From assembly GCA_000320545.1 (NCBI GenBank), contig ADNK01001892.1, positions 15,730 to 79,729 of the forward strand: DNA of 64,000 nucleotides. Reading direction: 5' to 3'. The notes beneath the pieces are model-generated. The model was not told the origin of the DNA and did not search any database. It saw nothing but the letters and a program-made list of their open reading frames with translations. Made by a program: the position numbers and the translations under genes. This DNA is from Bigelowiella natans CCMP2755. Lineage: Eukaryota > Protista > Cercozoa. Of this stretch, positions 1 through 64,000 are shown piece by piece. How positions within the stretch are numbered: the stretch's first letter is position 1; the number at the start of each line of letters is the position of its first letter.

Positions 1-210
1 AAGCAGAAGTAGCAATAGTAACTTATTCTAGTAAGCTGTACTGCTGCTACCATGTTTTGAACTAACTGCTGCAAATGATGATGAATGATGATGAGTGAGA
101 ATCATGCACCAAGTACTACCTTTACTTGGTCTACTTCGTTTTCCCCCTTGGTTTTCTCCTCCTCCTCTCCTTCCATGGAGGTAGTAGTAGTACTACAATC
201 AAGGTATTTC

Positions 211-964
211 TTATGCTGCTCCTTATCATCGTCATTGTGGCCACTTGGAGGAGTGCTACCAATGACGACGGCTGCTGGTTCTTTACCAGCAGAGTGGTAG
301 AGATTATGATTGATATCTTGAGTAATGATGGAAGGGCTACTGCTGGTACCAAACATGGTAAATCATACCGACGAATAAAAGAATGAGGAGGAGGTGTCAA
401 TACTGATCAGCTATCAGTTTTTACCGAATATCAATGCTTTATAAATTAAAAAAAGTATCATCGTGAGATGATGACGATGATGATGACAATCAAGGAGAAA
501 ATGCTTCTGCTGCTGCTCCTGCTGCTGCTGATGATGATGGCGAGGTGACAATACTATGAACATACTCAACTAAATCTATTACCACTAGTTACACAATCAT
601 TAACAAACACCCCAACATTATCACTTACTATAATCTCGCGCACTAGTACTAGTAGTATTGACCCAATCATCATCACCTGCTGCTACTACTTTCATCTTCA
701 ACAGTCAATAGCGAAGGACCTTCCTCTATAGAAACAGAAAGATCATTGTAATATTCCTCCTCCTGCTAATTATCAATTTGGAGTGGAGAAAAGGAGAAAG
801 AAGACAGAGAAAAAGATAGCACACATTAGGATAAATGGCCTTGTTACGCACTACGTATTAAGGTTAATAAGTACACGCAACAACACGTAACGTGTACGTA
901 CTAGAAGGTGGTAGTAAGCAGCTGATAGATAGTAGATTCATCATATTTGCGTATTGGTAGTATT

Positions 965-999
<35 letters not shown>

Positions 1000-1728
1000 T
1001 TTAGTAGTAGCAGTAGTAGCAGTAGTAGTAGTGGTAGTAGTAGGAGGAATTATTGGGTGGGTGCTAGAAAATGGTAGTAATAGTAGTAGTAGTAGTAGTA
1101 GTAGTAGTAGCCAAGATGTACTTGTCGATTATGATACCAATAGGAGAAGAAGAAGGAGGGCTCATATTAATTGTTTATGATGTCATCATGTCCAGTGGTA
1201 ATAATATGTTTGATAGATGTGTGGTCATCTTGTTCTTGTTCTTCCGTGTGATGATGTTGATCATCACGAATATAGTAGTACGTACAAAGTAAGTATAGTA
1301 AATAAGTACAACCTCTTGTTGTTGTTGTTCTTCTTCTTCTCTAGAAGATGATGAGATAGTCATCAATCTCGTAGCACCATCCGATGAGTAAAATAACAAC
1401 ACCGTTCCCACAGAATTGCTCGTGATCGAAGAAGAAGAGGAGGGGGAGAAGGAAGTTGCAGAAGGAGGAAGATCCACAGCCTCAGTGGAAGAAGAAGAAG
1501 AAGAAGATGAGGCCTTCTTTTTAACCGTTGAAGTAGCAGAATACTTGAAATCTGGGTTATTGTTACATACATACATGCATACAATTGTGAGTAACCAGTG
1601 AGTAAGTACCACAAATAATAATGCACACATCATAACCAAATATTATCACCAGGGACAATAATAACAATACCAACCGTGACTTCAAAGTAATGCTTTCTAT
1701 GTTTTACTACATAAAGTGTATATATAAA

Positions 1729-1768
<40 letters not shown>

Positions 1769-2376
1769 CAGTAAGTAATACACACATGAATATTTACCGG
1801 ATTTTTCACTCTTGTGTAGTTTAAGCTGCAGCAGCAGCATATGAATGAGTAGTAGTAGTAGTAGTAGAAGTAGTAGTAGTAGTAGCACAATTACTATTAT
1901 GTGACGCATTATGTATTACCTTCTCTTTCTCCTCCAGCTGCTGCTGCTGCTGGTGGTAGTGGCTCGTGTAAGAATTCAGCCCCTTGCCAACGTATTCCTA
2001 TGTTATCACCCTCGCTCTAACCACAATCATCATCACCATCATCATTATCATCATCAGCGTTGACAATGTTATTTTGATTAAAATTACTGCCAACACCAAC
2101 AAACACTACGCAAATCAAATATTAGTAATAGTAGCAGTAGTGCCAACACCAACAAACACTACGCAAATCAAATATTAGTTATAGTAGCAGTAGTAGCAGT
2201 TGTAGCAGCAACATCATCACCACCCACATACCTCTCTTATTTGCCTTTCTTCATTGCTTTCCAAGGATATATTTTGCAGCAATACACAGGCGTTTCTATT
2301 TGTATAATGGAATACAAAGGGAAGGAGGAGGGAAGGAGGGAGGGAGAGCTCCTTATTCTTTCTTCCAAACATATAT

Positions 2377-2410
<34 letters not shown>

Positions 2411-3774
2411 AATGGCAGTGTAGTGCTACTACTATATAACTATCTATCTATTAATTAAAAGGAGAAAGGTAGTGGCACTACTACTACTACTAGTACTACC
2501 ACCACTACTACTACTATTTCACCTAGCTTTTAAGTAGTCTTTGGTTTGATTGTGTTCATGTCGCCGATGATGATTATGTCTTTTTCGCATTGGACCACCT
2601 ATTCACAGCAGCAGCAGCAGCAGCAGCAGAGAAGAAGCAGAAGAAGAAGCAGAAGAAGAAGAAGAAGAAGAAGAAGAAGAAGAAAAATAAGATTTCCAGG
2701 AAGGAATATAGCAGATAACATTCTCCTAAAGCAGCTCATATGGTGATATTCTTCCCCTTTTCGTCGTTTTATAATCATTTTATACTGCTATGTATTGATA
2801 GTTAAAAGTATGTTTGGTTCACACACACACACACACACAAATAATATATCCTGCAAGTGCTGCTACTGCTGCTTGCTGATGGTGGTGGTGGTGGTGGTGC
2901 GCAACACTCACTTGCATAGTTGAGCAACTTCGATATATCAAACAGGGAAAAGAATCTGATGGCGGAGAGCCAAGGCACGTACACAAACGACAACATCAAA
3001 ACACGCAACCACGCATAAGAGGAGGATGATAACATGGAAATTAATTATAGATGCAATGATGATGATTTACAATGAATTCGTGATTCAGTAAGAATAGTAA
3101 CTTACCCGCCTTCAAAGCGAATACCGAGATATTTACCAGATTTGGAAACAATCAATTCCCGTGGTACACCTTGGAAGTAGGAGGAAGTGCAGTGAAGAAG
3201 GAGGAGAGTAAATTGTTTCTTATATTAGTATTGAAAAGAAAGAAGAGATGCTTTCTCAAGTATAGCTTCTTATGATCAGTTAAGGCAGCAGCTGCTTTGT
3301 CGGAGTTATAACTAGGTAATAACAAATGATGTTCTTCATTTTCTTTTTCTCCTTCTTCTTGTGTTCTCCCCCCCTCCTCATGTGTGAAGGGGGCCTATCT
3401 GTTGACGATGGTCTGGGCACCATTATTATGTGATCTAACCATTGTGCATGCATGCATGCATGATTGATCTAATCTATCTATCTATCTATCTCTCTACCGG
3501 GTTGTTGCTGCTGGTTCTTCTTATTATTCTTGAGGCCATCAGCACTAGAAGCAGCCTCCTCCTCCTCCTCCTCCTTCTTTGGGATGCTGAGGTACTCTAA
3601 AGGCACCTCCAATTTAGGGTCCTGTTGGAAAGAGAAAGTAGTAGTAGGATATGTAAGATACAACAACAACAACAACAACAACAATATATCAAGCACCAAG
3701 AGATCGAGAAAGGCGCGAAGGAGTAGATAGAGGAGGAGACGATGCGGAAGAATAACATGTGTGCGTGTGTGTGC

Positions 3775-3824
<50 letters not shown>

Positions 3825-4321
3825 GAAAATAGTATCATAAACGACAATACTAATGATGATGATGTAAACCACGCTTCATTATTATACACCACATAACATC
3901 CATGCAAAGTAGCCAGCAACGATGATGCTGACGACGACGATAACATGGGCACATTAGAGATTAATAGGCCTTGACGATGGCGATTGTGGTGGTGGTGGGG
4001 GGGGGAGGGGAGGTGGATCAATAACTACCAGTGTAGATCCAGACATCAATTTAGAAGATAATAATTTGAAGTTGTTAGTAGAAGAACCAACGGTATCAGA
4101 TTTAGAAATGGAAGAGGCAGCTCCTGCTGGTTTATCGGTATGAGTAGTAGTTGCTTTCGAAACAACTTCCTTTAAATCCCAAAAGCTGAGAATACCTAGT
4201 AGTAATAGTTGATCAAGTAATCAAAGTAATAATACCGGAAAAAACAACAATATGTATGAATAAGGAATACCTGTATAATATGTAAACAACTGGGCAAAGA
4301 GATGGGGTAGTGGACGTGTGA

Positions 4322-4353
<32 letters not shown>

Positions 4354-4444
4354 ATAATAATAATTTGTTACCTGCCCTATCTATAGATATTATAACACTT
4401 GTGGTATCTCGCACGGAGGAGGATACTGCAATATCTACGACCTA

Positions 4445-4478
<34 letters not shown>

Positions 4479-5422
4479 ATGATGATGACTATGTTGTTGA
4501 AATTTGCAATGATAGCAGCAGCAGCATTCTCCATGTTAATGGTTGTGCTCATCAAATAACTACAAATTCTGAAACTCATGTGATTGAGTAGTATTTGAGG
4601 AGGGTAGAAAGAGGAGGAGGAAGTAGATGAAGTCGTCGTCGTTATCCGGTATGATGACAAAAGATAGATGATAGCACTAAATAGTAGAAGAATGTAGATT
4701 ATTTATTTATTATTTTTGACTAATACCGGTCCTTTCTGTGAAAGCACAGCAATCGTAGAAAGTGTGTGTACGTCGACAATATGGATCTGAAAGCAGCCAT
4801 GGTTATGATGATAGATCATGGTAATGATGAGTAGTATCTCGTCAACATTAATCAAATACAACAGAAAATGTCTTCAGCCTTGAAATAGTAAGATAAAAAT
4901 GAGTAATCCGTTTTCTCCATCACAGAATTACGTACGTACGTACTGTAGTAGGATTGCTTAGGAATCATGTATTGACAGTACCTAGCAGTTTTACTAACAA
5001 TGGTGTGATCTATGAATATTATATCTTTATCATAAATATTACACATTTAAAATGAGGAAGCAAAAAGATATATAATTTAAGACATTATCATACCTCGTTG
5101 GATCCCCTGCTGACACATGAAATGAGGTCTCTCTCCCCTCCTTTCTTGTTCTTGTTCTTGTTTTGATTCTCTGCCTCCTTCTTCCATGCTGTTGGTAGCT
5201 CTAGGATCTTTGTTACTGCACGTCTAAGCACCCTACGTGAAAAATGACACCTTCCCCCACTTGAATCCCACAACGTCAAACGACCGTCAACATCTCCAGA
5301 TACGATCATTTCCAATTCATCCCATGTCCGTTTAAGTGATGCTAGGGCTGTCACTTCCACACAACCCTCATGCACCATAGCCACCACCGGCTGCAAATAC
5401 CTAACATATGATGGACAATTAG

Positions 5423-5456
<34 letters not shown>

Positions 5457-5790
5457 GTTATTCTTGTCCATCGGTACTAACCGACTGGCCAAACTGATTT
5501 CTACAACACTCTAAATCACATTACTACACGTTTCTTAAGTCGTAAATCCTCTAGGTGTATGGCAACACATTTGACAAATACTCATAACTTTATATCATAA
5601 TATTTTTCGTGGTGAGATATTGTTGACAACTTTTTTCCAATCCATTCTTCATGATGCCTGATAGGAGGGAGGGAGACAAAGAGAGAGAGAGAGAGAGAGA
5701 AAGAGAGGAAGAAGTATCGGCTAAGAGCACAATATTTTATTATTGGATTTATATGAGAGTGCAGAATAAACCAAAGCAGTATGGTTAGAG

Positions 5791-5826
<36 letters not shown>

Positions 5827-6361
5827 TATCGATTTGAGCCGATCATCATTAATCAAAGCACCTCGTCGGAGGCTTTTCATGCACAATTTTCCACAAGCAT
5901 AGTTCCCCACTTTTAGAACCCGTCACCACGTATCTAGGTGTTGGAGGAGTTGTGGTGGTGCACAAAAATATACGGACATTTATGCAAATCGCTCAAATTA
6001 TGATACAAAAATATATTTGTAATTATATCGAATCTACAAATTTGAATGAAATAGGAGAAAGAGACGGCTAATGACTATGATATTCAGTGAATATAAGAGC
6101 TAGCTATGAAGTCCAGCACATGCACACCGTCTCTGTCTACTATAAATATATGGCACGGAGTTAGACAGTAAAACTCCAGCTCGCTTACATGACCGCATAT
6201 CAGAGCGAGAGCAGAAGGGGTGGGGAAGAAAGGAAAAGAAGGGAGAATCGCTGCTAAAGAATGTTTGAGTTGAGATACTTTAATCCTGCCGTCACTGCGG
6301 TAATATCATGCTTTGGGGGACCATCCCAAAATACTAGCGGGAACAGAAGAGATTGGTTCAT
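211..6361 (-). CDS. WDR7: WDR7/WDR72 (rabconnectin-3 beta)-like WD40 protein; multi-exon, 3' part probably continues beyond the left edge
   Basis: Exon 1 (6361-6279) reads MNQSLLFPLVFWDGPPKHDITAV, resembling the WDR7 N-terminus (SLVLPIVLWG..APTHCISAV). Exon near 5930-5862 reads YVVTGSKSGELCLWKI. ORF 5088-5492 contains EVTALASL...IVSGDVDGRLTLWDSSGGRC. Further GT-AG exons at about 4790-4720 (QIHIVDVHTLSTIAVL), 4437-4372 and 3180-3107. Downstream exons are incompletely resolved. Confidence 0.75.
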
Positions 6362-6714
6362 TGGCAGGCACGGGAAGGAGGTTGGGCTTTCGAGCCTTTA
6401 AGTAAGTCCCCAGTGTCCTCGTTTGTCTAAAAATGTATAGTACTTATTGAATATGATCACTAAATGTCGTAGATTCCACCACTATCATTGACTTGCGTAC
6501 CAGAGTCGCCGTTCGTAGACACACCCACACACGTGAGCTAATTAGTGCGGGAAGGAGGAGGGGAGCAGTGTTTATTCGTCGATCGACCGCAGAACCCAAC
6601 CTACTACCACTGCTTGATGACTGACTGACTTGATGATGATTGATTGATGAATGATGATGACCCAGGCAATTACCAACCAGTGCTGCCTTTTTTTTCATGT
6701 CGCTTCGCATAAAA

Positions 6715-7530
6715 TGGCAGGTGTTTGATGATGATGAGCTGGGTAATCTTACAACTGGAGGCTCATGTGAGTGTCGCTCCCCTCAAAATGTCAAGTGTAA
6801 TTACATCGAGACAAGGTGCATCAGCATGGAAAGTCTCCACGCAGCTAGAATGCCAATTTTTCAAATCCAGTCAGTCCTCACTGAAGCTGGTTCGAGGCAG
6901 TGCGTTTCGTGCTTTGCAAATGTCATGCAACATTTTGGAAGTGCAGTCCTTCATCACGTTTGTTTGTTTGATCGCATTTTCTTTGGTTGCACGTTTTGGA
7001 AGTGTGGTCCACCTTCAAGTCACTTTCTTTTTTTGTTTCTTTGCTCTTGTCAGGGGAGGATGTGCACGCGTCAGCACGTCTGATGCGATGAGCCCTGCTT
7101 CGCGTTCATTCAAGGTCATCCGTCGAAGTGCCGTGGCCGACGGACGCGAAAGAAACCCTCAAGTTTTCTTGGTGTTTCAGTTGATTGAGGAGGACACGGG
7201 TGAGTCAGCGTGCTGCCTTCTCGTTGAGATTCGAGTTGCAGGCACGTTGCACGTCGCTCCGCTGCACCACTCCAGCACTGCAGCCAAATCAAAGCCAAGT
7301 TCAATGCTTCTGCGTGCAGCCTTGTGCTCCTTTCGACCGCGTCATTGGAATCACTGCTTGCTTTCTTTCTTTCTTTCATTCCAGCATGAACGTTGTGTGA
7401 GCAGCGCGTGTTGCATGATTCGTGTTTGCTCCTGAATGTTGAAAGTGATTTTGACTCATTGTTGCCACGTGTCCTGCAGAAAACACGACCATGCACAAAC
7501 CTCTGGAAAAATGCTGTGGCTCGGTGCGTT
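6715..7530 (+). pseudogene. Probable relic of an intron-containing gene inside island 1
   Basis: Exon-like blocks bounded by AG/GT: about 6720-6766, 7054-7199 (..FLVFQLIEEDT, gtgagt donor) and 7385-7523 (HDSCLLLNVESDFDSLLPRVLQKTRPCTNLWKNAVAR). The TA-free part has no Tyr codons. Confidence 0.35.
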
Positions 7531-8450
7531 TCGGCACGCCTTGTGGCTTGCCAGCTGCAAGTGCCAGTCTGGCGGCAGCAGTGTTGTGCGTGCTGGCACA
7601 CGCTGGCACGCCTGGACACAGCAGTTCATTGTGTGCATCGCATGCAGTCATCTCGACTTTCAGTTTTCGCATCGCGTGCAAAAAAATCTTGCGTGCGCAT
7701 GCACATGGGCTTGTGTGTGCATTTGGACGTGATCAACTTTGATGCCAGTTGTCGCACCTTCGGTTTGTGCATTCATCGCTTGCGTGGGAGTTGGCATGCT
7801 GTCAATGTCCTTGTTGATTGTCTGAACTTGCTCAGCCTGCATGGCAGCAGGCGCGGTGCGATGATGCGACGCGGCATTGAAACCATTCGCATGCAGAACG
7901 GCCGCAGCCGGCTGTTGTCCTTGAACTCTTCGTCAAGGCAAGCTGCGTGCTTCGGAATGGGTGACGCTGATCGGTCAGCGTGCCGCGGTGGTGGATCTGA
8001 GGTGTCAGAGGTCATCAATTCTTGTGAAGCATGCATGCGCATGCAAGTGCAGGCTAGCAAACTGTCACTATCAGGCCAACAGGGCACCGCGCATTCCCCA
8101 TGCGCGCAACGACTCTTGCGCTAAAAAATGGCCGAACAAGCTAGGGCAGGGCACGGTGAAATTTGCATGCACGGTTGCTTGAATGATGATGAGACGTCTA
8201 GATCGTCTCAATGAGCGCTCTCTGGAATTTGAGCCCGTTTTGGCTGACATTTGCAGCAACCACAGAACCACCACAAAGTAGCAGAAACTAGCAGCAAACC
8301 AGCAATGATTAACGATGTCTTAGATGCAGTAACTCTTTGCAATTATGATGAAGACAAGTAACCATCGACACATCATCAACAGAGTGGACATTGCACTTTG
8401 GAAATGTTCCCATCCAACCTGTAAGCCGATGTTGCATGAAGGTGGTAAAA
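6848..8450. repeat. TpA-depleted island 1 (degenerate repeat or duplicated DNA)
   Basis: No TA dinucleotide in 6848-8054; rich in TG/CA with CpG retained; contains a 255-bp segment repeated in inverted orientation at 19198-19453. Confidence 0.8.
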
Positions 8451-8666
8451 TATGTAGAAATTTCCAAACATACATATCTTCTGAGTTTCAGAATAAAGAA
8501 GAAAGCACAGAGCAGCCTACATAACTAAATCTAATGAGTATGGGATGTAATTTGACTTCTCTTAAAGCTGCTGTTTACTCCTGTTCATTTGCTTCTGTAG
8601 TGCTTACCTTTGTCTTTCCTTTCAGACAGCTAGGTATTCACTTATCTATCTATTCGCTATTTGTCA

Positions 8667-9387
8667 TTATGCCTTTGTGTCTTCTTGAGATGTTGCTTTG
8701 CCTGCAGCAGCTTGATCATCCTTTTTTGACGGAGCCTTAAGAACTAGTCGAACCATGTTAATGCATCCTAAGAAAAACATTGATAATTATGGATAATAAA
8801 AATCGTGGTGCAACAAATACGACTTGCAAGAACTTATGTCTCTATTTCTTCTAAAAAATCTCTAGTCGTCTATGTGATGATACGTATTAAAACTTAAATC
8901 CTGCTGCTGCTTACAAATAGTTAGTTGTCTTAGCATGTATGACCCATAACCGCTTCTCCCACAGAACGGCCATAGACCATAAACATTGCCTGTTTGTACA
9001 TAGAAAGAAAGAGAAGCAACAACGAGGAGAAGGAAGGGGAGAAGATTAATAAGAGGATCCTTAGGGTTAGGAGAGTGGTAGTATTACTACCCTACTAATA
9101 CTAATAGTAGTAAATACGGCAGTGTGTTATTTTCTCATCGAGGAAGAAGGATAATAACTCATAGTGTACGACGTGTGATCGCATGCTGTGTACAACGACA
9201 ACATAAAAATCCTATTAGAGGAAAGAATACCAGTAGCTTTTTAATCAGAATATAAAGCAAAAGTATAAGTGTTTGTTGTATCTTGCTGATATGTACAAGC
9301 AAGATGCCGATATTAGTAAGAATACTCAGCGGTCCTCGGTACTACCTGCTGTACAATGTTCTTGGCACTCGACGATACCTAGTACCA

Positions 9388-9418
<31 letters not shown>

Positions 9419-9934
9419 CATCATTATGTGAGAATGAAGTTGAGAGTAGGAAACAACCAACCTTCAAATCGGCGCTATAATCATTGAATAATAATAATCA
9501 TAAATAGCCATGATGAAGATGATGATCATCATCGTAATAACACCAATTCAATCGTGGAGGAGGTGGCGGTTCTTAGTATCTATTTTATACTATATTATTC
9601 TTTTATTCATGATCACAATTAGAATAGTAGTAGTTATTGTTACAGGGTATTGCAGCCAATCTGGAGCTGCTGCACGAATTCCCAAACGGTCCTAGCAGCA
9701 TTTTAAAGTAAAAGAAGAGTGGTTGAATTTATTGTCGATGTTGTCGATAATGATAACGATGATGATGATGATGATGATGATGATGACGATGATGATGATG
9801 ACAGTAGTGATGACTCATTATTATATAAATAATTCAATAACCGTCGTTATAGCTTTCCGGTAAGAGAATCCTCTTAGTCCCTCTTTTCCTTTAGTTAGTA
9901 GTTTTTTTTAGAAGAAGAAGGCGACGATTTCAAC

Positions 9935-9971
<37 letters not shown>

Positions 9972-10755
9972 GGGAAGTAATTGCGACAGCAAATACCAAA
10001 AACGAAGGTCATTATCATCATGATCTTCATCATTGTTGTCAATGAACTAACCGTTGAAAGCTCCGAAACCACTTGCTCGTACACCTCCTACAAATGAAAA
10101 TAATGCATATCCATTTTATTATCATCATAATATTTCCTAATTACAAATCAAACAGCAGCACATCATGATTTAATTAATTTCAACTGACATCTTACTAATT
10201 AGTACAAATCAGCACCATACTACTACAACTACTACTACCAAATGGTAAAGATTGGATCAGCGGCACAATGGCAAAGTCATTAATGTTAGCCATTCCAGTC
10301 ACAATGCGTTTTGAGATACGCTCTGCTTTAGAATAGTCTTTTGAGAAGATAGAAGATCTAACAAGGAGGGCCATAGAGGAAAAGAAGGAGATAGTTAGAA
10401 AGAAGAAGTAAAAAGGCAAGATATCATTCAGAAAAGAGAAATTAAAGAGCTGTGATCTGTGTTGATTGAGAGAGGAGCCGTGTGCATTACATATCAGCAG
10501 CTTTGGAATGACTGACCATAATGTAGAATACGCATTTAATGCGAAACATTTCCATTATGTTGTAGTTGTTATCGGGGTTTGTTAAACAATCATGACTACA
10601 AACAGACAACAATTATTACTATTATTAATTGGTACGTGTATTATTACTATTATTATTATTATTATTATATACGCAGCAGTTAGTTGTTTAAGATGACCCT
10701 AAACCATATGGAGTAGAATTGCATAATTTCTCCAATTCGTCTTCGCTCTTCCATC

Positions 10756-10830
<75 letters not shown>

Positions 10831-11544
10831 CAAAATGTTACTACGATTTCAAGCAGAAAAAGTGGTAAAATACAGACATAGACGATTAAGCTACATATTC
10901 ATCTCGAAAGGAAGAGTGAGCCTACAACTATGGTACCGTTATCGTCAAATTCTCTTTATTTTCTTCATTATTGTTTATGTAGTAATAATTATAATACGTA
11001 AATGAAGGTAGTAAAAGTTGTACAGCTGATGAACGATAACAATTATATTTCTATGCGGTTCTATATGATATAACTGGTAGCGCCACCTTATAACCGTCAT
11101 TACAGGGCCAAATGTTTCCTATTATGAGAAAAATAACAAAAGAAGACGAAGAAAACGTTAAGATGATGCCAACATTACTAAATAATATTCTCCATCAAAA
11201 TTCTAGTGTGGTATTCATTCATAATCATTTATATTCATTCATTCAATTGTTACTTCTGTAGCGATTTCCATTTTCAAGTCCACGTCGGCCAGCACAGTTG
11301 GTTCAAAATACGTGGGATGTTTTCCCTATTGTTAGTGGCGCAGTTGTAGTAAGCACAGAAGCAGCAGCAGCAGCAGCAGCAGTTGTAGTAGTAGTAGTAG
11401 TAGTAGTAGTAGGTTTAAAACTACGTGGGATGATGATGATGATAATGTTAGTAATAACAGTAGACGATCGGTACACCAAGATGGCACTGCTACTACTACA
11501 ACTACTACTACTACTGCTACTACTACAATTAGTACTACTACTAC

Positions 11545-11575
<31 letters not shown>

Positions 11576-11895
11576 AACTACTACTATACTACTACCTCAG
11601 TTCCCTTACGTTTCCCTCCATAGAGTACACGTGCACCCTATTCATTCATTCATTCATTCTCTTTTAACAATAAGAACAAGAACTAGAGTAATAATAAGTA
11701 CTATGAAGGAGCCTTTGTTCTTATGGCAACTATGATACTCAATCTAATTATTACGTATTATACTCATTTATAAGCTTATGATTCCTATATACTACTACTG
11801 CTGCTGCTACTACTACCTTTGAAGTTGCATCGGCTATCAATTTTTCCACATGTTTTGCCTGTGAGGAGGGGGAGGAGGAACGATGGTGAATAACA

Positions 11896-11928
<33 letters not shown>

Positions 11929-13038
11929 CTCCATAATAAAAATCGTGATGATAATGATGATTATAATGATGAGATTAACATTCATCACACTAACTACATT
12001 GTTAAGTGTGTTGTTATCATTATCATCATCATCATCATCATCACCATCAACAACAACAACAAAAAGAGCATCGACTGACCTGGCTGGGCATTGTCATTGC
12101 TCCAAAATCGCATCTGAAATGTTGTGATTAAAGGATCAAATCTAAAGCAAAAGAAGATAATTTTGTATTTCTAGTGCATAAGTTATATTTTTCTCACGAT
12201 ATTTCATATGTTATGATGATGATACTGATATTGATGGTGACAAATTGCGTTTAAATCGTCTCTTCCACAATCATTGAAAGCCTTATAATTATGATGCAAA
12301 AGTGATCCTTTATTCCGAACAACACCTCCACCAACAACAACTACAACAACACCATTATTAATACTACCTCAATCCTTTGCATGATGCACCTTGACGAGTT
12401 TTCTTAAGTTTTATCAGAATTTTCTTCAGGAATTCATCGTAAATACCATCTTGCACGAGGAATCGCTCAGCAGATATGCAGTTTTGGCCACAATTTATGA
12501 AAGCTCCTCGAATGGCAATATCCTAATTATAATAGTAATAATTAATAATAATAATAATAATAATGATGGTTATAAGTGTTTGTTGTTTGATAAGCAGGAC
12601 AAAGGATATTATCTGATCATCCCCATATATGATGCATGTAGTAGTAGTGGTGGTGTCTTCGTCGTCATCGTCATCATCATCATCATCATCATCATGATCA
12701 TCACACGTACGATGGCGTGGTCCAAATCTGCGTCATCACAGACTACAAAAGCATCCTTTCCTCCCAATTCGAGTATCACTGGGGTCAGAGTTGAAGAGGC
12801 GCCCTACGTACAGAACAACAACAACAACAACATCGTATACGTATAATAATAAAAATAATAATAATATAATAATAATAATATATTTTGCAGCGTTGATTAT
12901 GATTGGGAGGATGAGGCTCCTCCTCCTCATCCTCCTCCTCATCCTCATCCTTATCCTCTTACTACTACTGCTACTACTACTACTACTACTACCTTCATAA
13001 CGAGCTTTCCAACTCCAGGAGATCCAATAAACAATACC

Positions 13039-13081
<43 letters not shown>

Positions 13082-13168
13082 CCATCATCGATGGATGATG
13101 TCTGTTAAATACTACCACTCACTGCTACTTATACTGTCAAGGATGACGATGATGCGTATGACTACTAT

Positions 13169-13200
<32 letters not shown>

Positions 13201-14001
13201 GTACCTTCTCAACCCCAGATTGCACAAGCGCTGCTCCTGTCTCCCCGTATCCTGATAGATAGAAAAAAACAACCAACATTATAAGGTAATATTTATGAGT
13301 TATAATAATAATAATAATGATAATAGAATATTCAAGATGAAAGGATTGACGACAATTATAATCTGTTTAATCTAATACTATTGTCGTTGTATCTCTGCAT
13401 CATCGGTGTTATCACCCCATTTCACTAAAATGTGATATAGGATTCATACACACACACACACATGCAGCAGCAGAAGAAGCATTGCCATTCATTGGCAAGC
13501 AAAAAATGCAAACTAGAAACTATTACCAACCACCCTTTCCCCCTTAATTTTGTGAGTACTAGTATTCAACAAACTGCTGCTGCTGCTGCTGCTATTACTC
13601 ACAATATCGCACGACAACCTCCTACCTGTAATGATTTGAACGAGATCAGGGTTATATCCACGTTTCCCGATGATTTCCCTCAAAACATCCTACCACCAAC
13701 CATCAATGATCATTGTTTTTTCAATTACTATCCATCAATCTCTATTAAATCATCAATCTGTCTATTTTAATATACTCTCCTCCTCCACCTCTTCTCTAAA
13801 CAATAATTTCATGCATTCAAACAACACTCAACAAGCACACACATATATAACATGTTATACTGCATTTCTATACTCTTCTTCTTCCACGATAATGGCATTC
13901 ATGTTGCTGCTGCTGCTGCTAGTATATAAGATGTATATATACATTACTACATTGCACCTCAATCCACTTCGCACTTGATGATGCCCATTCAGATACCTAT
14001 C

Positions 14002-14061
<60 letters not shown>

Positions 14062-14873
14062 CGAGGAGGTATTACGTGAAAAGACGGAGAGAGAAGCAAA
14101 ACAAGATAGAAACGGTTTGATTCTATCCTTTCTTCTCATACACTACTACAACTACTACTACTACTACTACTACTACAACAACTACATATTTGTTATCAAT
14201 TCCCTTGTTCTAAAAAACTTCCCATTATTACTCCTCCCCCCCCCTCCTCCTTCTTTCTCCTACTACTACTACTACTACTACTACTATACTATTAGTAAAG
14301 TAGCGACCTTCACGACAGCGCCATTTCCTGCAAAGAGAGCTGTTGCTACGTGGCTAAGGACGTTATGAAAAGGATAGTTCCAAGGAACGATGATGCCTAT
14401 CACCCCCATTGGGTACCATTCTACGCGTGCAGACTGCCATGCCACACACACATATATATATGTATGATAAAAATCAGTATATTGTAACAATGATAGAATA
14501 GACGGCGATGAGTGAGCAAGGTTAAGCAGATGATTAGAAGCAATAGTATTCTATTCTCCACTTGACCATTATTATCTCCTGATTTTCTTCACCATATTCT
14601 CTGTCTCACACTACAACTACTACAACCTCCATCATCATCAGCAACCGCTACTACGAGTACGTACGTACTACTACTACTACTACTACTACCTTGGTAAATG
14701 CGAGAAGAAGGGGAACATCACGGTTCTAAGATTTAAAAATGATAATGCATGTTATTACTTACACAGTTAACAACTTATCAGTCAGCATTCATTGCTTTTC
14801 TGTTGTAGAGAATTGCTTCTTATAGTGAAAGAATTGCCGAAAGAGCAAGTAGCTGTAATTATTATTTTCAAGT

Positions 14874-14908
<35 letters not shown>

Positions 14909-15534
14909 AGGAGCAGTAGCAGCAGCAGCAGCAGCAGCACTGGGTTATTGTTACATTCTTCCTCATCCACTGGTGGGGGAGGAGGAGGAGGGGATCTGGT
15001 ATCGTTACATATTCGTCGTTGATTGTTCTATAATATTAGTACTACCTCAGGTTGTAGGCACTGCTCTCCTTTAGCAACAAGCCATCTTAGCTTTTCAAGT
15101 GTAGTCATGACCTGATAAGTGGTGGCCATGGCAACGACGACGATGATGATGAGGGGGAGGAGGAGGAGGAGGAGGAGGAAGAGGAAGACACACACTAATC
15201 GTGTATGTCCTGTATTTCCAAAGATAACGTTTTATGTTGATCTAAAATAGAATTTCATCACCAGACTTACTTTCTTCTGTGCTGCATGATCAATCATATG
15301 ACCATACTAACTACTACTACTACCTCGCCCAATGAAGCTTCTGCCATTGTCTTCCCTGTTTCCTCGCAACTCTTTCTTGCGATTAACTCCTACCGAAGAA
15401 CCACCCACCACCAGCAGAACAACAACAACAACAACAACAATGCTAAATTTACACCGACTTTCATTTCTCGTTGCCACCATTGAACCCCTCTCATTTCTCT
15501 TCTATCTTTTCTCCTCCCGCTGTGACTGGTATCG

Positions 15535-15568
<34 letters not shown>

Positions 15569-16569
15569 GCTACTACTATCGCCACAGCATCATCTGGTGT
15601 GATTTTCAGAGTAGTACTTGATTGTCCAGAATCCAGTCCAAAATATCCATCATAAGTGCTTTCCTCTCAGTAAAGTCGGTTTGGGACCTATACATATCGT
15701 GTTTTATCAGTAGTAGGTAACGAGATAGTTACTGCGATTAAACGACGCAACTCAAATATCTACGATTAACGATGTAATTTCAATTATGTACTAGATAACA
15801 AAAAACAGCACTATTAGTAAACTGAACGCAGATTAGTTTCTTTTGTGTTTTGAATGTTTTTGGTGTAATCTGACGATACCAATCTTTAGCTGCTTGACTG
15901 GCACGAAGACGAGCATTCTTCACTTCTTCAGGAGTATATGCTTTCGCACCTGGTTGGCAAAGACGACATTGAAATGGCGGCTATTTTCAGAATTTTGGGA
16001 TATAATGATTTTAAAGTAATGATAGGGGGGGGGGGCAACAATTGTTTTGAAACCAAAAATCTACGCAGTTGTGGCCAAAGCAGCACAATACTACCAGGTA
16101 GCTCTTCCCCAGTGGCAGGATTTCGGCATGGGATATCCTTTCCTGATGATAATTATGTCCAATAAGAAGAGGGAAAAGAAGAAGAAGAAGAAGAGGACGA
16201 CGACGAAGAAGAAGAAGAAGAAGAAGAAGAAGAAGATGATGATGATAATTATGACGATTCTATGATGGTGGTCAGTGTGGTAGAGATCATAGACTTCTGA
16301 TTATTACCAGATCCTCGGACACATTCCCTCTTGTAGTCTCCTCCTTTCCATTTTGGGCGGGATGGAGCTCTTCTCGCCGTGAATAAAATGGGTGTAATCC
16401 AGAAATATGTTAAATATCCAATGAGAAGTCCAAGCAGCAGCTGATTGATGACAACGTGTATCATTGTTCTATCAATGGAACTCAGTAGAAAACGCAAAAA
16501 TATAGTAAAATTTACCGTCTGCATGCTTATGCCCAGATAGGATGCAACGATTGCGATTAGACCGAGCAT
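8667..16569 (-). CDS. ALDH22: Aldehyde dehydrogenase of the ALDH22/MSC7 type with N-terminal membrane anchor; about 27 micro-exons
   Basis: Spliced exons give [56 protein letters not shown] (12711-12803), catalytic GQNCISAER (12390-12522), [34 protein letters not shown] and [16 protein letters not shown]. Stop at 8667-8669. One short exon near 12.2 kb was not resolved. Confidence 0.92.
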
Positions 16570-17052
16570 TATGGTGTAAAAATTCCTTCAAACAATGTGC
16601 GACTGGGGCGGAAGGGGCGACGTGTCGGATCAGTTGTTTATTGTTCCAGATGATACCGGAGTTTGTGGACCAAATGCAAGAGAAATGGCATCTATTTGTG
16701 CCCCTACGACATGAAAAAAATCAGGAATACCTAATACTAAGATACAACGACGCTGCTACTAGATCTACTACGTCTAAATCTAGATTTTTGAAACATGTGA
16801 TGGCGATGAAATCAGTTGAATTTTTCATAAAACATCGGTTTGATTGCAATATTTGAATGAAGTATGGTACACATCTATTTTTAGAAACAATTTAATCACA
16901 AGATATTTTTTCACAGAAAACGCAAAATATGCGATGACGTTATAAGAAAAAAGGTGTATTTTCGAATCTTTTACTTTAAACACAACCGCCAAAATCTTAA
17001 TTCTGTTGTAAGATAATATCGTTACACCTTGATCCACCCCTCCACGACCATC

Positions 17053-17803
17053 ATGTCCACACTCTCTCCACAGGAAGCTGAAATTAAAGCAGTGAAGCAG
17101 TCTGAACTTCCAGGTGTCAGCTCCAAATTATAGTTTTCTGCTTCTACCATTTATTATTATTGCAAAACAGATTTAGAGGCTGACAAAGAGCCAGTACTCC
17201 TGGGAGGTCGTACACTTGTTGACTGAAATTTGGACCAAAAGATGATTTAAATGTGACGACAGGCGAGGAGGGAGAAGAAGAGGAGAACCAAGGAAAGTGC
17301 TACTTCTGCTACACCAAGGGACCATGTGGATGTATCTTCATGACATTCTTCATGATTCTTGGTATCATTTGTGCTTTATTGTGAATGAAGTTGCACTTGT
17401 CCATGACCCAATTGGTTATAGACCTAAGAAATACACACTGATAGGTCTCTTCTGCTGGGCCATTGGTTTCGTCTTCCGAGGCGCCGTTTGCATCATCACA
17501 TGCCCTTGTCCTGGTGAGTACGTGTAGCGCAGACAAAAGGAACATCACGGCAACAACCAACACTTAACCCATGGTCATACGACACTGCTTGTTGATTTAC
17601 ACATTTTCTCGCTGCAATTTGTGCTCTCAGGTTCTACCATCTGTAATTGCTGCGCCGATCTTGCCTCCTGGTAGTGTTCTACGAGTTTATGCGTTTCATG
17701 AATCACTTTTTTGCAGAAGCTGATTGTGTGTGCCCATTTTCGTAGGATGATATCCATTCCAGCAAAGATGGGAAAGTGCATTGCTGGAGCCTGTCCTTGT
17801 TAG
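17053..17803 (+). CDS. Small Cys-rich membrane protein (about 120 aa), TAXIMIN-like; 6 exons
   Basis: Exons 17053-17113, 17171-17206, 17263-17361, 17445-17513, 17631-17670 and 17746-17803 join in phase with GT-AG introns of 56-117 nt. Product: MSTLSPQEAE...KGPCGCIFMTFFMILGLFCWAIGFVFRGAVCIITCPCPGSTICNCCADLASWMISIPAKMGKCIAGACPC*. Confidence 0.8.
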
Positions 17804-18241
17804 GAAATGGTGGTGCTGCAGTGGGTGATTACATTTTCAAATCAATTGCTGAGAAAGACTAATTGGCGACATTTTGACTAGTTGAGTGCAGCACGCATTG
17901 GCATTCTCAATCATTCCCGTGCGTCCTCTCCTTGGACCACATCTAGCAGATGTCAACTTAAAATATGATTCATCCATTGATGCAATGATCTTCGCGTTTC
18001 ATTGTTCATCACCATGATCACTTCTAGACTTTCATGTCTAGGACTAGAGCAGATGTGCGCACATCTAGATGTAGATGCACTATAGCTCTATAGAGCGCAC
18101 GGTGTCTATCTGCATACATATGTGTGCCGACATATACATCGATAGAGTGGTTGAGCTTATGATTTCTGTATGGCGCTCGAACACCGAACTGCCAAATTTG
18201 GCACCGAATCTCATCGTTATAGCGTAGATTGTAGCATCGTA

Positions 18242-20300
18242 GGCAGCAGTCTGTGAAGTTGTTTCATTGATCGATGCATGGCATCGCAAGCGCAGCTAGG
18301 GTGCACGGCACGCACGTCATTGGTGCAATGCGAGATCGATTTCAAGCCTTGCATGACCAATCTAGCAATGCTCCAAGCGCTGTCCGCCAGCTGTGCACGT
18401 TCAGCGAACAAGATGTTGTTGATGTCGCCCATGCGCTCGCCTGCTGGCAATGAATGTCCATCTGGAACAAACTGTGAACACAGTGTGCATTGTGGCGCAC
18501 GCCAGCACGGCGCCACGATGCAGTTTGCCGCCCGACCACGACGAGCCCCCTGTTGGCCTGTGCTGGCCCGACAAGCTAGCAAGGCCGCATGCAAAAGTGC
18601 ACACGTGCAGCGTTGGACACGGCCAAGTGGCGCTCAGCGTGTCGCGACATGGCAAAGTGAAAAGCTCACTCACTTTGCGGAAGTCTCTCAGGAGTTTCGC
18701 GCATCGCGACATGGCTAGATGGCAGCGTGAAAAGCCATGTCGCGACATGGCAAAGTGAAAAGCCATGCGTCGTCGCACCTGCAACAACGATTCAGACACA
18801 ACTCATCAGAACTCAAAAGTCCAAGTGACACATTGAGATCAGAACTCAACTGCACAAGCAAGCAACCAAGCAACCAAGCACACTCAGAACTCAAACGACC
18901 AAGTGACATCAGAACTCAAACGTTCAAGTGACAAAGCAACTCAAGAACCAAGCAACAATGCAACTCAACGACTCATGCGGCTTCAGTTCTCAACACGAGA
19001 CCGCATTGCACCACGCCCAATGCTGCAACAATCGACAGCTGCACTCGATGCAGAACGAATCGGTTGCATGCGAGGGCGCACATTGCTGCAACAATCGACA
19101 GCCTGCACGTGACGCAGAACGAATCGGTTGCATGCAACAGTGCGTGTGCGTCTCAACTTCAACCCTGCGACACGCGTGCTTCTGCACACGCGCGCAGCAC
19201 CTCAGATCCATCACCGCGGCACGCTGACCGATCAGCGTCACCCATTCCGAAGCACGCAGCTTGCCTTGACGAAGAGTTCAAGGACAACAGCCCGGCTGCG
19301 GCCGTTCTGCATGCGAATGGTTTCAATGCCGCGTCGCATCATCGCACTGCGCCTGCTGCCATGCAGGCTGAGCAAGTTCAGACAATCAACAAGGACACTG
19401 ACAGCATGCCAACTCCCACGCAAGCGATGAATGCACAAACCGAAGGCGCGACAGCACGATGCATGTGATGATGTGCACAACGCATGTGACATGCACGTGT
19501 GCACGTGCGTGTGTCTGTTGTGTGATCGAACAAGGCGTTTCAATTGTGCAAATTGCACACTTGCACGATGCATGTGTGCACACATTCGATCATGCAAGAC
19601 ATCGATCCACCGCACATGCATGCTTTCACATTTTCGATGTTGTCGCACGCAAAAACTCGGTGATTTTCAAATGCATGCATGCATGAGCTTGGCTTGAACT
19701 TGACGCTCAGACGCCTGTCAGTCCACAGCTCAGACGAGTGCAGATGCAATGCGTGGTGGTGTGTGGACAACGCAACACTCCGGACACGTCACATTGCACC
19801 ATCCATGCAGCCATCCACACTGTGTGCCATTCAGCACAGCTAGCCATGCGTGCTGTGATTGTGATGGTGGCATGTGCCATCTTCATTTGACCGTGCGTGC
19901 TGCGCGCGCATGCAGGCGCGTTCCCCACCACTAGACCCTGACATCGATGGCTGAAACATCATGAACCAACAGATTCATGCAACGCATCAGCCCTGTAGCC
20001 GCTGCCATGCTGCACCACATGGTGCATTGCACAGCTACATGTGAGGATCACAATTGCGAACAAATTTAATTGATTGAGCGCGTCCGTCTCACCCTGACGG
20101 TGTTTGATTTGTCGATCCGAATTCACATTTGTCGCACACGCATGTGCAAGGTCACACATGTGCTCGCTATCGGTTAGCACATATTCAAGCATGAAATGTC
20201 CAAGCGCACTCAGCACTGCAGCCGGAGCGCACTCCACAACTTGTCACACCCATATCGCACGCGAAATTGCAACTCGCAATGAGCTTCCGATGGCGTCGCA
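18242..20300. mobile_element. TpA-depleted island 2; degenerate repetitive element of undetermined class
   Basis: Only six TA in 18242-19995, all in CTAG. Internal short direct repeats at 18640-18930 and 19020-19135. Shares 255 bp with island 1. No transposase or RT motif recognised. Confidence 0.6.
19198..19453 (-). repeat. Inverted dispersed copy of 7750-8004
   Basis: Manual alignment over about 255 bp shows 4 substitutions (all A/G) and one 1-bp indel, about 98% identity. Confidence 0.95.
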
Positions 20301-20845
20301 CAGCGTTGACATCTGGGTCTGGAATTGAATCATGTGCTCATTGGCGCAATGCAATAATGGAAATGTGGCAAACACACTGCTGTGTTTTAAGCGAGGCAAT
20401 CCTTTTTTAACTCTTCAGCAAAACCAAAAATCTCAACAAATTGTAGTGCACGACAAACAGTATATACAGAGAGACCCATCAACATGCATGTGGATCAAAG
20501 ATGGCGTACATTGCTGTGTCTCTATGGCATTTGTTTTATATGCAGTTTCGCACACGTGTGAGAATGCAGGACATGCGAGGCACTTTAGAACACTTGATCT
20601 CGAGTTCATTACAGATATAGAGACCCAATCACTTGATGCATACTTTGCAATATGTGCACAATATGGGGCTCTAGTTGACATCTGCAAAGTACGAAATGCA
20701 GTGTCTCGAGCTGAGAGCAGCGAGGGTTGACTGGACGAACCAGCACGATTTGAAAATTTGTGAAAAGGAACAAGCTGGCGCAGCGGCATGACTCGAGCTG
20801 ACTGAAATGAACCACACATTCGCCACAACCTTCGACTTCCTTGCT

Positions 20846-22700
20846 TCAGATTTTTCTTTGATCGGAAGAAAGCTGAGATGTCCAGCAGATTGTTTGATTC
20901 ACAGCAGCAATGTCAGAACAGCTGCGATTATTCCAAAGTTGATTCAGTTCCATGTCCTTCGGAATGTTATGACTCCTATTTGCAAGGCTACTGCCCCTTG
21001 AAGTTTTCTTACCAACAGAGGAGAAAATCTCGGGGGGGTCAGAGCTGCTACTTGCTATTTGTTTCTGGAGTTTCTTTAGCGTTGACTGAATTTGAGAGAT
21101 GTATTCTCGATTTGCTTCCGGACTGATGCCTTTGACCATGATACGTCCCACACGTTCGGTTTCATTTCCATTACTGCTTAGCCCTTTTTTCTCGCGACTC
21201 CGTTCTTCCTTATCTTCTTTTGGCGCACAAACCACACGGTGAGAACAATAATAATAATAGGAGAAGCATCCTCAAACCGCTGACAATTCCTCCAATGAGA
21301 CCAAAAACAATGTAACCAAGATAGAAAGTCCATCTCTTCGCTGCGTTTCAAAGTAGGTGCATTGTAAGGATTACAGGCGGAAAAGTAGTCCTCAAACGAC
21401 GTGTTGGAATCTGTTTTCATGATGCATCATCCATCTTTGAGCCCCGAATAAATGTCTGTAAATTGGGTTGACTCATCTTTCGACGAAATGAATTATTATC
21501 AGCAAATGTCTGTAAATTGGGTTGACTCATCTTTCGACGAAATGAATTATTATCAGCAAATGTCTGTAAATTGGGTTGACTCATCTTTCGACGAAATGAA
21601 TTATTATCAGCAAATGTCTGTAAATTGGGTTGACTCATCTTTCGACGAAATGAATTATTATCAGCAAATGTCTGTAAATTGGGTTGACTCATCTTTCGAC
21701 GAAATGAATTATTATCAGCAAATGTCTGTAAATTGGGTTGACTCATCTTTCGACGAAATGAATTATTATCAGCATATCCCATCCAATTCCAGAAAGAAGC
21801 TTCCGAAATTAGTGCCAGTGTTGGAAAATTATAAAGTATTTGCAGCGTGGAACAGTAGTAAGATCAGAATACTCAAGCCTAGAGAGTTCTAGGCCCACTC
21901 GAATCTAAGTATTGCTCACATGAATATTGCATCGTAGTCCTCCTGACATGTTCTGTTCCTAAAATGATGAAAGTAACACTTCATATTTGCATCGGTAGCC
22001 AGGCCTGGGGGCCTCCAATCATTTTGCGTACAGCTGAAGAGGAAATCAAGTGTAGGATCATAAAAGTAATCTCGATAGGGGAAAAACCGTAAAATTAGGC
22101 AATCCGATGACGAATGAGTGTTTAGCCCAAGAGTCTTCATAAGATGTTGGGACTGCTTGCACGTCGATAGTATAATTGACTCGTTCATCCATTTTGGCAA
22201 ATACCACACCCATGTCATAAACGAGCTGAATAACGAGCTGAATATCGATTTCTATTCCCGTTTCTAAATCGTTAGCCTTTCCCAGCATCATAATCCTCCT
22301 TTGTAAGTTTGACCTGCTTTGCAACACAAGTTCACTACTATCGTATAGATATATAGACCCCTAAGAACCGAGCGAAAGGAGGTTTCATCATCCCATCTAT
22401 TTGAGATTATTTTTGACTTGACTATCGGCCAACCCATCAGTATTTCCTCACAAATTAAGTCTTCGGTAAAATTCATAGCCTCCAATTTGGACTTGTCAAT
22501 AACTGTTGAGGATTCTTTCCAGAATCAAAGAGCGAACCGACTTTAGAAATCCCAGGTTGGCGGACGACGATCGTGAAGGCGACCATTTTAAGAGCATAAT
22601 AAACGGCTTAGCCGACGACAATAACGATTGCAAGGAAACTAAACACGATCGTCATTATCGATCCATGTCGGACATTAGAGATTTTTTCGCTCCTTGATTT
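20846..22700 (-). pseudogene. Interrupted ORF fragments; possible pseudogene of a type II membrane protein
   Basis: Protein-like fragments in shifting frames: MCFPKSR..IMTIVFSFLAIVIVVG*, LEAMNFTEDLICEEILMGW, FWNWMGYADNNS, DFLSWLHCFWSHW. In-frame stops are present and I found no consistent GT-AG structure. Confidence 0.3.
21450..21773. repeat. Perfect tandem repeat, 6 x 54 bp
   Basis: Unit AAATGTCTGTAAATTGGGTTGACTCATCTTTCGACGAAATGAATTATTATCAGC starts at 21450, 21504, 21558, 21612, 21666 and 21720. Confidence 0.97.
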
Positions 22701-22741
22701 TGGGAAACACATTCGAATTAACGAAGATAGGACTATAGCTT

Positions 22742-22791
<50 letters not shown>

Positions 22792-22897
22792 CCTGGGGGA
22801 TGGAGGATGAGACAGAACCAGCTACTTATAGGAGGAGTAGGTACTCATAAGAGTATACCGAGGGTAATTAAGAGATATTAAAAAATGGAAAAATAGG

Positions 22898-23109
22898 TTT
22901 AAATTGTTGTCGCAGGTACAAAATCCCTCTGGTTTTTGCGAAAGTTGTTCCCCATTGTTGTCGCAGGAACGATATCCCTTATGTTTTTTGCGGAAGTTGA
23001 TCCCTATTGTTATCGCAGGAACGATATCCCTTATGTTTTTTGCGGAAGTTGATCCCTATTGTTGTCGCAGGAACGATATCCCTTATGTTTTTTGCGGAAG
23101 TTGATCCCT
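22898..23109. repeat. Minisatellite, about 4 x 52 bp, upstream of the dolichol kinase start
   Basis: Unit CCCTATTGTTGTCGCAGGAACGATATCCCTTATGTTTTTTGCGGAAGTTGAT at 22950, 23002 and 23054, plus a diverged copy at about 22898. Confidence 0.93.
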
Positions 23110-23275
23110 TTTTTCATTCTTCATCACCTGTGAGTCATCAGACATCGGCAATGTTTCACTGAGATGAAAGGGGGGCGGGGGTGAAGGAAAGAATGAACGA
23201 AATGTCCCCAATCAGCTAGCAACAGTAGTTGTAAAAGGGGGAGGTTAAGGTAGAAGAGCCTTGTGTTCGTATCAA

Positions 23276-24387
23276 ATGAAAACTAGAGGAAGAAGACTCC
23301 TCAAAGCAGCGGAAAGGATCATCGTCTTGACGACTGCAGCAGTGGTAATGACACTTCATTGAAATTTAATGTGATCTTCTTCCAAAGCAACATCAAACTC
23401 TAAGTTGCATCCGATGAATGGTTGACACCAGATATCCGGGAGGCTATGGCAAAGAGGCTTGTGTGGCTTATGTTTCGCTATTATAGTCGTCGGGTCTCTC
23501 GGTAAGAAATAAGTACAAGTACACTCGAAGGAAGAAGGGTGTTGGTCAACTGAAACGATGTTATGTGTGGTGGTGGGTCCTACCAGGTTTAATAGCAGAG
23601 GAAGGAGAAGACTGTTTCAAAAATAGCAGCGATTATGAGGAACAAATTCGGATGAATTATCGACCAAAAGCATGTAAGTAATAATCCATTGAATGAAAGT
23701 GGATGCCAATCAGAAGAAGTTGAATATTGTGAATGTTTTATTTGGATTTGCTATATGTATATTTTCACAACAAACAGCTACTGGCATAACCATTTCCCAG
23801 ATGGCTCTCATCCTTCCAACCTGGTATTAAGTAAACAGCGATCGATGTCGTAGTATCCCCTAATAGGATAGAATGGCTAGATAAGGGAGGAGGGCTGCTT
23901 CCCCTATTGTGCGCTCTCTCAAGTTTTGCTACAATGGAAAAATCGTGTCCGCATGCTTGATTGCGTCGTCGGTGAACCTAATTTTTGTTCTGTTGATCGA
24001 GAAATGATTCTTGAGCGGGTCAGTTCTACTGACACACACTGCTATTATTATTATTGGCATGATTATCACGATATGTCCGGTGTTAGCCTTATTGTGCTGG
24101 TTCATGGGGGACAAACGACTTCAGCTGCCTACATACCAGCTCAGGCTCTTATTTTGACAACAATGTACTTTTGTTAGTGCCTCTTCAAGTTATTCATTGT
24201 AGTAGTTTCACAATAACAACTAGCGTATCGTTATTATGAGTAGTTTCTTTAGGTCGAATCGCTTCCTATAGCATATCGTTATCATGAGTATATTTTTTAG
24301 GTTGAATCGCTTCCTGTATTGGGCTCCAAGCTGGCGTTTATACGTCCTAGTCTCATCTTTCATGATTTGCTTAATTGGTAATAATTG

Positions 24388-24430
<43 letters not shown>

Positions 24431-27400
24431 TACACAGCCAATAAAGAGAGAAAACATATTTATAGTCGTCTTTGTGGTAAATGCCGTATGAAAGAAGAAG
24501 AGGGAGGAAAAAAAGAAACAGACCGATGAATTAAAATGTAAATGCTTTGGTTTTTAATATTATCAATTCAGGATCCACTATTTTCCCTGCTCTATTGCAA
24601 CTATTCCTTTCCGGAAGTAGTAGCAGCAGCGACATCATAATCATCACTACAACTGGTTTTAATGAATTGCGGAGAGTCTTATGGGTGTCATCAGTTATTG
24701 GATCACAGGCATTCATGCTGCATATGTTTGCTGTTTCTGGATTTTCTCGGAGTTTTTCTAGGGGAGAATTGGAATTGTAATGACATATTAGTGATAGTGA
24801 TAAAGTCATCAAGATAGCGATCATAGAATACTAGTACTTTGAGGGTGGCATTCGCATCAATTCCATCACCCTTTCCAGGGAGATTGATTCTACCCGTATC
24901 TCCATCAATTATGCTTTGTTGCTAGAAACCATGCATCCATTTAATTTCTACCTTTTTATTCATCTTTGGCGTAATCTTTACTCAATTTCTTCAACAGATA
25001 ACGATATGAATATAGAATCATCTCAACATCAAGCTAATCAAATTCCCCCTTTGTATCAGAACCTCGGTGTTGCTGTCTCTGCCAATGGCAAACAGCGTTA
25101 TGAGGCTTTTATTGAGACTGCTCCTTCTAATGCAGCCAATACAGCAAGAAGAAGAGTGGAAAGGGATGAATGATGAAGGAGGAAGCTGCTATCTTATTAT
25201 TTGGTTTCATTAAATTTACTAGTGAAGGAAGATAGTTATCAAAATATTAAAAATAATAAATAGTAGTGGTATAACGAGTTCTTCTAAATGCACAACAAAC
25301 GTACAAGCATATGATACTAATAATTCGTCTTTCAAAAATGGAAGGAACTCACAAATTTAGTTAACTCTTGCTCACATAATTTATTCGTCTAGCTTTTATG
25401 GATTCTTATGATTACCAATTTATGGTTGTGCTTGATTGGTATCCAATTATAATTTATCTACAACACAAATAGTGTATTTGTGGTCTTATATTTTCCCAGT
25501 TGTTCTTCTTCATCTGTATCTGGAGAATTCGCTCTTATTTGTGAGGCTGCTATTGTTGGTGAGTGGCCGAAAAAGAAAAAAGGGGAAATCGATCAAATTT
25601 GAGCACTGCTTGTTATGTAGAGTTTGCATTAATATTCGCAGAATTGTGCAATATTATCGAGGACATTATTTATGCATACAATTAAAAGGAACTTAAATTA
25701 TTCTATTATTATTGCTTGCAACATCAGGAATGCTTCTCTCGATAGTTTTGAGTGCTCAATTTCTCAGAAATTCAAGAAGTATGGTATTAAAAGAAAGAAA
25801 AGGTGAAGCATCTAAAACAATAGCAAGAAAATGATAAGTGACAATACAGGAGCCTTAAATTTCTTCGTATTTCCATACATCAGTATCAATTTCTACTATA
25901 GTTCGTGCCTCTACGTCAAAAGGTTTATGTCATGCTGACGAGCACAGAAAGAAGTCAATCATAGCTACCGGAGTACTCACTTCATCCTTTTTATCTACGG
26001 GGTAGTATCTGGAGCTAAAATTTATATGTCTCAAAATATTGGGGAAAAATTAAATGAATTTTTCCCCTACAATGATTAAATTGATAGCTGTCACAGTCTA
26101 AGTTATCGGCCTACTTGAACTAGTTGTAATAGTAGTTGTGAACAAAACTAGTATAGTGTAAATAGAAGAATAATGTAACCTTTTTGAAAACGTTTGTATT
26201 TCTGTTATAATTTGATTTTTACTAGGTACTTTCTAGCATACTTCTACATCAATAGAAATCCAATATCATGGTTGTTGAAGGTATATGAAAAAATACCGAT
26301 GTAGTAGAAATAGGGAAAAAAGTTGAAATACTGTGTTCTGAGTTGTTTCTTTTTGCATTTTGTAGCTTTTACAGCCCCCTTTCTGGATCATGGCTATTAT
26401 ACTAGATTTATTACCTTTCTCTTCGGATGTTCTGGGTAACAAGAACGATATTAATGGCAGTAGCGAGACGGCAACTCTTCCGGCATCATCTTCGGTGGAA
26501 TTGAATGGAAAAGAAAACCCAACCAACGCAAAATTCACTCCATTCTTTATTGTAAGAATATTATTTTATTGATTCTTCTATCAAAATTACTAACATATTA
26601 TCCATGATTGTGATACTGGAAAGGTCATTTACTGGTTTATAGTTCTTATTCCGGGAATAATATTTTCGCCTACACCTAGCAATTACAACGGCCAGAGTAG
26701 ATACCAGAAGTCTTATTCTTCACCTACCACTAATATTTCCACCGTTGAGATAAAAAAGAAAAGAAAACAAGGCAACGAAGTGAAGGAACGACATTTCCAT
26801 AGCTTATTGAAACAGAATAAAGTAGATTCTGCATCATCTTCTTTGATATTTTCATTATTTTCTTTCTACAAATGGAATGAGGCGACAATATCAACGATAA
26901 CAGCACGCAAGGTATAATAAACATTGTTGGCAAGATAACATTTTGCCACCAATTCAACATGATAATATCATTATTTTACAATATTTTCTTATATTTTTTT
27001 GTTAATTTTATTCCAAAAAAATTCTTTGCTCCGTCTGATTGATTTATGTTGTCTTTATTTATTCTGGCACTTTAAATTTCGAAGTGGTACCATTTCCTTG
27101 CTGCTATAGCTTTCACACCCTGCATTGCATTAAATCCGGAATTCATGGCCTTTGCGTTTATTGGGGTATTGTAGAATAATTATAGATTGCAATGATAATG
27201 ATTTCAATTAATTATACTTTCAATTTAAAAAGACACAATATTTTAAATATCTTTAGCTATTAGTATATTACTGAGCTATTACACAATTTTTTCAATATAA
27301 TCCTCTCATTTAACAAAGAGTAGCCGTTATATTCCTATCAACTGAATATATATTTTACTCTTCAGACATAATATTATAAAATTTAGGCATTATCACTATT

Positions 27401-27527
27401 CGTAATTGTAGAAGCATTACGCGTAGGGTAAATTTTTTTGGATAAATTGCAGATGATGAACCAACTTATGATACATGTATGTACATAAATACATATTTAT
27501 ATTTATATTTATATTAATATGGTTGTG

Positions 27528-27568
<41 letters not shown>

Positions 27569-28541
27569 ATTAATATATTCAAAACTAATTTAATTTCAAA
27601 ATTAATCATGAAACTGTTGAGTATTTTAATGCCATTCATATTGAGTGAGATCAAAATAATATTCAGAAATTTTTGAAATTTAATAAAGATGACAATACGT
27701 TTGTTGTGTTGAGTGTGTAAATAATGCTTTCATATATATTCTTAAAATCCTAAATTTCAGTCTTAAACACTTGCTACTTTCACCAATTTCAGGAGGATAT
27801 ATCGTTTCTACAGTTTAATCTCTTCGTTATTTGACCGGTAATAAATCTGGCATGTAGGAGGAATGTAGCAAAATTCGAAAAATACATACTATAATAATGA
27901 TTTCTTTCATCCATGAAGCTTGATTCGGAAATGATTGAAGGAAAAAAAGTTAATAATTAAAATTTTGACTATATTAGATATCTGGACAGTAGAGATGAAG
28001 GCCCTTTGATCATGTCGCATATATATCTTCTCCTTGGCTGCGCGTTGCCTGTTTTCTTGTATTTGCTCATGGACCATTATAGATCTCCGCTGGAAAGCAA
28101 TCACATTTGTAAGCTAATTAGGATAATAACCAGATACTTTATAATCGCTAAAACCTTAAATATGATTAATAAAAGTACAACAATGAATATTTTGATGACT
28201 TTTTATAAAAACAAAAAGTAGAATACTATTAATTACACTTTTCAAGCTTCTGTTGTTGAAGGAATATAGTGGGAAAAATTCTTATTTAGCTACTTTTTTT
28301 AGGGTGGACCACGGGACTAACTGGGATAATTTCTCTTGGTGTAGGTGATGCCTTTGCGTCTATAGGTTGTTGATTTACCTATATTATGCTACACTAAATG
28401 AATTATAATTATAGAGGATGAAAGAATTGAATTTTAAAAAATAGAGTTGTAATCGTTTTGTTAGCATCATTATATACGAAATTATAATATTACTTATTTC
28501 ATCCAGAGAGAGATGTATAGAGAAAGACACACATACACACA

Positions 28542-28584
<43 letters not shown>

Positions 28585-28636
28585 AGAAGTAAGTAAGAAA
28601 GTGTTCTTTTATGTTTATATTTGGATCTCCTTCTCT

Positions 28637-28670
<34 letters not shown>

Positions 28671-29068
28671 TCTCTTTGTTTTCTATGCGTGAGTCTGTAA
28701 ATAATGAGAGTTTGTTTTTACAAAATTAGTTGGAGTAAGTTATGGTTGCCGATTTTTCCCTCAAATTCCGGGGACTCACAAATCATTTGAAGGAATGATA
28801 GGTAAAATATCTCATAATCTGGAAATCCCACAGCTTATTTTAAGAATTAAGTTTGTTAAGTTATGATAAAATCTAGAATATCAGAGAATAATGACACTTA
28901 TGTAAACAATATATTTGATTTCAATTATGTTCTTGAGTTATTCCAAACAACAAATATTTGTCTTGAAACAATAATTTTAATTTCTTAAATGTTTGTCTTA
29001 AAATAAGAATCTTAAAGTATTGTGCAACAGGAATGGGAACACAACACAGACATACATTTAGACACATG

Positions 29069-29121
<53 letters not shown>

Positions 29122-29370
29122 GTATTTAGTAATTAATTCGTTTATTTATTTATTTTGTTTGCAGCGGGCTATGGTTCGATGATTCTAACAATCACTTTTA
29201 TTTCGGGAATTACTTTGGATAAATTTTCCATCGAAATTGCTTTTGAGGCATGTCATTTGCATGCAATACCTGCTGCACTTTGTGCATCGTTAGAAGTGTG
29301 TACAGACCAGATGGATAACCTATTCCTGCCTACGTTCTATTTTGTTTGGCTAACTCTCTGTTTCTCGTAA
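23276..29370 (+). CDS. DOLK: Dolichol kinase (DOLK/SEC59, CTP-transferase family); multi-exon
   Basis: Starts MKTRGRRLLKAAERIIVLTT. Exons give YFPSC..SGEFAL, TITARK|WYHFLAAIAFTPCIALNPEF, FVIVEALRV, YLDSRDEGPLIMSHIYLLLGCALP, GIISLGVGDAFAS, PGTHKSFEG and SLEVCTDQMDNLFLP, with stop at 29370. Several exons at 23.9-26.4 kb were not fully resolved. Confidence 0.9.
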
Positions 29371-30046
29371 TGATGCGTTGAATTATAATATTAATCTTGA
29401 AATACATTTGCAAACTGTACAATATTCGCTCTGATTCTTATTATATTTGCACATCCAAGCGGTTAGTACATGTAGAAATTTTGCCGGTTTTCTTGCCGTC
29501 ATGTCATTGTGCATAGCAGTGAGTGCATGAAATTAATTGTGCACGTACAATCAGTGCCAGAGTGGTTCACAAGGGAGCAGCCTGTACGTAGCTAAACACA
29601 ACGTGCGCGTTTACGATATGCGTGCACCGCGTGCCGCAAATCGTCGCCACGCCGCCTGTTCCAAATATACGCAAGATCCATCGAAAAAATCAAAATTTAT
29701 AGTGATTGTCGTGCATGAAATTACACGCATGCATATGCGCGATCGATGCACACATAAACGTATCCGATCCAGCAATGTGTGTTACACGCATCACAGTCAT
29801 GCACCACACATGCGTTCGATCAATCCCTCAATACAAGGGCATACTGTCCACATATATATGTCCACATATTAATCGATGAATGACACGTATACTTGGCGCA
29901 TAGCAGCTGCAGACATGATGCGTTATTTGCCTACGTACGTGGGCACCTTTATTGTCAGTGCGTAATGCAATTTGAGCGCGGGTAACACACATGCAGTGCG
30001 CTAGCTAGTGCGTACGACACGGACACTTGTTGTTCATGGCAAACAT

Positions 30047-30091
<45 letters not shown>

Positions 30092-30229
30092 TAGCGTTGA
30101 TGCGTTGATTACGTGCTTGATTGAGACATTGGGTGCAATGCGCTGCAAATGCGACGAAGATTACGTACAATGTGAGCATCACAGTTATATATTCTTGCTA
30201 CACGTGCGTGGTAGTGGGGGCCAAGGATA

Positions 30230-31546
30230 TTAAACCATTGCTTTGACCAGTCCTTTTGGCAAATGTCTCATTTCGTCTGTTCCGGCATTACTTTTCCCCT
30301 CATCAATTTCCTCCATGAGAATATCCTGAGCTCTGTTATTTGCAGCCGTGCCACCAGGATTACTGGTTGCAGATTTCAAGAAGCCAGGACTACGAGCAGA
30401 TGTATTATTGGTGCTTGAAGAAGTTCCAAAGGATTTACTTTTTTTAATTCTGAAGGAGTCCCCACCTGCATGTGCAAGATATAGCAAGCATGCCTTTTGA
30501 CATCTTTGATGTGTATAATATCACACTTAAGTCAACATAATTCACAAACTTATATATGATGATATACCAGCATCATTCACTCTTACCTACCTACATCAGA
30601 CAACTTATGAACGGTTCTGGTTCTACTATGATGGCCTCTTGCTGACGCTTCTACTTTACACTCGACATCAACCCCTGTTTGTTGTTGGGTTATCCTTGAT
30701 CGTGCACCGTTTGAAAAATAGATGTTGCTTGTTCCCCCCCTAGGAATATTGCTACCTACAGCCTTTTGGGAAATATTATCAATAGGAAGAAAAGGACAAT
30801 ACATGGGAAAAACAAAACAAGTCAATGAAGGAAACAAAAAGACAAAGTTAGGTCCAATATTTTATTCGTTTACATAAACAACATTAAATCATAAAAATAA
30901 TAATATTAATTTGTATATATTCATGGAACCCCGCCTCCTCCGTAAGACGTGTGCCGACTGCTGTGTTTTGAATTCTCTCCATATCCAAATAGAGCGACAT
31001 TCAGTCTCCACTAAAAATAATCATGATATATTAAAGTCAATTTGAATTGATTTCTTAATATCCATTATGTTGACACATAACTTTATGCTAAATTCAAAAT
31101 ACAAAATATCACGCTATGCGTTGTGATCAATAATTCAGCTTTATTTGTTTGATTGTGGATCCTATACAATCAGAATAGGAAAATCAGGGATAATAGGACT
31201 AATAGGCCCTTCTTTGTACGATTTGCTGGTAACTTAGGAAAGAATACTAATATGTAGAACAAGGAGTCTCTAACTTAATAACAACTTGCCTTTGTATCTT
31301 ATCTTATATATGTATTTTTGTTATTATTACCCCGAACATTGTAATCAGCACGATAATAGGAACAAGGCACAAGAACATAGCTATTATCTGTTGTTTAGTG
31401 TGGAAGAAGTGGAGTGTGTATGTGCATGTGTGTGTGCCTCCTATCGAAGCATTAGAATAAGAAGAAGAATAGAGTGATGATAACCTAGTTAGTCCTTCTG
31501 TTGGTTGCTGTTGTCACTTGATGTATATTACTACGTAATGTTTCTA

Positions 31547-31578
<32 letters not shown>

Positions 31579-33251
31579 TTGCCTAATGCTATTACTACTT
31601 ACAAGGTATTCAACTTCAAATTCATTTCTTGAGTGTTCCCAAAAGATGAGGCTGACACCTACAGCACCTCCAACTATCATCACATATAGAGCCATAGCAA
31701 GTTCTTTTGCTTCATTGAATTGCTCAGGAGCCTAATATGTAAAAGGGCATTACTAGTTACCTATTACATACGATCAGTACTTGGTAATAACAATATTAGT
31801 TGCAATAACAATATGTTTGGTTCTGTGTATGAAATTCCGTCAAATCATCATCATATCATCATCATCATCATCATCATATCATCATGAACAACAACAACAA
31901 CAACATCCGTTTGTTGTCAAAATGAACAGTAGTTTTGGTTGCAGCATCGTTGTTTTTCTACATACATACACTTGGACTACTACAGCTAGTGATCATGCTG
32001 AAGATTGGTTGCAGATACGAGTTGACATTATTCATAAGAGAAGTTACATCATCTCTCACCTCTCTGGCGTCATATGCCAATTTAGTCATCCCTAGCAAGA
32101 TTACCTGCAATATTTGATGACGACGAAGAGAAGAGAAGAAAGTAAAAAAGTGACAAGAATAAACAAGAGAAGGAGAAAACAAATAAAGATGGATGATACA
32201 TATAATATTACCCCAAACGTTGATATCAATACTGTAAGAGCAGCGGGGTGGACCTCACAATGGTGGTAGCTGGAGAAGGAGGAGGCAAAGAAGATGGAAA
32301 TAGGAGAATAATGACAAGAAACAATGTTCTCCTATTATTGATCAGCCACTTGAGATATGTATAAACTTTGATTCTCAGAAAAATCGTAATAATACCGCAG
32401 CATTAGGATAGTGACAGTAGATGTAGTTATTATAGAAATAAGAAACATATCTTCAATTTAAAAATCAAAAGAAGCATCATGCCTTTGTCACACCAACAAT
32501 TCGCAACAAGAACTATTTATTGTCATCATCATCATCATCATCGTCATCATCATCATCATTTTTACGTCGTACGTTGTAATAACGTTTTCTACGGTTACAA
32601 TAGTTTCTTGATATTGTGGTGGCTCAGCAACTAAGACACACATGGAAGAAGACTATGATGATGATGATGATGATGATGATAAGTTAAAGCCCTCTTCCGT
32701 TATGAATCAATCATAAAGTCGTCTTCTTTCTTTCTACTACAAGTATCTTCTATGATTAAAAGAATCAATCAAAACTATATTTTTTATTTAGGAGGTAGTA
32801 GCATAAAGGTTGGAAGTTTCCTCTCACATAGCATCAGCAATTCAACTGTATACATGTGTGTGTATATAAATATCTTCGCAGTATGATCATTCTCGATCAC
32901 CAGTAATAGAAACTAAGACAATCAAGACAATAACAACCTGGAACATCAACAATGACAACAACAACAACAACAGCAATATATTTAAGCATTGAGACAATGA
33001 TTATTGCCTAATTATTTTCAAATCTGATGTGTGATGCTGGTGCTTAATCCCCTTTGCCTTTTCTCAATGTCCCTGTCATCATCATCATCATCATCATTGC
33101 TGTTTAATTAGTACTCTGGCGCTGTATTTTTATTCTAATACACTAGCTAACTACTATTTGTTACTACAGGTATAATTGCATAACGGATCAGCCTAAAGTC
33201 CGTTAGTAGGGCAGCGCTCATCGACTAAACAACATTCAATAATAGATACAA

Positions 33252-33287
<36 letters not shown>

Positions 33288-34706
33288 GAGATTTGTAATT
33301 ATAATAAGTGCTATGTGTATATTATTAACTACTAGAAAATAGTCTCTTTCCTACCTAGATCAGCATTGATATCCTACTCTAACTACCACTACTACTAACT
33401 ACGATTACTAATAAAGGTGCTGCTTGCAAGTATGGAAACACCAGGTACAATGTTTAAAAAAGTTACAAAAGATGTTTCGAAAGGCTACTTCTAGGGAGGA
33501 AATACTTGAAAGCAGGGTTCCCATTAATAAATTCTATACAGATCAGTATGCTTGATCTATGGTACTACTTACCCCTTGATTAAAGAATATCTGGTATATA
33601 CGGTAGGTCTTTGCACCAAGAGCACCAAGAGCAATAACGAAACCTTCATTGGTTTTATTAAAGGAAGAAATTGGAAGTAACGACGGTGCAAATACTACTG
33701 ATCATAGCGATGTCTAAGATGATGATGATGATGATGATGATGATGATACATTCTGAAGTAGTAACCAATACAATGTAGTACACCATCATTTCAGATGATC
33801 CTGATAAAATCGTATATTTATTCACAAAAAGGAGGAGAGGAGGAGGAGGAGAAGAAGGTTCTTTGCCATTCACTTGTTTGTTCTCCGTTTGGTTGTTTGA
33901 CGTTATTCATTTTTACCAATCGATGGAACCCATAGCTGTGCCGTACATAGAGAATCTGTAATGTTATTTCCTCCTCCCATAATTATGTTGGCACCTAGTA
34001 GCATAGATCATATTGACATGACGCTATAACTACCACGAATTTTGCATCAACACTGAATATAGTACTATATGGATAGAATAGTCATCATAATTTGTTTCAC
34101 TACTTCTACTACATACGCACTCGAGATGACAAGCATGCAGCCAAGAACGAAAAGAATGGAATAGCTCATTGATATAGCTTTGATCTGAAATGATGAACAT
34201 TACATAAAACCACCGTTAAATCAATCAATATATGATGAAGAAAACGTAATCAAGGAAAGCAGTTATTTGTAGAATAAACAATGAAAGAATTTAAAGTAGT
34301 AATATGCTGGTATGCGAGAGATTTCTTGTGATATAAGGATGCTGCTGACCATTTGATGCTCTCTCTTCAAAACAAGGAGAGCACAAATTCCAGTAGAAAT
34401 AAAAAGGCCTGAAATAGCACGTATTCCCACCGTAACCCCCCAGCATACACAAATAAACGAACACATATATATATATCTTCAGAAACAACTTATTGAAATA
34501 ATGTTAGATTATGTTTAATATAGCTATGCACGCATATCATATATCGTCACCGTATCAACCTCTAGTCTGTATAGAAGAATATGATATCAAAGGGGTGTTT
34601 AGTGATGTTCTATTACAAATCGTAGAAAGAATAGCAATTCCTAGCCGATTTGATGCCGAGACATACCAGTCTTTGTACTCTGGAGCCTAATACGGTGCAT
34701 ATTATC

Positions 34707-34746
<40 letters not shown>

Positions 34747-36188
34747 TATATATAGATATAAATATATACATGGAGCTGACATCATACGTGATGTGAGATG
34801 TAATACTGCCAGAAATACAAATATAGCAAGCATAATGCTGATGCTTCGTCCAAAATAGCAGGTAAAGATGCTACTGCTACTACCACCTGGAAAGTGTTAG
34901 ATATCCAATTTGGCCATGTTGTTGTTTTAGTCCCTGAATCAGTAGTGGTAGTGATCAGTAGTACATATTTATAACTGTAACTATCGGAACGAAGAAGGAG
35001 AAGGTTGATAGTATTGGTGTGAGCATTGTATAACATATATATATATATATATATATATATTGATACATATTATACTAAAGGTTTTTACAACAATAAAACA
35101 ATAAATACAACAACAATAAAAGGTACTTCTATTCCAATGTACTTAAGATAACGTTAGTTATTATGATAATATGCAACAACAACACTGTATTATTATTGTT
35201 ATCTATCTAAGGTATTGGTACATTACTTACCTATCCATTGACACGCAATGTCGTACATGTCTAATGACGAATTGCTTGCTTTTTGCAGCAAATCATCCTT
35301 CAACACAACACCGCATAGTAAAAATTATGTGAAGCTGAATCAAATTAAATTTGCTATAATTTCTATTTATGATAATTATTGTCAGTCAAGATCCGCAATC
35401 TTCACCGTGTTCAATTTGAATGATGAAGAGAATTATGACTAACGTGCATTTACAGTATTGGTAGTAGTAGTTGTTGTTGTTGTAGTAGTAGTACCATCTC
35501 GCTTTGGAGAATGTTCAATCGACGAAGAAACGAGCCTTGGAAGAAGGACCATTATTCAACCATGTTGATGATAGAGGAAAATAATAAATTTAAGAAATAA
35601 AGAGAAAATAAATAGCATATATACTGGAGAGGAAGGTCAAATTTCCCCAAGAAAAAGGAATATATAATGAAGCTATTTATTGTAAATATACACAGGATAT
35701 CTACATAAGATATCTACACAGGACATACACAATTTTCGCCTATAACACATAGCAGCAAAGCAGTTGTTAAAAAATAGCTTTGTACTATTTGTTGTAGTCT
35801 TAGTGTACTACATGTAGTAGTAGTAATAGTAGTAGTAGTAGTAGTAGTAGTACCAAAATCATGGTATGGAGAGGATGAGGAAGAGGGCATGACCCTGTAG
35901 TTAGAAGTCGTCAATATTGAGAAATTAGGAGATATTGATCATGATGATTATGATGATTATGATGATGAGAGAATATTAGTAGCTTTGAAGAAATCCAGCA
36001 AATTGTTATCAAGAGCAGACAAGAAGGATGTAACGTAATAGATTGTCACATGTACTAGTCATTGTTAGAGAGTCGTCGTCATTATGATTCAAGTTGGAGA
36101 TAGTACTTCAATCAATGCATTATCATATATTGTTTCACGCAGAAGATGAGAGACACAATTTTTGTTCTTAGCCATTGTGACAATATTA

Positions 36189-36224
<36 letters not shown>

Positions 36225-36593
36225 TGGTTGATGTATACAAGAAGTAGTTTATATGTACTGTACTATCATTATTATATTTCCCCAATGTCAGTCAGTCATC
36301 ACAAACAACAGCACATATATAACAATCGTGATACACATTGCAACCCTACTACTACTAGTGAACAACATCGTCGTTATGTCTTCATTTTGTGGTCATACTT
36401 TGGAGAAGCAACTTTTCGTAGAGAAATCTGTGGGTAATCACAATCTACACTTCCATCTCCAGCGAGAGAGTTTGTACTAAGAAGTAGAACCAAAGAACAT
36501 ATCAATTTTAAAACATTTTGCTACCATCCTCTTTCTTTTCTTTCACTACTGAGTTAACTTAAAGCAGCACTTATTAAAATCTATATATCTTCA

Positions 36594-36634
<41 letters not shown>

Positions 36635-39208
36635 TCTTCATAGAACGATGAGAGCATTTAGAAGCAAACAATGAGACTACTAATACACACAAGGTTGATT
36701 TAGTTGATCTTACTTATTGCTGTAGCACATTTGGGTGTATGGTGGTAGTGATAACCGACTCAGCTGTTCATTCAATGGTAATTGTGATGGTGGCGGTGAA
36801 GGTTATGGGGGGGAAAAGAACAATGTAGATAATCAAACGATGATACTAATAGAGACATATAATATTTCTCTTAAGGTAAGTTTGAGGCTCAACAACTAGC
36901 AAGCTTTATCGATTGCACTTAATTAAAGTAAAGATGTAGGAAGAATGCAAAGGTAACCAATAATATTTGTTATTGATAGGGATAATACAGCACGTAGTAG
37001 TACCGAATTAGCTGATATAAACTTTGTAGGCGCCCAGTACTTGAAGATGAATGTTTCATTTTTTGCTAGCTTACGACTCACATATGTTTCCTTATTTATT
37101 TTACCATTATAGGATAGAAAAGGAGGAGGAGAAAAAATAGGAAGAAGAGGTGGGGGAAGGGAAACAAACAACAAATATGAGTATCATGAATTGTTCCCGG
37201 CTGCTTCAGGATATGATGATAACTGTTACTACTACTACTACGCACTCATGGCACAGCAGGGTCTCCGATGCTTCTTCATGTTTGCTACTTCTCACAAGTG
37301 TTTTGTTGTTAGTCACAATTAGCATAGAATGCTGGTGCTATATCATCAACACCGTCGTCTTAACTATCATCACAATCATGATCATCATCATGACACAAAG
37401 CCGAACTATCATTATTAAATTCATCGTCATCATCATCATAGTACCAAGCCAGAGATTCCCCAGTAGGAAACCGTTAAGTTCAGTCCTCGATTTACGATAA
37501 CCTTGATGATGATGATAATCAATAAGATACAACATCAACAGTGAAAAGGAAGAAGAAGAAGAAGTAGAAAAAGAAGAAAAAGAAGTTCTTGTGCGAATAA
37601 TAAATCAGACTGCTCACTACTCCATCGATAGATAGTCCTTTATCGGTACTTTGTTGTTTAATTATTATCTCCGTTACTATTACCACTACTATTATTACTA
37701 CTACTACCACTACCCAATAATACTACTACTACCTGATGCAACTGCCCTTTGTCATACGTCTCAATCTCGGCCTACAACAACATACAAACAATCATAATAA
37801 TAGAAGCTTGGCGAGGACATAACGAGAATAGATCAAAGAACAACTTAAGAATTTCTTGTTCTTGTTCTTCTCTTCTTTATCTATAGTAATAGTATAAGGA
37901 AGATAATCCTCATGTTAATCAATATCTTTCAACAAATAATATCAATAATCCTCATGTTAATCAATATCTTTCAACAAATAATATCAATAATCCTCATGTT
38001 AATCAATATCTTTCAACAAATAATATCAAACGGAAACCTTGATATCGGCACAGTTACTTCCTGATCCTAATGGATTGAATGTGTTGTAGAAGTAAAGAAT
38101 GAGGATGTTATCACCACACAAACTAAAAGACCAACACAGTAATAGTAGTAGTAGTAGTATCAATGCACTAATGATTCATTATAATGGGTAGAGATAATAA
38201 CAATATTCTACACACGGATGATGATTATGCTTTGTGTGATATTATCTTCTGCTGTTGTACCCTAATCGTGTTTCATCATATTGTTACTATTGTTACTAGC
38301 ATTCGTGTATGCTTGTCGATGTTAGTACTACTAGTACTTCAATTACCATCTACGTTCCACGAGTTGCACCAAGGCGGGGTGAATCGATATCTTCATCAAC
38401 ATTGACACATAATAAGCAGCAGGGTATAATAAGCACAGCAATTACACTATCATCATCATTAAGGACTATTAGTCATCCTACTACTACTGCTTCAGCATCA
38501 TCAACATCATCATCATCATCATCATCATCTTCATCATCATGATCACTACCACCACCTCTACCACCCCATATCCACCTAATAGGAACTCTTACCTTTCAGA
38601 AAGTCCGTGAACAATATCGGTGTCATTTTGGGTAGCGTACAGCTGAATTACCTAGCTCAAGCACACAACAAGCAGACAGTAGGGATATGTTGTGATATCA
38701 TCAAAAACAGTCGGATGAATGTACAGCATCATCATTATGATCACCAACACCATAATCTATATGATTTAAGCTATTATTACTACTACTGCAACCTACATGG
38801 ATTGCTGATTCAACTTATGTATTTTAATTTACTTCAATTGAATACTTTGATGATTAGTGATAGCTTCTAATGCTACTACTACTTCTACAACTACTGTTAC
38901 TAATACTATTATACCTCAGGGATTTGTAAGCTCCTCCAAAAGTCACTGCTCTCCGCAACGAAGCTAGCATAATCCGCGTTCCTGGTAATAATACATAGAA
39001 ATACTGTAAATGTACTCTTTCAAAAGAGTAAGCTTCTCTTTTAAAATTTTCATTTTATTTAAGGTTCAAATACTGGTTTACATCTCATTTGACTATTGTA
39101 CTTCCAAACAGTTGCTAGGTTATACAATAATCAATTTTGTCAGCTCTATAATTCTTACTATCATCCCAATTCAGTGCGTAAGCAGCATATCCGCTACTAC
39201 TATGTATG

Positions 39209-39243
<35 letters not shown>

Positions 39244-39293
39244 CGTATGCATGCACTACTACTACTACCACTACTAGTGATGATAGGGCTGTT

Positions 39294-39330
<37 letters not shown>

Positions 39331-39409
39331 GACCCAAGTGATGATAGGGCTGTTTACTACTACTTCTACTACTACTACTACTACTGAACCAAGTGATGAT
39401 AGGGCTGTT

Positions 39410-39443
<34 letters not shown>

Positions 39444-39600
39444 GACCCAAGTGATGATAGGGCTGTTTTGTAGACGTCGGAGCTGTAAGTCGGCACATAT
39501 AGTCCTGATCGTCCTTGGTATCCCATAAACCTTTTATAATAGTTAGAGTATAGTGGTAACACGTTAAATAATCGTGAGGATGATCCTACATCATCGTTAC

Positions 39601-39632
<32 letters not shown>

Positions 39633-40440
39633 CCAACATGATGATAAGAGTTGGTGTTAGTCTATGGTGGTGATGGTTTGTTTTAAATGATTACCCAGCA
39701 TCGATGACAGAAGCGTCAGTATTAATATACTGGGATACGTCATTTTGGTACAGATCAATCTAATATATGGATGGAAGATGATAGAGGAGGAAAAAGAGAC
39801 AGGGAATACAACAACGGAAGGGATAGTAAGTAGTACAAGAAGAATGAGTACCATTCTCTCTCTGTTTCATTTTAAAAAAATATTATTTATATAAGTTTTA
39901 TACTAGATAAAAGAATGAGATGGACTTTTTTTGGTGGATTAATGAAATCATTAGATGTGTTGATGATATACTTTTCTAAACAATATAAATTGGTGAAAGA
40001 TTTATCAGTATTTATTACCCAAAACTCCACAAGAACATCGCTTGTACCGATGGCAAGTCTATCGAGTGCACCAAATCCGCTCGAGCCGCATGACCACTCA
40101 ATCTTTTGTTGTCAGATAATAATACGAAGGCGACAAGAACAATGACAAAAGTATGTTAATATTTATAGATTAAAGGCGATATTGATTAACAAGATATTTA
40201 TCAGCAATGATGATAACGATGATGATTGACATCTAGAATGTGAACAGAGAAGAGGCTAAGAAGAATACGTTTGCATCAAAACATTAAGGGTTACATAAGT
40301 GAGGAAAAACTTGAGTAATCACATCAAATCCCAGTGCTTCTTTAGTCAAGATTGCTCCGATGAAAGTTGCAATTTGTTGTGACGGCCAGGTTTGAATCTC
40401 AAATTTAACTCCTCCATTGGTACTACTACTACTTCTCCCA
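30230..40440 (-). CDS. Class C (7tm_3, GABA-B-like) GPCR with an N-terminal OpuAC/glycine-betaine-type periplasmic-binding-fold domain; 5' end unresolved (may extend to about 41.4 kb)
   Basis: TM exons: GIRAISGLFISTGICALLVLK, GFVIALGALGAKTYRIYQIFF (about 33570-33640), LLGMTKLAYDARE, APEQFNEAKELAMALY (about 31608-31731), FFPK. Ectodomain exons: WPSQQIATFIGAILTKEALGFDV, LAIGTSDVLVEFW, GYQGRSGLYVPTY, FKYWAPT, LSRLSLPPY, CDYPQISLRKVAS. Terminal exon ends at 30230. Confidence 0.8.
37903..38028. repeat. Intronic minisatellite, 3 x 42 bp
   Basis: Unit ATAATCCTCATGTTAATCAATATCTTTCAACAAATAATATCA at 37903, 37945 and 37987. Confidence 0.95.
39277..39468. repeat. Four copies of an 18-25 bp motif separated by (ACT)n; duplicated exon end plus splice donor
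   Basis: GTGATGATAGGGCTGTTT at 39277, 39338, 39393 and 39451; the last copy is the coding end of a GPCR exon. Confidence 0.9.
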
Positions 40441-40783
40441 GAACTTGGGGTAACACCAAGTGACTACAGCGTAAGTTATTATAGCAATACAAATTAAATG
40501 CGGATCTCAACTTAGTAGATTGCTCACACATAGAGACATAAACATAAATAAAATCCAAATACAATATCTATTTTCCTCGTATAAAGATCCTAACAAAGGT
40601 CTAAATTACTTCAATATACAAAAAATACCGTGAGCGAGCTAGCTGATAGGCAGTGAGAGGTTTGAAACTTTGATATGAGATTATTCTAGTAATATCATTC
40701 CATTCGTTGTCAGATTGGTCATGCAGGTTATCATTATATTCGCCTATTACACAAAACACCCACAGAAATATGTATAATGTATA

Positions 40784-40855
<72 letters not shown>

Positions 40856-41080
40856 GCAATTGAACACAAGCATAACCTGAGAAGTCCCGCACGAACCAGC
40901 TACGGAGGGTACTAATTTTGGGATGAGATGATCCCCATTAACAAGCATCAGCTCTTCACAATAGTATTTCATATTTCTATGCATTGTATTAATTTATTGA
41001 ACAATAGTACGACATAATACGGCACATGGTAGAGCATGCCACCTACGATTTAGAGGAGGGATGCACTCTAATATAATATG

Positions 41081-41111
<31 letters not shown>

Positions 41112-41699
41112 TATCTGGTATGTAAAGTTGCAATTCCTTAACCACACTACCTGTACAGATGAGAAGTAGAAAGGTTTCTAACATCTTTGATGTTCGTGAG
41201 ACGTCAGTAGTAGTTCTATGGACGAAAATGTGGAGGGGGTGGGTGGAAAGCAACTTTGTCTGAACAAATTTGACCTGTACAGGTAGTCTCTGACTACCGT
41301 TATCACCATGATCTAGTTTGATGATTGATTGATAGGTTTTAGTAGTCCATGGTATTCCTCCCTATCGTTACGTGAAGAGGCCCGTGTCAACATCAATATT
41401 AACAACATCATCCTGAATGGAGTGGTGATGATGATGGTGCTCTTTTTTGACGACGCAATTGAAGTTACACAGTGTGTAACGCCTGCATTGTTACGAGTAC
41501 TGGAAGAGTACGTACTCATATGTGCTTGTCGCATCTTGAGAATAGCCGGACAATCTTCTCAATTATCTATCAATCATATGTCAAAACATTATTGAAACCT
41601 GGAACTGCGACAACAAATAGATCTAACTTTGAATCGGAGAGTCTCGGGAGAGCACCTAGATCTTGAAATACATTCTATATGTGGAATACCAACAGTCTT

Positions 41700-42833
41700 C
41701 TTTCAGTTGTTTAAGAGCATTTTCCTGATTTTTAGGAATAATTACGTGGCGCACAGTTCAAATGCTGGGGATTTGAAAGCAGATGTAAGTTGCAAGGTGA
41801 TGATGCACAGAGGCACACACCTTAGTGAGCTAGAGCATTCTTGTAGCAAACGAAGGAAGATACACCACATACCCCTATGCAAACAGTTAAAAGGCACGGC
41901 ATTATTGTTCCATTGCGCATACTTCAATAATCAAAAAGGAGGCAGGGCAACCAGGGCAATCAATCCAAGAATATTTCGTACAAAATCTCCATACTCGCAA
42001 AGGCAGGTGGCTTCAAGGTAGGAAGAGGATTTCAAAGCTCTCTTCAAACTTAGATTTAATTTCAATCTATATTGTAACAGGTCTATGGGATGCTACACAT
42101 CAATAGACGAGCAACAGGAGAGCTTGTACAGTGTGGAAGTTGTAGAAACGAAGGTAGAATGTGCATAAATCTCAAATGATGTGCAAACGTAACAAATAAG
42201 CCATTTTCGTAATAGGCAACGTCCCAGGTCAAACGCCCCTCAATACTAAGGAATGGCAGATTTTCTTCTCAGTATCGTCCACATGCTGATTCAACCTTTC
42301 ATGGCCAGCTGAGGAAATCATGTTATCATTTCTATGATCCACCATTTAGCAATGAGGCTGGCACTCATCTTGCTCCCAGGAGCACAATATCTATTAGCCC
42401 AGGATCTAGTGATGACATCGGGGACGAATTTGCGACCTTAGGAGCCGTGGATGCCCATGTTTATGTTAATCCTATTGCATCTCAGAACGTATCATTACGC
42501 ACTACCACAAGCATCCTAAACAACAGCAACAGCGGCAAGTGTTCTGAACATAGCAGCTGTGGCTCCACCACCAAATATACTGGAAGGAGTAGCTTCTGCC
42601 GCCGCAGCCGTCATGACCCTTTCTTATTGTATCCTAGTAGCAAAGAGATTTTAGGAAGTACTGCCAATGTAGTAACTTCCACAAATATTAGGAAGCGTAA
42701 CCATGTTACATTCAGTCACGACTCGCTTATTCACTCAAAAGAAAGCAAAAATAGGAGAGCGAGTGAACTAGAAGGAGTCCTCCGAGACTTATTTAGGGGG
42801 CCGGATTCTTCATCCAATTCTAATTTGAATTAA
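41700..42833 (+). CDS. Hypothetical low-complexity protein; multi-exon, 5' end unresolved
   Basis: Exon at about 42081-42152 (SMGCYTSIDEQQESLYSVEVVETK) splices in phase to a long terminal exon at about 42215-42833 that includes ORF 42447-42833. No domain recognised. Confidence 0.45.
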
Positions 42834-43249
42834 GGTGTTCTCAAAACTAGTATAACAAGAAAGGTCCCGAAAAAAGAATACTATGAAGGATGCACCCTGA
42901 AAGCGGCTCAATAAAACTAACAGTACAAGGGAGAAAAGGAAGTAACAATATAAGGGAGAAAAGATGCATAAGATTTACCCTATATCAAGAGCAGATATCT
43001 TTAAGGCTATTCATTTAATGATAGTAATTCGAGCAACAAATCAGAATAGCATATAATTCATCACTAATTGTTTGTCTTTTGTTCATATTTCATTATTTTG
43101 TATTTATTTATTTCTTCTACTATTTTTATCTTTAATTTCAAACAATTATAAATTTTATGTGTTAACATGTATCATGGTTATGAATATCCTGTTGAGTAGA
43201 ACAAGTCCACTCAGAATGGTTGATTTCATGAATCAGTAATACGAGAAGA

Positions 43250-44045
43250 GTGGAAAAACTTTTTATGGCGCATGCAACAACATTCCGAGGTGTGCCATGA
43301 GATCACAAAAGTAGTTCAAACACCTGTCTTCCACCAATGTGGTGTCATCAGAGGTTTGTGTCTTTTTGAAAGGCAGTGAAAAATTTCGAGTCCTTGTGAG
43401 TGATTCAATTCCCAGTGGGCAAATGATTGATGAGTTTGCAATCATGTCATCATCGAAATATCATTGCCTCATTTGGATTGCACCCTAATGTCCACAGTAC
43501 AAGATGTTGAGCTAGCTCTCGGCGCAAACTTGCTGCATCTGGAGGTGTGTGCATCAGCGCAACAAACTGTGGAGTGCATGAGCTAATGGACATCTGATCC
43601 ATGATGACTGACCGCAACGTAGCAATGCAAGCGAGTGATGGGATGAATCGCAAGCATGCCTCGAACAACTCAGATCTGGACGTCTTCATCTGAGTTTGAT
43701 CCATGCTTCTAGCTAGCTAGCTAGCTAGCTCTGGAGCTAGGCTTCGCTAGTTCGATGTGGATGTGCGTTTGCAGACGTCGTACATGCCGTGCACGTGGTC
43801 AACACAAGAACAGTCCTGACAAATCACATGGCTAGACAGGCTAGCAGGCGCACAACCAACTAGCTAGCTAGCTGTTGGATGTCCAGCTAGCCAGGTGCAG
43901 CTGTGGACACCGCCTCTGAACCGGAACATGGCCAGTCAACGTGGACGCTGCACGCGTTGCAGCAATTTGTGTTCATTGAGTCCATTGCAATCAAATTGCC
44001 ATGGGTCTCCATTGTTGCTCGTGCCACTGTGTTGCCATGCATGAA

Positions 44046-44079
<34 letters not shown>

Positions 44080-44600
44080 GATGTGATCGCCAGCTCCAGC
44101 TTGTCGGCTTGACTGGAAGAGGCCAGCAGTGATTGCAGGAGCAGGCACACCAGCACAACTTGTCAGCTCTGAGCTAGCTGACTGGACGAGCGCCACACAA
44201 TTCACTTCACAGCTCTCGTGATCTGTTGACAGGCTCGTCTCTTGGTTCGTTTGGCCAAGAGCTGTGTGCCAGCGCTCACGTTGCCCACAAGGATGCAATG
44301 CTGCGCTCAGGTCAGCAACCACGCGTCTGCTTCTGGCTGCACTGCTGAACTGGTGCAAGCAGCGTCGCTGTCAAGAAAGTGGCACACACACACACACCAA
44401 CGCCCAGAACGGCAGCGCAGGCTGGCAGGTGTTGTCTGCATGGCTGCCAGGCTGGCTGGCTAGCTGTGTGGCTCTGGAGCTGGCCTTGCCCAGGTGCTGA
44501 CAAAGCAAGAGTTCAAAGATTCAAGTTTTGTGTTCATTTCTACGATGAAAATGGTCGCGTGAAATGAGATTGTCGCAGGGCAAAAATGCAGGAGAAAGAG
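43250..44600. repeat. TpA-depleted island 3
   Basis: All eight TA in 43783-44540 lie in CTAG; (CTAG)n runs at about 43717-43750 and 43860-43871; partial depletion on the left flank. Confidence 0.8.
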
Positions 44601-44900
44601 TTTAGTTTGTGCCTTCGTCCTGCGTGTAGCACATCTCATTTTGTCACAATCACAATTGAAAAGGGGGTTCGCATTTTGATGTCGTTGCTCTGAAATGGCA
44701 TCCTCTCCTGTACACTAGAAAGTACTTCCAACCAGGGAAAAAAGTCACAGCGGTGTCATCCTTTCCCCCCTGATGTGAGATGCGATCCAATTAAATGATG
44801 TAGGAGCATTGGGCATAACACAACGAATACAAAAATTTGCAGACTGTGTAAGTTGTCAATGAACAATAACGATACAATTTTTTCATTTTGTAGTTTCTTA

Positions 44901-45905
44901 ATGGGCAATAAAATCCTAAAAAAGACGGACTTTGATGGTAGATACTCTACTCATGAAGTCCTTGGAAGAGGTTCGTTTGCTACTGTAAAGCGGGCAGTGC
45001 GAAAGAAGGACAAAAAAGAATTGGCTGTAAAAATCATAAAGAAAACGAAGCTAAAACAAGAAGAACTTAAGATTGTCCACGATGAGGTGAAGATAATGAA
45101 TAGAATTTATCATCCTAATTGTGTAAAATTAGAAGAAATATTCGAGACTAACAAAAAGCTTTACCTCGTCATGGAGATTCTGAGTGGCGGAGAGCTCTTC
45201 GATCGCATTGTTGCTAAGGGCAGTTTTTCCGAAAAGGAAGCCTCCGGAGTCACCAAAGCTGTAGCTTTAGCATTGAAATACCTACATAACATTGGAGTAG
45301 TTCACAGGGACTTGAAACCTGAAAATCTCATATACGCCAACCATAGAAATGACTCCCAGATTAAAATTACGGATTTTGGATTGGCAAAGTTGAAGCCAAA
45401 TGGATCCTCTATGAACACGGCATGCGGAACGCCTGGATACGTTGCACCAGAGGTCTTACGAAAACAAAAATACACTGAAGCTGTTGATGTGTGGAGTCTA
45501 GGTGTCATTCTCTATATTTTATTGTGTGGATTTCCGCCCTTCTATCACGAAAATACCGGTGCCTTGTACAAGCAAATAAAGTCTGGTGACTACGATTTTC
45601 CGGATCCATATTGGAAAGATATCACTGATTCTGCGAAAGATTTGATAAAAAAAATGCTGACTGTGGATCCAAAATCACGAATCACAATTCAAAACGTACT
45701 AGCTCATCCCTGGATCAGTGGAGATGCTGCTTCAACAAGGCGTTTAGGAGCAGAGCACTCAATACAACTAAGAAAGCTCCAAGCCCGGCGAACCCTTCGT
45801 AGAGTCGTTCAGCATGTGATTGCCGTCAACATTTTCTCAAAATGCCTTGAGAACTCAACAAGTGAATCATCTTCTTCAAAGGACAAAATAATGGATGAAA
45901 GTTAA
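44901..45905 (+). CDS. CAMK1: Ca2+/calmodulin-dependent protein kinase I-like Ser/Thr kinase; intron-free CDS
   Basis: GRGSFATV, AVK, HRDLKPEN, DFG and GTPGYVAPE motifs, plus a C-terminal CaM-binding-like helix (RKLQARRTLRRVVQHVIAV). Likely start is MGNK at 44901; a possible 5'UTR intron lies at 44848-44893. Confidence 0.95.
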   Translation: MGNKILKKTDFDGRYSTHEVLGRGSFATVKRAVRKKDKKELAVKIIKKTKLKQEELKIVHDEVKIMNRIYHPNCVKLEEIFETNKKLYLVMEILSGGELFDRIVAKGSFSEKEASGVTKAVALALKYLHNIGVVHRDLKPENLIYANHRNDSQIKITDFGLAKLKPNGSSMNTACGTPGYVAPEVLRKQKYTEAVDVWSLGVILYILLCGFPPFYHENTGALYKQIKSGDYDFPDPYWKDITDSAKDLIKKMLTVDPKSRITIQNVLAHPWISGDAASTRRLGAEHSIQLRKLQARRTLRRVVQHVIAVNIFSKCLENSTSESSSSKDKIMDES

Positions 45906-45936
45906 CTAAACAAAATAATGGATGAAAGTTAACTAA
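45883..45936 (+). repeat. 27-bp tandem duplication spanning the kinase stop codon
   Basis: ACAAAATAATGGATGAAAGTTAACTAA occurs twice, at 45883 and 45910. Confidence 0.95.
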
Positions 45937-46249
45937 ATAGAATGATGATTAGCTTTGTAAGGAATATGGTCAATTGGACATGCAGTCAACTTAAATTGTG
46001 TCGACATTTCAAAAAAGGTCATTCCAGAAGCTCTATTTTTCAGGATGAGTACGACTCTATTGGTGGAAAAATTGCTACTAATTTTTCAATTAATCTTTCT
46101 TTTGCATGCTTTGCAAGATGAAGGTCCTGCTTCGAAGAAAGGTTTTGAGTCACATATTTTGAACGCACTGGTCTTGAGCATGCAACAACATCAAGAACAT
46201 CATCGACCTAGCAACCAATGCACTGAAAGCACTAGTGCAATCCTTGGCG

Positions 46250-46950
46250 CAACTATCTTGTTCCGAAAACGTGCCAGCAGGGCCTTCAGGTCCCTGGCTT
46301 GAGTGAAGTCCTTTTCTGTCCAATGAAGGCATGATAGCATGTGCTAGTGTGTGAATCAACCAGGCCACATTTGCCTCAAATTTCACGTGCAGCACAAAGC
46401 AGCGCGCATTTGAACAGAACATGCTAGCATGTCTAGATGTGTGCGTGATGACTCACTTGCTAGCTTGCTCTAGTGCTAGCTTGGTGCATCTAACTAGCTA
46501 GGCATGTGAGGACATGAAAAGCACACCTGTCTAGCTGTGCCTACTTTGTTGTGCTTGTCAACTACAGACATGCACATGTGTTCTTGCGCGCACACGCTAG
46601 CACGCGCCAGCTAGCTAGCTAGCCAGAGCCCTCAGGTCCCTATCACATCACTTGAACACACGCATGTGCACGTGGCAATCAATCTAGCAATGTCCGCTAG
46701 TCCGCATCAACCATCAACGTCTAGAACGTGCTAACAGCGTGCATGCAGAGCGTTTGCTAGTTTGGCAAGCCTGCACAATCTAGCAATGTGGACGGTGCCT
46801 TTGTAGCTAGGTAGACACTCATCGCCCAACTGACACTTTGAATTCAACACATGCTAGCATGCTTATTTTGTCACAAAGCAGTTCGTTGTGTTCAAAATGC
46901 TTTTGTCGCACAAACTTACGTGGAAGTACATGGAGATTGCTAACACCAAA
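46250..46950. repeat. TpA-depleted, CTAG-rich island 4
   Basis: In about 46420-46860 the TA dinucleotides I saw are in CTAG, CTA[ACT] or [AGT]TAG contexts. Confidence 0.7.
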
Positions 46951-47001
46951 ATGCTACAACGATGGGCGTTCATTGATCATTCACATCATTGTTGTTCATT
47001 G

Positions 47002-47386
47002 TCATTGGTCTGAGATGAGAGAATTCCAAGCATCTTCAAATGCTTGGGTTTCAGCGCGGTTATCATTAGATGCTTCCTTCTCTCGAGAAAAGGGTGACCT
47101 TGATGATGATTGTGACAAAATCATATTTTTTCCATAGTCATCATCTTTCTCCGAGTTGCGGTTGATTCGCTCATAACTTCCATACGTATTCCTTTGGAAC
47201 TGAGAACTCTTTGTTTCCTGCAGTAACTGATCCATGTTTTTGGTGTACTGACGATGATGCTTAAAAGCTTGTTGGTACACCTTCTTCTTTTTTGTCGAGT
47301 CTTTAGAGATTGCTTCTTGTAATTGATCCTCGCCAGTCGATTTTTCAATTAAATTTGCAACGCGTTCCAACAGAAAGTCAGTGCCC

Positions 47387-47426
<40 letters not shown>

Positions 47427-47427
47427 T

Positions 47428-47466
<39 letters not shown>

Positions 47467-49412
47467 AATGCAATTTTGTTCGAGATGTAAATTTTTTAAG
47501 TCTTGCTGATAGATGGAAAATGGGAAACATCCCAATATCCAACTAGTATAAGCTTTAGTTTATATGACAATATGAAAGGTGTGAGTGACTAAAGTCAAGG
47601 ACTATGATCATTGGGAAGACGATAGCATCATCAAGGTGTCAAATCATTGCTCGGTCTTCATTGAGTATACCCTATCAAGATGATCTTGCTTATCAGGCGG
47701 TGAAGGAAGGCATTTCGTGAATGCAACCGTCTTGATACCATAGCAATCATAGCAGCAACAGAAAAAAATATAGCATATATGTGATGATTTTCAACATAAA
47801 GACCAGCAGCTGGTAATAACATCGTTCCACATTTTAGTAGCTTAATGTTTTACGTATCACTCGTTTTTACTCTATTGACCAATATCCTATTTGTTATGGT
47901 TGGTAAACCAGCTTCTAATATAGCTCAAGTGTTGTCATTCATTCGTATATATATTGTAGCTTTCGTCTTTTATTATAATTAATATTCTTATCACCTCTCT
48001 TTCTTCCAGTGCCTTGTTCATAATTTTCGTATCTGTAAGACTAGCAGACTTCCATAATCCTGTGTATTGCATGAGGATATAGTTTAAGTGATCCGGTCAG
48101 TCATGCTCTACACGCCCTAGTTTTGGTATTCGATAACTTGCACCTGTACGAAATGCGAGCTCAGACTCACGTTCTTCACGTTCATACTTCCTGTTGGAAA
48201 AAATAAAGTCTTTATTAAAAGTAGCTTTGACTTTGCGTTTCCATGATACATACTTGATACGTGTACTACAAGTAACCTACACATTGGTGTCACAATGCAC
48301 TTGATCTACCATCCGACACATTTTTGTTTTTGTGGACAAGGTATTTACTGTTATCCTACACACATTTTTGTTTTTGCGATCAAGCTATTTAGATGTTGGA
48401 AACTGGGATCCAGTTTGTAGGCTTCTCTGGTAATTGAAAGCAATACAGCAGCACAAAAATCAATATTATATGAATGAATGGTGATGTTAATATCAATAAG
48501 AATTGTTGGTTTATAGTGGTAGCTAGTACCAACAAACGATAAATTTTGCTAGACATGAACATAGAGTAAAGAACGGATAGTAGTCAAAAATGCTTCATTC
48601 AAAATTCGAAAAATATGCATAAACTCGCCCTGTAGTTTATAATGAAGCAATGATTTATTCTCATCAGATATCTTTAGTACTCACCAGTATTATAGTGCAT
48701 GGTAATGATAATAATGCGTTTGCTGCTATCTTGCATAAATACTATAGTACCTGAACCACTTTAAAGCTTCTTCCGACTTACCCTGATGAAGGCTTTATAA
48801 ACAAAATGGTACCACATAACAATGAGACTATAAATACTGCTGCAATTAGTAGTACTACTTCTGAAACAATTGTATGATTGCAGATTTGTTTAAGATTTGT
48901 TACCAGGCTATTCCCATCCTGTAATTTGCTTTAGCGTTTTTCCCATCAAATAGTAGAGCATTGAGAAGCCTATCAGAATGAAAGATAGCAAGAACGATAG
49001 AACAACAATCGAATATGAGTTTGTAGCTGTGGCTTACAAATGATGATTGTATGAGTATTGAATTTGAGGCAAATTGTTGACTTCCTTTATTAAATTGCAG
49101 TCATTTAGCTATAATTTCTTTTGAAACTCAAAACAGCAAAAAGAAATAAACAGCATTCTGTTTTGGTAGTCTCTCATAGACAAACGAACAAACAATCAAA
49201 GGAGAGAAACAAAGGACTACTACTGATTGATAATGAAATCCATTGAGTTATCAACATTTCCTACCATTTCTCAGCTTCACGAAACTTATCCTCTTTGAGA
49301 CACAAAGCACCCATGTTGCTATAACTAACGATTTGTTCATAAAAATTATAATAATGCATGAAATGAAGATTAGGTTTCACATCATCCGTCAGAGGGATAA
49401 ATTAAGCCAATA

Positions 49413-49449
<37 letters not shown>

Positions 49450-50131
49450 GTACATAGAAATGAATACACACATATGTATATACGACGAGTGCTCACCCTT
49501 ACATACTCTTACGCGTGTGTGCGTGTGCGTGCGTGTGTGTGTGTGTTTGAAAGTCTGTTTAATAAGTGTCTTCTTACGTTTCCATTCTGCATTTTCTTAC
49601 TTCAACCTGCATGGCCTGTTGTCGTAGACACAAACATTGCTGCTAAATCTAACATGCAATACCTCACATTTCCCATTTTTTCAATCTATCTACTTGCTAG
49701 CTTACTAACTATGGTACCAACTAACATACTTACCATGGATATCGGCTGCTTATTGTCATCATATATCGTTCCAAACAACTGATAATTATATGATTGCTTA
49801 ATCGTTTGATCATGATACGAAACACTGTTGTTTGTTTTGCTACGAGTAACACTTTGCCATTCTATTTTGAAGTCCTTGTTAGGTGATCTCAAAGATACTA
49901 ATGTTCTATTTTAGTACCATCTCAGCAATTTCCTCCTTGACCATTCCTATGAATATTTGACGATGTTAATAATGATGGCAATGATCAGAATATTAATATT
50001 ACCCATGTTCAGGCAAAATCTAAGAGTTATCCATAAAAAAATGTTGAAAAAATGAAACTAAAATTTATTACTTCTTCTCATTTTACTATAAAAGTACGAG
50101 TGTAGTATATGGTTGTCAATCAATGTAACAG

Positions 50132-50168
<37 letters not shown>

Positions 50169-50744
50169 TGTGTGTGTACGTGTGTTTGAATTGACCATAG
50201 CCGTCAATAAGTTTGTTCTTTATTGGATATAAGGAACTGATACTATCGAGTGCAGCTCCATATCTAATCATATAAGTAAGAATATCGAATTCACCGCTCA
50301 AACAATATGGAATCATCTTTCCCTTATTCTAAGAGTAAAAATTTGTCATACTGTCCTGTTTCTCCTTCTCTTATTCATCAACAATTTTATCATTTTCCTC
50401 TTTTATCTTTGATTTGTAGCTTCATACACAACTGCACACCTTCGTCTCGCAAGGAAATAGTTCTCTGTCAAAAGATAATACAATTTGAATTTAAAATCAA
50501 TAATAGTTGTTAAAAGGTGATGTTAAAAAATTGAGTAAACTTGAAGTAATGTAAATATTTCATATTTTGATGGATGGACAAGCTCTTACCCCTAATACGA
50601 CTACCACATGTTATATAATACTATTACTATTTCTTGTGTAACACAATTAGGAGGGTAAAAGGCATCTAGTCCTCATTTATTCTTCTAAACATACAGCACC
50701 GTTGTTTGTTCGTAGGTATTACTAATATTACTGCTACCAAGTCT

Positions 50745-50779
<35 letters not shown>

Positions 50780-51239
50780 GGTACAACTACCTAAATTAAA
50801 GAATCTATTTCCCATTTCCTTCTGATAAAACGCATCCGAAATCTTTTGTGCCACGAAGAAGAAGAAAAAGAAGAAAAAGAACAAAAGGAGAGGGAGGAAG
50901 AGGAGAAGCAAAAGAAAAGGATTACATAACTATTCATATCACTGAGGAGTAGTAAGATATTATAGATCCAAATTATTCTTAGTTTTGTCCTTATTTTTTC
51001 ATTCTTCCCTCTATTTGTCAGAGAGAAGGAGGAGGTTACAAATCGTTTTATCTCATTCAGTAGTAGTTGTAGTAGTAGTTGGGGGAGAAGGAGAAGAGTA
51101 AGGAAGAGTACCATGGTATGCTCTATAAGACAATGACTATCAAACACCACGTACGAAATCTATCGTTGAATTGAGTTTGGGAGGGTTTTTGAACGAGAGA
51201 AGCTTTACATTGAACCTAGTAGTGAGGTATATTATATGC

Positions 51240-51285
<46 letters not shown>

Positions 51286-51346
51286 TATATGTATACATAG
51301 GAACGAGAGAGGCTTTACATTGAACCTAGGAGTGAGGTATAATATT

Positions 51347-51390
<44 letters not shown>

Positions 51391-51973
51391 ATTTCGTGAT
51401 TGGTTATGTATTTGTATTTTCTTTATTTTTAAAATGTCGGTGAGATGTTGTCGGTACTAAATACGTACAGAATAGTATCATTTCCTGCAACAGGAAACGG
51501 GTATTCATTTGTCTTATTTCCAAGAATCATCTGATAGAGACGCTGCTGAGAAAACCATGGTGTTTTGCAGTCTGATGTGTTAAAGTTCTTTGCTTTCCCC
51601 CAGACTTGAATTTCTTGGTCAATCTATGAAATGGTACAATATAAACAATGATGATTATGTGGAAATGATGATGGTGATGATGGTTAGTTATGCTATGTGA
51701 CTCCACATTTGAGTTATCGTATGATCGATTGACTGATCTTTCATTTATTTTGTGTTAAGACATGTGGTTTGATGAATGACTAGCAGGAGATTGTCTTTCT
51801 TATCTTTGAATCACGTACCATCATCGGCTCAATGCCATATTCTAGCATCTGGGGTACCTAACCAATACATAAAATCATCATGATAATACTAATGCCATCA
51901 ACTACCATGTTCCCAATCTCTAACATTGCTATTGAAACAGAGTAATATGATGCTCCTGTATATGCAATAGGCC

Positions 51974-52009
<36 letters not shown>

Positions 52010-52650
52010 TATAATCATCATTATAATCATCATTATAATCATCATTATCATCATCATCGTGGTGTCGTACTAGGTATGATCACTAGTATCACAACTCACT
52101 CTTTTTGCCTACTATTTATTCTTTTTGAAGGCATTATTAATTGCTCATATGTTTACCACATCTGATGCATTTGAGAGTTGAAAGGTGATCTTGTGGCGTT
52201 TCCATATCACCTTCTCTTCTTCTTGTTCTTCGTTATTAATAATATCTTGCTGTGGTGATGATAATGATAAATTGGTTTCTAGTGTTCTTGAAGGTAATAC
52301 TTTGCACTCAATCTCTATCGTAACCGTTGCCTGCCGATGCAATTACATATATAATAAATCACTACTACTACTACACACTTCTACTGCTACTATGTTCTGC
52401 TCCTCATCCATCCCTTAAAAGAAAGTCTGATCGAATGATCGAATGAAGGTCATCACGAGTCACTCGAAATTGCTGCTACTACTGCTGCTGCTGCTGCTAC
52501 TACTGCACCAATTGAATACATAATCAGTTCTTGATAGAGAGCTGCCAATACTTACTTACTACCTCTATATCTGGATTTGGAGTGATATGCCCCTGTTCTA
52601 CAATCCGGTACTGTACACCATCAGACAGCTTAAAAAGGCACCACCACGGT
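47002..52650 (-). CDS. FKBP-like domain plus TPR and ankyrin-repeat protein; multi-exon, 5' end unresolved
   Basis: YRIVEQGHITPNPD..TVTIEIECKV..ITFQL..VPQMLEYGIEPM..PVAGNDTILFNVKLLSF (FKBP-like). TPR-like segments: FYQKEMGNRFFNLG, NMGALCLKEDKFREAEKW, ALLFDGKNAKANYRMGIA, EAYKLDPSF. Ankyrin-like segment: GEFDILTYMIRYGAALD. Terminal exon is ORF 47002-47370. Confidence 0.65.
51191..51340. repeat. 40-bp duplication containing a splice acceptor (51191-51230 and 51301-51340)
   Basis: Two near-identical copies (2 mismatches), each followed by (AT)n. Confidence 0.9.
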
Positions 52651-53947
52651 CACCACCCGAAGAATCAGCCAACGATTGTTTTGTTTCATGTTATTATCGT
52701 CGTCACCAACATTTCCCATTACAACACCGTGTTTGAGTTGAGAGCAGCGTCAATGGTAAAGGGAGGGTATCGATGACGATCATGATGAATCCGAATATAG
52801 TGACGATGAGCGTGTCATAAATAAAGCACACCATCATTATCATCATCATCGTCATCATCATTATTAGAAACACAATTCATGAACAAGCCATCCTCTCAGT
52901 TTATAAAAATAAAGACGATGGATGAAGAAGTTATATCTTGATAATTATGCCAATAATGATGGTACGTGTGACTACAATTAAAACTGTGATGATACTGATG
53001 ATGATGGTTATAATATTTCCTCTTTGAAAGGTAACTACTGATATATACGTGCAGATCTGCTTTAAAGTTTGTGCTGAATCTTTATTCTTATTTGTATTCT
53101 AACTAGGAATTTTAAGCCTCTACCTCTCCCCTTCTTTGTATCTTGTGGAGGGTGATATCATACTCGATGACAAATTCTGGCTGCTTGCTACTGATAGTTA
53201 ATGAATCAATTTTGATCAATGAACGAATGAATGAAAACTATGATGATTTTTAATGACATCCTACTTATCTATATGCCTCCTACTGTAAGCAATTATAGTC
53301 TTACTTGAGCAGATCGTTGCTTGTCATATCGGAATATAGCCTATAAATTCATCATCTTAGAAACTACATAATACTACTACTACTACTACTACGAATCATA
53401 TGGCTTTTTCAGTATCCATTCATTGAAAACAATAAACTAAAATTTGTAGGGATAGTAGTCCCTCTTACTCTCTGTTAGAATGTTTCATCATTACATACAC
53501 TGATACGCACTTTTCGAAGTTTGTGATTTGAGGAGACCCTAAGTATGATTTCAATATTAACAATAATAAGCTGTGTTATAAAATTGTTGTGATGTAGTAG
53601 TAGTAGCAGTAGAGCAACGTATCATCCATCATTTTGATAAACATATTACTGTTTTGCTATATATCGTATTTCGTGGACCATTGTGTCATTTCCCCCTCTT
53701 CTTCTTCTTCTTCTAATCCAACTACTACCTAGCATTTGAGGATTATTAACTTTGACATATTTAGAATGTGAAGATACCCGAGCCACCTAGAGCATAACAC
53801 ATCAATAACGGTCCATAGTAAAAATCTTAATGATGACGATGACAACAAAATCATCTACTCTCTCGCATTGTCGTAACGCATATAATTCCATCATACAGTA
53901 GATATCATTAAATCCAACAGCAATAATACATCCTCAATATCACCATA

Positions 53948-53978
<31 letters not shown>

Positions 53979-54310
53979 CCACCAATCGATTATTATTATT
54001 TATTTATTAATGGAAAAGAAAAGAATTAATTAGTGAAGGAAAAGGTGCTACGAAGTAAATCAGCTACGGTACTGCCGTAACACCTCTTGAGTGAGCATTG
54101 TTGGAAGTGCTGAAACAATGTAGAACAAACATAATAATAGCAGGGATAGTAGTAGTGGATGCAGGTTGGCAGACGCACGAACCAGGGCAACTCGATGATT
54201 TCAAGGAAATGAATTAGAGTATTGTGTTACAATGACAAAGTAATGAAGAACAATAACAAGTACAAGAAGAAGAAGAAGAAAAAGGAAACTTTGCTGATGG
54301 TGTCATATGG

Positions 54311-55192
54311 TTAAAAAATGAGTTGGTACCATGGTGACGTATAAACATTGATGATAAGTTGCGTAACAAGAGGCCGATGGTGGATGATGACAACAAAGAG
54401 CCTACCTAACTTTATAGCGTCCACAGCTCCTGTTATGCTGCTGGTAGTGGCAGATGTTGATCCTCCACTTCCTTTAGATGATGACGATAATAATGACAAT
54501 GATATTGCATCACCACCACCTCCATCCTCACCTCCTCTCTTACTTTTGTCTTTATTCCCTAGTAATCCCTCGGCACAGGCATATTTCAAACGGCGGCTGT
54601 TTATTTAAAGGTGGTATCTATAAGATGACGACGTTGATGGTTATTAGGCGTAAACTCATATAAGGATGACACAAAATGATTTTATGTGGTGATATTATAT
54701 TTTCTCTGATATTAGTGATGAGAGTGATGAGAATGATGAGAATAATGAGAACAATTAATGGCGCAAAGCTTGGAACGAAGAACAACTGGTAAGCTTCCAA
54801 ACCCTACTTCTACTATTACTACTGCTATTATGTTACTAACATTATTGGTAATACTGTTATTACTCTAATTACTAGTGTTACCCAGAACAAACGACTTTGC
54901 GATTGATTCTTCCAACATAGCTGCAGGATGTGGTATATCAATGACGATGATGATGATATCATCATCATCATCATAGGCAAGCAAACAAATAGTACAAGAT
55001 TGGAGAAGGAGGAGGAAGAAAAGATAAGAAGAGACCAGTGGCCAAAATGACTCAATCAATTAAACACGAAAAGTATGACAACAAATGGCGACGATAAACA
55101 ATGACAACTACAATGGGTAATAAATATCGCATATAAGATGCCATTACTACTACTACTACAACTACTATGACTGATATTGCAACTACGACTCC

Positions 55193-55223
<31 letters not shown>

Positions 55224-55810
55224 CTTATGATGCATTCATCTTGACCCTGGGGCGTGTAGATTTGGGTTCTGCATAACCATAACAATAAGTAAGAACAAGT
55301 AGATTTTTTTGTTCTCCACTACCATAACAACTAACAAGGTAGGATGTTTTTCTGAATAATTGACAAACTCAATTGCAATTTTGACAAATGAGCAATACAA
55401 TGGAAGGAAAGGGATAAGGGTGAGGAGGAGGAGGAGGGTCATAAATGCTTTAAAGCAATTTCCTCATACCACCCCATATTCCCCCATATATAGCTGTACA
55501 CTCTACTTATTCCACTAGCTACAAAATGTGATAATAATACAACTACTGGTGTAACAACATGTTATGCTCCTGTAAAATCTGTTTTGTGAGACCGGGGGCT
55601 ATCGACTCCTATGACAAAAATATGAAGAAGAAGAAGAAGAAGAACAACGCAGTTAGGCGCTGCTCCACACATCAATCGTCTGTGTACATCAATTGTCTGT
55701 GATGATTTATATGAGACTTCTCTCTCCTTCTTTCTCTTGTGTTGTTGGAGTTTGTTCCTTAATGAGCTCTTAGATGAGCATCTTTCTCCCCCCCTTTCTT
55801 TCCCTCCCCC

Positions 55811-55854
<44 letters not shown>

Positions 55855-58800
55855 CCTCTCGACTCGACGATGTTCCTCCTCCTTATCGCATACTACACCA
55901 AGTATTTACTCTAGACACCATTACTATGAATATATGCTGCTGCTACTGCTACTACTACAGAGTGCTGCTTCTTCTACTACCTTTCTCAGGATTTTCATCA
56001 ACTCAACCGCGATCACAAAGCGACGCTTGCCTCTGCTGCTGCTCGTTACGTCATTTGTTCCCTTTTCGTCGCTATTGCCATTCTTCTGCTTTTATAGATA
56101 AAATAAGGAAGGAAGAGAGAAGTGTAAAACCATCAGGATTAATCCTCGTCGTCATTGTTCAAACAACAGTCTCATCTTATTATCAGAATCAATCCATAAA
56201 TACAATTCTTCTTGGCATCTGCTTTCATTTGATACTACTTACATTGTCATGTTCTTCTTCCTTGGTAATGACTTGGCTGTTGTTTTCATGATGATGCCCA
56301 TAATTTGGAGAATAATATCCGTATTCAGGCTCTATTGTGAAAATACTCACTTCGCCCTTTCACATACAGACACCGAACAAAGGGGGGGGGGGGGGGGGGG
56401 GGGGGGAAGAAGGGGAGAGGAAGCATGCATTAGTAAATAAAATTATCAAGCAAAATACACATAAAAATCCACCAAATGGCTTCCAACAGGCAAACAGTAT
56501 TAGGTTCTCATGCTGTAGTAGTAGTTGTAGTAGTTGTTGTAGTAGTTGTTGTTGATGTTAAATATGTAAGGAGTCATAGGAGTTGTTGGCCAATAAAGTG
56601 GATCATCACTGAGAAAGAGTGATACAACACATCTACTACGGATGGAAACTTACTTCTTCCATTGTTAGTAGCCCGATTTCCAATCCTTCGCAGCTCTATA
56701 AAGATAAAAGAGAACAACAAGAAGAAGAACAGACAATAGACAAAGAAGAAGGGGGATGAAACTATTTGTTGTACTATGTTTCCAGATTTATTATTTGTAG
56801 TGAGTGGTAGGTAGCACCGACAGATGTTGGCCATAGAGTGTTTATTATCATCATCATTCCTATAAGCATATCCTTTCAGCAGTAGTTTCTTCAACTAATA
56901 CTATATCTATGCATCTATTTGATAATAGTAAGTAGAAACTACAAGAATCGATCTTATTCCCAGAGGTATTGTTAGGCTTTGGAAGTCAGTATATCTTCCT
57001 CTTGCACCTTAACAGAAGAAGAGAAGAATAATTGTATCGCATCAATTTTGATACAACTCTCCAACAAGCAGCAGCTCCTCTATTCCCTCCTCCTCCTAAC
57101 CGTAGATTTGGCTATTATAACTCACTGAAGTAGGGATCTCCATCTTCAAATCTTGCTTCAAGTGCCACAACGACAGAGTCGCCTTTCTGAAGGTCGTTTT
57201 CATCAAGTAGTTGTTTGGATATTATGATCAGCATCATCATCACTAGTACGATACCATCTTTAGTAGTAGTACTAGTAGTAGTAGTAGTAGTTGTAGTAGT
57301 AGTGGCAGTAGTATATTTAGTAAGGCTGCTGATCCTGGGGGGGGGGGGGGGGGGGGAGGTTATGACGTATGGAAGAGTCTCCAGGAAGATATACACAGCA
57401 ATGAGGATATATGAATGGGTGGGTAAGAAAATATGAGAAGATGATTACTTCACTCCCAAGCCGCCGCCACAAAAGATAGATTGATTATTCTGCAATCATT
57501 TATCAAATATTCCTCTTCTTGTTCTTCTTCTCGTTCCTACTCGTAGTACTATTACTACGTCTACAACAACTACCTTTGCGAATTCAAAGTTGCCAAGACC
57601 CCTTCGCTTTTGGATTTTTAAGACCCCTGAAGAGAAGTGAAGAGAGAAGGAAGAATATATGTTAATGGCCTCGTGCTAAGAACAGCATTTGTGGTGGTGG
57701 TAGTGGTGGTGGTGGGGATGGTGGGGATGGTGGGGATGGTGATGATAATGATGATAATGATAACAATCTTGTTGTTGTTGTTGTGATTGCAGTGGATCAT
57801 ATCACTTGTGCGGCGGTGTAGTGACAGTAGTAGTCGTCAACATATACATATCCTGTGCGGTGTAGTGACAGTAGCATCGTACAACACAGATACATACATA
57901 CATACATATTTACATACATACCCCGATCGGATGTCAGGTAATACGACCTCAGGAGATCCTCTTGCGTTATCATAAAATACTTATCTTCAAGCCTGAACAA
58001 CAACAACAACAACAACAAAAACAAGAAGAAGAAAAATAAGAAGAGAAAGAAGAAGAGATGGGCAAACCGTTGTGGATCATGTAACATAATCGTCCTCTTC
58101 ATAGTCATCATAAGAACGACTATCATACCGAGTACGATCATAATTGCTGGGTAGTACCATCAATATAAAACTAGCACTGAAAGGGAGGGCTGTGTGCGAA
58201 ATTTGCTGGTAGTAAAGAGACGTACGTTTGTTGCTAATCGTTGAAAATTATTCAATGTACATTCAAATTATTATTACCTCGATTTTGCTCGATTTTTTGC
58301 TGCTAGTTCTGCAGCCTATGGAAGAATGTTGCAAAACAAAAATAATAGAGTAAGAACTATAGAAGAATGTTGCAAAACAAAAATAATAGAGTAGGAACTA
58401 TGGAAGAATGGTGCAAAATAAAAATAATAGAGTAGGAACCATGGAAGAATGGTGCAAAACAAAAATAATAGAGAAGGAACTACTAGTGAGCTATCAGTAC
58501 CAACAACGAATCTTGAGAGTAATAGTTGAACGTGGTCATTGTATAAAATAGAGATTGTCGTAACGGCAAACGACACGCAACACCACCCACCTTGATAGTC
58601 GTTCTGTCTACCCGTTTGTCAGGAGGATCTCTGATTTCCTATGTGTCAGTAGTAGGGAAAAAAGAAAGAAGACAGACAGACAGTGACAACATACGGCTGA
58701 TGCGGAAGAATATATGTTAATGATAATACGGCTACAATTGTATGCTATCTTGTCTTATTCCCTCCTCCTTCTCTCTCCTTCTCTGGTTTGGAAACAGCAC

Positions 58801-59476
58801 CGCATATCAATATGCCTCCTCGCCTCTGAACAACAGGAAAGCTAGCCCTGCTACAGCAACTCACCTCAAGAATTTTTTGTCGCTCATCGGCGGAGTTTTC
58901 GTCCGATGGTGGAGGTGACAAGGTGGACGCGCCATCTAGTTATTGTTTATTTAAGAAAAACACATCAACTGATGATGTGCTGAAAGCGAGATGTAGTCAA
59001 GGAAGTTTAACCCTCCTGCTCGCTGGAGAGAGGATCCTCACCCTTTTTAGATAATAACGATGATGATCCTATGTAGCAGCAGCAACAATAGCAACAACAA
59101 CAACAACAACACACACACACACACAAACGCCCGTATAATCCATCGGTATCAACACCTCAAATTATAGAGCAAGGTACCACCGCTAAGCTGGTTTACTCGC
59201 AAGATCCTAGACATAGCATTATTATTTGGTGATTGAGCGATATCTTGAGAGTAGTAATCTTTGGATGCTGCCTCGCTCCATAATAACCCTGATTAATTAT
59301 TTAGCCAATAGTCGTCTGACTTACTTACTTCTTCTTACATTGCAAGGATTATAAAACACCACCATACTTATAAAAATTGCAGCGAGAAGAAGACTTCGAA
59401 TTGCGCCCATGATCAGCTCTAATCTGCACTTCCCCACACATTTTCTCCTCGATGCCAAGCGCAGCCGAGCCACCAT
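54311..59476 (-). CDS. Hypothetical multi-exon protein with N-terminal hydrophobic leader and a possible OB-fold-like segment
   Basis: First exon MVARLRLASRRKCVGKCRLELIMGAIRSLLLAAIFISMVVFYNPCN ends at a gtaag donor. Later GT-AG exons include DGASTLSPPPSDENSADERQKILE, GLKIQKRRGLGNFEFAK, DLQKGDSVVVALEARFEDG and RRFVIAVELMKILRK. The 3' boundary with the FKBP/TPR gene is uncertain. Confidence 0.45.
58316..58479. repeat. Intronic minisatellite, 4 x 41 bp, progressively diverging
   Basis: Unit approximately CTATGGAAGAATGTTGCAAAACAAAAATAATAGAGTAGGAA at 58316, 58357, 58398 and 58439. Confidence 0.93.
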
Positions 59477-60459
59477 CGTGATTTATACTACTAGCTGCTG
59501 CTGCTGCTGCTTGGCAATCGATCGATCGGTCGATAGATAGTATTTATCTCCTGACAACCACGAACCAGGCACATGATGCGTCAGTTATTAACATGCGACA
59601 TTGATAATATAAGCAAAAAATAAGAATTTGATAATAATTAATTTGTCGCCTGCTGCTCCAATTGGGAATGCTGTTTTTTGTGTTGTCGTTGTTGTTGTCA
59701 CCGCTGAATTCATTATCAATCATGTTTTAAGGCAGCAATTATCGAAACATTCTGCTTTCGAGGGGATTGAAATTGGGCGTTGTCATTATTTTCGTATCGT
59801 CGTTGTTCCATTAAAACAACGATGAGGTGCATCACGGCTCGTGCTCGTAGTGTTTATTAGACCCTGCTGTAACAAACCCCAGAGCAAATGTGAAAATGTA
59901 CAAAAAGTAAGAGATTGATGCCGAAGTTCCGCACATTTCCGTACTCATTGTCACTGGGAGTAATTTTCCTGAGAAAGCCTTTAGATACCATGTCGCTAAC
60001 CCTAATTCCCACCAAATCCTCTATTGAGAATTCCGGCACATTTTTGGTTGGATGCACCCTCGAAACTCTCTTGTATTGGAGCAAGATTTGTGTTTGTCGG
60101 GTACACCTCAAAGCAAAGTTCAACATACTGTCATCAAACAACAATTTTTAGAAGTTCCAGTACTTTTTAAGGGAAAACGCCATGGATTTTGTACCAGTAA
60201 TAACGGTACTATCATTTCTCTTTTCAGACTCCGCATCAAGTCCACATGCGCAAAAAAACACCCGCTCGCCCCGGTTTTGACCGTTTTCCCCGATTTAGAG
60301 TAAATAGATGTTCTAAAATTAATTAGATGATGGTCAAATGATGTCGCAGAAAAAAAACAGGTGAATCGGATAAATGAAGCGGAACTAAATTTAAATCTTA
60401 TTTCACTCAAAAAAAGATACTCCTTCTCACTTCTCACAAACCCAAAGCACACCCTAAGC

Positions 60460-61901
60460 ATGTTGCGGTACCTTCCTCCTCCCCTCCCACTTCCTCAGCT
60501 AACAGACTGTGTGTTGTGTTATTAGATCCGTCATTCAACGTTTTTCTCGCCGTAATCTCACCGGAATTACACGCTCTATGTCGTCAAAGCGTGCGATCGG
60601 TGACGATGAATGCTTTGTTATCACTGGCGGTGGATCCGGTATTGGACAAGCCGCTTCCATGGACCTCCTTCGCCGTGGAGTCACTGTAAAGCAACAGATG
60701 CATTTATTCATCGATGTAATTTTTCTTGCCTGAATAACTCTTACGGGTGGTTTTTTTCGTAGCTTGTTGTGATGGGACCAATCCAGAAAGAACTCGACGA
60801 CACCATGGCTCTCGCAAAGAGCGAGGACGTGAAGGTGATTCAAATCCGGAATGACAAATAAATCTTCCTCTTCCTGATGAAAATGTAAAAAATTATAGGG
60901 AGAAATGATTCCAGTTCTTGCAGATATCCGCGAGGATTCTGGGCGAAAAGCTGTAGCTGACGCAGTGAAGTCCACCGGAAAGGATCTTCGTGTTCTTATC
61001 CACAATGCTGGTGTAAATACCCCTTGCAAGAAGATGATGGATCTTTCTCCAGCTGAATGGGATCGGGTAACATAGCCACTATGCTATTTCGTTCTCCTAC
61101 TTCCTCATTTTGCACTTGTCTCATATTTATTTTTTCGTCCTCTCTGTGTCGATCATAGGTTATGAACATCAACATGAACGGTCCTCTCTACCTCACTCAA
61201 GAGCTATACCCACTCTTTGGAAAGGCTGACACCGATAAGAACCGTATTCTCATGCTCTCTACAATTGCAAAGGCTTGTACGGGTCTACCAAAGTAAGCAG
61301 CATATTTAGCCAGTACTCTCCCACCACACCCCATAATCATGAGGATTATTATTTGTCATATCATACAATTAGCTACGGTCCTTACTGTGTTTCCAAGCTT
61401 GGAGCATACGGTATTGCACTGATGTTGAAGGAGGAACTTCCCGAGGGATCTACTCCAGTGTACACCTCCACTCTTGTGCCCGGAGAAGTGAACACAGAGA
61501 TGCAAAAACAGACAGCTTACAGCAGCTCCTCTGGATTCCCAGAGCATCTTGTCAAGCATTGGCGCATGCTTCATGAAACTAACCAGCTTCTTCCTCCTGC
61601 TGTTCCTGGAGCTTTCATCTCCTTTGTCACCTGCGATACGGTAAAATAATAATGATAATGATATTAGTATTTGAGACCAGCACCCTTTTGCCATTGAGTG
61701 GGGTGGGGTGTAGGGTTGGAATAGAGTGTGCTGCTGTTTGATTCTAATAATCTAAAATATGTTAATACACAGACTCCTCAAGAATATCTTGACAATGAGT
61801 GGTTCGTCTACGATGACTGGCACCATGAAAGGTGGGCTCAGGGATTTGCGGCTGATGGTGTGGAAATCAAGGAGCCTGTTGGCCTGTTCGGGGACCATTA
61901 G
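60460..61901 (+). CDS. Short-chain dehydrogenase/reductase (sepiapterin/benzil reductase-like) with probable mitochondrial presequence; 7 exons
   Basis: Exons 60460-60467, 60526-60685, 60763-60834, 60899-61066, 61159-61292, 61373-61640 and 61773-61901 join in phase. Motifs: TGGGSGIG, HNAG, YCVSK, PGEVNTEMQ. N-terminus MLRSVIQRFSRRNLTGITRS is Arg/Ser-rich with no acidic residues. Confidence 0.9.
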
Positions 61902-61949
61902 ATTAGCTATTTAGTTCTGAATCACCATGTTGGATTCATACCAGCAAGC

Positions 61950-63130
61950 AGTGCACCAGTGTTGCATGGAAAATGTGATCTAAATTCCCTACATTGCATT
62001 TTCTCCCAGCGTCTTGAATCGAAAACGGAACCCTAATTGATTGCTCTGCTGGGCGCGCGCCTAGCGTAGGTGGCACGGCAAATGACATCGTTTGCCTGTG
62101 AGTGTTGTTGCGTTTGTGATTGTGCATGTAACACACCAGTGCACGCATAGCTAGCAGCTACCGGTCTAGCGGTGTGGTGTGCGTGCCCGCCACTCTGTTT
62201 GCGCTGTCATGCGTGTGCCTAGCTAGCTAGATGCATCTCTAGATCTAGAGATCAACACGCAGCATCAAAGCAGGCAACCGTGCAGATGTGTGTGCATGCA
62301 AATGCAAGGAATGATGCACGTCTAGCTAGCTAGCTTGCAAGCTAGCAAGCTCCAGAGCTAACAAGCTGCACGTGCGCCTACGTGGCATGCTAGCATGGCT
62401 AGTAGGTCTAGAGGTGCAGGCGCTTGCGATGTTTGTTGTTGCATTCTGCATTGCATTCTAGCATTGCTTGCATTCCGCTAGCCACATGTGGAACTTTGGC
62501 ACTGCCATGGACTGCATGCTAGCATGAACATGGATGCACGCACTGTGTCCAGATTTCAACATCACTTGAGCAAGCCAGCTAGCCGCCGCTAGCTCCAGAG
62601 CTTTTTCCACACCACAGTGTAGCCATGGTGCTATGTCGCTAGCTCCAGAGCACAATCAGTGTGCTGCGGGCGTAGCCACCGCAGCTAATCTAGAGCTTTG
62701 GCTAGCAGCGCTGCCGTAGCTGCATGAATGGCTAGCTCGCCAGTGCATGTGTGCACACGAATGCATGAAACATGCATGCTAGCCAGGCCTGCAGCTACGT
62801 GCATGCACATGTCCCGCATGCATGCATGTCTACAAATGTGCGCTGTCTGGACTGCTATGTGCTAGTACAGTCTGTCACCTAGTGCGACGTACAACATCAA
62901 TTCGCAAACAGACGACATGGAATCTGGAGAATTGATGAATTATGCGAAAGTGACATGCTAGCATGTAACAGCTACATGAGGATGACAATTGAACAAATTT
63001 AGTTCATTAATCACATCCATCTTGCAACTACCGTAACAATTAACAATTAAGATTTTGCATTTTATTAGAGTCAAATGACACAAATGAAAAGCGCGCTAGC
63101 AAAACTAGAAAAGCCATACGATGATCGATC
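61950..63130. repeat. TpA-depleted, CTAG-rich island 5
   Basis: Most TA in 62040-62460 are in CTAG, the rest almost all in CTA[AC] or [AG]TAG; recurrent motif GCTAGCTCCAGAGC. Confidence 0.75.
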
Positions 63131-63337
63131 GATCTAGCGCAGCCTAAATTAGTTTTTATCATTTGACTTCTTGAAGGAACGCGCAACTACACTATGCCAT
63201 CTATTACCCTGTTACTATTGCGTTCAGAAGGTAATCGAATTCATCAGTTGGAACCTGCAAAAGTGCGAATGATTTGATTCTTCTTAGAACACTGCTGCTG
63301 TGTGGCAGTATTTATGTCATATTTGAGACATTTGGAT

Positions 63338-63399
<62 letters not shown>

Positions 63400-63608
63400 G
63401 TGTTTATTTGTCTATACATGTGTGGTGCTAAAGTGGACATAAAATGATGTGTTTATTGTTCAAGCTGCTTGCCTCCTCAACAAATTGGCACGGAAGGCCT
63501 AAGAATGATAGTAATTATAAATGATGATATGATGCTGCTCAACAATAAAAAAATACCAAAACAGATGCATAGGAGAGGTTAGGATTCAATCACGCTGCTG
63601 CTGCAAAA

Positions 63609-63821
63609 CTATTCAATTTTATCGGGGGAAATTCTATTATAAAGCTGCCAGTCTTCTATCGTGTTATAATACCATGCTACATTGTTTGTATATTGTTCTA
63701 GGATGTATTATGTTTGTTGTTTGAAAATTGAATTTATAAATGATGATTCATCTAGATCATTTCGAATGATATATTGACCACCTATTCCAAGCAAGTTAGG
63801 CATCTTGAGATCTTTCTGCAC

Positions 63822-63856
<35 letters not shown>

Positions 63857-64000
63857 GCGCGCGTGCGAGTGCAATATGAAATATATTATTAGTGTACTGG
63901 GAAGAATTATTCACAGCAGGAAGCACCTTTTGACGCACATCTCTCAGCTTCGAGAAAAATCGATCATAATATCTGAATATGAAGGAGCGCACACACACAC
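63609..64000 (-). CDS. 3' exons of a gene entering from the right edge; product unknown
   Basis: Exon-like segments YYDRFFSKLRDVRQKVLPAVNNSSQY, KDLKMPNLLGIGGQYIIRNDLDESSF and AWYYNTIEDWQLYNRISPDKIE*, with stop at 63609-63611. Confidence 0.45.

Follow-up and report, generated by a model that had tools for sequence, protein, structure and literature searches.

The 1.2-kb tract at positions 6848-8054 of the analysed window, a stretch of 64,000 nucleotides (64 kb) of Bigelowiella natans nuclear DNA, lacks the TpA dinucleotide altogether, and it is very probably intergenic DNA saturated by the region-specific TpA to TpG/CpA hypermutation of this species (A:T to G:C, on either strand). Such hypermutation has already been described for B. 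natans in a preprint (Mettrop et al., bioRxiv 10.64898/2026.01.13.699255; 2026, April 2026 version), so that the tract is not new in kind. The loss of TA, the matching gain of TG and CA and the sharp borders of the affected islands are seen in the window itself, the same mutation arises de novo in the lines of the preprint, and we infer that the tract was a target of the process described there. Among the kinds of genome editing in eukaryotes, an A:T to G:C hypermutation targeted at chromosomal DNA is rare; it is the mirror image of fungal RIP, and the credit for it belongs to the 2026 preprint. The additions made by the tract are incremental and testable, namely the completion of the process in short intergenic segments, borders within tens of bases of an expressed and untouched gene, and the escape of CTAG.

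In the mutation-accumulation lines of B. natans studied by Mettrop et al., two regions, one from an integrated giant virus (scaffold 10) and the other from a virophage (scaffold 146), accounted for 231 of the 302 point mutations in the nuclear genome, and the mutation rate in them was ~1000x the background. The de novo mutations of these viral regions, found in some lines only, were with few exceptions A>G or T>C at TpA, nearly all the hits of Table S2 being at TAN/NTA. The main hypermutated target was single-copy, and the changes occurred in situ in vegetative culture. The authors liken the process to RIP and propose an ADAT2-like adenine deaminase, Bn78255, as a candidate on the grounds of sequence and structure prediction, including a residue that they link to DNA editing. 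[quoted passage not shown] With a Rho_TA of 0 and a Rho_CA+TG of 1.64, the tract satisfies the two thresholds. Only the 1-kb window from 7001 does so, the TA observed/expected ratios (o/e) of its neighbours being 0.71 and 0.73, and the tract would therefore count under the rule of the preprint as a flagged window, not as a cluster. Neither of the two regions in which hypermutation was seen is on scaffold 47, to which the present window evidently belongs, and the only scaffold 47 mutation among the matches listed is a G>T. In a saturated tract, on the other hand, no TA substrate is left for the process.

The TAs at 6846 and 8055 enclose a gap of 1209 bp with zero TA between them, the longest in a dinucleotide scan of the 64 kb. 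The tract itself (6848-8054, 1207 bp) has the base counts A 222, C 297, G 334 and T 354, from which 65 TAs would be expected, or 117 from the background TA density of the window (9.7% of dinucleotides), and the probability of a TA-free run of such length anywhere in the 64 kb is P ~1e-45. The enriched TG and CA have o/e values of 1.46 and 1.96, and that of CpG is 0.92-0.93. Thus the absence of TA, the enrichment of TG and CA and the plentiful CpG given in the preliminary description were all confirmed; the TA-rich flanks, on the contrary, turned out to be TA-normal, the left one being part-depleted of TA over ~300 bp and the right one returning to normal TA at 8310. Both TAs bounding the tract are CTAG, and over 8055-8309 TA occurs solely as CTAG, CTAH or DTAG. 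The TAs were classed by their neighbours as CTAG, half sites (CTAH or DTAG) and open sites (DTAH), and the islands were defined as runs without open sites. Since 8055-8309 holds no open site, the real extent of the affected island 1 is 6804-8309, with the TA-free core 6847-8055 between the two bounding CTAGs. This is a run of 1508 bp (P ~1e-34) in which no TA lacks both the 5' C and the 3' G, its TAs being CTAG (five times), CTAT, CTAA and GTAG, with no others. An assembly artefact, named earlier as an alternative, was rejected because the sequence is complex, the pattern is seen five times and a transcript matches the left part of island 4 base-for-base.

Altogether, five runs of 709-1849 bp without any open site were found within the 64-kb window, none of them assigned to a strand. 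Island 2 (18220-20066, core 18299-19931) is a 1849-bp run without DTAH; island 3 (43783-44710) ends just upstream of the mRNA start of a kinase gene; island 4 (46157-46863), which is CTAG-rich, overlaps the terminal 200 nt of the 3' UTR of the same gene; and island 5 (62131-62865) is likewise CTAG-rich. Outside the islands, the densities are 57.5/kb for open sites, 30.6/kb for half sites and ~2.3-2.5/kb for CTAG. Accordingly, ~69 open and ~37 half sites were expected in the core of island 1 (1207 bp), where 0 TA of any class is found, and in the core of island 2 (1633 bp) four TAs remain, each of them a CTAG. Summed over the five islands and assuming that they started at the background TA density, the excess of TG+CA is 439 against 420 missing TAs; the respective values for islands 1-5 are 86/117, 155/154, 81/79, 53/37 and 64/33. 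Every island has a surplus of TG as well as of CA (TG +63 and CA +23 in island 1, TG +53 and CA +102 in island 2), and since both products are over-represented, both strands were hit. A gain of TG+CA matching the loss of TA is what the conversion of TA to TG/CA predicts, and such a balance is hard to get from selection or from an unrelated foreign composition. Together with the de novo mutations of the preprint it upholds the regional A:T to G:C process at TpA suggested in the preliminary description, and the doubt expressed there as to whether such a process had been described in this lineage is settled by 10.64898/2026.01.13.699255, for the same species.

The islands are of two kinds, islands 1 and 2 having CpG o/e 0.92-0.99 and few CTAG, and islands 3-5 having CpG o/e 0.56-0.57 and many CTAG, so that they may differ in origin or age. 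The enrichment of CTAG is ~13-15-fold in islands 4 and 5 (31-34/kb versus 2.3/kb) and about fourfold in island 3, and the CTAG-rich stretches at 43700-43890, 46200-46860 and 62060-62900 contain it as (CTAG)n arrays, as GCTAGC and as the palindrome CATGCTAGCATG; an enrichment of this sort cannot be created by mutation in a TA context. A 74-bp match of 77% identity in the same orientation (20017-20089 and 62953-63022), located where islands 2 and 5 end on the right, may be a common element end or a boundary sequence. A (GAT/ATC)n array, TA-less by composition, is intact within island 3 at 44046-44080.

The transcription unit between islands 3 and 4 (44737-46360, plus strand; CDS 44901-45905) encodes a calmodulin-dependent kinase, the only long genuine ORF in the window, and provides an unmutated internal control. 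Its protein has 305/306 identity to the B. natans gene model jgi Bigna1 58021 (fgenesh1_pm.47) and 95% identity to a transcriptome protein of Bigelowiella longifila, and the window is B. natans nuclear DNA, evidently of scaffold 47. A B. natans MMETSP transcript aligns with 44737-46360 end to end, with no introns and with 1 mismatch in 1623 nt; B. natans genes average ~8 introns, and the intronless kinase stands out among them. The end of island 3 (44710) is 27 bp before the first transcript base, and island 4 starts within the final 200 nt of the 3' UTR. The CDS has a TA o/e of 0.64 versus 0.66 in the B. longifila orthologue and keeps 17 synonymous xTA codons and 18 codon-junction TAs. As an expressed gene adjoining the islands retains its synonymous TAs, the effect is regional and not genome-wide, and the process has sharp borders and spares the adjacent active gene.

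In the cores of islands 1 and 2 CTAG is the sole TA survivor, and in these two islands it is present at background density. Because the islands are themselves defined by the absence of open sites, an independent test was made on regions flagged by CA+TG enrichment alone, in which CTAG accounts for 91/441 TAs (21%) as against 119/4937 (2.4%) outside (odds ratio 10.5, p 6e-46). The contexts in Table S2 of Mettrop et al. are TAA 36, TAC 26, TAT 41 and TAG 4 for A>G, and TTA 38, GTA 32, ATA 40 and CTA 19 for T>C. The TAG/CTA class comprises ~10% of these hits versus ~19% of the strand-specific TA contexts in the window background and is roughly half as mutable, a rough value normalised by the contexts of this window and not by those of the viral regions. 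Half sites do mutate in Table S2, in agreement with their loss from the saturated cores. If G after A lowered the mutability only twofold, CTAG could not have kept its full density with 87 expected half sites gone; CTAG therefore looks protected as a four-base unit, or via strong synergy of both flanks on both strands, and its sparing is stronger than the trinucleotide data of the preprint would predict. If CTAG is immune, 0 of the ~22 de novo hits of the TAG/CTA class are expected in CTAG.

A four-base mass balance, tried for telling the protecting flank (+1 G versus -2 C), was discarded as confounded, since adjacent TAs mutate together. The product counts (CTGH 2.07x versus CCAH 1.30x) lean towards +1 G as the more protective flank and are not decisive. 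In Table S2, TAG A>G (4) and CTA T>C (19) are unequal though they represent one event on opposite strands, and the remaining three complementary pairs are balanced (41/40, 26/32 and 36/38).

With regard to the content of the islands, no Pfam domain and no reverse-transcriptase remnant were found in the 10 ORFs of islands 1 and 2, no homologue was returned by a protein homology search with the 243-aa ORF, and the Rfam and tRNA scans gave no match in the tract. The absence of viral or transposon signals has to be read in the light of saturating mutation, which would itself erase them, and the long ORFs of the tract exist because the TAA and TAG stops were lost. The sole gene signal detected in the vicinity is an aldehyde-dehydrogenase exon at 10198-10419 (minus strand), and the tract is therefore read as intergenic. 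This weak Pfam match to the C-terminal part of the enzyme, and another to a short-chain dehydrogenase at 61275-61646 (plus strand), suggest exons of intron-containing genes. Elsewhere in the window, a 54-bp unit is repeated ~8 times at 21396-21827; its central copies show 100% identity, and each of the two strands has open ORFs. Perfect tandem repeats also occur at 37903-38029 (42 bp x3), 58316-58520 (41 bp) and 22925-23117 (52 bp), and trinucleotide microsatellites (AGT/ACT, GAT/ATC, AAG) are very dense throughout, accompanied by arrays of (TA)n, (AC)n and (AG)n.

Within the 64 kb compared, the duplicated part of the tract is confined to a 256-bp segment and an old 61-bp match, the remainder being single-copy. 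The 256-bp segment (7750-8004, plus strand) has an inverted copy of 98% identity in island 2 at 19198-19453, with 4 A/G transitions and 1 indel, and the homology breaks off abruptly at both ends. Both copies are TA-free with identical TG/CA outcomes, which places the duplication after the erasure. The older match (6865-6925, plus strand; inverted at 20676-20736), collinear with the 256-bp pair, has a nucleotide identity of 45/61 (74%) and a purine/pyrimidine identity of 93%, and its 89.7 bits exceed those of 100/100 shuffles (shuffle maximum 60-72). Of its 16 differences 12 are transitions, one of them GTAC in the partner versus GTGC in the tract; with 1/12 transitions at a TA, the pair gives no polarity for the tract. 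When island 1 was aligned with inverted island 2 in a transition-tolerant way, nothing beyond the 256-bp block appeared. At 6926-7012 (plus strand), two degenerate tandem units, GAAGTGCAGTCC and GAAGTGTGGTCC, differ by CA versus TG at one dinucleotide, as would be expected, in this single case, if a single ancestral TA was converted separately in the two units. Of alternating pyrimidine/purine runs, counted as possible scrambled (TA)n arrays, the islands have one, too few for a test. No TA-bearing progenitor of the tract was found, nor a TA-bearing orthologue, and hence the polarity of change at this locus is deduced from the mass balance and from the direct observations of the preprint.

The preliminary description had also proposed that the process acts on repeated DNA, and in this it was not supported, most of the tract being single-copy in the window and the main target of the preprint being single-copy as well. 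The independent conversion of two copies would lead to a divergence of only ~10%, as estimated from the background TA density, and would be detectable by BLAST. In a BLAST-type comparison the islands do not match one another apart from the 256-bp block, so a dependence on repeats is not supported.

Several other explanations of the TA-free tract were considered. The chemistry might lie on thymine, with TET/JBP-type oxidation or hypermodification of T in TpA (5hmU, 5fU) mispairing with G and leading to T>C. Double-stranded outcomes cannot separate an A-directed from a T-directed reaction, the CTAG rule reads equally well as C before T blocking the reaction, and the deaminase is so far a predicted candidate; neither the tract nor the preprint, however, gives any sign of modified thymine in B. 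natans, and the ADAT2 homologue of the preprint has the residue linked to DNA editing. We regard this chemistry as rather unlikely and count it as a version of the same explanation, with no different phenomenon behind it. Another supposition is that the tract was never TA-normal, being either foreign DNA intrinsically free of TA or DNA under selection against TA (for instance by a TA-targeting transposon, a TA/UA-specific nuclease or stop codons). It could draw on the GC and CpG of the tract, which are above background, and on the position of island 3 next to the transcription start of a gene. It appears highly improbable, given that in each island the surplus of TG+CA equals the number of missing TAs, that selection would not exempt CTAG alone, that there is no coding or RNA-family signal in the tract, that just five islands per 64 kb of a gene-dense genome make no general promoter feature, and that the same mutation arises de novo in B. 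natans.

An ADAR-like A-to-I hyperediting of a transcript or dsRNA, the edited copy of which was then reverse-transcribed and integrated, has precedents in that edited retrocopies are known in animals. ADAR, moreover, prefers U before the edited A, a preference mentioned by Mettrop et al. Yet the editing of a single strand gives one product, at odds with the joint gains of TG and CA listed above for islands 1 and 2; UAG is the favoured triplet of ADAR and CTAG is nevertheless spared; the changes of the preprint arise in situ in a single-copy integrated region; and the 10 ORFs of islands 1 and 2 show no trace of a reverse transcriptase. This origin by way of RNA is the least probable of those considered.

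Under the hypermutation reading, the adenine following T would be deaminated by an ADAT2/TadA-like enzyme acting on DNA and read as G, with the targeting presumably set by chromatin or small RNA and not by sequence repetition. The C two bases before A and the G after A may jointly stop the enzyme on both strands, or CTAG may alternatively be protected as a unit. As a counterpoint, the GC of the tract is 52% versus ~46% predicted from TA conversion alone, and CpG is not depleted, so the ancestral composition may have differed from the background. A genome-defence role is hypothetical, because the tract is without transposon or viral homology. As a tentative extension, the machinery could reach beyond large integrated viruses, driving short (0.7-1.9 kb) intergenic segments of no recognisable foreign origin to complete TA loss and stopping tens of bases from active genes, with CTAG immune through a block by -2 C and +1 G or through a protective mark. 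The main text of 10.64898/2026.01.13.699255 makes no mention of CTAG, of context or of tetranucleotides, and none of CTAG immunity, of saturation in short islands below the threshold, or of an unmutated expressed kinase exactly between two islands. Because CTAG is exempt, any candidate enzyme can be put to a concrete test of its specificity, and the four-base rule, if true, would be a specific biochemical fingerprint for identifying it.

Among the known systems, fungal RIP is similar in being a regional, dinucleotide-specific transition hypermutation with sharp-edged islands that is thought to disable invading DNA. It runs, however, in the opposite direction, since it changes C:G to T:A, for the most part at CpA, and thereby generates TpA, whereas the tract has a TpA count of 0 with both CpA (1.96) and TpG (1.46) enriched; besides, RIP needs duplicated sequence and the sexual cycle, in contrast to the B. 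natans process, which operates in vegetative culture, and to the tract, mostly single-copy in the window. The APOBEC and ADAR enzymes share the deamination of foreign nucleic acid with a neighbour-base preference, ADAR favouring U before A. But APOBEC gives C>T, and ADAR acts on double-stranded RNA and favours UAG, unlike the tract, where CTAG is spared and both DNA strands were hit in place; the strand-coherent A>G clusters of the ADAR type are absent, TG and CA both being in excess per island and CTAG surviving. TadA and ADAT2-ADAT3 deaminate A34, always after U33, which matches the rule of T before A, and engineered TadA (in adenine base editors) edits DNA. In the islands only TA was lost, that is, T stands directly 5' of the mutated A, and the TadA-type deaminase put forward in the preliminary description as one candidate agrees with this. 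Natural ADAT substrates often have G after A34, which offers no obvious fit with the protection of TAG/CTAG. The preprint likewise names an ADAT2/TadA-type candidate and cites DNA editing by amphioxus ADAT2 (10.64898/2026.01.13.699255), the DNA activity of the B. natans homologue being a prediction. [quoted passage not shown]

Follow-up and report, generated by a model that had tools for sequence, protein, structure and literature searches.

Hypermutation directed at TpA has been described in Bigelowiella natans, where mutation-accumulation lines yielded 231 de novo A>G/T>C mutations, nearly all of them at TpA, and where the TpA mutation rate in an integrated giant-virus region and a virophage region is ~1000x normal (Mettrop et al. 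2026, doi 10.64898/2026.01.13.699255). The B. natans genome contains 124 clusters that are poor in TpA and rich in CpA+TpG, together with 324 low-TA gene models, and an ADAT2/TadA-like adenine deaminase has been proposed as the responsible enzyme (Mettrop et al. 2026, doi 10.64898/2026.01.13.699255). The main text of that work makes no mention of the bases flanking TpA or of CTAG, and CTAG insertions are not described in it (doi 10.64898/2026.01.13.699255). Compositional islands with sharp borders, produced by a change that is regional, dinucleotide-specific, strand-symmetric and near-saturating, are also known from RIP in Neurospora and other fungi. An A->G outcome with a T or U required or preferred 5' of the target A is common to ADAR hyper-editing and to the ADAT2/TadA deaminases. 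TadA/ADAT2 recognise the anticodon loop U-A-C-G; ADAR prefers to edit an A that is followed by G, and in fungal mRNA editing by ADAT2/3 the favoured motif is UAG. Finally, short constant palindromes between target duplicates are left behind by excised transposons, as in the Tc1 footprint TA-CA-TG-TA or the rejoining of 4-nt palindromic overhangs by piggyBac; a weakly palindromic target consensus is usual for transposases. The locus presented here shares features with each of these systems and departs from each of them in turn.

The 64-kb stretch of DNA that was analysed (the window) is, to judge by its sequence, nuclear DNA of Bigelowiella natans. Its one clear gene, an intronless CaM-kinase (CaMK) gene at 44901..45905 on the plus strand, encodes a protein identical at 305/306 residues to B. 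natans jgi|Bigna1|58021 (fgenesh1_pm.47) and 95% identical to its B. longifila counterpart; the JGI gene-model name places the CaMK locus on scaffold 47. Long ORFs are nearly absent from the window, and scans of the window for tRNA and Rfam families gave no match. The long ORFs of the TA-poor islands exist because the TAA and TAG stops have been erased. A Pfam scan of nine island ORFs gave no match above cut-off and one weak match below it, and among 29 ORFs from the islands and their surroundings none exceeded the curated cut-offs.

Island 2 (18242..19995) is a non-coding, CA/TG-rich segment from which TpA has been erased: six TA are present, compared with 89.5 expected from base composition. 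The first-pass annotation had placed all six in CTAG, and an exact recount agrees (CTAG starts at 18296, 18362, 18576, 18715, 19840 and 19931, with the T of each TA at 18297, 18363, 18577, 18716, 19841 and 19932), as it does on the lack of any TA between 18716 and 19841, a TA-free run of 1125 bp. Across the island rho_TA is 0.00-0.18, the observed/expected ratios of CA and TG are 1.5-2.1, GC content is 52-58% vs ~37% in the surroundings, and the CpG observed/expected ratio is ~1.0 vs 0.3-0.9 around it. The sharp edge reported on the left side is real, since the TA-normal flank at 18060..18241 holds 19 TA in 182 bp. On the right the depletion fades slowly, rho_TA staying at 0.29-0.55 until ~21500 (~1.5 kb), and the island end at 19995 was set one base short of the GTAG at 19996. 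Only 3.0% of NTAN in the undepleted background (52 kb of the window) are CTAG, so that six of six TA in CTAG is not due to chance (p ~7e-10 with the background NTAN share, ~1e-7 with the island's own C and G frequencies).

In its composition, island 2 closely follows the published B. natans hypermutation: the species is the same, and in both cases TpA is lost, CpA+TpG is gained and GC is raised. When every TA of ordinary window DNA was converted in silico to TG or CA, the summed density of DTGH and DCAH came to 157/kb, and the three most depleted cores of the window have 129-170/kb (islands 1 and 2: 139-170). The direction TA -> TG/CA is also indicated by the CTAG scars described below, whose only over-represented variants are CCAG and CTGG. 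A blastn search of the window (word size 9) found no less mutated or unmutated paralogue of the islands, its matches being limited to a 256-bp TA-free inverted copy and low-complexity sequence; with no unmutated ancestor in the window, the polarity of the islands rests on the published data, the scar variants and the in-silico match. The islands have a CpG observed/expected ratio of ~1.0 and 52-57% GC, which exceeds what converted local background would give; their ancestor therefore probably differed from the local background in composition, and the higher CpG and GC hint at a different origin. The published targets are integrated viral and foreign DNA, whereas the Pfam scan of its ORFs found no recognisable viral or transposon protein in island 2.

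[quoted passage not shown] The per-window thresholds are passed at 18501-19500 (Rho_TpA 0.04, Rho_CpA+TpG 1.67) and at 19001-20000 (0.06 and 1.96, respectively). Island 2 extends over only ~1.75 kb; it gives one or two qualifying windows in 18/20 frames and three in 2/20, the outcome depending on the frame of the scaffold, and it has thus probably gone unlisted among the published clusters. Islands of this size are probably below the cluster threshold in general, which suggests that hypermutation has reached further into the genome than the 124 clusters indicate.

The resemblance to RIP does not extend to the direction of change. RIP makes TpA from CpA, whereas here TpA is destroyed and CpA/TpG are enriched ~2-fold; the lineage is another one and presumably so is the chemistry. 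There is also no sign of repeat dependence, as the sole duplicate was copied after erasure. This duplicate, at 19198..19453 (256 bp, minus strand), is an inverted copy of the island 1 segment 7750-8004 with 98% identity; the two copies differ by four A/G changes and one 1-bp indel. Both are TA-free and they are the same at every CA/TG, so the duplication took place later than the TA erasure. Apart from this one recent copy, blastn alignment of the islands within the window detected no common sequence. Island 2 also contains a TA-free tandem repeat with a 64-bp unit in 1.9 copies (19014..19135).

The restriction of TA to CTAG is not peculiar to island 2. The four longest TA-free runs of the window measure 1209, 1125, 287 and 286 bp, and all four have CTAG at both ends, as do six of the eight longest. 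The core of island 1 is the TA-free run of 1209 bp at 6847..8056, and the core of island 3 (43889..44462) has as its sole TA two inner CTAGs (44175, 44460). Three further TA-poor zones are strikingly rich in CTAG: zone a (43500..43888) with 36 CTAG/kb, (CTAG)n arrays and scars; zone b (46190..46870), directly 3' of the CaMK gene, with 32 CTAG/kb and 16 exact scars; and zone c (62040..62960) with 29 CTAG/kb and 11 exact scars. The density in these zones (29-36/kb) is to be compared with a background of 2.3/kb.

We propose an explanation in two parts, context and supply, with island 2 as a smaller, further instance of the published TpA->TpG/CpA hypermutation; taken as a whole, we regard it as reasonably, if not securely, probable. 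The hypermutation (A:T->G:C), presumably an adenine deamination, would have driven the non-coding island to saturation. The mutating base pair would be hit ~2.5-4x less often when its outer neighbour is a G on the A strand (TAG, or CTA when read on the opposite strand), so that the palindrome CTAG, which alone offers a poor context on both strands, would be the slowest-decaying TA, although its decay to CCAG or CTGG would continue. Most CTAGs of these zones would have been supplied by a stereotyped event, XXXX -> XXXX-CTAG-XXXX, which adds CTAG together with a duplicate of a 4-bp target and which may be the footprint of a cut-and-paste element leaving palindromic CTAG ends. The majority of these insertions would have entered DNA that was already TA-free. 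TA erasure, the spectrum of products, the bias against a 3' G, CTAG decay and insertion at a site that is also found empty are shown by the sequence and mutation data, while the deaminase chemistry, the derivation of the scars from a transposon and the numerical rates are deduced.

The insertions themselves are evident from the flanks of CTAG. Exact 4-nt direct repeats flank 38/90 of the CTAGs in depleted zones vs 0/120 outside; once the (CTAG)n arrays are set aside, 31/90 remain, whereas other 4-mers used as a control give 1.2% (p=4e-36). Neither another insert sequence nor another duplication length is prominent: what is inserted is invariably CTAG, and what is repeated is exactly 4 bp long. 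The duplicated targets vary (CATG x5, CAAT x3, CAAG x2, CAGG and others), with a weakly palindromic consensus, M-N-N-K, that is CWWG-like; CTAG itself matches this consensus, which explains the (CTAG)n arrays. Three of the six CTAGs of island 2 are exact scars of this kind: CAAT-CTAG-CAAT at 18358..18369, CAAG-CTAG-CAAG at 18572..18583 and ATGG-CTAG-ATGG at 18711..18722. The last has its empty site in two paralogous copies (18626-18672 and 18728-18770), which read TCGCGAC-ATGG-CAAAGTG and lack the 8 bp present in the filled copy, TCGCGAC-ATGG-CTAG-ATGG-CAGCGTG. A fourth, ACCA-CTAG-ACCC at 19927..19938, is probably an older scar with one flank mismatch. The remaining two have no recognisable duplication; the CTAG at 18296..18299 (flanks GCAG / GGTG) may either have survived from the ancestor or be a scar of some age, and that at 19840..19843 has the flanks ACAG / CCAT. 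At least half of the apparent survivors of the island are thus arrivals, and the proposal that its CTAGs are surviving ancestral TAs does not hold for at least three to four of the six, one of them with two empty paralogous sites. In agreement with a supply of CTAG, the tetranucleotide is not merely retained in the depleted zones but enriched, at 3.5x the background density over all zones (3.5-13x as the full range) and with up to 30/kb locally.

The timing of these insertions bears on the first alternative, according to which CTAG has no resistance at all: mutation ended, and the 8-bp CTAG insertion has been the only later source of TA. Both flank copies of most scars share the same CA/TG, which indicates insertion into DNA that was already converted; the empty-site copies at 18626-18672 and 18728-18770 are TA-free, and the island was TA-free before the 256-bp duplication, all as expected if insertion simply followed mutation. 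Decay of the scars argues that the process ran on after the insertions. Scars of the form XXXX-CCAG-XXXX (n=6) and XXXX-CTGG-XXXX (n=3) amount to 9/90 vs 1.2% in the control (p=1.8e-6), one of them, CACG-CCAG-CACG at 18498..18509, in island 2 itself, and the zones contain none of the derivatives XXXX-TTAG-XXXX and XXXX-CTAA-XXXX. Scars in the deepest cores are mostly decayed, with two decayed (7272, 7603) vs no intact ones in island 1 and three decayed (44150, 44422, 44447) vs zero to one in island 3, whose bounding CTAG at 43887 is itself one of the scars; those in the CTAG-rich zones are mostly intact (~34 vs 3 decayed). In addition, the scars at 18065 (ACAT/ATGT) and 43832 (ATGG/ACAG) have CA in one flank copy and TG at the matching position of the other, so that TAs only 1-4 bp away were converted after insertion while CTAG stayed intact; by a rough estimate, ~0.2 such cases are expected by chance. 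The 3'-G bias considered below, which emerges from two independent sources, the de novo mutations and the product spectra, also speaks against timing as the sole cause, and the retention of no C>T-made TA at ~700 CA/TG sites in 3.5 kb of cores suggests ongoing purging. Timing alone is therefore unlikely in our judgement. CTAG is slow to decay, not immune: its decay rate is roughly estimated at ~0.08-0.35 of that of an ordinary TA, a figure that depends on the assumed ancestral composition and on the ages of the scars, and since scar age and scar resistance are not separable, late arrival by itself could explain much of the pattern.

The context part of the two-part explanation is a quantitative version of a rule drawn up in the first-pass annotation, by which the A of TAG is spared and a TA is therefore safe on both strands in CTAG alone. 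Survivors by themselves cannot identify such a rule: protection by a G 3' of the A and protection by a C two bases 5' of the A both predict CTAG-only survivors. The products differ, however, and were used to separate the two rules, the 3'-G rule yielding CTGH and DCAG from CTAH/DTAG and the -2-C rule CCAH and DTGG. The pooled cores have 146 CTGH+DCAG vs 94 CCAH+DTGG; the background has 940 vs 974, a ratio of 0.97 with an SD of 0.10 over core-sized chunks, and none of 2000 background chunks matches the ratio of the cores. The direction is the same in each of the three cores taken singly and in all three half-site types, and the +1-G rule is the better fit. The excess over background splits into 82 vs 28, that is, ~75% of CTAH/DTAG went by the TAH route and ~25% by the TAG route. 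The same bias is present, unreported, in the de novo mutations of Mettrop et al. 2026: of 235 TpA hits in their Table S2, collapsed by strand and counted by hand, the deaminated A is followed by A in 74, by T in 81, by C in 57 and by G in 23. G accounts for ~20% of strand contexts in the background of this window, which serves here in place of the regions hit in the mutation-accumulation lines; the share would be higher in a partly depleted region. A 3' G thus lowers the hit rate by roughly 2.5-4 fold: such sites are under-hit rather than spared. Published hits and islands alike require a T at -1. For C at +1 there is no clear preference (57/235 hits vs ~21% of the window-background contexts), and a TAC preference suggested by per-context product ratios (TGC) was set aside, as (TA)n runs also give TGC/GCA.

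These numbers leave the rule its direction, G being the least favoured +1 base, and remove its absoluteness. If the A of TAG were never touched and the six CTAGs were all surviving ancestral TAs, every TA in the cores would be a CTAG, de novo hits would be followed by G less often than by any other base and products would be biased to CTGH/DCAG, as is indeed observed; but 23 de novo hits fall at TAG/CTA, about a quarter of the half-site products arose by the forbidden route, scars have decayed to CCAG/CTGG, CTAG is several times denser than in the background, and insertion accounts for at least three to four of the six, including one whose paralogues show the empty site. In this strict form the rule appears very unlikely. 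A similar correction applies to the retention order predicted from it, CTAG far above CTAH and DTAG and these far above DTAH. Within the window the predicted ranking is seen at all depths of depletion; compared with background, the depleted zones retain CTAG at 3.5, half-sites at 0.31 and DTAH at 0.19, these ratios and the derived rates being rough because the ancestral composition was probably unlike the local background. The strong step expected between half-sites and DTAH is lacking: half-sites are kept only 1.6x better (Fisher p=5e-4), and GTAC and TTAA match them in retention. A multiplicative rule therefore cannot explain CTAG, and a per-strand effect of 2.5-4 fold in fact predicts thinning of CTAG rather than its enrichment. 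What stands of the strand-symmetric target rule is a neighbour effect of the 3'-G kind, quantitative in nature, that does not by itself account for the CTAG-only pattern.

This gap between retention and the multiplicative +1 rule might instead be filled by a protection specific to CTAG and separate from any neighbour preference, for instance N6-adenine methylation or a bound protein that blocks deamination. CTAG retention is far above what a 2.5-4 fold effect allows, and after removal of the recognisable scars the CTAG density of the zones is still ~1.5-1.6x background. Yet CTAG does decay in the deepest cores, and old scars that are no longer recognisable could supply the remaining excess, so that we give such protection very little credence. 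It is extremely improbable that selection maintains the TA-free, palindrome-rich blocks for a function, as terminators or gene-boundary elements for example, rather than their being mutational debris: zone b does lie between the 3' end of the CaMK gene and a minus-strand ORF, but in-silico TA conversion alone reproduces the 4-mer densities of the cores, de novo TpA hypermutation has been documented by experiment, the islands have no alignable sequence in common besides the recent 256-bp copy, and the scar targets are variable.

Returning to the supply of CTAG in the two-part explanation, the most plausible source of the scars is, with modest confidence, the excision footprint of a cut-and-paste element with self-complementary CTAG ends. 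As in known footprints, a short constant palindrome lies between target duplicates, the target is weakly palindromic, and the same neighbourhood, even an earlier footprint, may be hit repeatedly, giving (CTAG)n; duplication around a constant remnant is found at 31 non-array sites, with an empty site for 18711-18722. Unlike in those systems, the footprint is invariant and confined to hypermutated zones (38/38), and a parent element with matching termini was not found: a search of the 64-kb window for CT...AG inverted ends with a 4-bp duplication returned microsatellite artefacts only. We know of no transposon superfamily that combines a non-specific 4-bp duplication with a CTAG remnant, and a literature search for CTAG footprints, or for elements with a 4-bp duplication and such ends, found nothing relevant. 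End-joining repair would usually leave variant footprints, which are lacking here. Two other origins were considered and rejected. CTAG cannot have been made by the TA hypermutation, as its C precedes the T and so has no TpA-type T->C origin; and if an EndoV-type activity nicked both strands at a doubly deaminated TpA, the duplicated sequence would be NTAN in its TG/CA forms, not XXXX around a constant CTAG. More speculatively, and we think this unlikely, a mobile element or nuclease not yet described, acting specifically in DNA marked for TpA hypermutation, may be responsible for the XXXX-CTAG-XXXX events. CTAG would then perhaps be the TA sequence that the mutator handles worst, and either the ends of the element have adapted to escape the mutator or a single genome-defence pathway gives rise to both insertion and mutation.

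The hypermutation itself is already published; what had gone unreported is its preference for certain neighbours and the presence of the scars. The CTAG insertions represent a stereotyped activity confined to hypermutated DNA, and they show how the reading that CTAG is spared misleads when enzyme specificity is deduced from survivors, a large share of which are stereotyped 8-bp insertions. The preference of the mutator for T-A-H over T-A-G is opposite to that of ADAR and of fungal ADAT2/3 mRNA editing, G being here the least favoured 3' base in both the mutation counts and the products; the mutation-accumulation counts also show no clear preference for a +1 C of the kind found in the ADAT2/TadA motif, and the substrate, in contrast to these editing systems, is genomic DNA, directly or indirectly. 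This preference provides a biochemical test for candidate enzymes, such as the proposed Bn78255, and can be checked against the published mutation list. As a side observation on that list, the TpA hits of Table S2 comprise 4 at TAG vs 19 at CTA, an asymmetry between the strands.

TA erasure, the published TpA to TpG/CpA hypermutation of B. natans (doi 10.64898/2026.01.13.699255), is accompanied in this window by a second kind of sequence change, in which CTAG lies between two copies of a 4-nt target (XXXX-CTAG-XXXX). Each such scar amounts to an 8-bp insertion, composed of the 4-bp target duplication plus CTAG, and the target follows the consensus M-N-N-K. All 38 events found in the window fall within TA-depleted zones, namely at 17878-18722, 43713-43898, 46344-46865 and 62166-63116, and the (CTAG)3-5 arrays look like earlier scars that were struck again by further insertions. 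A block rich in CTAG, CATG and TGCA (46190-46870) lies directly past the stop codon of the intronless, plus-strand CaM-kinase gene (44901-45905); with a minus-strand ORF lying beyond it (47002-47370), the block occupies a tail-to-tail position between the two.

In the undepleted 52 kb of the window, CTAC/GTAG is the second commonest of the NTAN classes (the 4-mers around TA) and makes up 16% of all TA, an abundance that is likely caused by frequent trinucleotide runs of the (GTA)n/(TAC)n type. Any expectation built on this background therefore contains too many "half-sites" (CTAH/DTAG). Among the published de novo hypermutations, TAG A>G is listed 4 times versus 19 for CTA T>C, and these are one and the same event read on opposite strands; the table also lists four T>C changes in ATG or ATT contexts, whereas the text places all of the hypermutations on TpA (Table S2, doi 10.64898/2026.01.13.699255).

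Two of the nearly TA-free islands share a 256-bp segment with sharp ends, found at 7750-8004 (island 1) and, in inverted relative orientation and with 98% identity, at 19198-19453 (island 2). The two copies differ at four positions, all of them A/G transitions and none creating a TA; the duplication of this segment is later than TA erasure. CpG observed/expected is also high in islands 1 and 2, at 6847-8056 and 18242-19995 (~0.85-1.1 versus 0.3-0.9 in the DNA around them), which reflects either DNA of other origin or an exemption from the CpG depletion acting elsewhere. Island 3 at 43889-44462, unlike these two, has values of 0.47-0.64. Its TA-free core includes a (CAT)14 microsatellite (44040-44082), which matches many runs of like kind at other places in the window. 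Adjoining the right shoulder of island 2 is a perfect 54-bp tandem repeat (21450-21774; 6.0 copies, 100% identity), which is open in both strands and thus gives rise to repetitive pseudo-ORFs.
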